DNA from: Planctomycetota bacterium
GTDB lineage: Bacteria > Planctomycetota > UBA8108 > UBA1146
Reading direction: 5' to 3'
DNA length: 38,261 bases
Assembly (NCBI GenBank): GCA_036338595.1
Contig: JAYZBV010000041.1
Span: forward strand, 1-38,261
Below are positions 1 to 38,261 of this stretch, piece after piece. Under the pieces are notes generated by a model. The model searched no databases. It was not told the DNA's origin and saw only the letters and a list, made by a program, of their open reading frames with translations. Both the position numbers and the translations under genes were made by a program. Position 1 is the stretch's first letter; every line of letters starts with the position of its first letter.

Positions 1-714
1 GGCCGTCAGACCCATGCAGCAAAGCATCAGGATGAACAGCGGCGAAGTGACGGAAGCCGTCACCTCTTCATCCGAAACATTGGACTGGACTCTCTCCGTT
101 TGCGGGATTTCCTGTCCCAGGAACATGAATCCGTAGATCAATGTCGGAATCAGCACGAGACCCAGCTTGGCCTGCATCACGGAGAGACCAAAGAGGCTCC
201 ACTCGGCGCCGGTTGCTGCAACGCCCGCAGCAGCATTGCTGACCCAGAAGCCAAACAGAGCGCCGATGATGATTCCCACCGGCCAGAAAACATGGAACTG
301 ATTCAACTTGGTCGTTTTGTTATCGGAGTAGATGGTCGCCACCAGTGGATTGCAGCCCGCCTCGACGCAACCGTTGCCCAGTGCGATGATGGAAGCCCCC
401 GCCATCAACCCGGTAAAACCATCGGCGTACATCATCAAGATGATTCCCAAAATGTGGCAAACGAACGCCATCTTGAGCGAGACCGCGATACCGATCTTCT
501 CGATAAACGGTCCCATCATGATGATGGCGACGGCGAACCCGCCAAGAGACGCGCCGCCGACCCAGCCAGCGTCTGTCGGGGAGAGATTGAATATCGTCAG
601 GAAATCTCCCATCGACGATGTGATCACCCCGAAGGCGACCGAGGTTGCAATCAGCGCCATGCAACTGGCCCAGAAGAGCCGTGCCTTGCGCGCTTCATCG
701 AGTACTTGAGACAT
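1..714 (-). CDS. MFS transporter (probable sugar permease), 3' part runs off the window
   Basis: Not in the ORF track because it is open at the edge. Manual translation from ATG at 714: MSQVLDEARKARLFWASCMALIATSVAFGVITSS...GPFIEKIG...GLGN-like ALGNGCVEAGCNPLVATIY...KLNQFHVFWPVGIIIG; many TM helices; GGAAAAGGGG SD-like sequence upstream. Confidence 0.88.
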   Translation of the reverse strand, partial: MSQVLDEARKARLFWASCMALIATSVAFGVITSSMGDFLTIFNLSPTDAGWVGGASLGGFAVAIIMMGPFIEKIGIAVSLKMAFVCHILGIILMMYADGFTGLMAGASIIALGNGCVEAGCNPLVATIYSDNKTTKLNQFHVFWPVGIIIGALFGFWVSNAAAGVAATGAEWSLFGLSVMQAKLGLVLIPTLIYGFMFLGQEIPQTERVQSNVSDEEVTASVTSPLFILMLCCMGLTA

Positions 715-846
715 GTATGTCACCCCTTTTCCAAATGCTGTGGTCAGCAGGGAGCCTTTCCTGCCATGGCCCTAGTGGGACAAAGGTTCACCGAGGTGTC
801 AATCAGGGATCTCGAAACAGAGTCGGTTCGATTCTGGAAGAAGGAG

Positions 847-868
847 TTTGTAAACAACTTTGTAAACA
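847..868. promoter_or_regulatory. Direct repeat TTTGTAAACA x2, putative operator upstream of the MFS gene
   Basis: Exact 10-mer at 847-856 and 859-868 (12-bp period) in an AT-rich intergenic patch. Confidence 0.45.
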
Positions 869-983
869 CTACAATCCAGGGCAGGTCGGGAATTATTGCG
901 TACTATTCGCGACGCTTTCCCCACCTACGCTTTGAATCTCTATCTTCCTGCGCACGGCCGTACCCGGCCGTGCGCGCTTTATT

Positions 984-1985
984 TCAGCCAAGAAGTGCCA
1001 GCAAACGCTTCCAACAAGCTGTTTCTACGGATCTGAGATGTCCACCGCTCAATTGCCTGGAACACTCTGCCAGGCGCTTTCGATACTGCGGATCCTCCTT
1101 GTATTTCAGTACTAACCTCGCCAGTTCCGTCGCATCCCTGCGCAGAAAGATCCCCGGATGACGATCTCCCAGCAGGCCCAGATTTCCTGGCGCATCACTG
1201 GCCAGGATCGGAATTCCCGCTACCAGCGCTTCCGAGATGATGTTTGCGCCCCCCTCATCGCGAGATGGATGCACCAGCAGGTGGGAGGTCGCCAGGTATC
1301 CGCGCACCCGGGCTGCGGAGACGGGTCCGAGCCATCTCCACCTCGGTTGATCCCGCATGGCACGAATCGCCCGTTCCTGACACGATCGTTCGTGGATGCC
1401 GCCGAGATGGACCACCTCGGCTCGAGTTCCGTCGGGGAGCGGATCCGGCAACAGTTCCAGCGCCTCGAGTGGCAAGAATGGATCCTTCACCCGCCGCAAG
1501 AATCCGACCACGAGCAGACGCAATCTGGCTGCGACGGGTCTCCGGTCCCTGGATAGCGGTCTTGCAGACTGAGGAATGTAATGCACCCGACCCTTCAACC
1601 GCCTGCGAATTTCTGCTGGCAGTTGATCCTCGACACCTCGATGCAAGGCGACCAGATGGTCTGCAACATTGAAACTCTCGATCACACGCCTGGCTGCTGC
1701 CTTTGCCGCGGGGTAGTCGATGTAGAGATCGGTTCCACTCACTGCGACCACGATCGGCAGTTTCGGATCTCGCTTCTTCCAGCGCAGGATGGCTCGGTGA
1801 GAGTGCCCCGCATGGAGAGCGAGTAACAGATCTCCGCACGGAAGTGGGCCTCGCTGGGGGTCGCGGATCCGGTGGATGACCACCTCGCAACCCAGTTCAC
1901 GCAGGATGGAACTCCAGCGCCGCACGGTGCTGTGATTTCCTGCGAAAAGGCCAGGTAAACTGGGGTCGGTCAGGACGATGCGCAC
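984..1985 (-). CDS. senB: SenB-family (TIGR04348-type) GT-B glycosyltransferase, putative selenosugar synthase
   Basis: Family motifs GNHSTVRRW, LLALHA, VAVSGTDLY, IPQSA, GFLRRVKDP, EGGANIISEA, GNLGLLG; GTG start directly abuts the lpxA stop. Confidence 0.8.
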   Translation of the reverse strand: MRIVLTDPSLPGLFAGNHSTVRRWSSILRELGCEVVIHRIRDPQRGPLPCGDLLLALHAGHSHRAILRWKKRDPKLPIVVAVSGTDLYIDYPAAKAAARRVIESFNVADHLVALHRGVEDQLPAEIRRRLKGRVHYIPQSARPLSRDRRPVAARLRLLVVGFLRRVKDPFLPLEALELLPDPLPDGTRAEVVHLGGIHERSCQERAIRAMRDQPRWRWLGPVSAARVRGYLATSHLLVHPSRDEGGANIISEALVAGIPILASDAPGNLGLLGDRHPGIFLRRDATELARLVLKYKEDPQYRKRLAECSRQLSGGHLRSVETACWKRLLALLG

Positions 1986-2789
1986 CTAGACGCTGGCCGG
2001 GCGATTCTCGACTGCAGATCCAGATCCCGATGCGATGCCGCGGGCACTCTCCTCGATGAATCGAGCGATCTCCCGTACTTCATCCAACTGGCTCTGTTGA
2101 AGCAGTTCCTTCGCCTCGGGAATCGTCCGCCCACTTCGGTAGAGCACCCTGTGGGCATCCTGGATGCCTCGACGCAGTTCTGAGTCGACCCCTGCACGAC
2201 GCAGCCCGACCACATTGACGCCGCGAATCGTCGCGCGATCCCCTGTCGAGAGCATGAAGGGTGGGATGTCCTGAACGGCGACCGCAGCCCCTCCCAGCAT
2301 CACCAGTCTGCCAACTCGACAGAACTGATGCACCAGCGCATTGGCCGACAGGAACGCCCCCGCTCCCACATGTGCGTGGCCCGCCAGCGAACAATGATTG
2401 GCCATCACCACGCCATCCTCGACACAGCAGTCATGGGCCACGTGGGCACCGACCATCAGCAGACAATCGTCACCAACACGGGTCACACTGCCAGGACGAG
2501 AGGCCCGGTGTACCGAGACATATTCTCGCAGGATGGTGCGCTCACCGATCACCACCTTGCTCGGCTCACCTGCCCAGGCGAGGTCCTGGGGATCGTGGCC
2601 CACCACCGCATGCATGTGGACCTCTGAACCGGGTCCCAGTTCCGTGCCAGGACCGACGTAAGCATGGCCCAGGATCTTGCAACCTTCCGCGATGACCGCA
2701 GCGGCCTCGATGATGGCATACGGCCCTACCACCACATCCGGCGCCAGTTGGGCATCTCGATGGATGACAGCGGTCTGGTGAATTGGCAT
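1986..2789 (-). CDS. lpxA: Acyl-ACP--UDP-N-acetylglucosamine O-acyltransferase
   Basis: Hexapeptide repeats, IHQTAVI start, PQDL, REYVSVHR, HVAHDC (catalytic His), LAGH, VHQFCRVG, DIPPF, GVNVVGLRR; AGGAGG before ATG 2789. Confidence 0.9.
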   Translation of the reverse strand: MPIHQTAVIHRDAQLAPDVVVGPYAIIEAAAVIAEGCKILGHAYVGPGTELGPGSEVHMHAVVGHDPQDLAWAGEPSKVVIGERTILREYVSVHRASRPGSVTRVGDDCLLMVGAHVAHDCCVEDGVVMANHCSLAGHAHVGAGAFLSANALVHQFCRVGRLVMLGGAAVAVQDIPPFMLSTGDRATIRGVNVVGLRRAGVDSELRRGIQDAHRVLYRSGRTIPEAKELLQQSQLDEVREIARFIEESARGIASGSGSAVENRPASV

Positions 2790-2884
2790 TGGACCTCCTG
2801 CAACTGGCCTCTGCGACCTTGCCGACCAACCCACACCATGACATCGATGGAGCACCGGTGGAAGCAGGGATCAGAGACAGAGGC

Positions 2885-3862
2885 TCAGGGTTTCGACTCG
2901 GTGGCGCCCTTTTTCTCTCTCTCGCTCTTGTGAATTCGCAGGGATTCGGGAACCTCCTGCAGATCCTCCCACATCCACTGCCAGCCGGTTCTGACGCGCT
3001 GGATGTAGTCATCGCTCGAGAGGGGGTCGAGTCCACTGTCACGATCGAGGATCTCTCGGAGTGCGAGGTCCGCGATGTGGTACACCTTCAACTCGTCTGG
3101 CTCCAGATCTGGAAAGCCGGGATATTCCCCTTCCAGTTGCACCGGACGGTCATCCCGTAGCGTCTCGATCAGGTACGGAACCGCCCGCTCCCGATGTGCG
3201 GTGATCTCTTCCATCACCTGATTGTGGAAGCGGCCGTCGAGGGAATCGGTGAGCGCATCGATCAATCCGCGGATTTCTGGCTCGCCAAGGATGGGCCCGC
3301 GAAGCATCGTTTCCGAGATGATGGTGGCAGAGCGTCTGCGAATATCTCGACGGGCCATCTCCAGCTTGGTTCTTCCATTCATCAGTGGCTCTGGAAATGA
3401 GAGGTCCTGAACCCGGTCATCGTCGCGACGGATCAATCGCCCCTCGAACTTGCCGTGGTACTGGTGCTCGAGATGCTGGGATGCCCCCTGGAAATCGAAG
3501 GTGAGATCCTGAAAATAATCACAGGTCAGCGTACCCTCGACCAGATACTGCGCCTCTTCTCGCCCGACCAGTTGAAAGCCATGCAGGCTGAAGCCCCGCT
3601 CGAGTATCAATCGACAGATGTTGATGTCGCTCGGATCTCCGTCAAGGATCTCCGTGACATCGACATGAGCAGTACCGCGCTGAAGTCGCTCCAGGGGATC
3701 CACTGACTTCACCGGTGCCTCGCAGGAGCAGAGCCAGAGCAGGGAAGGGAGCAGGCACACCAGCAACAGGGAGGAGATCGGCTGCCAGCAGGGAAGTCGA
3801 TGCCATCCTGATCCCCGGGTGATGACACGGGTGCACCGAGGTCGCATTCTGGATCTCTTCAT
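2885..3862 (-). CDS. Hypothetical exported/lipoprotein with C-terminal helical (HEAT-like) region
   Basis: 325-aa ORF, GAGGAG SD, hydrophobic segment ending LCSC, AVPYLIETLRD HEAT-like motif. Confidence 0.7.
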   Translation of the reverse strand: MKRSRMRPRCTRVITRGSGWHRLPCWQPISSLLLVCLLPSLLWLCSCEAPVKSVDPLERLQRGTAHVDVTEILDGDPSDINICRLILERGFSLHGFQLVGREEAQYLVEGTLTCDYFQDLTFDFQGASQHLEHQYHGKFEGRLIRRDDDRVQDLSFPEPLMNGRTKLEMARRDIRRRSATIISETMLRGPILGEPEIRGLIDALTDSLDGRFHNQVMEEITAHRERAVPYLIETLRDDRPVQLEGEYPGFPDLEPDELKVYHIADLALREILDRDSGLDPLSSDDYIQRVRTGWQWMWEDLQEVPESLRIHKSEREKKGATESKP

Positions 3863-3994
3863 CGAAGATCTTTCCTCTCCTCTGGAATCTCAGCCAGATG
3901 GGCCCCAGACTGGGCGCGCCGTATCCAGCATGACGCCAGGGCGCGTGACAATCCCTCGCCCCACCGGTGAGCAAGATACACGGTCAGGAGCCGG

Positions 3995-4825
3995 ATGACT
4001 CGCGGAACCCTCCCCTTCATCAAGGCCGTTGGTGCCGGAAACGACTTTGTCGTCCTCGATGAGGCGGACCGTGCCATCGGCCCCGATCTATCCCGGCTAT
4101 CCCCGGCTCTCTGTTGCCGCCGCACCGGCATCGGCGCAGACGGGCTTCTGGTGATCCGTCGTGGTTCCATCCCCCACATGGAGTGCTGGAATGCGGACGG
4201 GTCTCGAGCCGAATCGTGTGGTAACGGACTGCGTATCGTGGCGATGGTTCTGCGAGAGGGTGGCTACGGCGAGGAGACCATCCGCACCGATTCGGGGCTG
4301 GTCCAGGTCCACTTCGACGAGGCGGATCCAGATGGCGCGTTTTCCGTCGAGGTTTCCCTGGGCACACCGAAGGTCGATGCACCACGAAACATCTCGGTCG
4401 GTACCTCAGACCTTCAGGTGACTCCCGTCTCCATCGGCAATCCTCATCTGGTGGTCCCCGTCGATCTCGACTCGACTCCGGAGTCGGTAGCTCGCCTCGG
4501 CCCGATTCTGGAATACTCCGTCCCGGATCGCGTGAACGTTGGCTTCGTCACTGTCGATTCCAGAGTTCTCATCCGCTTACGCGTCTGGGAACGTGGATGC
4601 GGCGAAACGCATGCGTGTGGTACAGGTGCGGCGGCGGCATTTGCTGCCCTGCATCGATCCGATAGAGTCGACGATGCCATCGATGTCGAGATGCCGGGGG
4701 GGACATTGCAGGTTCGCCTCGATGACCTGGGAGAAGTCCATCTCCGGGGACCGGTTCAGATCTGCTATCGCGGCGAGATCAACCTGGAAAACCTTCAGCA
4801 TTCCACCGATTCCTCGATGGTCTAG
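3995..4825 (+). CDS. dapF: Diaminopimelate epimerase
   Basis: GAGNDFVV, RRTGIGADG, NADGS..ESCGNG, GNPHLV, NVGF, RVWERGCGETHACGTG, MPGG. Confidence 0.96.
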   Translation: MTRGTLPFIKAVGAGNDFVVLDEADRAIGPDLSRLSPALCCRRTGIGADGLLVIRRGSIPHMECWNADGSRAESCGNGLRIVAMVLREGGYGEETIRTDSGLVQVHFDEADPDGAFSVEVSLGTPKVDAPRNISVGTSDLQVTPVSIGNPHLVVPVDLDSTPESVARLGPILEYSVPDRVNVGFVTVDSRVLIRLRVWERGCGETHACGTGAAAAFAALHRSDRVDDAIDVEMPGGTLQVRLDDLGEVHLRGPVQICYRGEINLENLQHSTDSSMV

Positions 4826-4851
4826 CGTCGGGCGGTTACGGCAGGGACTCG

Positions 4852-5943
4852 CTATTCGATCTCGACTCCCTCACCAGCGACAACTTCTCCGATGACCGTT
4901 GCCTGCTCACCGGATCCAGCGAGTCGATCGAGAGTCTCGGAGACATCCTCGGCGGCAGTGACGACCACCATTCCGATCCCCTGGTTGAAGACGCGGTCCA
5001 TCTCCTGGCGGGCAACTCCTCCTCGCTCTTCGATCAGCGAGAAGATGGCGGGTCGACTCCAGGACGATCGGTCGAGTCTGCACCCGATTCCCTCCGGAAG
5101 CACCCTCGGGATGTTTTCCACCAGTCCACCGCCTGTGATGTGGGCGATGGCATGGACACCGGCTCCCACCCCGTCGATCAGATCGAGCAGCGGACGGACA
5201 TAGATCCGGGTCGGCTCCAGCAGCGCCTCTGCCAGCGTGCACCCGAGGCCAGATGGATCTTCATCGAGCGGGAGTCTGCTACTGCCTTCGAGCAGCGCCT
5301 TCCTGACCAGAGAAAAACCGTTGGAATGGATTCCACTCGATGCGATTCCGATGACCACATCGCCGACAGCCACCGAGGATCCGTCGATGATGGAATCTCG
5401 CTCCACCACTCCGACCGAGAACCCGGCCAGATCCAGCTCGTCATCAGCATAGAAGCCAGGCATCTCTGCGGTTTCTCCTCCGAGCAGGGCGCAACCTGAA
5501 CGGCGACACCCCTCGGCAATGCCCTCGACAACGGTGGCAATCGCATCCGGTGAGATCTTGCCCGTTGCTACATAGTCGAGGAAGAAAAGCGGGCGAGCGC
5601 CTCCGACCACCAGGTCATTGACGCACATCGCGACAAGATCGATGCCGACGCTATCGAGAACTCCGCACTCGAAAGCGACCTTCAACTTGGTACCCACGCC
5701 ATCGGTGGCACCGACCAGAATCGGGTCGCGAAGTTTGTTTCCAAACAGCGATCCATCGGCATCGAGAAGACGGAAATAGCCACCGAAGGCTCCGTGGGAT
5801 CCCTTCAGAACGCGGTCGTCCTGGGTCGAAACCACAGCATCGCGGATCCGTCCCACCACCTCGTTTCCCGCATCGATATCGACGCCGGCATCGCGGTAGG
5901 TCATGCCTCGAGATACAGGCTCAACCGGCGTCTCATCCGCCAC
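4852..5943 (-). CDS. purM: Phosphoribosylformylglycinamidine cyclo-ligase (AIR synthetase)
   Basis: TYRDAGVDIDAGN, TDGVGTK, GIDLVAMCVND, FFLDY, GGETAEMP, HSNGFSL, HITGGG, FNQGIG; GTG 5943 has GAGGAGG SD (alternative ATG 5904). Confidence 0.97.
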   Translation of the reverse strand: MADETPVEPVSRGMTYRDAGVDIDAGNEVVGRIRDAVVSTQDDRVLKGSHGAFGGYFRLLDADGSLFGNKLRDPILVGATDGVGTKLKVAFECGVLDSVGIDLVAMCVNDLVVGGARPLFFLDYVATGKISPDAIATVVEGIAEGCRRSGCALLGGETAEMPGFYADDELDLAGFSVGVVERDSIIDGSSVAVGDVVIGIASSGIHSNGFSLVRKALLEGSSRLPLDEDPSGLGCTLAEALLEPTRIYVRPLLDLIDGVGAGVHAIAHITGGGLVENIPRVLPEGIGCRLDRSSWSRPAIFSLIEERGGVARQEMDRVFNQGIGMVVVTAAEDVSETLDRLAGSGEQATVIGEVVAGEGVEIE

Positions 5944-6448
5944 GGGCCGCCTCCTCACGCTGCAACTCCCAGAGCCACTTCTCGTCCAGATCGTATCGTC
6001 GCAATCGTCGGCGACTTCGATGAGCACGACTGGATTCTCCCAGTTGTCTGGCCACCTGCCAGTCCAGGAACAGCAGATCAATATCACGATCGTCCTGGGC
6101 GAGCCCGCTATCGAGTGCCACCTGCGCTCGATTCATTCGACCTCGAAGATAACATCGCTGCGCATCGTCGAGTGCTCTTTCGACGCGCAATCGAATCTCT
6201 CGACGCCGATCGAGTGAGGTGAGCCGATCGGTCCAGCGGAAACTGATCAGGGTCATCAGCGCTCCCACTGCAGCACCGCCCCATTGAGCCTGCCACCGGT
6301 CAGGACCTGCCCAGACGGTAGAAGCGGCGCCACAGAGCGCCCAGCCGGCTCCACCGATCAGCAGCAGTAACAGGCCACGATAGACCCGTCCCAGCAGGAT
6401 GGGACCGAGCCCGGGTATCAGCGAAGAGATCATCAGGATGGTTCTCAC
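5933..6448 (-). CDS. Hypothetical membrane protein with C-terminal TPR-like helices
   Basis: SLIPGLG motif followed by TM helices, then a helical domain; overlaps the purM start; start codon uncertain (GTG 6448 or ATG 6499). Confidence 0.65.
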   Translation of the reverse strand: MRTILMISSLIPGLGPILLGRVYRGLLLLLIGGAGWALCGAASTVWAGPDRWQAQWGGAAVGALMTLISFRWTDRLTSLDRRREIRLRVERALDDAQRCYLRGRMNRAQVALDSGLAQDDRDIDLLFLDWQVARQLGESSRAHRSRRRLRRYDLDEKWLWELQREEAARGG

Positions 6449-6555
6449 GATGCTGGCCCCCCTTCCGGTTCCCCTGCAGTGTATCTCCCCGAGGGGCATG
6501 GGGGGAGCAGATGGGATCCCTTGTCTGGAAGTGGCCAAGAGCCGATGCTGTGACC

Positions 6556-7650
6556 ATGACCTCCGAGCCACACACACCGCCAGACGGCGACCATTTTCGC
6601 ATCCTCGATGCGGCGTTCAACCGACTCCTGGAGGCACTCCGGGTGATCGAGGACCAGTTGCGCTTTGGTCACTGCCGCGAGCAGATCGCCGCGTGCTGGC
6701 AGCAGTTGCGGCGCGACGCGGGAGCCCTGCGCAGTCGGCTGGAGGCAGATGCGGGTGATTTTTCGAGGTACAGGGATGTCGAGGGAGACCCACTGCGAGG
6801 ACATCCAGGGAGTGGTCCCCACCGGGACCGGGGCCAGTTGCTGTCGGCCAATATCAGCCGCGCCAGAGAATCGTCCCGATCGGTGGAGGAGACGCTTCGC
6901 ACCACCTTCCCCTCCTCGACCAGCGATGCAGAGTCGATTCGCTACCGCATCTACCAGCTCGAATCGATCACCATCGGAACTCTTCAGAGATCACCAGGGC
7001 TCGAGGATCGTCTGCTCTACCTGCTGGTCACCGAGGAACTGTGTCATGGCAACATTCTCGAGACCACTGCCGCCGCCATCGATGGTGGCGCGTCGATCGT
7101 CCAGTTGCGAGAAAAGTCGATGGAGGACGAGAAGTTGCTGGCGCTGGCGAGGCAACTGCGGCAAATCACTGCCGACAGGAACGCGCTGCTGATCCTCAAT
7201 GACCGCGTCGATATCGCTTGCCTGTGCCAGGCCGATGGCGTCCACCTCGGCCAGCATGACCTCGCACCCCACGAGGCGCGCAGGATTCTCGGACCCGATG
7301 CGATCATCGGACTCTCCACTCATGACCCCGAGCAGGCTCGCCTTGCCCAGATGTCTGGTGCCGACTACATCGGAGTGGGTCCCATCTTCTTGACCGATAC
7401 CAAGCGACATCGCGAAGCCGTCGGAACCGAGTACATCCAGCAGTCGAGGGAAGCGTGTGACTTGCCGGGATTTGCCATCGGCCATGTCGATGACGAGACC
7501 ATCGATGAGGTCATCGAAGCAGGAGCGACCAGAATCGCAGTCTGCACCGGTATCATTGCTCGCCCCGACCCCCGGCTGGCTGCTCGCCAACTGCACGACA
7601 AATTGCTCAGATGTCGCATTCGAGAGGTCGCCGATGAATCCAGTGGATGA
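6556..7650 (+). CDS. thiE: Thiamine-phosphate synthase, long form with N-terminal ThiD2-like domain
   Basis: N-terminal RILDAAFNRLLEALRVIED..RF, RD..GD, R..ES.RS.EE; C-terminal VQLREK, NDRVDIA, DGVHLGQ.D, GLSTH, DYIGVGP, FAIG. Confidence 0.93.
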   Translation: MTSEPHTPPDGDHFRILDAAFNRLLEALRVIEDQLRFGHCREQIAACWQQLRRDAGALRSRLEADAGDFSRYRDVEGDPLRGHPGSGPHRDRGQLLSANISRARESSRSVEETLRTTFPSSTSDAESIRYRIYQLESITIGTLQRSPGLEDRLLYLLVTEELCHGNILETTAAAIDGGASIVQLREKSMEDEKLLALARQLRQITADRNALLILNDRVDIACLCQADGVHLGQHDLAPHEARRILGPDAIIGLSTHDPEQARLAQMSGADYIGVGPIFLTDTKRHREAVGTEYIQQSREACDLPGFAIGHVDDETIDEVIEAGATRIAVCTGIIARPDPRLAARQLHDKLLRCRIREVADESSG

Positions 7651-8278
7651 ATCCGACGTTGAGAATGGCGCTGCCGATGACATCCATCGATCTCCTCTGA
7701 AACGCCTCTATCATGCAGTGCTGGCAGAAGCGGAAACGACCCGAGGACCGGCGGTGCTGGCGGCCGTCGCGTTCACGGAATCCAGTTTCTTCCCCATCCC
7801 ACCCGATCCTCTGCTGATCGCACTTGGCATCGGCTCCCCTCGACGAGCGATTCCGCTGGCGATCCTGACGACCGCGATGTCGGTGCTGGGAGGAATTCTG
7901 GGCTACATCATCGGAGCCTGGATGATGGATTCCATCGGCCAGGCGATCATCTCCTTCTTCGGAATCGAGGAATCCTTTGCCCACTACCAGCAAGCCTTTG
8001 TCGGCATCGGATTCGTGGCGGTCTTGACCGCAGCGGTGACTCCGATCCCCTACAAGGTATTCACCATCGCCGCCGGCGCTGCAGGACTGCCGCTGGCCAT
8101 CTTCATTCCGGCCAGCATCATCGGTCGCGGAGCACGGTTCATGGCCGAGGGAGTGCTGGTGCGCTGGTACGGAGACTCGATCCGGGACTTCATCGATCGC
8201 TGGTTCGGGCTTCTCACCGTTGCGGCAGTGATTCTCGGTATTCTCGGATTCATCGTGCTGCGACAACTGGGTCAGTAG
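7634..8278 (+). CDS. YqaA/DedA (VTT domain) membrane protein
   Basis: ESSFFPIPPD, SVLGG..GY.IG, TPIPYKVFTIAAG, GRGARF; overlaps the thiE 3' end. Confidence 0.92.
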   Translation: MNPVDESDVENGAADDIHRSPLKRLYHAVLAEAETTRGPAVLAAVAFTESSFFPIPPDPLLIALGIGSPRRAIPLAILTTAMSVLGGILGYIIGAWMMDSIGQAIISFFGIEESFAHYQQAFVGIGFVAVLTAAVTPIPYKVFTIAAGAAGLPLAIFIPASIIGRGARFMAEGVLVRWYGDSIRDFIDRWFGLLTVAAVILGILGFIVLRQLGQ

Positions 8279-8285
8279 CGGTCGA

Positions 8286-9839
8286 TCAGAGTCCTAGCGC
8301 CGTGCGAATCCGTTGATTCAGGGTTGTTTGTGCCGCGTCATCGGTGACCACCTCGACGATGAGCGGAGCTCCGACCAAGGCGCGCGCGACCGATTCACGC
8401 TGCCACGCTTCCTCATCCTCTGCCGCGACCAGAACCATCACGCCCGGACCTGGATGCTTCTGATCCGCCAGTGGCGGATCGGGAAGGCCCTCCATCCCGA
8501 ACCAACCTGGACCTGAAGAGATGCGGGCGACCGTCCGCGGCCAATCGGGATCTCCAATCGCGACCGATGCGATCAGATCTGCGGCTTCTCCTCGTCCTGC
8601 CAGCACGACACGATCCGCTTGTAGATGGCGCTGCTCGAGCAGTTGTTCGCGCAACCTCTGGAGGCCAAAGCCAACCGTGGCCACATCTTCATCCCGGTGA
8701 TCCTCATCGATCCAGCCGGGACCCGATTCTCCGGAGTAGATCGGCTCCACCACCACGATGCAGGGTTCAGAGCCGAGTTCCTCTCGCCATGCAGAGAGAA
8801 CCTCTCCCGCATCCGTATCGACACCGGCGAGCCAGATCAACAGGGGAGCACTCCCTGCACTACGAGCCGGAGCGTCGATGCGGTAGCGAAGCGGACGCGG
8901 CATGAACACGGCCAGTCCATCGGCGTGAAGGCCCCGTGCCAGTGGTCGGGTGGCCACGATCCAATCGCCTCTTCGATCACCCTTCTCGACATCGAATCGG
9001 TCCAGATCCAGAGAGGGAATGACATGAACCGTATCGGCCTCGACATCGCTGCGACGCAATCTCACCTGATGAGCCACGCCGTCTCCTTCGAGTGTATGAA
9101 AGCCACCATTGATGTGGACGATCAGCGCCTCGGGGTACTCATCGAGGGCCCTGACCACCGATTCAGCCATCGTGTTGTCCCACAGGCTCTGTACCTTTTC
9201 GAGGCGATCCTCGGGGGTCTGGCCCGCAGGAGCGTGGCCATGTCCTCGCACCGTCCGATCATATCGCTGCCAGTAGCGTTCGCTGTTGGGAAGCAACTGT
9301 TCGGCGATGGTGGCGCGTGATTCTTCATCGAGCGCCTCGAGTCCTCCTCCGAAGGCGACCGTTCTCCACACGGGTCTCGGAACATTGGCCGCAACCACTG
9401 GAACCCCGACATTCCGCGCCCATTCGATGATCGGTCTGTACCCGGTTTCGTAATTGTTCCACGGCTCCGACCCGGCCAGAAATGTATCTTCGCTGATGGA
9501 TCCGGCAAGGTAGTCATCGAGGATCCCCTGGCGATCACGACCGAACATCTCGAGCGTGACCACGATCGACCTTCCCGATTGGTGCAGCCCCTCAAGCAGT
9601 GCGAGTTCGACCCTGTGGGTCACATCATCGAGGTGCGTTTCGCCGACGAAGACGACACGATTGTCGCGTAGATCGGCGATCATCTCATCGAAGCCACTTT
9701 CAATCCCATCCGAGGATCGATGGATGCGCACCAGTTTATCGAGGGGATGAATTGAACCAGAACCGGAAGTGACAGGGATCCCGTGACAACCTATGACCAG
9801 CAACGCCAGCAAGATCCAGCACGGCAAGAAGTTTCTCAT
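8286..9839 (-). CDS. ChaN-family lipoprotein fused to a degenerate alpha/beta-hydrolase-like C-terminal domain
   Basis: Lipobox VIGC; VVFVGETH, LEMF, YRPIIEWA..VVAAN.PR, QSLWDNTMAES, HINGGFH; C-terminal PLLIWLAG...RVVLAGRGE. Confidence 0.8.
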   Translation of the reverse strand: MRNFLPCWILLALLVIGCHGIPVTSGSGSIHPLDKLVRIHRSSDGIESGFDEMIADLRDNRVVFVGETHLDDVTHRVELALLEGLHQSGRSIVVTLEMFGRDRQGILDDYLAGSISEDTFLAGSEPWNNYETGYRPIIEWARNVGVPVVAANVPRPVWRTVAFGGGLEALDEESRATIAEQLLPNSERYWQRYDRTVRGHGHAPAGQTPEDRLEKVQSLWDNTMAESVVRALDEYPEALIVHINGGFHTLEGDGVAHQVRLRRSDVEADTVHVIPSLDLDRFDVEKGDRRGDWIVATRPLARGLHADGLAVFMPRPLRYRIDAPARSAGSAPLLIWLAGVDTDAGEVLSAWREELGSEPCIVVVEPIYSGESGPGWIDEDHRDEDVATVGFGLQRLREQLLEQRHLQADRVVLAGRGEAADLIASVAIGDPDWPRTVARISSGPGWFGMEGLPDPPLADQKHPGPGVMVLVAAEDEEAWQRESVARALVGAPLIVEVVTDDAAQTTLNQRIRTALGL

Positions 9840-10387
9840 TTCAGTCCCTCATGATTCATGATCCAGTCAGAAGCCTCACGAAGGTCCGCCACCTCTACCG
9901 CCACTTCCAGTGCCGGATCGAGCGGCGCCAGACCTCTACCGGTGGCCACACGGACACCGATCATGCCGAGGCTGTTTGCCGCCTCGATGTCACAGGGAGA
10001 ATCCCCGATCATCACCGATCGTCCCAGATCGATGTCATGCGAAAGCGCAGCCCGCTCGAACATCTCGGTCCCGGGCTTACGGCAGCGGCAACCCGCATCC
10101 GGCAGATGAGGGCAGTACTCCACGGATGCGATGGGAGCCCCCCAGGACAGCGAATCCTGACACAACTGCTGATGGATCTGCTCGACGCGAGCCTGATCCG
10201 TCCAACCTCTACCGATGGCAGACTGATTGGTCACGACCACGATGGGCCAGCCCAGTTGTCCCAGACACTTCATCGCCTCGGCCGTGAACGAGTAATAGCT
10301 GAACTGATCGAGGGAGAGCACGGATTCGACCCGGAAGTGATTGATGACCCCGTCTCGGTCGAGGAAGAGTCCTGGCTGGCCACTCAA
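9836..10387 (-). CDS. gmhB: D,D-heptose 1,7-bisphosphate phosphatase (HAD IIIA)
   Basis: FLDRDGVIN, VVTNQS.IGRG, CPH..C.CRKP, MIGD..DI. Confidence 0.88.
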   Translation of the reverse strand: MSGQPGLFLDRDGVINHFRVESVLSLDQFSYYSFTAEAMKCLGQLGWPIVVVTNQSAIGRGWTDQARVEQIHQQLCQDSLSWGAPIASVEYCPHLPDAGCRCRKPGTEMFERAALSHDIDLGRSVMIGDSPCDIEAANSLGMIGVRVATGRGLAPLDPALEVAVEVADLREASDWIMNHEGLK

Positions 10388-11031
10388 GACTCCGATGTTC
10401 CCGTCGTCCGCTCGGCAAGAAAACTACGGATCGCAACCCTGAAACCATGAATGACCATGTGCGCCATCACCATGTGGGCGTCCTGCGCTGATTGCATATC
10501 CTGGACATCCACATGCATCGGATGATCGACCAGCCCTTTCAATCTCCCGCCATCGAATCCCGTCATCGCCGCGGTCACGCATCCCAGTGCGCCGGCACGT
10601 TCGATGGCCGAGACCAGGTTTGAAGAATTTCCAGAGCCACTCAGCGTCAGCACCAGGTCACCCGGCCGAGCCCACTGCTGGACCTGCTCGGAGAAGACGG
10701 AATCAAAATCGAGATCGTTTCCGAGAGCCGTGATGGTCGCAGCACTGTCGTTGAGGCACAGCACTCGCAACCGTTTTGCCTCGGAAAAAGGAATCGCGTA
10801 TGTGGCGAGATCTTCTGCCAGGTGGGTTGCTGTCGCTGCGCTTCCACCGTTGCCAAAGAGCAGCAACTGGCGATCCTGGTGCCAGGCATCCACGACACTG
10901 GCAGTGAAGCGGGCGACCATCCCTGTATCGATCTGTTGTATCGCCCTCTGACTGCCTGCGAGGTATCCGAGCAGTTCCTGCTGGATCGCCTCCGGATCGG
11001 GCCGAGTTCTCGAGTCATCGTCGGGTGCCAA
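10384..11031 (-). CDS. gmhA: SIS-domain phosphoheptose isomerase (GmhA-like)
   Basis: GNGGSAA.A.H, ND...F..Q, SGSGNS, TGFDGG, QDAH; 4-nt overlap with gmhB. Confidence 0.82.
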   Translation of the reverse strand: MAPDDDSRTRPDPEAIQQELLGYLAGSQRAIQQIDTGMVARFTASVVDAWHQDRQLLLFGNGGSAATATHLAEDLATYAIPFSEAKRLRVLCLNDSAATITALGNDLDFDSVFSEQVQQWARPGDLVLTLSGSGNSSNLVSAIERAGALGCVTAAMTGFDGGRLKGLVDHPMHVDVQDMQSAQDAHMVMAHMVIHGFRVAIRSFLAERTTGTSES

Positions 11032-11123
11032 GGTGATTCTCCTTCAGTTACTCTGAGGATACATCCTCAGCGGCTCCGAGGTAGGATCCTCCTTCCGGTT
11101 CGATCGGCTCGAAGGGAGCCCAG

Positions 11124-12164
11124 ATGCTCAGCGTCTCGACATCGCTGCTGAGGGATCCTCCGCAGCCATTCTCTGACCAGGTCTCATCGATCCTCGATGC
11201 CGGCATCCCTGGTGTCGTCGTGGGGGCAGAGATCGTCACCGATCAGATCCCTGCGCTGGTTCGGGAAGTGAGGGGCGCTGGATATTCGATGACCGCAATG
11301 GAAGCTCCTCGTCCGGTCGCCTCGGCAACCGTGAGGAGTCTGCATCCTCGACTTCGCTGCCCGTCGCTGGCATCGGCGGAAGAAACGCAGCGGCAACTGG
11401 CCCAGCGGTCGACGCTCGAAACCGTTTCGCTGGCGGATCGTCATGAGATCGATGTTGTGATCGTGTCCATCCCCCAGGTGCAGCGGGACGATCGGATTCA
11501 CCGTTGCGAACAGGTGATCGCCGATACCGACGCCAAGTTCGATGCACTGGGATCCGTGGACACCCGCGATCCACGACAGAAGTTGCTCGCGAAGCGATGG
11601 TCCGAGGAGCAGCAGCGTCAATTGAGAGATCTGGCCCGTCCCGACGAAGCGATGAGACACCACCGCCAGGTAGCGCTCGATGCACTGTTGAGGAGCCTCG
11701 ATCCGCTGCTGGAACGGGCTTCCCGGCACGGCATCCGACTGGCACTTCGAGAAACCTGCCACATCGGCGGCCTCATCGACCGCAGCGGTTTCGAAGAGGT
11801 GTATCAGGTCTTCCGTGGTGCTCCGCTGCAGTTGGTGGCCGATCCTGCTGCAGCAACTGCCCTTTCCATCCTCGAGGGGCTCGATCAGGTGCCGCCTCTT
11901 CCGGAGGATCCGGATCTCATCGAAGGATGCTACCTTCGGGACCTCTCCGGAACACGACCTGGAGCACTGCTTGGCGACGGAGATCTCGATCTCATGGTCA
12001 GTTACGACGGATATTCTGACGCATCGGCTCGAATCATCGAGGCACCGATGGGAACCGCCGCCGATCGGATGGCGATGGTGGCAAGAACCTGTCGCGAACT
12101 CGGCATCGATGGCGCACCGCCGCCGCTGCCGGGCGATCCACTCCCCATCATCGGCGGGGATTGA
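11124..12164 (+). CDS. Xylose-isomerase/AP-endonuclease-like TIM-barrel protein, divergent
   Basis: LSVST start, SLAS.EE..R..A, GIRLALRET, DP, YLRD, G.GDLD, IIE pattern. Confidence 0.65.
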   Translation: MLSVSTSLLRDPPQPFSDQVSSILDAGIPGVVVGAEIVTDQIPALVREVRGAGYSMTAMEAPRPVASATVRSLHPRLRCPSLASAEETQRQLAQRSTLETVSLADRHEIDVVIVSIPQVQRDDRIHRCEQVIADTDAKFDALGSVDTRDPRQKLLAKRWSEEQQRQLRDLARPDEAMRHHRQVALDALLRSLDPLLERASRHGIRLALRETCHIGGLIDRSGFEEVYQVFRGAPLQLVADPAAATALSILEGLDQVPPLPEDPDLIEGCYLRDLSGTRPGALLGDGDLDLMVSYDGYSDASARIIEAPMGTAADRMAMVARTCRELGIDGAPPPLPGDPLPIIGGD

Positions 12165-12244
12165 ATCGGGCTTCTGCGAGGTGTGGAACGAACCAAAAAT
12201 CTGGTGTGAGTACCAGAATCACCGGGGACCCGCATATATCGGGG

Positions 12245-12301
12245 AAAAAAAGAGACCCAACCCAGAAGGGGGAAATTAGGGGAATGTTCCGGGCCGGGTC
12301 T
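12245..12301 (-). terminator. Intrinsic terminator on the minus strand with a C-rich loop
   Basis: Minus-strand AGACCCGGCCCGGAA pairs with TTCTGGGTTGGGTCT (15 bp including 3 G-U, which would be A-C mismatches on the plus strand); 19-nt loop CATTCCCCTAATTTCCCCC; T7 tail. Confidence 0.7.
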
Positions 12302-12430
12302 TCAGGAACTAGTCAGGACTCGGAGACGAACAGAACTCCACTCCGGAGCGGGCCACGCCGTGCGCGTAACATCCAGAGCAGTGGGAACTCAACACGACCC
12401 TGTCGATTGAAGGGTCCGGAATCCCCTATG
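12245..12430 (-). ncRNA. Candidate structured non-coding RNA (6S-like rod or sRNA)
   Basis: About 150-nt nested imperfect inverted repeat 12277-12428 (TAGGGGAATGTTCCGG / CCGGAATCCCCTA plus inner helices and internal loops) in a 500-bp intergenic gap, ending in an orphan terminator. Confidence 0.5.
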
Positions 12431-12522
12431 CATTCCGTCTCACGAGATCGAGTGGATTGTCCACAAACTTCCAACACTCGTCCAGAAAAAAGCCCCTTCC
12501 TGCACAGAGTTTTTTTCCCCTG

Positions 12523-12551
12523 TTGCCGCAGGTGCTCCGGGCCACTATGCT
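12523..12551 (+). promoter_or_regulatory. Putative sigma70 promoter for aminotransferase-pgi
   Basis: TTGCCG-N17-TATGCT with A/T tracts upstream. Confidence 0.45.
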
Positions 12552-12662
12552 CAATGAAAGTGACACAAAGCCTTTCCAGGAACCACCTTGGACCACTCTG
12601 GATTGCAGGAATCGGCGTCCGATCGAGTCTGGCTTCGAGCACCACCGTGAGAGGAGCTTTTT

Positions 12663-13877
12663 TTGACCATTTCCAAGGGAGTTCTCCTCTCTCTCACGAA
12701 ATCTTCCTGGATCCGCAAGATGTTTGAAGAGGGCAACCGGCTCAAGAGCATCCACGGCGAGGACGGCGTCTTCGATTTCACCCTCGGAAATCCGCATCTG
12801 CCTCCACCCCCCGAATTTGTCGATCGACTTCGAGAACTTGTCAACGGATCGCAGGAGGGGATTCACCGCTACATGCCCAACTCTGGCTGGCCACAGGTCA
12901 GGGACAAGATCGCAGTCGACCTCGTGAATCGAACAGAACTGCCATGGACCGGATCCCACATCGTGATGACGGTCGGAGCAGGCGGGGCCCTCAACATCAT
13001 CCTCAAGACCCTGCTCAATCCCGGTGACGAGGTACTCGTACTCAGTCCTTACTTCGTCGAGTACCTCTTCTACATCCAGAACCACGGCGGGGTTCCTGTC
13101 GACTGCCCGACAACAGAAGATTTCTGCCCTGACCCTGAGGAACTGCTATCAAAGGTCACCAGTAGAACCAAGGCTGTCATCATCAACAGCCCGAACAACC
13201 CGACAGGCCGTGTTTACAGTCAGTCCGAGTTGAATCAATTCTGCGATGGGCTGAGGATCGCATCGAAGCGCATCGGACATCCCATCTACCTGATCAGCGA
13301 TGAACCTTATCGAAAGATCACCTACAAGGATGTGAAGTGCCCTGAAATCGCGCACCACTATGACGACTCGATCATCGTCACGTCCCATTCCAAGGATCTG
13401 GGCCTGGCGGGGGATCGAATTGGATACCTGGCCGTGCATCCCTCAGCCACCGACCTCGCTGATCTGGTCGCCGGATGCACCTTCTGTAATCGCACTCTCG
13501 GGTTCGTCAACGCCCCCAGCCTCTTCCAGCTGGCCATCGCCGATTGTCAGCAGGTCAGCGTCGATCTCAGCGAGTACGAGCAGAACCGTTTGACCCTCAC
13601 CAAACACCTCGATCAACTGGGCTTCCGCTTCGTTCAGCCCGGTGGCGCCTTCTTCCTCTTCCCCCACAGTCCTGAAGCGGATGATGTCCAGTTCGTCGAA
13701 CAGGCGATGAATGAACGGATCCTGGTCGTTCCTGGCACTGGTTTTGGCAGATCGGGCCACTTCAGGCTCTCTTTTGCGGTGCCCAATGAGATGGTCGAGA
13801 GGTCGCTTCCCGCCTGGGAAACACTCGCTTCAAAATGTCCTGCGCTCGGGCGAGATCCGGAACGGACTCTCGATTGA
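12663..13877 (+). CDS. PLP-dependent class I aminotransferase (aspartate aminotransferase-like)
   Basis: SWIRKMFEEG, DFTLGNP, INSPNNPTG, SDEPY, SHSKDLGLAGDRIG; GAGGAG SD before TTG. Confidence 0.93.
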   Translation: MTISKGVLLSLTKSSWIRKMFEEGNRLKSIHGEDGVFDFTLGNPHLPPPPEFVDRLRELVNGSQEGIHRYMPNSGWPQVRDKIAVDLVNRTELPWTGSHIVMTVGAGGALNIILKTLLNPGDEVLVLSPYFVEYLFYIQNHGGVPVDCPTTEDFCPDPEELLSKVTSRTKAVIINSPNNPTGRVYSQSELNQFCDGLRIASKRIGHPIYLISDEPYRKITYKDVKCPEIAHHYDDSIIVTSHSKDLGLAGDRIGYLAVHPSATDLADLVAGCTFCNRTLGFVNAPSLFQLAIADCQQVSVDLSEYEQNRLTLTKHLDQLGFRFVQPGGAFFLFPHSPEADDVQFVEQAMNERILVVPGTGFGRSGHFRLSFAVPNEMVERSLPAWETLASKCPALGRDPERTLD

Positions 13878-15175
13878 GCATCCTGTGGACGCCCGTGACC
13901 GGAAACGACTGCGCCTCCTCCTTGCAATCCCTGCAACAGATTCTGAGCGACCCTCCCGGATTCGTGACAGCGCTGGAAGACGATGATGAGTTGTCGAGGG
14001 TAGAAGTTGTCGCCACCACTGTAGCCGCCGAGGACTCGATCCTGCTGCTGGGAATCGGCGGATCGGCACTGGGGACTCGTGCCCTCGCAGATGCCCTCGC
14101 CACATCTGCTGAGCGGCTCACCGTTCTCGACAACATCGATCCGGATGGCGTCGATCGAGCCCTTTCAAATCTTGACATGAGTCGTACCACGGTGCTGGTC
14201 ATCTCGAAGTCAGGCTCTACGGCGGAAACCTCGGCTCAGTTGTTGAGAGTATTTGAAGAGTTGAAGAATGCCGGTGTGGATCCGGATGAGAAGATCATCG
14301 CCATCACCGATCCACAGCACGGACCCCTTCGAGCGATGGTGAACTCTCGCGGGTGGAGGTCACTAGATGTCCCTCCAGATGTGGGCGGCCGCTACTCGGT
14401 GATGACCGCAGTCGGCTGGCTCCCCGCAACACTGTGCGGAATCGACATTCACGCGATTCGAGATGGAGCCCGCGCGGCCCTTGCAGACCTCAGGGCTGCC
14501 GACGAGAGCCACTCGCTGGTGCGCTGGATCAGTGGGTGGACCCAGCACCACGCCCATCGCAAGACGGTGGTGATGTTCCCCTACAGAGATCGGCTTCGTA
14601 CCTTCGGGGATTGGTTCGCCCAGTTGTGGGCGGAAAGTCTGGGCAAGCGTCACGACCTGCACGGTTCCGAGGTGTGGGCGGGATCCACCCCGATGATCGC
14701 CAGAGGCGTGACCGATCAACACTCACTCGTACAACTGTTTGCCGAGGGGCCCGACGACAAGCAGTACGTGTTTCTCGACGCCCGGATCGAGACGGCGGAT
14801 CCGCCGATCGACACCGAGACGGCGACTCTGCACGAAGATCTGGGCTATCTCGGCGGAAAGAGTCTGGGTCAACTCCACGCCGCCGAACAGTCGGGAACGA
14901 TGGCTGCATTGTCGGCCTCCGGGCGACCCGTCTCGAAGATGACCCTCGAAAACCTCGATGCCCAGCATCTGGGAGCACTGATGCTGACCTGGGAGATGGC
15001 GACCTTGATGGCGGCAGCGGCCCTGCAGGTGGACCCCTTCGATCAGCCGGGAGTCGAGGCAGGGAAGGCGGTCGCATTTGCCAAGATGGGTCGCGAGGGG
15101 TGGGCACAGCAGGCGGAAGCGATCCTGGCGGGAGCGTCGGTGGTCTCGCCGGCACCACCGATCCCCGTGCACTAG
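13874..15175 (+). CDS. pgi: Glucose-6-phosphate isomerase
   Basis: GIGGSALG, ISKSGSTAET, VGGRYSV, QLWAESLGK, TDQHS..QL, PFDQPGVEAGK; TTG overlaps the upstream TGA. Confidence 0.93.
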   Translation: MSILWTPVTGNDCASSLQSLQQILSDPPGFVTALEDDDELSRVEVVATTVAAEDSILLLGIGGSALGTRALADALATSAERLTVLDNIDPDGVDRALSNLDMSRTTVLVISKSGSTAETSAQLLRVFEELKNAGVDPDEKIIAITDPQHGPLRAMVNSRGWRSLDVPPDVGGRYSVMTAVGWLPATLCGIDIHAIRDGARAALADLRAADESHSLVRWISGWTQHHAHRKTVVMFPYRDRLRTFGDWFAQLWAESLGKRHDLHGSEVWAGSTPMIARGVTDQHSLVQLFAEGPDDKQYVFLDARIETADPPIDTETATLHEDLGYLGGKSLGQLHAAEQSGTMAALSASGRPVSKMTLENLDAQHLGALMLTWEMATLMAAAALQVDPFDQPGVEAGKAVAFAKMGREGWAQQAEAILAGASVVSPAPPIPVH

Positions 15176-15216
15176 AAGATCACCCGATGATGCCTGTGCA
15201 GCAGAAGCGTCTCGGC

Positions 15217-15777
15217 TCAGCTCTTCGAGGTCGTTTTCCTGTTCGAAACGAGCCTCACTCGAGCACTCCACTCGTCTGCGCTGATCACGCCCTTCTGGAT
15301 CAATAACTCGATGAGGGACTGCTGAAGAACAGCCGCATCGACAGGAACTTGGCCCGCGGTGGTGGGCTTGGTGGTACGCGTCCTGGAGGTCTTCTTGCCC
15401 TGGGGCTTTTTTTCCTGGGTCTTGCTGGTCTTTTTCCCTGCAGGCTGCCCGACTCTGGCTCGCCCGGGCGCATCTCTTCTTGAAGAGGCGGCAGCGCGAT
15501 GGTCGATGGTTGTCACATCTGCTTCGAAAAATTCGATCGGAAGCGAGAAGCGCTCCGCAAGCCGACGGACCAGTGCCCTACTGGGAAAGGACTGCCCATC
15601 GAGCACATCCTGGATGGTATTGGTGAGCACCCCGATCCCCTTCGCGAGGCCGGGAACCGTCTCGTGATGGGCATCGATCAGGAAGCGGATCTTGCGGATC
15701 ACGATCTCGGGTACGAGAGCCTGTTCTTCACCTTGGCGATCCACCGTGTTGTTTCTGTTCTTGTCTCGCTGGGTCAT
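15217..15777 (-). CDS. XRE-family HTH protein with Lys/Thr-rich linker
   Basis: LAKGIGV..NTIQ..LDG..FPS...V.RLA..F......F HTH_3 pattern; C-terminal LIELLIQKGVIS.DEW; GGAGG SD. Confidence 0.75.
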   Translation of the reverse strand: MTQRDKNRNNTVDRQGEEQALVPEIVIRKIRFLIDAHHETVPGLAKGIGVLTNTIQDVLDGQSFPSRALVRRLAERFSLPIEFFEADVTTIDHRAAASSRRDAPGRARVGQPAGKKTSKTQEKKPQGKKTSRTRTTKPTTAGQVPVDAAVLQQSLIELLIQKGVISADEWSARVRLVSNRKTTSKS

Positions 15778-15858
15778 TCGTCCTCCGGAGTGGGGTTGGC
15801 CAGACGGTTCTCATCTGTCCTATCGGCACCCGCTGCCAGAATCTGAAGCCCTTTCCCA

Positions 15859-18453
15859 TCATTCCGTCGCCAACAGCATCAATCCATTGAGAAACAGGTC
15901 CGCCGTGCCCCTCCAGAAGGACCGAAACAGCGGATCCCCGGCAAATAGCACCACCCTGCCCCGACCGACCCTCTGCTCGACGAGCCAAACACCTCCAGCG
16001 AGCGCTTGCTGGTTTTCATCGGAGATGAAACCACTCACCACGGGATTGTTCCCGGCAAGCACTCCCACATCCGAGGCTCCCCCCGACAGTTCAAATATGC
16101 GGGAGCTGCCGATGAACCCGTGAATATTGACCGGCTGTCCGAAGGAGAGCGGATGGTCCGGATCGAGTTCAATCGAGACAATGTTGCCGGGCACCTGTTG
16201 TTTGCGTCGTTCCTCCTTCAGATCTGCCCTCGTTTTTCTCTTCGTCTCCGTCTCTTCAGGGTCAGGAACATCCCGTACCTTCTGCGAGACGAGTCCCGCC
16301 CCCGACTCCCCCATCTGATAGGCACTGCTTCCGAGCGCCAACACGACACCACCGGAGCGAACCCAGGCCTTCAGCGATTCCTTGCCCCTCTCGCCCATCG
16401 CCGATCCCCTGGCACCCGATGGAATCACCAGTACATCAAATTGGTCGAGGCGTGACAGACCTCCCGCCGAGATGCTGGTGAAGGGGATCTCCATCTCCTG
16501 CTCCAGAAAACTCCAGACCGCCCCGAAAGAAAGGCTCGAGACGGAGCCAGGACCCAGTACCGCGATACGAGCGTGAGCCAGTTCGGGAAAGGAGCCCGAT
16601 CCGAGGTCAGGTCCGACATCGGTCCAGCCACTGGCTGTACCCCTGAACAGTGTGCCGGTTTGCTTCGCCACCCGGGCCACCAGTTCGTGCGTCTGCTGCG
16701 ACGAGACTCTCACGATCAGCGTTCCCGGTGGGTAGTCCTGGCCCTCGATCTGGATCTTTTCAGTGACCAGGTCCACTCGTTCTCCGGCAGCCTGGATCGC
16801 CCGGAGCGCCTTCGCCGAGGGAACTCCCTGCCACCGATGGAGATAGGCGACTCCTGCGGGCTGCTCGATTTGACCGACCGGGTCCTCCAGCGATCCCAGC
16901 GGTACCAGGATGCCATCGATCGGTGTCGGTGCGATGTAGGCCTCGACTCCAAATGCCATCGGCAAGGACCAGGCGGCGACATCGTAAAAGTAAGCCTCGC
17001 CCGCCTCGGCGTGCGGTTCGAGGAGTGTCCGTGCGAGCCTGCCCTGGGGTTGATCGAGGGGTACGACGACCGTCCCCTCCGGCAATTCCAGAGCTTCCTG
17101 CGGTGTCCCATCGTGATGGACCAGGCCCTGCACTGTCCTGGCATCGATCGTCTGAACCATCTCGATTCCCTGTGCCTGCAACAGCCGCAACAACGAAAGC
17201 CGCCGATCTCCCGAACCTGGCGGCAAGATGAACTGCGAGATGTCGGATTCACGTCCCGCCTGAATGGTACCTTGCCGGAACTGATGGAAGTCCTGCTGGA
17301 GTTTGGCTCTGTTTCTGGCCGCACAGTCAGCGGTAGCCAGACCTGCGACGTGATGATGATGGAGCCGCTCCCCCAGGGTCAACAGGGTTCCGTTGCGACG
17401 ACGATAGACCAGTCCCGCTCCCCCGCCTCCCGCTTGCTCGTAGGTCATACCGATGGCGCCATTGAGGCTCGGCCACGAGTCGCCGTATGCCGGATAAAAG
17501 AGATCAAACTGCTCAGCGGTATAGTATCTCCAGGTGAACCGATCAAAGGCCTGGGCATTGGCGAGCCCGAAGACGCGGCTCCACTCGACACGCTCCGCTG
17601 GAATGTTTGAATTGATCGGTTTTTCGGGGGGAAAGAAGAAGTAGGTCGATTCTGCTGACATCTCGTGAAAGTCGACATGGACCAGCGGTTGCCAGCGGAG
17701 GTAGTGGCGGATCCGCGCTCGTGTTTCTGGCTGGCTTTGCCAGGCCCAGTCCCTGTTGAGATCAAACAGAAAATGATTGCTACGACCGGATGGAGATGAT
17801 GGGGAGTGTTCGGCAGCGGTGGGATCCGGATTGGGTGGTTTCGCAGCGACCTGGTGATACCAGTGAAGGTACCGCTCCCTGCCATCGGGATTCAGCAGTG
17901 GATCGATGATCACCAGGCAATTCTCTCGAATACGACGAATCGCCTCATCGGAACCATCTGCGAGCTGGTGAATCGTCGCCAGCGCTGCCTCCGTGCCCGA
18001 TGACTCGTCGCCATGAACATTGTAGGAGAGCCAGACCACGGCAGGCAGGTCCTCGAGCAACGAAGCCAGCGACAGTTCTTCTCGTTCCGCCAGTTTCCTC
18101 GGGTCAGCGAGAAGTTCCTGGGAAGACTGGATCTGATCGAGCCTGGCGATGTTGGCCTGCTCCGAGATCATCACCAGAACCAGTTCGCGACCCTCCGCAG
18201 AGTGCCCATATCGTTGAATGGAAACTCGCGGCGATACTCGAGCCACTTCGCGACAGTAGGCCATGACATCGTGGTGAGGCGTGAATCGATCACCGAGCGC
18301 GATCCCGAAAAACTGATCTGGAGTCGGCACCTTGCCCTCGAAGGTATCGTTTCCAGTGTAGGGATACCTCGTATCCTCCTCGACAGCGGGAGTCGCCGTG
18401 CCCAGCCCGCCGATGGCCAGAAGACACAAGAAAGTTATCGACAATTTCAGCAT
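15859..18453 (-). CDS. Secreted M14-family zinc carboxypeptidase with C-terminal GATase-like domain
   Basis: Signal peptide; VHGDE, NPDGRE, DLNRDW, DFHEM, TYEQAG; AGGAGG SD before ATG 18453. Confidence 0.92.
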   Translation of the reverse strand: MLKLSITFLCLLAIGGLGTATPAVEEDTRYPYTGNDTFEGKVPTPDQFFGIALGDRFTPHHDVMAYCREVARVSPRVSIQRYGHSAEGRELVLVMISEQANIARLDQIQSSQELLADPRKLAEREELSLASLLEDLPAVVWLSYNVHGDESSGTEAALATIHQLADGSDEAIRRIRENCLVIIDPLLNPDGRERYLHWYHQVAAKPPNPDPTAAEHSPSSPSGRSNHFLFDLNRDWAWQSQPETRARIRHYLRWQPLVHVDFHEMSAESTYFFFPPEKPINSNIPAERVEWSRVFGLANAQAFDRFTWRYYTAEQFDLFYPAYGDSWPSLNGAIGMTYEQAGGGGAGLVYRRRNGTLLTLGERLHHHHVAGLATADCAARNRAKLQQDFHQFRQGTIQAGRESDISQFILPPGSGDRRLSLLRLLQAQGIEMVQTIDARTVQGLVHHDGTPQEALELPEGTVVVPLDQPQGRLARTLLEPHAEAGEAYFYDVAAWSLPMAFGVEAYIAPTPIDGILVPLGSLEDPVGQIEQPAGVAYLHRWQGVPSAKALRAIQAAGERVDLVTEKIQIEGQDYPPGTLIVRVSSQQTHELVARVAKQTGTLFRGTASGWTDVGPDLGSGSFPELAHARIAVLGPGSVSSLSFGAVWSFLEQEMEIPFTSISAGGLSRLDQFDVLVIPSGARGSAMGERGKESLKAWVRSGGVVLALGSSAYQMGESGAGLVSQKVRDVPDPEETETKRKTRADLKEERRKQQVPGNIVSIELDPDHPLSFGQPVNIHGFIGSSRIFELSGGASDVGVLAGNNPVVSGFISDENQQALAGGVWLVEQRVGRGRVVLFAGDPLFRSFWRGTADLFLNGLMLLATE

Positions 18454-18578
18454 TGATCCTCCTGGATCCGGGGGTAGAGATGCTCCAGGGAAAACCCTGA
18501 CCGCAGCATTCTGTCCTCTCGGAGTCTTTGTGGCTAGGTGGGCCATCTTCGCCAGTTCTGCACGATTGGAAACCGACC

Positions 18579-19952
18579 TTGTCCAACTCTCGATCAGAAA
18601 TCGCCCCGCTGATCCGGCTGGCTGCCCCCATTGTTTTCACCCAGGTCGCGATGATGACGATGGGCATGGTCGATATCTGGATGGTGAGCAGGCTGGGCAC
18701 CACCTCCCTCGCCGCCGTGGCGCTGGGTGACACCTGGGTCTTTGGCACCCTGGTGATCGCCCAGGGGTTGATCCAGGGCCTCGACCCACTCGTCACCCAG
18801 GCACATGGAGCCCGAGATCCGGTAGCGCTGGGCAGATCACTGCAACGGGGAATCCTGCTCGCCCTCTGCCTGCTCCCGGTCGTGACCCTGTCATGGCAAT
18901 TCGCCCAGGACACCCTGATGGCACTGGGACAAGCGGAGAATCTCAGCGCCATTGCGGATCAATATGTCCATGCTCAGATCTTCAGCCTTCCGGCGGTTCT
19001 CGGTTTCTTCGTACTCAAGCAGTACCTGCAAGGGCGGGGGCACCTCGCACCTCTGGTGGGTACCGTGATCGTTGCCAACCTCTTCAATGTCGTCTTCAAC
19101 GAGTTATTCATCTTCGGGGGCCTCGGCATTCCCGCCCTGGGAGTCAAGGGTGCCGCCTACGCAACCGGGGCGAGCCGGTGGTTGATGTTATTCGGCATGA
19201 TGTTCCTCACCATTCGTGGCCGATACCTCCAGGGGGGGTGGGTTCCCTGGAGTCGAAGAAGTTTCTCACCCCGGGCGATGAGGGTACTGCTCTTCCTTGG
19301 AATACCGATATCGGTCCACTTCGGTGTCGAGGTATGGACCTTCAACGCCGCCACCTTGATGGCAGGCCAACTCGGAGAAACTCAGATCGCCTCACATATC
19401 GTGGTCCTGAAGATCATCTCCTTCACATTCATGTTTCCCTGGGGGATCAGCGGCGCTGCCACGACCCGCGTCGGAAATTTGCTGGGGGCGGCGGATCCTG
19501 TGCGGGCCAGGCACGCAGGGTTCATGTCATTGCTGATGACGGTAGTGGTGATGGCGACGCTCGCTGCTGCGATCCTGCTGCTCGATGATCGATTGCCCGG
19601 GTTGTTCTCGGCTGATCCTCGAGTGCTGGCCAGCGCTCTCGCACTGCTGCCCATCGCAGCGGGATTTCAGATCTTCGATGGCGTGCAGGCTGTGGCTGCA
19701 GGCGTTCTTCGTGGTGCCGGCCAGACCATTCCCGCTGCAGCGATCGGTGTCATCGGGTTCCCCTGTGTCACCCTACCGCTCGCCTATCATCTGACCTTCC
19801 GTCTAGAGATGGGATTGCCTGGGATCTGGTGGGCCTTCTTCATCGGCTTGCTGCTGGTGGCGATTCTGCTGGTCAGCTGGTTCCTGATCGTGTCCAGACG
19901 CTGGAAACCTCTGATGCGAAGAATCGGAGAAGCGCAGGACTCCGCAAGCTAG
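18579..19952 (+). CDS. MATE family efflux transporter (NorM-like)
   Basis: LAAPI, VD..MV.RLG, Q.HGA, GIPALGVKGAA.AT, RVGNLLGA, FQIFDGVQ..GVLRG; start uncertain (18528 or 18579). Confidence 0.93.
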   Translation: MSNSRSEIAPLIRLAAPIVFTQVAMMTMGMVDIWMVSRLGTTSLAAVALGDTWVFGTLVIAQGLIQGLDPLVTQAHGARDPVALGRSLQRGILLALCLLPVVTLSWQFAQDTLMALGQAENLSAIADQYVHAQIFSLPAVLGFFVLKQYLQGRGHLAPLVGTVIVANLFNVVFNELFIFGGLGIPALGVKGAAYATGASRWLMLFGMMFLTIRGRYLQGGWVPWSRRSFSPRAMRVLLFLGIPISVHFGVEVWTFNAATLMAGQLGETQIASHIVVLKIISFTFMFPWGISGAATTRVGNLLGAADPVRARHAGFMSLLMTVVVMATLAAAILLLDDRLPGLFSADPRVLASALALLPIAAGFQIFDGVQAVAAGVLRGAGQTIPAAAIGVIGFPCVTLPLAYHLTFRLEMGLPGIWWAFFIGLLLVAILLVSWFLIVSRRWKPLMRRIGEAQDSAS

Positions 19953-19958
19953 AGGCCG

Positions 19959-20969
19959 CTACGAGGTGGCATCGAGCAGGAATCGGTAACTACCGATGGA
20001 AGTGCTGACCTTCAGCATCATCCCCGAAGGCGCCGACTCGATGGTGACCTGGAGTCCCGGTTGGCCCGGTCCCGTTGGCCCCGCTGGAGTCAGTAATCTG
20101 GTTCCTTCACCACTATCGAAGTCGTTCAGTTTCTGTTCGAGCGCGATGCGCTGCTGAATCGCCCGATCGAGCCTGCGCTGGAGTTCCTCCCGTTCACCCT
20201 GCTGCTGCTCGCCACCTCCATCGATGCGCCGGATTCGTTTCTGAGATCGTTGAATGGATCTCGTCAACTCTGCCTGGGCTGCTGCAGTCCTTTCGCGAGA
20301 TGGATCCTCGAGACGAAGCACAGGCTGCTTCCCCGAACCGGTCACCAGCACCGCTCGAGCCACCGGTGAATCCCCTGCGAGATCCTCGATGGTGCCGAGC
20401 ACACAGTGGCTCGGCAACGCAGTCAACGAAGGGAACTGAAAAGTCTGGAGTTTCCAGCCATCGAGTTCCTTGACCACGGAAGTGACGGGTGCGCCGTTGC
20501 AAGAGAGATCCAGGATCCCCCATTGCAGCCTCAGATAAAGTCTCGGCGATGCAGCGTCCTCCACCACTGCCAGGGTGGCTACCATCGCCTCCCCGGGTCG
20601 ATCGAGGACACCGCGCACCAACGGGATCCGCAGTGCAGGTCCGCCACCGAGCGAACGCACCAGAAATCGAACCTGATGGTTGGCACCGATTTCGAGGGAC
20701 AACTGGTGCTTGCCAGGCGGAAGCAGCACTCCGGACCAGAGGGTCGGTAACGGAGCGGTGAGGATACAATCTCCAGGAATCTCCACGATACCGAACCGGG
20801 TCAGGTCAGGGAGTGCCGGAACCACCGCAGGAGCGTCGGGGAGCTGAACCGAGAACTCGATCGCACCGATGCGCGCCTTCGAGATTCGTGCCGCAGGAAT
20901 ACCCTGGCCCTGTTGTGCTGCAGCGATCACTCCTGGCATCACCAACACCGCGGCCAGCAGCGTCATCAT
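19959..20969 (-). CDS. Hypothetical exported protein (weak DUF2911-like N-half, coiled-coil insertion)
   Basis: Signal peptide MMTLLAAVLVMPGVIAAA; GVLLPPGKHQL...LRIP...LQWG; heptad region AQAELTRSIQ...LEQKL; start uncertain. Confidence 0.6.
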   Translation of the reverse strand: MMTLLAAVLVMPGVIAAAQQGQGIPAARISKARIGAIEFSVQLPDAPAVVPALPDLTRFGIVEIPGDCILTAPLPTLWSGVLLPPGKHQLSLEIGANHQVRFLVRSLGGGPALRIPLVRGVLDRPGEAMVATLAVVEDAASPRLYLRLQWGILDLSCNGAPVTSVVKELDGWKLQTFQFPSLTALPSHCVLGTIEDLAGDSPVARAVLVTGSGKQPVLRLEDPSRERTAAAQAELTRSIQRSQKRIRRIDGGGEQQQGEREELQRRLDRAIQQRIALEQKLNDFDSGEGTRLLTPAGPTGPGQPGLQVTIESAPSGMMLKVSTSIGSYRFLLDATS

Positions 20970-21096
20970 CAGGGTCGCTCGCCGGAGGCTCAGAAACTGG
21001 TGCGAAAAGAACGAGCGTGAATTGACGAGGACCCGGAGCCCATTCTCCCCGCGGGAGAAAGCGATCCGGATCCCATCTTCGGCCTGGCGACCGTAT

Positions 21097-21852
21097 CTAG
21101 AAACTGAAGTCGATCCCGACGAATCCATTGAGTCCGCCGTAATCCACATCCCCCGCAGAATCTCCATCGCCATCGATGTCGATTCTCACCTCACTGCTGA
21201 CGATGTCGTACTGAGCCTCTGCGAGCAGGGTGAAGGCTCCGCCTGCGAGTGCCCACCGCATCGATGCAGAGGGGCGAAACAGGAACATGAACTGATCCGA
21301 AACTGCCACCGTTGGAACATTTCCGACATTGTCATCCGCGATCGCTGCGAGGTACTCGGCACTGGTGGTGGCATTCGCCATCAGGCCGCCGATCCCCACT
21401 CCATAGCGAAGAAAGGGTAAGTTCCCATCCTGGGAGAGCGGAACATCCCAGTCCAGATTCAGAAGAAACGCTCTCCGGTTGATTTTACCGATCGCCCTCT
21501 CTCCCACCGACCGAATCGAAATGGGATTATCAAAGTACCCGACGGCACTTTCTGCAGCGGTTTCCACGAACAGGGCACCTTCGACATCATCGATGGTGTC
21601 AAATTCGAACCCGTAGTGCATTCCGTACTCGTATTCGTAATTGACGCGAATTCCAAAGCCAGAACCCCCCGTGAAGTGGGCGCTGTTGGGACTGAAACCG
21701 CCCGCCTTGAACTCGGTGTGGATCTGGTCCTCGAAGAGCATCGCATCGCGCTCGTTGTATCCTGGGACTGCGCAACCGCTGGTGACCACGAGAGTCAGGA
21801 TTACGAGCGCCATCGATAGATAGACCGGGTGAACTAGTCGCCGTCTCTGCAT
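21097..21852 (-). CDS. Outer-membrane beta-barrel protein with lipobox
   Basis: Signal ending TSGC; amphipathic beta-strands, YGVGIG, C-terminal GFVGIDFSF (terminal Phe, Bam signal-like); AAGGAG SD. Confidence 0.75.
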   Translation of the reverse strand: MQRRRLVHPVYLSMALVILTLVVTSGCAVPGYNERDAMLFEDQIHTEFKAGGFSPNSAHFTGGSGFGIRVNYEYEYGMHYGFEFDTIDDVEGALFVETAAESAVGYFDNPISIRSVGERAIGKINRRAFLLNLDWDVPLSQDGNLPFLRYGVGIGGLMANATTSAEYLAAIADDNVGNVPTVAVSDQFMFLFRPSASMRWALAGGAFTLLAEAQYDIVSSEVRIDIDGDGDSAGDVDYGGLNGFVGIDFSF

Positions 21853-22156
21853 GCTTCATCTCCTTCTTTCGCTGCCGGGTAGTTCCTCGACGATCGTGGC
21901 CGGTAGAGATCTTCTCCAGCACGACACTCCGGGGCCCGGAACACCCCTCTTTCCCCGCTGGATCCCCACGGGCTCGTGTGGAAGATCACCTCGACCAATG
22001 AACCGGGCGACACCGAGACAACCGTGCCGCCGGAACACCCCCCGGGGAAAACGGAAGGTACCCGCACTTCCAGCCCCGATGCAAGGTGCCGTCACACTTC
22101 ATCTGGGCCTATTCGGTAGAGGAGAGGCGGTTGGCGGGCCGATTCTGGCTGTCGGG

Positions 22157-23791
22157 TCACTGCTTCGAGGTACCTGGAGATCTCTTGCTGCGCCGGCGTC
22201 GGCGCTTCGGACGCTTGCGCGGGCTCTCTCTTTCTTCATCCGGGACAGCAGATTCGGCAGGTCCTGCTCCCTGCTGGCCCGCTCCCCCGCCTGGCCTTCG
22301 ACGTCTGCCACGGGGTTGGGAAACAGGCACTTCAGGGAAACTTTCGGCCTCCTCGAGGCGTTCCGATCGACCCTCACCCGGTCCCAGCAGGATATAGAGG
22401 ATCTCGATCGAATCTCTCGCCCAGGCATTCCCCTCCAGCTCGCTCGACCACTTCCCCTCCTCGACGCACTTCTGTACCGCTGAAAGGCCCCGGAGGCCGT
22501 CCCAGAGGCGGTCCCCATCGCGGCGATAGACCTTCAGCTGACGCAGCACCGCCGTGACGCCGTCGCGAATCTTTCTGGGCAGGTGGCCAGATCGCCGCTC
22601 TGGCCCCTGCAGCAACGATTCCAGTCTGGCGAGCAGTTCCGGTGCGATCAGGGCAGCGATGCCGAGCGCCTGGTGAACGCGTTTTCCCTCTCTGACGCGC
22701 TGATCGAGCCGACCGAGCGCTTCGCCCCAGCGGTCGTGGACGCCGGGATCCTCGATCTGCTCGGTGATGACCGGCATCAGCAGTTCGAGGAATCCGAGTT
22801 CGTGCAGGGTGACGAAGTAGTCCCTGGCATGTCCAGATCCGAGATCCTTGTAGAACTCCTCGAGAAGTCGCGCAGGATTCGCCTTCAGGATCTGATGTCG
22901 GCACCGTTCCATCGCCTTGCTGGTTTCAGGGGCGAAATGGAAACCTGTGCGACCTGCGTGTCGGATGGCCCTTAGCATCCTCACCGGATCCTCATGAAAG
23001 GAGCGGTCCGGATCTCCGACCATCCGAACCACCGATGCTCGCAGGTCATCGACGCCTCCGACGAAATCGATCACGGTGAATTTTTTCACATCGTAAAACA
23101 GTGCATTGATGGTCAGATCCCTGCGGTAGGCATCCTCTGCGGGAGTGCCGTAGACATTATCCCTGCGGATCATCTCCCCTTCACGGACCACCTCGTCTGC
23201 CTCGCCCGATGAACGAAAGGTAGCGACTTCGAGGATCTTGCCGCCACTGTAGTGCAGGTGTGCCAGTTTGAACCTGCGACCGATGACGCGACAGTTCCGG
23301 AAGATTCTCTTCACCTTGCGTGGTGTCGCATCGGTGACGATATCGAAGTCCTTGGGTGCCTTGCCGATCATCAGATCCCTGACCGCTCCGCCGACGAGGT
23401 ATGCGGTATGCCCCTGCTCGATCAGTCGGTAGAGAGCGTTGAGAGCATCCCGATCGATGTTCTTCCGGGAGATGCCATGGTCCTCCCTCGGCACCACCAC
23501 CGGGTCCAGCGCTGCCCAATCGATCGGAGGCTCCGGATCGCCGTCGACTCGCTGCGACCGCGACAGCAACGGCTCGGGTTCATCGGCTTTCCGTGCATCG
23601 GGTTCCCGCGCATCGGCTTCCCACTCCGGTTCATCCGCGCCCGGTCCGATCGGCTCCATCGAGGATTCGGTCGAGGGCGCCAATCCCGCCAGAAAGTCAT
23701 CTTTCGCGGCTGGATCGGATTCGGAGTCATTGCCCGACGGGTGCGATTGCTGCAACTGGGATCCATTCCACTTCCATGGCTGAGACCGCAC
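22157..23791 (-). CDS. pcnB: Poly(A) polymerase I
   Basis: LVGGAVRD..KDFD, PAP-specific IGRRFKLAHL signature, EVATFR, RRDLTINA, EDPVRMLRA; acidic N-tail and Arg-rich C-tail. Confidence 0.9.
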   Translation of the reverse strand: MRSQPWKWNGSQLQQSHPSGNDSESDPAAKDDFLAGLAPSTESSMEPIGPGADEPEWEADAREPDARKADEPEPLLSRSQRVDGDPEPPIDWAALDPVVVPREDHGISRKNIDRDALNALYRLIEQGHTAYLVGGAVRDLMIGKAPKDFDIVTDATPRKVKRIFRNCRVIGRRFKLAHLHYSGGKILEVATFRSSGEADEVVREGEMIRRDNVYGTPAEDAYRRDLTINALFYDVKKFTVIDFVGGVDDLRASVVRMVGDPDRSFHEDPVRMLRAIRHAGRTGFHFAPETSKAMERCRHQILKANPARLLEEFYKDLGSGHARDYFVTLHELGFLELLMPVITEQIEDPGVHDRWGEALGRLDQRVREGKRVHQALGIAALIAPELLARLESLLQGPERRSGHLPRKIRDGVTAVLRQLKVYRRDGDRLWDGLRGLSAVQKCVEEGKWSSELEGNAWARDSIEILYILLGPGEGRSERLEEAESFPEVPVSQPRGRRRRPGGGAGQQGAGPAESAVPDEERESPRKRPKRRRRRSKRSPGTSKQ

Positions 23792-24041
23792 GCTCCCACT
23801 TCAAGGAGGAGGTGATCGGGTACCGTTCGATCGGGCCTGCGGTGCCAGGAATCCGCTGTTCCAGCACCGTCGGCGGGAGATCTCAGGATACCGCAACCAC
23901 AGCGGAGGGTCATCCGAACCCGAACGTGCAGGTGGCCACTAAGGGGGTCAGGAGGCGACCATGGGCCCGCAATCAGGGATGAGAAGGGGCTCCGCAAATC
24001 GAGATTCGGATCCGAGGGACGAAGCAGAGGGGATCGATAGC

Positions 24042-24068
24042 CACTCCATCGTCACTCCATCGTCACTC
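24042..24068. repeat. 11-bp tandem repeat (CACTCCATCGT, about 2.5 copies)
   Basis: Copies at 24042-24052 and 24053-24063, partial from 24064, just after the lexA stop. Confidence 0.8.
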
Positions 24069-24079
24069 TGAGGCCACGA

Positions 24080-24748
24080 TCAGTCGGGCCAGCGGGGATA
24101 CCTTCGTACCACCCCCACGACGACTCCCCGGATCTCCACGGAATCGACGATGATCGGCTCGAGTGCTGAATTGGCGGGTTGAAGGCGAATACGATCGTTG
24201 CCATCGACCTTTTCACGGAAAAATTTCTTGAGAGTTGCGCCCTCGATACCCTCCTGGTCCTCCAGCACCGCCACCACCAGTTCGCCATCCTCGGCCACCT
24301 CTCGCCGCTCGACGAGCACCATGTCTCCATCATGGATGCCCTCATCGATCATGGATGTGCCCCGAACCCGTAAGGCGTAGTGCTCTCGTCCCATCGGCAG
24401 CAAGTCGGCCAGGTCCACCCGTTCAGGAACCTCGACCGCCTCGATCGGCTCTCCAGCAGCAATCCGACCGAGGATCTCAACCGGCAGATGCTCGCCACCC
24501 GCGGCCCGGCTTTCGATCGAAGTGGTCGCTTCCTGATACTGGGGATCGAGGATCTCGATCGATCGAGCCTTGTAGGGCACGCTCTGGATGGCTTCCTTCT
24601 TGACCAGTTGCTTGACATGCTCATGAATCGTGACGCGGGAGACACCAAAATTCTCCGCCATCTCATCGAGTGTAGGAGAGAGTTGCCTGTGGCTCCTGAA
24701 CTGTTGCAGGAACTCCATGATCTCCAGTTGCTTGTTGGTGTAGTACAT
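24080..24748 (-). CDS. lexA: SOS repressor LexA
   Basis: N-terminal wHTH (PTLDEMA..VTIHEHV..L..K, ARSI), IAAGEP Ala-Gly cleavage site, GTSMI (Ser), TLKKF (Lys), LQPAN. Confidence 0.96.
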   Translation of the reverse strand: MYYTNKQLEIMEFLQQFRSHRQLSPTLDEMAENFGVSRVTIHEHVKQLVKKEAIQSVPYKARSIEILDPQYQEATTSIESRAAGGEHLPVEILGRIAAGEPIEAVEVPERVDLADLLPMGREHYALRVRGTSMIDEGIHDGDMVLVERREVAEDGELVVAVLEDQEGIEGATLKKFFREKVDGNDRIRLQPANSALEPIIVDSVEIRGVVVGVVRRYPRWPD

Positions 24749-24769
24749 CGCAACCCTACTTCCTGTAGC

Positions 24770-25306
24770 TCAAAGAACGCTGAACAGTAGCAGCAGCCCG
24801 ACCGGAAATCCCATCGTCGCCAGCACCTTTTCCAGCAGACTCATCCGATCCGGATCATCACCTGGCAATACCCCTGCCCCATCGCAACTCGCTTCGACGG
24901 CGGGCGCGGCGATCGAGAGGGGGTTCTGCAACGGCATCACGGTGGCCGTCCCCTGCTCGAGGACCGTCGCGGCTCCCTGACGGCGAGCGCGCGTGCGGGC
25001 CACTGCAGACCACGCACCCCGCGCCACACTCCAGAAACAATGCAACCACACCGTCTGCCGCGCCGAAGGAAAGCGGCTCGGCACGGTACGGCGACGGAAA
25101 GGATCCGGACGCCGGGGGTCCCCCGCAGGCCGCGCCGGGTTGGTACCCGGGTGGAGAGGGAAAATCTCCAGCTGGCGGCGCGAACGGGACACCCCACGGC
25201 GCGATCCGGACATCAGGGATTCTGAATCGGGAGCGGAAGTGACATCTGTGACGGGAGCGGCATCCGGGATGATGCGCTGGGAGTTTGAAGGGCGTGTATT
25301 TCTCAT
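24770..25306 (-). CDS. Hypothetical protein with C-terminal hydrophobic tail, probably co-transcribed with lexA
   Basis: 178-aa ORF, GAGGA SD, ends 21 nt before the lexA ATG; no recognisable domain. Confidence 0.5.
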   Translation of the reverse strand: MRNTRPSNSQRIIPDAAPVTDVTSAPDSESLMSGSRRGVSRSRRQLEIFPLHPGTNPARPAGDPRRPDPFRRRTVPSRFPSARQTVWLHCFWSVARGAWSAVARTRARRQGAATVLEQGTATVMPLQNPLSIAAPAVEASCDGAGVLPGDDPDRMSLLEKVLATMGFPVGLLLLFSVL

Positions 25307-25427
25307 CGATGGTTCCTCGGTCCTGGAAGCCTGCTGGCTGAAAGATCACGGGCGAGCGGTTCCCCACTTCTTCTCTGGCACCTCCGCAGGAACGGCGTAT
25401 CATGCTCCTCGCCGGTCCAACCCTGGG

Positions 25428-25459
25428 ATCGAACCTTGGTTCGATTCGGGTTCGATTCG
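25428..25459. promoter_or_regulatory. Putative LexA operator
   Basis: ATCGAAC-CTTG-GTTCGAT palindrome (25428-25445) overlapping GTTC-N7-GTTC (25439-25453), upstream of the ORF-lexA unit. Confidence 0.5.
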
Positions 25460-25653
25460 GTGAGGACTGGCGCACGTCCTGGCCGACCACTCGTGATCTT
25501 CTCGCTCGAAACCAGCCTCCTCAGTGCGGCTCCCGCGGCGTTCGGGAACCAGGCAGTGTTAGGGGGATCTTCGCCGAACAAAACCCTAACATCAAGGGCA
25601 AACGGCGATCGGGTGAATTTGTCGCAAGATTGGTAATTGAAAAGGTTTATAGG

Positions 25654-26610
25654 ATGAAACTGCGGCGAAACTCGAAAATTCAGCCGAATTTGTTCGCGCT
25701 TCTGGTGGTCTCCGCCTGGCTGTCGGCGTGCGGTTGGATCGGAACGGCACGGGCCGGGGAACCGGTCGAGGACTTCCTGAAATTTCGCCGCACCGGTAGC
25801 GCCAGCGCCCAGCTGGAAACCTCGGTGACGCGCTTCAGACACCCCCAGAGCCAGCAACTGGTGAGCCTGGTGGCCGCAGTTCACATCGGAGAGACGGGCT
25901 ATTACCAGCAGATTCAGGAGCACCTCGACCGCCATGATCTGGTTCTCTACGAGATGGTCGGGGGGCCAGCGCCCGGTTCCCCTGAAGCAGCGGGTGAGTT
26001 GCAGCCGCATGACAGGGAAGATGAGGGCAACCGGCTGCAGTTCATCTCCATGTTGCAGAAGGGGATGCAGGACCTCCTGCAACTCGAACACCAGATGGAT
26101 CAGATCGATTACACCCGGGGCAATCTGCGCCACGCAGATCTCACTTCCCGCGCCTTCAGCCTTGCGCTTCAGGTGCACGGGCTCTTCGATATCGACCCGA
26201 ATGCCCTGATGAAGGGGTTAGCCCCTGCCATGCTCGATGGATTCGGATTGCAGGCGGCGCTCTCCACTCAGGATGACCAGACCGTCAATCGAGTGCGGTG
26301 GGTGATGGCGCAGACACTCTCCAAATCAGCGAACCAGATGGCCATGCTGGGTGTCAGCGATATCGAAAAACCGGAAGACCTGATCCTCGGCATCCGCAAT
26401 GATCAGTTGTGGAAGGTCTTGCAGCGGTCGGTTCCCGAGCGCTGGCGAAGAATCGCCATCTTTTACGGAGCCGCACACTTGCCAGACATCCGCAGGAGAT
26501 TGCTGGAACAAGGCTGGGTGCAGGTCGAGGCGGTCTGGATCCCCGCCTGGAAGATACCGGCTGGCGATCCGATACCATTCATCGACATCGAACGACGAGC
26601 ACGTCTCTGA
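25654..26610 (+). CDS. Exported conserved hypothetical protein, TraB/GumN-like motifs
   Basis: Signal peptide; LVAAVHIG..YY, VLYEMV, QMDQIDY, HAD, IRN, IFYGAAHLPD. Confidence 0.7.
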   Translation: MKLRRNSKIQPNLFALLVVSAWLSACGWIGTARAGEPVEDFLKFRRTGSASAQLETSVTRFRHPQSQQLVSLVAAVHIGETGYYQQIQEHLDRHDLVLYEMVGGPAPGSPEAAGELQPHDREDEGNRLQFISMLQKGMQDLLQLEHQMDQIDYTRGNLRHADLTSRAFSLALQVHGLFDIDPNALMKGLAPAMLDGFGLQAALSTQDDQTVNRVRWVMAQTLSKSANQMAMLGVSDIEKPEDLILGIRNDQLWKVLQRSVPERWRRIAIFYGAAHLPDIRRRLLEQGWVQVEAVWIPAWKIPAGDPIPFIDIERRARL

Positions 26611-26621
26611 CAGGAGGCCAC

Positions 26622-27881
26622 TTGATACCGAAACGCAGGGTCACCATCGCAGGGGGGTCGATCACCCCCTTCATCGGCAAGTTCCACCCGGATTTCATCT
26701 GGAAAAAGCACCCCGACTTCGGTCAGCGCGAAAATCCAACGCTGGAGCAGTTGCTTCACCGTGTCGCTGTGGGCGCCTGTTCCGATGTCGATATCGATCC
26801 GGCCATCATCGACCGGGGGTATGTCACCAACTTCGTCGGGGAATTGTTTTCCAATCAGGGCCACCTGGGTGCGATGACTGCAGCCGCCCACGAGGGCTTC
26901 CTCCACACCCCCTTCACCCGCCTCGAGGGGGCCTGTGCCTCGGGGGGTCTCGGGATCGCCGCAGGAATCGATGCGATCCAGGCGGGTGCCGATCTGGTGC
27001 TGGTGGTCGGAGCCGAGGTACAGACGACCCGGAACGCCAAGGTCGGAGCAGACTACCTCGCACGCGCTTCACATTACGCCAAGGAACGCAGCATCGACGA
27101 GTTCACATTTCCGGCGATGTTTGCTCGAAGAACTCGCGCCTACTGCGAGAAGCACGATGTCACCCCTGCGCAACTGGCCCCGATTGTCGTCAAGGCCTAT
27201 GCGAATGCGAACCGGAACCCGAATGCCCACATGCGTGAGGTCACGATGAGCCAGCAGCAAGCGGCCAACTCTTCCGAAGCCAATCCCTGCTTCCTCGCCA
27301 ACGAGGAACTGCAGCCGTGGTTACGGATCAGTGATTGCTCACAGGTTTCAGATGGAGCCTGTGCGGTGATTCTCGCTTCCGACGAGGGCCTTGATAAACT
27401 CGGCAGCGGCGCGAATCGAGCGGTCCAGTTGACCAGTTGCTCCGTCGCCTGTGGACCACTGGGCGAGGTTCCCGACTACACTCGCATGGATGTGACATCC
27501 GCCGCAGCGAGCCGCTGCTACGGAGAGGCGGGCTGGGACGCCACGGATATCCAGATTGCAGAGGTCCACGACTGTTTCAGCATCACCGAGGCCTTGATCT
27601 GCGAAGCGCTGGGATTCTGTGGCGAGGGAGAAGGGATGCAGATCGCCGCCGATGGAGTGACTTCCCTCGAGGGATCACTTCCCATCAACAGCGGAGGCGG
27701 TTTGATGGCGTTTGGACACCCTGTCGGAGCGACAGGGGTCAAACAGGTGTTCGAGATCTTTCGCCAGATGAACGGAATGTGCGGAGACTATCAGGTCTCG
27801 AACGCACCGACACGTGGGCTCTGTGCCAACATGGGTGGGGATGATCGCACCAGCGTCGTGACCTTGCTGGAAAAGAGTTAG
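26622..27881 (+). CDS. SCP2-type thiolase (acetyl-CoA acyltransferase)
   Basis: EGACASGG (catalytic Cys), CSQVSDG, EVHDCF, GHPVGATG, NMGG; AGGAGG before TTG 26622. Confidence 0.92.
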   Translation: MIPKRRVTIAGGSITPFIGKFHPDFIWKKHPDFGQRENPTLEQLLHRVAVGACSDVDIDPAIIDRGYVTNFVGELFSNQGHLGAMTAAAHEGFLHTPFTRLEGACASGGLGIAAGIDAIQAGADLVLVVGAEVQTTRNAKVGADYLARASHYAKERSIDEFTFPAMFARRTRAYCEKHDVTPAQLAPIVVKAYANANRNPNAHMREVTMSQQQAANSSEANPCFLANEELQPWLRISDCSQVSDGACAVILASDEGLDKLGSGANRAVQLTSCSVACGPLGEVPDYTRMDVTSAAASRCYGEAGWDATDIQIAEVHDCFSITEALICEALGFCGEGEGMQIAADGVTSLEGSLPINSGGGLMAFGHPVGATGVKQVFEIFRQMNGMCGDYQVSNAPTRGLCANMGGDDRTSVVTLLEKS

Positions 27882-27888
27882 AGGGGGT

Positions 27889-28554
27889 TTGGTGACAGAC
27901 TCTGATCCGATTCCTGACCTCGACGTCGCCGCTTCCATCGAGGCGAGGCGCTCGACCAAGGATTTCCTACCGGATCCCATCGACTCGAGCTGCCTCGAGC
28001 AGATCCTCCACCTGACCACCGAGGCGCCCTCCTCCTGGAATCTACAACCATGGCGCATCATCGTGGTCGATGATCCGGAAGCACGGGAACAACTTCATGA
28101 GGCGTGCTTCCGACAACGACAGGTGCTGGAGGCGCCAGTGACGATCGTCTTCGCAGTCGATGTCGGCGCCTGGCAGCGCGACATGGGGCCGATCATCGAG
28201 CAGGCACGCAAGGCGGGTGCCTGGCCCGACAGTTACTGCGACATCGCTCAAAAAGCGATTCCCGGTGGCCAGGGTGCTCTCGAAACCAGCGGCCGCCTGC
28301 GCGAATACGCCATCAAGGATGCGATGATCGCTGCCACCCAGTGCGTCCTGGCGGCGACCTCTTTCGGTCTAAAAACGACCTTCATGAACGGTTGGCGCGA
28401 GCAAGCGGTGAAGGATGTGATCGGAGCCAGCGGCAGGGATGAAATTGCCATCGCGGTGCTGGTCGTGATGGGGCACGCAGAGCAGACACTTCCTCATCCG
28501 GGCAGATTACCCCGAAGCGAGACCGTCTTCCGCCAGCGCCTGGGCGATGGCTAG
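27889..28554 (+). CDS. Nitroreductase family protein
   Basis: RRSTKDF, APSSWNLQPW, Q.Q...AP, D..IA, G..T..M.G, RLP. Confidence 0.93.
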   Translation: MVTDSDPIPDLDVAASIEARRSTKDFLPDPIDSSCLEQILHLTTEAPSSWNLQPWRIIVVDDPEAREQLHEACFRQRQVLEAPVTIVFAVDVGAWQRDMGPIIEQARKAGAWPDSYCDIAQKAIPGGQGALETSGRLREYAIKDAMIAATQCVLAATSFGLKTTFMNGWREQAVKDVIGASGRDEIAIAVLVVMGHAEQTLPHPGRLPRSETVFRQRLGDG

Positions 28555-29627
28555 GCGCTCGATGCACCTTCCGAGCCGAGCGCTGGTTCCGCCGGATCGT
28601 CAGTAATACCGACATCGTCACTCCGGATCCTGGAACTGAATACCAGCGAAGCGATGCGATCTCGATCGATGGCACTGAGGCCGACGAAGCGCACCCCAAC
28701 TCCACCTTCCGGATCGTCCCCGGCATCCACGGCGGCCACCACTCGGGCAGTGATGTCGTGGCTCTCCAGCGTCGGGATGCCTCGGATCACCAGCAGGTCG
28801 CCTCGCTGAAGAGACGCTTCAGTGGAGATGGCGAGGCCCCCGGTACCGATGTCGATGAGGTTGGCATCCTGAAGAAGTTGTCGGTCAGGATCCGCGTGGG
28901 TGCCGACCTCCATCGGCAGGTGCAGGAATCGGATCGGGGTCTCGTTCGGGATTCTTGCGAAGCGCCGTCGCTGCTGGACTCGGATCCTGTCGGGTGTCTC
29001 GAGAAACAGGAACCACTCGCCCAGTTCACGCTTCTCCTGCAATCGAGTCTCGAAATGGAGTCCGCCAAGATCCTCGCGGAAGAAAGCGACCTGGAGGTCA
29101 TCTCCGACTCGCCAGTGTAGATCGCCCTGGGCCTGGTTGGCCTGTTCCACGACACGCACTGCGATGCTGTGTGCATCTCTGTGAATGGCGACACTTCGAA
29201 CATGGACACCGTCCGGGCCCTGGATCAACAGTTCCTCATCCTCGAAGGGTAGCGAGACGCCCTGGGTGTTCACTGCCGGCACCTCCCAGCCTCGCCGGAC
29301 CCGGATGCGGTCGAGTGCTCGACGCATCTCCAGGTCTTTCATCAGGTCTGGCTGCTTCTCGAGCGCGCAGCGCAATGCATGCTCGAAGCCCAGCCGGGAG
29401 TTGAGCAATCGGGCCGGCTCCTGCTCCTCGGTCAACTGTAGAAGCTGCTGCAGCAATTGAGCTTCGGCGCCTTCGATACCCCGGGCGAGCAGGTCATCGA
29501 GGCACCAGATTTCTCCCCCGGGTGGGGGCGATACCAATTGCGAGGAGTGGCTGCGCCACCGCAGCCACAGCAGCGAGAGCAGCAGCCCCCCGGCCACCAG
29601 CCAAACCAGCACGATTTCCACTGTCAT
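28551..29627 (-). CDS. Membrane-anchored PilZ-domain (YcgR-like) c-di-GMP receptor
   Basis: N-terminal TM; QRRRFAR (RxxxR), DIGTGG (D/NxS/GxxG), GVRF. Confidence 0.82.
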   Translation of the reverse strand: MTVEIVLVWLVAGGLLLSLLWLRWRSHSSQLVSPPPGGEIWCLDDLLARGIEGAEAQLLQQLLQLTEEQEPARLLNSRLGFEHALRCALEKQPDLMKDLEMRRALDRIRVRRGWEVPAVNTQGVSLPFEDEELLIQGPDGVHVRSVAIHRDAHSIAVRVVEQANQAQGDLHWRVGDDLQVAFFREDLGGLHFETRLQEKRELGEWFLFLETPDRIRVQQRRRFARIPNETPIRFLHLPMEVGTHADPDRQLLQDANLIDIGTGGLAISTEASLQRGDLLVIRGIPTLESHDITARVVAAVDAGDDPEGGVGVRFVGLSAIDRDRIASLVFSSRIRSDDVGITDDPAEPALGSEGASSA

Positions 29628-29727
29628 CGAAATTCCTCATCGTTACTTCGGCCCGGAACAGTCCCATTCCCCACATCGGTTGCTGGGGCACGAATCTTGA
29701 GGGAATTCGACAATTCATCGCTGCGGG

Positions 29728-32199
29728 CTAACGACCGGCAACGATGTAACTGCCTCGGTTCTGCTCGGCGAGTTGCTCCATGAAGGTAGAGGTAAATCCA
29801 ACCGAGATGGTATGGATCGTCACCTGGCTCTCCTGATTGAGGCGCAGGATCTCCTCGAGGATTCGCTCGGTATCGACGAAGGTGCCCATGCTCGGGGCAC
29901 CATCGGAGAGAAAAAAGATGGTATCGACTTCACCCGCCTTGAGGACCTCGGCCAGCGAATCGTAGATATTGGTGCCACCACCCGGCTGCAGACCCAGCAC
30001 GAACTGCTTGGCATTCTTGACCGATTTCGGAGAGAGCCTGACCGGCTTCGGGTTCAGATTGACTGGCTTGTTATCGAAACGAATCAGGTTGAAGAAGGTT
30101 CCGGGGCGCAGTTTGATCAGAGCGGTGAGCAGTTCACTCTTCGCCAGGGCAATCCGAGTCATCGATTCGGATCCCCCCCCTTCCTTCGGGACCGTCACCT
30201 GCTGGCTCATGCTGCCCGAACAATCGATGACGAAGGCAATCCGTCGGCTGATGATCTCGACGCCAAAGTACGACGGAGTGCGAGCCGCATCCGGATCGGC
30301 CTTGCGAACGAAGGTCTTTCCTCCGGCACGATCCGCTTCCTTCCTGGCGATCTCGACCGGATCGTAGCGATCCCTCTCTCGCTGCCAGTACTTGCGCCAG
30401 TCCTCCACTTCCGGACCCAGATCTGCGCCGGTCACCGAGATGAGACACGCCACGACCTGTGGCAGCAACGCTCCCTCTTCTCGTTCCATCGCATCGAGCA
30501 ACGCATCGACGAGGCGCACATCATGTTCACCATCGAGCGCCCTCAATGCCGCAGATCGAACCTGCCAGGCGGGATCGGTGAGTGCTTCAATTCTCCGGAC
30601 CAGACTCGCCTCATTCGAGATCTTCCCCAGCGCAGTCACGACCAGCGTGCGAAGTGCCACATCCCGGTGGTTACCCAGTGCCAGCAACATCTCGAGAGCC
30701 TCGGTCGGATCGAGCCGGATCAATGCCCTCACCGCTTCTCGCTGGAACTCGATGTCTCGCTTCATCTTTCTCGAAGCGCGCGTGATGTCCTCCACTGCAG
30801 ACGCGGAACCGAGCAGCGCCAGGGCTTGAACTGCCGCCTTGCGAAGTGGTGGCGATGGATGCATCAGTAACCCTGACAGCGTCGATTCTGCACGCTTGAA
30901 TCCAGCTCGACCCAGTGCATCCGCAACTGCGATCCTGGCCAGTAATCGTGCTCTGTCCTGATCGAGGACCTTGTCGTGCAACCAGCCGAGCGCCTTGGCA
31001 TCGCGAATCGATCTCAAGGAGCGCAGAATCAGATCAAATTTCTTGCGGTGTACCGCAGGGATCTGATCGACCGAATCCCCTTCGGGAACCATCTCGACGA
31101 GCAGACGCGCCGCTTCACGGGTTCCGATCCTGCCCAGCAGATCGAGGGCTGCATCGGCCACCAGTTGATTGGCCCCGGTCGCCCACCGTTCGATGGGATC
31201 CAGTTTCACCTTCTCCAGGTGCCGCGGTCGCATCGCCTCGAGTACTGCTCGACGACCAACAGCGGTCAGGGAGGGAAGCCTCGACAGGATCAGTTTTGCC
31301 GCCTCATCCCCTCCCACGGAAAGGAGTGGAACCGCTGCGATCGCCTGGATCTGCTTGTCCGGTTTTTCCAGCAGACTGCGAAGGAAAAACTCCGACTCTC
31401 GGCATCGACAATCTCCCACCTCAGCGAGAATCTCCTCGAGACTCTCGATCCCCTTGGCCCGCTCTGAATACGGCAGCGCCATCCAGCGGGAGTGCTCCCG
31501 CTCCCACTGCCTCGCCAGATCGATCATGCGCTGGCGCGGTGGTCTCAATGTAGTGAGGAGATTCCTCGCCTTTCGAGCAGCACCCTTTGCGGGGTGCTGT
31601 GAAATCAGCCGATTCCAGGTCGACCTGGCGGTTGAGAATTCCCCCTGTTCCCTCAGGCAATAGCCCGCATCGAAGAGGCACTCGGGAACCAGGGCATGCT
31701 CGGGAAAGCGCCTCGGTACCTGATCGAAACGCTTCTGGGCTTGCTCCCACTCGAGGGTTTCCTGCAGGCAGTGGCCGAGCCCGTGCAGCGCCATCGCAAC
31801 GGTGTCATCGCCTGGATCGAGGGAAAGATATTCGAGATAGCCCTCACGAGCGGGTCGAGTTCGACCGAGAAGTCGCTGGCATTCCGATCGATAAGCCAGT
31901 GCCTGGTGGGCGCTGACGGTCTGCGGCCAGTTGTTCCTGACCTGTTCGAACTGGTCCTCCAGTTCGAGCAGGCGCTGGTTGCGCGCTTTCTTTGCTCTTG
32001 GCAGTTTACCGAGACTCTTGACCGCTTTCTCCAGAGCGATCTTCTCGGGGCCGTCGACCTCCTCCGAGGTCGGCTCATCTTCGCTGGTCGGTTCCGGCTC
32101 TGTCACCTGTGCAGTGACGGCTGCTCCAGCAGCCAGCAGCCACATCATCAGCAACAGTTGCAGGGTAATGCGCACAGAGACCGATCGCTTGGAGTGCAT
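29728..32199 (-). CDS. Secreted TPR + HEAT-repeat + vWA domain protein
   Basis: Signal peptide; TPRs (ALHGLG, FPEH, LFDAG); HEAT repeats (WQVRSAA..AL); YFG linker; MIDAS DCSGS, GGTN, LSDG. Confidence 0.88.
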   Translation of the reverse strand: MHSKRSVSVRITLQLLLMMWLLAAGAAVTAQVTEPEPTSEDEPTSEEVDGPEKIALEKAVKSLGKLPRAKKARNQRLLELEDQFEQVRNNWPQTVSAHQALAYRSECQRLLGRTRPAREGYLEYLSLDPGDDTVAMALHGLGHCLQETLEWEQAQKRFDQVPRRFPEHALVPECLFDAGYCLREQGEFSTARSTWNRLISQHPAKGAARKARNLLTTLRPPRQRMIDLARQWEREHSRWMALPYSERAKGIESLEEILAEVGDCRCRESEFFLRSLLEKPDKQIQAIAAVPLLSVGGDEAAKLILSRLPSLTAVGRRAVLEAMRPRHLEKVKLDPIERWATGANQLVADAALDLLGRIGTREAARLLVEMVPEGDSVDQIPAVHRKKFDLILRSLRSIRDAKALGWLHDKVLDQDRARLLARIAVADALGRAGFKRAESTLSGLLMHPSPPLRKAAVQALALLGSASAVEDITRASRKMKRDIEFQREAVRALIRLDPTEALEMLLALGNHRDVALRTLVVTALGKISNEASLVRRIEALTDPAWQVRSAALRALDGEHDVRLVDALLDAMEREEGALLPQVVACLISVTGADLGPEVEDWRKYWQRERDRYDPVEIARKEADRAGGKTFVRKADPDAARTPSYFGVEIISRRIAFVIDCSGSMSQQVTVPKEGGGSESMTRIALAKSELLTALIKLRPGTFFNLIRFDNKPVNLNPKPVRLSPKSVKNAKQFVLGLQPGGGTNIYDSLAEVLKAGEVDTIFFLSDGAPSMGTFVDTERILEEILRLNQESQVTIHTISVGFTSTFMEQLAEQNRGSYIVAGR

Positions 32200-32238
32200 G
32201 AGGCGGCTTTCTATCCCTCGAAAATTGACACCCGCATC

Positions 32239-32700
32239 TTACTGCGAGGAGGGCATCTCGGCGAGAACCCGGGAGATGACGATGACGGCGATCACCAGCA
32301 CAATCCCCAGTGACAGCCACTTCGAGGCGGACTGGCGGATCTTCACCATCAACCCGGATCGGCCGACCATCGCCCCAGCGATGAAAAGGGCCCCGATGGC
32401 GAGCAAGAACTTGATCCCGAATAACATGTGATAGGCAGGCCCGCCCTCCTCCAGCGTCTTCTGGAACTCTGCCTTGGGCATCCCCACTGCCATCAACTGG
32501 TAGAGGCCGGTGCCGATCAGGATCGTGGCTCCGATGTGCACCATCGGCGCCCAGCGACTGCGGATTTGCTCCCTGATCTGATCGTCCCCGTCGGAAGAAC
32601 TGAGCACGGGGTGGACCGCACGCCACTGAAACAGCAGTGTGCCGGCGATAAAAAAGGCGACGATGACATGGATCAGGGTACTGATTTCGGGTCCTGACAC
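32239..32700 (-). CDS. Four-TM membrane protein (CopD/DUF4149-like)
   Basis: Hydrophobic helices with IH, ILIGTG.Y, YH.LFGIKFLLA; GTG 32700 with GGGAG SD; the longer ORF-track extension is antisense to eda. Confidence 0.7.
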   Translation of the reverse strand: MSGPEISTLIHVIVAFFIAGTLLFQWRAVHPVLSSSDGDDQIREQIRSRWAPMVHIGATILIGTGLYQLMAVGMPKAEFQKTLEEGGPAYHMLFGIKFLLAIGALFIAGAMVGRSGLMVKIRQSASKWLSLGIVLVIAVIVISRVLAEMPSSQ

Positions 32701-32796
32701 GGGCGGCTCCCATCCTTGGTTCGGTTGAACTGAGCACCTTCGCCCCGCATCATGCCCTCCCCGTGGCAGATTGCCACCTGAGATCGAGGAGGACAC

Positions 32797-33462
32797 TTGG
32801 CCACCCGTCGGATGCAGCCTGATCAGTTTCTCGGATTGCTCGGAGAGATGCGTGCGAGCGCCATATTGAGAACTCCTCACGGTAATCTCGCAGCAGAGGC
32901 GATGCGCAGCGCCATCCGCGGTGGATTTCGCATCTGCGAGTTCACGCTGACGATTCCAGGCGCACTGGATCACATCCGGAGCATCTCGGAGGAATTTCCT
33001 GATGTCGTGGTGGGTGCGGGCACAGTACTGGCTGCAGAAGACGCTCACGCTGCCGTCGAGGCAGGGGCCAGTTTTCTCGTTTCCCCCGTGGTCAACACCG
33101 ATGTCATAGAGATCGCCACGGCACTGGGGGTCGCCAGCATCCCTGGCTGCTCCAGTCCCACGGAGATGCTCACCGCGCACGAGGCTGGAGCGCCTCTGGT
33201 GAAGTTGTTCCCGGCGCCTGCCGGAGGAGCCGCATGGCTGAAAGCTGTTCTCGGGCCACTCCCGTTCCTGAAAATCATTCCCACCAGCGGTGTCGACCTT
33301 CACAATGCTGCTGATTTTCTGGCGGCTGGAGCCTACGCCATCGGCTTCGTCGCTCCACTCTTCTGTCCCGAGGATGTGGAAGCCAAGCGCTGGGATGTGA
33401 TCGAGGAGAGAGCTCGCCAGATGCTAGCAGTGTGCAAACCTCGATCGGTGTCGAATGGCTGA
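32797..33462 (+). CDS. eda: KDPG/KHG aldolase
   Basis: AILR, EFT, VGAGTV, GA.FLVSP, PG..SPTE, VKLFPA (Schiff-base Lys), PTSGV; GAGGAGG SD. Confidence 0.9.
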   Translation: MATRRMQPDQFLGLLGEMRASAILRTPHGNLAAEAMRSAIRGGFRICEFTLTIPGALDHIRSISEEFPDVVVGAGTVLAAEDAHAAVEAGASFLVSPVVNTDVIEIATALGVASIPGCSSPTEMLTAHEAGAPLVKLFPAPAGGAAWLKAVLGPLPFLKIIPTSGVDLHNAADFLAAGAYAIGFVAPLFCPEDVEAKRWDVIEERARQMLAVCKPRSVSNG

Positions 33463-33489
33463 TGCCTGTTCAATGAGGAGGAGAACCAA

Positions 33490-34206
33490 GTGACCTATCT
33501 CGGCAAGGAAACCACCATCCGATGGCTCGGCCATGCAACATTTCTGATCGGCACTCCTTCAGGGCGTTCGGTGCTGATCGACCCGTGGTTCGAAAATCCT
33601 AGTTTTCCCGAACAAGACGGTGAGCCGGAGCAGGTCGACCTGATCCTGCTGACGCATGGCCACTGGGATCACTTCAACAGCGTCATCCCCCAGGCCAAGA
33701 AACATGGTTGCCGCGTCGTGTGCAGCGTCGAGATGGCGCACTGGTTGAAAAAACTGGGTGTGGACGAAGACAAGGTGATCGAGATGAACAAGGGTGGAAC
33801 GGTGGAAGCCTGTGGCCTTCAAATCACGATGACCGATGCTCGCCACTCCGCCGGTGTTGTCGTCGATGATGAGTACCGTTATGCCGGGGAGGCCTGTGGC
33901 TTCGTCGTCGAAACCGAAAATGAGTTCCGCTTCTACTATGCAGGAGATACCTGTGTTTTCGGCGACATGGCACTCATCGGAGAACTCTATTCACCGACAC
34001 TGGCCATCCTGCCGATTGGAGACGTCTACACCATGGGCCCGCGAGAAGCGGCCAAGGCGGCCACTCTGCTCGGTGTACAGATGGTCATCCCGATGCATTA
34101 CGGCACCTTCGAGGCGCTGCACGGCACTCCGGCACAGTTGCGAGAGGCGATCGGCAACCTGCCGATCCAGGTCATCGACATCGAACCCGGGCAAACAGTG
34201 GAGTGA
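33490..34206 (+). CDS. Metallo-beta-lactamase-fold metal-dependent hydrolase (UPF0173)
   Basis: WLGHA, IDPW, THGHWDH, AGDT, LPIG..TMG, PMHYGTF. Confidence 0.92.
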   Translation: MTYLGKETTIRWLGHATFLIGTPSGRSVLIDPWFENPSFPEQDGEPEQVDLILLTHGHWDHFNSVIPQAKKHGCRVVCSVEMAHWLKKLGVDEDKVIEMNKGGTVEACGLQITMTDARHSAGVVVDDEYRYAGEACGFVVETENEFRFYYAGDTCVFGDMALIGELYSPTLAILPIGDVYTMGPREAAKAATLLGVQMVIPMHYGTFEALHGTPAQLREAIGNLPIQVIDIEPGQTVE

Positions 34207-35156
34207 CCTTGGATTCAACGACCAGCAGGCCCCTGAACTCCCTTCTGGTGCTGACGAACCCAGGATCCAGACGAGCGCACGAGGTCCGTGCAACACTTGA
34301 AAGATCCCTCGCCCAGCTCGACTCTGCTGCCAGTGTGACCTGGATCGATGTCATCTCGGACCCGCCGAAACCAGGTGCCTTCGATCGCGTGGCCATCGTG
34401 GGCGGTGACGGCAGCGTCAACCTGGCACTGCGCTGGCTCGATCGCGCAGACATCCGTGCGCCGGTCGCCATCATTCCCGCAGGAACCGGCAACAATCTCG
34501 CTCGAGGCCTGGGAATCCCCGTTGCCGCCGCCGACTCCATCGCCCTGGCCCTCCACTCAACGCACTCCCGTCGCATCGATGCTGTTCGCTATCGACTCGA
34601 CGGAGATGGTTCTGGAATCATGTTGCAGGTCGCTGCTCTGGGGATGCCAGCGCGCGTCGCGATGCAGTTTGACCGATTGCGCCACCAATCCATCCTGCGC
34701 CATCCGATCCGATGGCTCGGTGACTCCTTCTATCGGTTACTGGCGCTGGTCGCCGTGACGAAAGGAAAGAGTGAGCAGCAGCAGTGGCAGATCAACATCG
34801 ATGGAAACGATCAAGATGGCTGCGGCTCGGCTCTGTTCCTGGGCAACGAGGGAACCATCGGAGGAGGATTCCATCCCTGTCCTCGCGCCAGCCTCGATGA
34901 CGGGCTGCTCGACCTGTGCCTGATACCACCACTGACGACAGTGGAAGCGATTCGACTCTTCTCGAAGATCTCCAGGGGAAAACACCTCGAAGCGAGGTCC
35001 GACATCTTCTACATTCAGTGCCGGAAGGTCCGCATCCAACAGAGTGCAGCACCTTTTCTGGTCGATGGAGACATCGTAGGTGGTCCGCAAGTCATCGAAC
35101 TCGAAGTGATCCCGGGTCATCTCGATGTGATTCTTCCCGAGCCCTGGATCGAATAA
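34203..35156 (+). CDS. Diacylglycerol/lipid kinase family protein (YegS/BmrU-like)
   Basis: NPGS, GGDGS, PAGTGNN.AR, DDGLLD, VDGD. Confidence 0.9.
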   Translation: MTLDSTTSRPLNSLLVLTNPGSRRAHEVRATLERSLAQLDSAASVTWIDVISDPPKPGAFDRVAIVGGDGSVNLALRWLDRADIRAPVAIIPAGTGNNLARGLGIPVAAADSIALALHSTHSRRIDAVRYRLDGDGSGIMLQVAALGMPARVAMQFDRLRHQSILRHPIRWLGDSFYRLLALVAVTKGKSEQQQWQINIDGNDQDGCGSALFLGNEGTIGGGFHPCPRASLDDGLLDLCLIPPLTTVEAIRLFSKISRGKHLEARSDIFYIQCRKVRIQQSAAPFLVDGDIVGGPQVIELEVIPGHLDVILPEPWIE

Positions 35157-35180
35157 ACACCTGGTACAGGGAGCAGTTCA

Positions 35181-36338
35181 ATGACGCCCTCGACGCAGAT
35201 TTCGAACCGATTCCGGCTGCTCTACTTGCTTGTGCTACTGATCTGTGGCTGCACTGCCTCGCGAGATGTACCGATTCAAAACTCCATCTGGATCACTCGC
35301 TGGGACTACCTGAGCGAGGTCGATGTCGTGAGGTGTATCGAAAATGTCGCGGATGCGGGCTTCGATACCGTGTTGTTTCAGGTGCGAGGAAACGGCACCG
35401 TCTTTTACCGCTCCGAGATAGAACCGTGGGCTGAGGAGTTTCAACACGCCGACCCGGGCTTCGATCCGCTCGAGGTCGCGTGTCGAGTAGCAGCCCGCAG
35501 AGGCCTGGCACTGCATGCATGGATCAATGCGGTTCCAGGCTGGCGTGGCGACACCGCTCCGCCCGAGACCGTTCCTCCTCAGCACTGGAACGCTCGCCCC
35601 GGCTGGTTCCTCCACGATGCACAGTTGAAGAGGCAGCCGCTCCAGCCGAATTATTACGTCGCATTGAATCCCTGCTTGCCCCAGGTCCGAAAGCACATCG
35701 CTGCGATCTGTGCCGAGATTGTCGAGAAGTATCCCGTTGCTGGAATTCACCTCGATTACATCCGATTTCTCGAATCTGGAATCGAGACGGACTACCCCAG
35801 AGATCCTGAGAGCCTGAAACTATTCAGCGAGCAAACCCATCAATCCGATCCGGACGCAGCCCCCGAAGCCTGGGAACGCTGGAGGCGCGATCAGGTCACG
35901 GCACTGGTGCGGGAGATTCGTCAGGAGGTACGACGATCCGACAGGGATGCGCTCCTCACGGCTGCCGTATACCGCACACCGCTCATCGCTTACGACCGGG
36001 TCCGGCAAGACTGGCCACGCTGGTTACGCCTGGGTCTGATCGATGCGGTGTTTCCGATGCAATACGACCGAGAGATCCATCGCTTCGAGCAGCGTGTCCG
36101 AGAATGCCTGCGTGAAGCTCGTGGTTATCCGGTGCTGATGGGAATCGGCACCTACCTGCACGACGATCCAGCAGTGACCATCCGGCAACGGCAACTGGCA
36201 TTGCGACTCGGCTGTCAGGGAGTCAGTCATTTCGCCTACTCGTCCTTCTGGCAGGCGGGGCAGGCTGGAGCATCGGGGGAAGACCTCAGGCTGCTTCGCA
36301 GGCAGCAAATTCTGCCCGTGAATCGACCTCACCGCTGA
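35181..36338 (+). CDS. GHL10 (YddW/DigH-like) glycoside hydrolase lipoprotein
   Basis: Lipobox ICGC; FQVR, FDPL, LHAW, LNP..P.V, GIHLDYIR, WRR, QDW..W, PMQY. Confidence 0.88.
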   Translation: MTPSTQISNRFRLLYLLVLLICGCTASRDVPIQNSIWITRWDYLSEVDVVRCIENVADAGFDTVLFQVRGNGTVFYRSEIEPWAEEFQHADPGFDPLEVACRVAARRGLALHAWINAVPGWRGDTAPPETVPPQHWNARPGWFLHDAQLKRQPLQPNYYVALNPCLPQVRKHIAAICAEIVEKYPVAGIHLDYIRFLESGIETDYPRDPESLKLFSEQTHQSDPDAAPEAWERWRRDQVTALVREIRQEVRRSDRDALLTAAVYRTPLIAYDRVRQDWPRWLRLGLIDAVFPMQYDREIHRFEQRVRECLREARGYPVLMGIGTYLHDDPAVTIRQRQLALRLGCQGVSHFAYSSFWQAGQAGASGEDLRLLRRQQILPVNRPHR

Positions 36339-36543
36339 GGCGTAAGGCGCTATAGACACGGATGTTAGAAAATTGTCAGAAAAATATCCGAATTCCTGCT
36401 GCAGATGGGAACTGTTGTGCGGAACTTCTCGTCTCGAGGGAGTACAATCAATCGCTACTTCGAGGTCCTACTCAGGATGGTTTACCTGAGGGGGGGTCGC
36501 TCGAGAGAACCGTCAATCGTGGTCACTCTGAAAGGACCTCAAC

Positions 36544-36759
36544 ATGCGTAAGTTCGCCCTCGTCTTGGTCGTATTCGGAAGCCTGGCTCTCGCCGGCTGT
36601 AGTAACTTTGCTCCCCTCAAATCCAATGACAGCGCAGCCTGCAGTGCTGCCGCTGCCTGCAGTGCTGCTGCCGATTGTGGCGGCTGCCCAGCTGCTGCTG
36701 CCGCTGCCAAGAAGGCCTGTGGAGACGACTGCTCCAAGCCGTGCTGCGCCGACAAGTAG
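36544..36759 (+). CDS. Small Cys/Ala-rich lipoprotein (metallothionein-like)
   Basis: AAGGA SD, MRK + hydrophobic + LAGC lipobox, 8 further Cys, immediately followed by a strong terminator. Confidence 0.82.
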   Translation: MRKFALVLVVFGSLALAGCSNFAPLKSNDSAACSAAAACSAAADCGGCPAAAAAAKKACGDDCSKPCCADK

Positions 36760-36787
36760 TCGCTGCACTGCTCTGATCGACAATTTC

Positions 36788-36829
36788 AAACTGGGTGTCG
36801 GGTCCTCGACCCGACACCCAGTTTTTTTT
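36788..36829 (+). terminator. Intrinsic terminator
   Basis: Perfect 17-bp inverted repeat AAACTGGGTGTCGGGTC-CTC-GACCCGACACCCAGTTT running into T8, between convergent genes. Confidence 0.9.
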
Positions 36830-36889
36830 CATCCAGTTTTTTCATCGTAGAGCACCTTCAAGAGTGATCCGTGGAACAGTGCCAGCGGC

Positions 36890-38128
36890 CTACTTCACTC
36901 GCTCTGGAATCCTCTCGTCCTTCCTGGGCGAAGGCTGCGGCGGCTGTTTCAGCGGCTTCTCTCGCAATGCCTTGGCCAGCACGGAAGCACTCCAGGCGGT
37001 GCCATAGATGCGGTGGTAGGAGAAGAAGGAGTAGTCCCACATCGATCCATCGGATTCCTGGGTCTCGAGGATCTTCTCGATCAGTTGTGGCCACCACTCC
37101 AAACGCAGTTCGTGCGGTAACAGCGCGATCAGATCTGCAGCGTAGTAATGACCGTAGTAGAAGAAGTAGCCGCTGTTGGCATAGAAAGCTTCATGTGGAT
37201 GGGGCCGACCGCGTGCCAGCGAGATGAACTTGTGGTGGCGCATCATCTGGTCGAGCCCGGTCACGATCTGCGGATCGCTGACCTCGCCCTCGTCACCACA
37301 AACCCTCAATCCCAGGTTGCCGACCTGGATGCGGCACAGCGATCCCTTGATCTGGTTGATTCCGGTGAGCCGTCCCGAACTGGGAATTACCGAGACATTG
37401 TAATCGTACGCCCCGTTGGGGAGTCGGCACCGGCGCAACGCGCGCAGACCTCGCTGCTGCATCTTGTCGGGCACCTCCATACCGACCGCCTCGCACTGTT
37501 CGAAGATCAGTAACAAGGATGCGGTGACGAAGGAGGTCCCCCAGGTCGGGCGACGGGTGTAGGGCGGATCATCGTAGTATGCCCAGCCTCCATCGGGACT
37601 CTGATACAGTCCCAGCGTCACGATCAGATCCACACCCAGTTTCCTGAGGCGCTCTCTTCGTTGTGTCCCGATCTTCTCGGGATCCTCTGCGAGTGCCCGG
37701 GCAACCGCCTCGAGTGCGTAAACATATGCCCAGACATTGTCGGTGTCCCAGTTCTCGATGCGTTTGCGGCGGCCATTTTCGCACACATGATCGAGTCCGC
37801 GCAGCAGCGCCTCCTGTGCACGCTCGGGTGCTTGATCTCCCAGGTCCATCAGGGTCACGCAGGTGATGGCGGTGGTCGCGACTTGCCAGGCATAGTGCTG
37901 CCCAGGGATGGGCCAGCCCCAGTCATCGGATCCGATCGGGCCACGCCAGTGGCCGAAAGCACCGTCAGGTTCCTGATTCTCGAGGAGGTAATTGACGGCC
38001 CTCTGCATCCCCTCGGTCGCTCGCTGACGCCACTCCAGTTCCCCGGGCACAGCAGCAGCCAGTCGAGAATCGGCAACACCGGCCACAACAGACCAGCTCA
38101 GAATCGTCGCCATGACGATCGTGCGCAT
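36890..38128 (-). CDS. Secreted prenyltransferase/squalene-cyclase-repeat (alpha/alpha-barrel) protein
   Basis: Signal peptide; QW-like repeats QEPDGAF, QSPDGGWAY, LPNGAY.Y, QESDGS; YFFYYGHYY; no DxDD motif. Confidence 0.8.
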   Translation of the reverse strand: MRTIVMATILSWSVVAGVADSRLAAAVPGELEWRQRATEGMQRAVNYLLENQEPDGAFGHWRGPIGSDDWGWPIPGQHYAWQVATTAITCVTLMDLGDQAPERAQEALLRGLDHVCENGRRKRIENWDTDNVWAYVYALEAVARALAEDPEKIGTQRRERLRKLGVDLIVTLGLYQSPDGGWAYYDDPPYTRRPTWGTSFVTASLLLIFEQCEAVGMEVPDKMQQRGLRALRRCRLPNGAYDYNVSVIPSSGRLTGINQIKGSLCRIQVGNLGLRVCGDEGEVSDPQIVTGLDQMMRHHKFISLARGRPHPHEAFYANSGYFFYYGHYYAADLIALLPHELRLEWWPQLIEKILETQESDGSMWDYSFFSYHRIYGTAWSASVLAKALREKPLKQPPQPSPRKDERIPERVK

Positions 38129-38261
38129 CAGAACAATCTCCAGACGAGGGACCTGGGTTCGACGACTTCTCCCGTCATGTTTCGAAGGTCATGGCGAGCT
38201 TTCTCCAGTTTCTCCCGTAGCTTCTCCAGTTCACGGCGCTGCTCTTGCGACCCCAGCTCAT
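38128..38261 (-). CDS. C-terminal fragment of a hypothetical protein (5' end outside the window)
   Basis: Open frame ELGSQEQRRELEKLREKLEKARHDLRNMTGEVVEPRSLVWRLF ending in TGA that overlaps the next ATG (TGATG). Confidence 0.65.
   Translation of the reverse strand, partial: ELGSQEQRRELEKLREKLEKARHDLRNMTGEVVEPRSLVWRLF

What the first reader, a model, noticed from the sequence alone, without database searches (positions are those of the whole stretch)
984..2789. Orphan SenB-type selenosugar synthase directly abutting an lpxA paralogue: possible new selenium (or sulfur) glycoconjugate pathway
Seen: the senB-like GTG begins at the base right after the lpxA TAG, and no senA/egtB-like or selD/senC gene is in the window. 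Established: SenB makes 1-seleno-sugars from UDP-sugars (e.g. UDP-GlcNAc) and selenophosphate and is normally encoded with senA and senC for selenoneine; LpxA acylates the same UDP-GlcNAc. Inference: the pair may yield an acylated seleno/thio-sugar or feed a non-selenoneine product, possibly with the upstream lipoprotein and downstream MFS. The simpler alternative is a scattered sen pathway in a shuffled genome.
Basis: partly seen in the sequence, partly recalled or inferred. Interest (0 to 1): 0.78.

Follow-up and report, generated by a model that had tools for sequence, protein, structure and literature searches.

The report
Selenosugar synthase kept without its partner
A family of uncultured Planctomycetota keeps an intact selenium-sugar-making enzyme after losing the enzyme that normally uses its product, which hints at an unknown use for the selenosugar, while its position beside a second lipid A gene looks like inherited gene order rather than a shared pathway.

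Summary
The anatomy is right: senB-like 984-1985(-) starts at the base after the lpxA stop. It scores 247.8 bits on TIGR04348 (cut-off 300), but orthologues in four deeper relatives pass, the fold matches SenB (TM 0.86) and the catalytic residues are kept. The genome has selD, selA, selU and a housekeeping lpxA elsewhere, and no senA/egtB was found. In the family, lpxA2-senB is adjacent in 27 of 27 senB genomes; senA is found in only 2. senB is under purifying selection (dN/dS about 0.2). The adjacency is weak evidence of coupling: 98 of 105 sampled tight gene pairs are kept across these genera anyway. LpxA2 also exists unlinked from or without senB, and no senB outside the family lies beside lpxA (0 of 48 phylum loci, 0 of 76 metagenome loci). 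The sugar-donor motif is unchanged. Best reading (0.55): a SenA-independent selenosugar synthase sharing a mixed operon with an ordinary second lipid A acyltransferase. An acylated selenosugar pathway stays possible (0.12). The scan noted a senA-less senB locus before, on other DNA and without lpxA.

The parts
984..1985 (-). SenB-type GT-B glycosyltransferase (selenosugar synthase orthologue), 333 aa, divergent senA-less lineage
   Evidence: TIGR04348 247.8 bits, cut-off 300; best PDB sequence hits are SenB, E 9e-38; model pLDDT 92, Foldseek top hits SenB with TM 0.79-0.86; catalytic residues kept
1986..2789 (-). LpxA2, second acyl-ACP:UDP-GlcNAc acyltransferase (paralogue of the housekeeping lpxA on C113)
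   Evidence: TIGR01852 287.9 bits, above cut-off; 38% identical to the C113 copy; order-level clade, support 99/97; catalytic H125 and pocket residues kept, K76 lost
2885..3862 (-). Predicted lipoprotein of no known family; probable first gene of the operon; ancestral partner of a B12 radical SAM gene that this lineage lacks
   Evidence: No Pfam or NCBIfam hit; hydrophobic stretch ending in Cys seen in the sequence (lipobox reading is my inference); homologues lie upstream of the radical SAM gene in G040, G055, G056, which have no senB
949..976 (.). 12-bp G+C-rich hairpin just after the senB stop; probable end of the lipoprotein-lpxA2-senB unit
   Evidence: Scan lists it as terminator-like on the + strand; the minus strand folds at -29.7 kcal/mol, z -5.5, 0 of 200 shuffles as good, but has no U-tract after the stem on that strand
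1..723 (-). MFS transporter, cut by the contig end; neighbour only, probably not part of the unit
   Evidence: PF07690; 260-nt gap from senB; not found beside senB in G001, G003, G004, G005

Best explanation
The 333-aa protein is the lineage's SenB. It most likely still transfers GlcNAc (or another hexose) from a UDP-sugar to selenophosphate made by the SelD of the selA-selD pair, giving a free 1-seleno-sugar. With no SenA, OvsA or EgtB found, the selenosugar is either the end product (a small selenol antioxidant or selenium store) or goes to an unidentified, unlinked enzyme. In the family ancestor senB left senA and came to lie once behind lpxA2; the arrangement was then inherited in genomes that rearrange little, the gap shrank, and senA and the upstream radical SAM gene were lost. 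LpxA2 is an older second lipid A acyltransferase, probably differing from LpxA1 in acceptor or chain length, and shares a transcript with senB but not a substrate. Shown: identities, gene order, presence and absence in these assemblies, residue conservation, purifying selection. Inferred: activity, product, co-transcription, order of events.
For: SenB residues N20, H58, T85, D86, Q131, R155, K158, E231, G232, G233, A234 are invariant in all 28 family sequences; T23 and E239 in 27 of 28 (roles from PMC10891094). Reading frames are intact in 27 of 27 genomes and dN/dS is 0.14-0.33, median 0.20, in 15 congeneric pairs, whereas 2 senA-less senB genes elsewhere in the phylum carry premature stops. 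selD is present in the same 27 of 28 family genomes. SenA passes its cut-off in 2 of 28. Background synteny: 54 of 59, 34 of 35 and 10 of 11 tight co-directional pairs of G001, G005 and G003 are adjacent in G000, and 14 of 20 opposite-strand pairs. LpxA2 orthologues: G002 has no senB found, G029 and G032 have it unlinked, and the G032 copy lies beside a lipid A late acyltransferase. G030 and G033 have senB and senA but only one lpxA match. No lpxA near senB in 48 of 48 other phylum loci or 76 of 76 non-family metagenome loci. An ovsA knockout accumulates SeGlcNAc in cells, so the free selenosugar can persist (PMC11030361).
Against: The protein is below the TIGR04348 cut-off and has lost two basic residues near the substrates: the Arg at SenB position 21/22 in 24 of 24 and R/K61 (to His or Tyr) in 24 of 24 sequences of genera g1, g6 and g7, so the acceptor may have changed. 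selD co-occurrence carries little weight because 57 of 59 class genomes have selD and this genome uses it for selA and selU. The junction survived loss or insertion of genes on both sides and tightened to 0 nt in 16 of 16 g1/g6 loci, which coupling would also predict. The synteny baseline itself contains true operons, so it cannot exclude function. All genomes are incomplete assemblies (79-95%). No natural role for free SeGlcNAc is established in the papers I read.
Confidence: 0.55

Rival explanations
1. Repurposed glycosyltransferase: after losing senA, the enzyme kept UDP-sugar binding but switched to a non-selenium acceptor (for example a phosphate-bearing small molecule or an envelope component).
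For: Lineage-specific loss of Arg21/22 and R/K61, and T83 to Ser; long branches for g1, g6 and g7; identity to deeper family members 35-43% against 49-54% for LpxA2 and a median of about 51-55% for sampled orthologues; TIGR04348 score falls from 300-341 in the deeper genera to 164-267.
Against: K158 (Se-P cleavage), N20, H58, T85 and R155 of the selenophosphate pocket are invariant (PMC10891094); His at position 61 also occurs in 4 of 27 other phylum and 1 of 20 metagenome SenBs.
Confidence: 0.2
2. Coupled pathway: LpxA2 makes UDP-3-O-acyl-GlcNAc and SenB converts it to an acylated 1-seleno-sugar, a selenoglycolipid.
For: Adjacent in 27 of 27 genomes across 6 genera; gap 0-7 nt in 23 of 24 loci of g1, g6 and g7; both genes under purifying selection; both enzyme families use UDP-GlcNAc; senA is absent, so another fate for the product is needed.
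Against: One ancestral event in a syntenic family; no independent link elsewhere; LpxA2 occurs without or away from senB, and its distinctive residues (K76 lost; H99, Q161, F162 kept) are shared by those unlinked copies; the EGGAN motif, Q131 and T23 that hold GlcNAc (PMC11237966 passage) are the same as in senA-adjacent SenBs, with no sign of room for a 3-O-acyl chain (that the motif backbone binds O3 is recalled GT-B knowledge); G004 and G005 keep the junction while also having senA.
Confidence: 0.12
3. Scattered or fading sen pathway: senA is simply missing from the assemblies, or senB is a slowly decaying relic carried along in the lpxA2 operon.
For: G004 and G005 do have an unlinked SenA above cut-off; senB dN/dS is about 2.5 times that of lpxA2; senA-less senB genes do decay elsewhere (G287, G433); genomes are incomplete.
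Against: No SenA match in 0 of 23 genomes of g1, g6 and g7, nor in G001 (95% complete); 16 of 18 family genomes at 90% or more completeness lack it; the active site is invariant although g1 and g7 proteins are only about 35-38% identical; no stop or frameshift in 27 genomes.
Confidence: 0.13

Closest known systems
SenB selenosugar synthase of the selenoneine (sen) cluster, Variovorax paradoxus (TIGR04348; PDB 8JJN, 8JJT, 8FBX)
   Same: GT-B fold (TM 0.79-0.86); N20, T23, H58, T85, D86, Q131, R155, V157, K158, E231, E239 present in the window protein; selD in the same genome.
   Different: About 31% identity; below the family cut-off; W21/R22 and R61 replaced; no senA or senC beside it and no senA found in the genome; sits behind an lpxA paralogue.
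ovs (ovoselenol) system, where senB/senC can lie apart from the NHISS gene ovsA (PMC11030361)
   Same: SenB used for a product other than selenoneine; genes may be chromosomally separated.
   Different: No full-length NHISS gene of any subfamily found in this genome.
LpxA, acyl-ACP:UDP-GlcNAc O-acyltransferase (TIGR01852), second-copy paralogues
   Same: Above cut-off; Q73, D74, H99, H122, H125, D126, G143, H144, H160, Q161, F162, N198, R204 kept. Two lpxA copies are common in this class; lineage-specific lpxA duplication is on record, e.g. Geobacter (PMC3087551 passage).
   Different: K76 is Ala (Leptospira LpxA has Gly there, PMC7072397 Table 1); H191 position is Arg; lies outside the lpxC-fabZ cluster.

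Membership tests
SenB (TIGR04348) | Score at or above the curated cut-off of 300 bits | tested here: not met
   247.8 bits. Orthologues at the same position in G001, G003, G004, G005 score 300-341.
SenB (TIGR04348) | GT-B fold closest to solved SenB | tested here: met
   AlphaFold2 model pLDDT 92; the top listed Foldseek rows (to rank 13) are all SenB, E 1e-21 to 1e-25; next family BshA at 2.5e-16.
SenB (TIGR04348) | Sugar-donor triad N20/T23/E231, EGGA motif and K158 | tested here: met
   N17, T20, E244, EGGAN, K167 in the window protein.
SenB (TIGR04348) | Selenophosphate pocket N20, H58, R61, T83, T85, R155 | tested here: inconclusive
   4 of 6 identical; R61 is His, T83 is Ser.
SenB (TIGR04348) | Forms 1-seleno-sugar from UDP-sugar and selenophosphate | not testable with these tools
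   Needs an enzyme assay.
sen (selenoneine) or ovs (ovoselenol) pathway | SenA or OvsA non-haem iron selenoxide synthase in the genome | tested here: not met
   TIGR03440 gives one partial 48-bit hit that is an FGE-sulfatase-domain protein; TIGR04373 none, but its control rang nowhere; NF041186 none; tblastn with three SenA, one EgtB and two EgtD proteins finds nothing better than E 0.097. Genome is 88% complete.
sen (selenoneine) or ovs (ovoselenol) pathway | Selenophosphate synthetase available | tested here: met
   selD 348.7 bits with one in-frame TGA, next to selA on C72; not a clustered senC.
LpxA (TIGR01852) | Score above cut-off and catalytic His125 | tested here: met
   287.9 against 231 bits; His119 aligns with E. 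coli His125.
LpxA (TIGR01852) | Acylates UDP-GlcNAc or UDP-GlcNAc3N for lipid A | not testable with these tools
   Needs assay or complementation.

The most novel reading that the evidence does not exclude
LpxA2 and the divergent SenB form a two-step route to an acylated 1-seleno-GlcNAc, the first dedicated selenium-containing glycolipid, which replaced selenoneine synthesis in this family of Planctomycetota.
Probability: 0.12. Interest if true: 0.88.

Novelty: new variant of a known kind. Interest (0 to 1): 0.42.

Why it matters
Dedicated selenium small-molecule pathways are few (selenoneine, ovoselenol), and both use SenB only as a feeder for a SenA-type enzyme. A lineage of 25 genomes that keeps an intact, selected SenB with no such enzyme found suggests that the selenosugar has a third fate or is useful by itself, and names a concrete protein to assay. 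The lpxA link is cheap to test in the same assay. If the enzyme is an ordinary SenB and LpxA2 an ordinary lipid A enzyme, the locus is a modest evolutionary curiosity.

Tried and rejected
RNA evidence: four RNA-library runs laid on window 1-4200 gave only short contigs over parts of lpxA2, the lipoprotein, the MFS and the senB 3' end; none bridges the lpxA2-senB junction, and contigs cannot show transcripts, so nothing is concluded. A recurrent partner for senA-less senB elsewhere in the phylum: 123 ORFs from 24 loci scanned with Pfam showed mixed neighbours; three loci share a related methyltransferase, which has no match in this genome. selD co-occurrence as support: rejected, since 57 of 59 class genomes have selD. 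TIGR04373 negative: uninformative, control silent. SelD as a dN/dS control: my extraction returned no rows. B12 radical SAM as a member of the pathway: found in 4 of 28 family genomes and in 7 class genomes without senB, none in g1, g6 or g7, so it is not required. Sulfur version: SenB discriminates only 10-20-fold against thiophosphate (PMC10702425), but SenC gave no product with sulfide (bioRxiv 2022.04.13.486033), so I see no donor. Promoter scan found nothing above chance (1 site, 0.8 expected). No complex prediction was run because I do not claim that the proteins bind. Literature: searches for senB+lpxA+selenium gave 0 papers; senB+selenosugar 8, TIGR04348 2, and two broader searches listed no paper whose title or abstract start describes senA-less senB; the library lacks most subscription papers, and I read no supplements, where gene-neighbourhood tables of the sen and ovs papers could list this arrangement.

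Full report
Observation. The window is all of contig C41 of a 2.9-Mb assembly, 88% complete and 7% contaminated. Record titles of 7 of 8 related loci name Planctomycetota. On the minus strand lie a lipoprotein-like ORF (2885-3862), lpxA (1986-2789), a SenB-like ORF (984-1985) and a cut MFS gene (1-723). The lpxA TAG is followed directly by the GTG of senB. LpxA passes TIGR01852 (287.9 against 231). The SenB-like protein has TIGR04348 as best hit but misses its cut-off (247.8 against 300). A 12-bp hairpin follows the senB stop (z -5.5, 0 of 200 shuffles as good), and 260 nt separate senB from the MFS.

Is it SenB? Its best PDB sequence matches are SenB chains (E 9e-38). An AlphaFold2 model built on a 13-sequence alignment (pLDDT 92) matches SenB structures first (TM 0.79-0.86, E to 1e-25), well ahead of BshA. 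Using the residue roles in PMC10891094 (I read parts 1-2 of 3 of the Results and the mining section), N20, H58, T85, D86, Q131, R155, K158, E231, G232, G233 and A234 are invariant in the 28 family sequences, and T23 and E239 are kept in 27. H235 is Asn, as in 20 of 20 metagenome and 23 of 27 phylum SenBs. Two changes are specific to the 24 sequences of genera g1, g6 and g7: none has the Arg found at position 21 or 22 in most other SenBs, and R/K61 is His (22) or Tyr (2). Orthologues at the same genomic position in G001, G003, G004 and G005 pass the cut-off (300-341). So it descends from SenB and probably works like one, but it fails the formal membership score.

The rest of the genome. selD (348.7 bits, one in-frame TGA) lies next to selA on C72 (selA named from its sequence by me), with a tRNA-Sec in the genome and selU on C113. 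A housekeeping lpxA lies on C113 after ompH and lpxC-fabZ and before a Gfo/Idh/MocA dehydrogenase whose best match is UDP-GlcNAc 3-dehydrogenase, below cut-off; that suggests a GnnA-like enzyme (GnnA role from a table in PMC7663294). No SenA, OvsA, EgtB or EgtD was found: one partial 48-bit FGE-domain hit, no NF041186 match, nothing better than E 0.097 by tblastn with six reference proteins while positive controls worked.

The family. Of 28 genomes, 27 have senB and in all 27 lpxA2 lies directly upstream. SenA passes its cut-off in 2 of 28, G004 and G005, unlinked to senB; 16 of the 18 genomes at 90% or more completeness have senB without it. All 27 senB frames are intact. dN/dS (my NG86 script) is 0.14-0.33, median 0.20, in 15 congeneric pairs, against a median of 0.08 for lpxA2; the pairs are not independent. 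In the wider phylum sample, 48 of the genomes outside the family have senB; 29 have a SenA-type match of 398 bits or more, 1 a partial one and 18 none, with only 4 candidates scored per genome. Two of those 18 carry a premature stop in senB. Loss of senA is thus common in the phylum, and long retention of an intact senB is what marks this family.

Does the adjacency mean coupling? Three tests say it need not. First, background: in 400, 162 and 93 kb sampled from G001, G005 and G003, 54 of 59, 34 of 35 and 10 of 11 tight co-directional pairs with both orthologues present are adjacent in G000 too, and 14 of 20 opposite-strand pairs. This baseline includes real operons, so it shows that retention is expected, not that function is absent. 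Second, LpxA2 is older than the junction: in a 50-protein tree (50 of 78 collected, chosen to represent each group) it forms a clade (99/97) with copies from G002, where no senB was found, and from G029 and G032, where senB lies elsewhere; the G032 copy is beside a lipid A late acyltransferase. G030 and G033 have senB and senA with one lpxA match only, and G033 keeps the canonical senA-senB order. Third, no independent link: 0 of 48 phylum loci (1.5-2.5 kb flanks) and 0 of 76 non-family metagenome loci (54 with at least 900 nt upstream; best 80 of 570 kept) have lpxA, while 21 and 58 have senA/egtB. Against this, the junction outlived changes on both sides and tightened from about 36-112 nt in the deeper genera to 0 nt in 16 of 16 g1/g6 loci and 3-7 nt in 7 of 8 g7 loci; co-transcription is likely.

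The neighbours. In G001, G003, G004 and G005 a B12-binding radical SAM gene (86-90% identical among them) lies upstream of lpxA2; in G003 and G005 it sits between the lipoprotein and lpxA2, while G001 and G004 have other genes inserted in the block. It was not found in g1, g6 or g7 and occurs in 7 class genomes without senB, where homologues of the lipoprotein precede it. So the block is a chain of separate modules: lipoprotein-radical SAM, lpxA2, senB, and in three genera an MFS.

LpxA2 pocket. With E. coli numbering from the 1LXA alignment and the pocket table of PMC7072397 (passages only), Q73, D74, H125, G143, H144, Q161, F162, N198 and R204 are kept; K76 is Ala or Thr, as it is also replaced in the three copies not next to senB and in Leptospira LpxA. 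Roles of H99, H122, D126, H160 and G173 are recalled. LpxA1 differs (N99, H161, K76 kept). Nothing in LpxA2 is special to the senB-linked copies at these positions except G176 and the 172-173 pair, which differ between the deeper and the streamlined genera. The simplest reading is two lipid A acyltransferases with different acceptor or chain preference (inference).

Mechanism and odds. Most likely (0.55) SelD supplies selenophosphate, this SenB makes SeGlcNAc or a related selenosugar, and the product is used as such or by an unlinked enzyme; an ovsA mutant accumulates SeGlcNAc, so it can persist in cells (PMC11030361, passages and Discussion). Rivals: changed acceptor (0.2), missing or fading sen pathway (0.13), acyl-selenosugar with LpxA2 (0.12). 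The last is weakened by the unchanged donor motif that holds GlcNAc tightly (PMC11237966, passages).

Comparison with what is known. The sen pathway is described in bioRxiv 2022.04.13.486033 (parts 1-2 of 4 read) and SenB in PMC10702425 (part 1 of 3). PMC13674229, PMC11448449 and PMC3087551 were seen as passages only. A search for senB with lpxA and selenium found no paper; supplements were not read.

Verdict. A real, conserved arrangement and a real orphan, but the striking neighbour is probably incidental. New variant of a known kind; interest 0.42.

Noticed in passing
G000:C42:1-19096: Contig C42 repeats the first 20 kb of the window at about 70% DNA identity and starts with the same 141 bases; its SenB is 95% identical to that of genus g6 (G018). 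It is contamination from a sister genus.
   Followed up: yes
L108:6179-7759 (G001:C2), upstream of lpxA2 in G001, G003, G004, G005: A B12-binding radical SAM protein, 86-90% identical between genera and under no NCBIfam cut-off, travels with the unknown lipoprotein of window 2885-3862 across the class. Function unexplained.
   Followed up: partly
G000:C113:43638-46800: selU lies tail to tail with lpxD, a second selenium-gene/lipid A-gene neighbourhood in this genome that looks incidental.
   Followed up: no
G000:C113:58067-59865: The housekeeping LpxA of this order has His at E. coli Gln161 and mostly Asn at His99, and is followed by a GnnA-like dehydrogenase, suggesting a diamino-sugar lipid A.
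   Followed up: partly
G000:C72:39785-43240: bshC-like (154.8 bits, below cut-off) and bshA (487 bits) genes for bacillithiol lie within 10 kb of selA-selD.
   Followed up: no
L220:1486-2757 (G032): The SenA-like gene of G032 has one in-frame TGA in a linker region: broken gene or read-through.
   Followed up: no
L316 (G287) and L325 (G433): senB genes of two phylum genomes without a SenA-type match carry a premature stop, consistent with decay after senA loss.
   Followed up: partly
L225, L320, L327 (G099, G090, G209): Three phylum senB loci have a related class I methyltransferase (42-45% identical to each other) next to senB, in G090 with a radical SAM gene; a methylated selenosugar is a possible lead.
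   Followed up: no
L045: A record titled as Bacillota carries the same purM-dapF-lipoprotein-lpxA2-senB-MFS block at 84-99% protein identity; the label is probably wrong.
   Followed up: no
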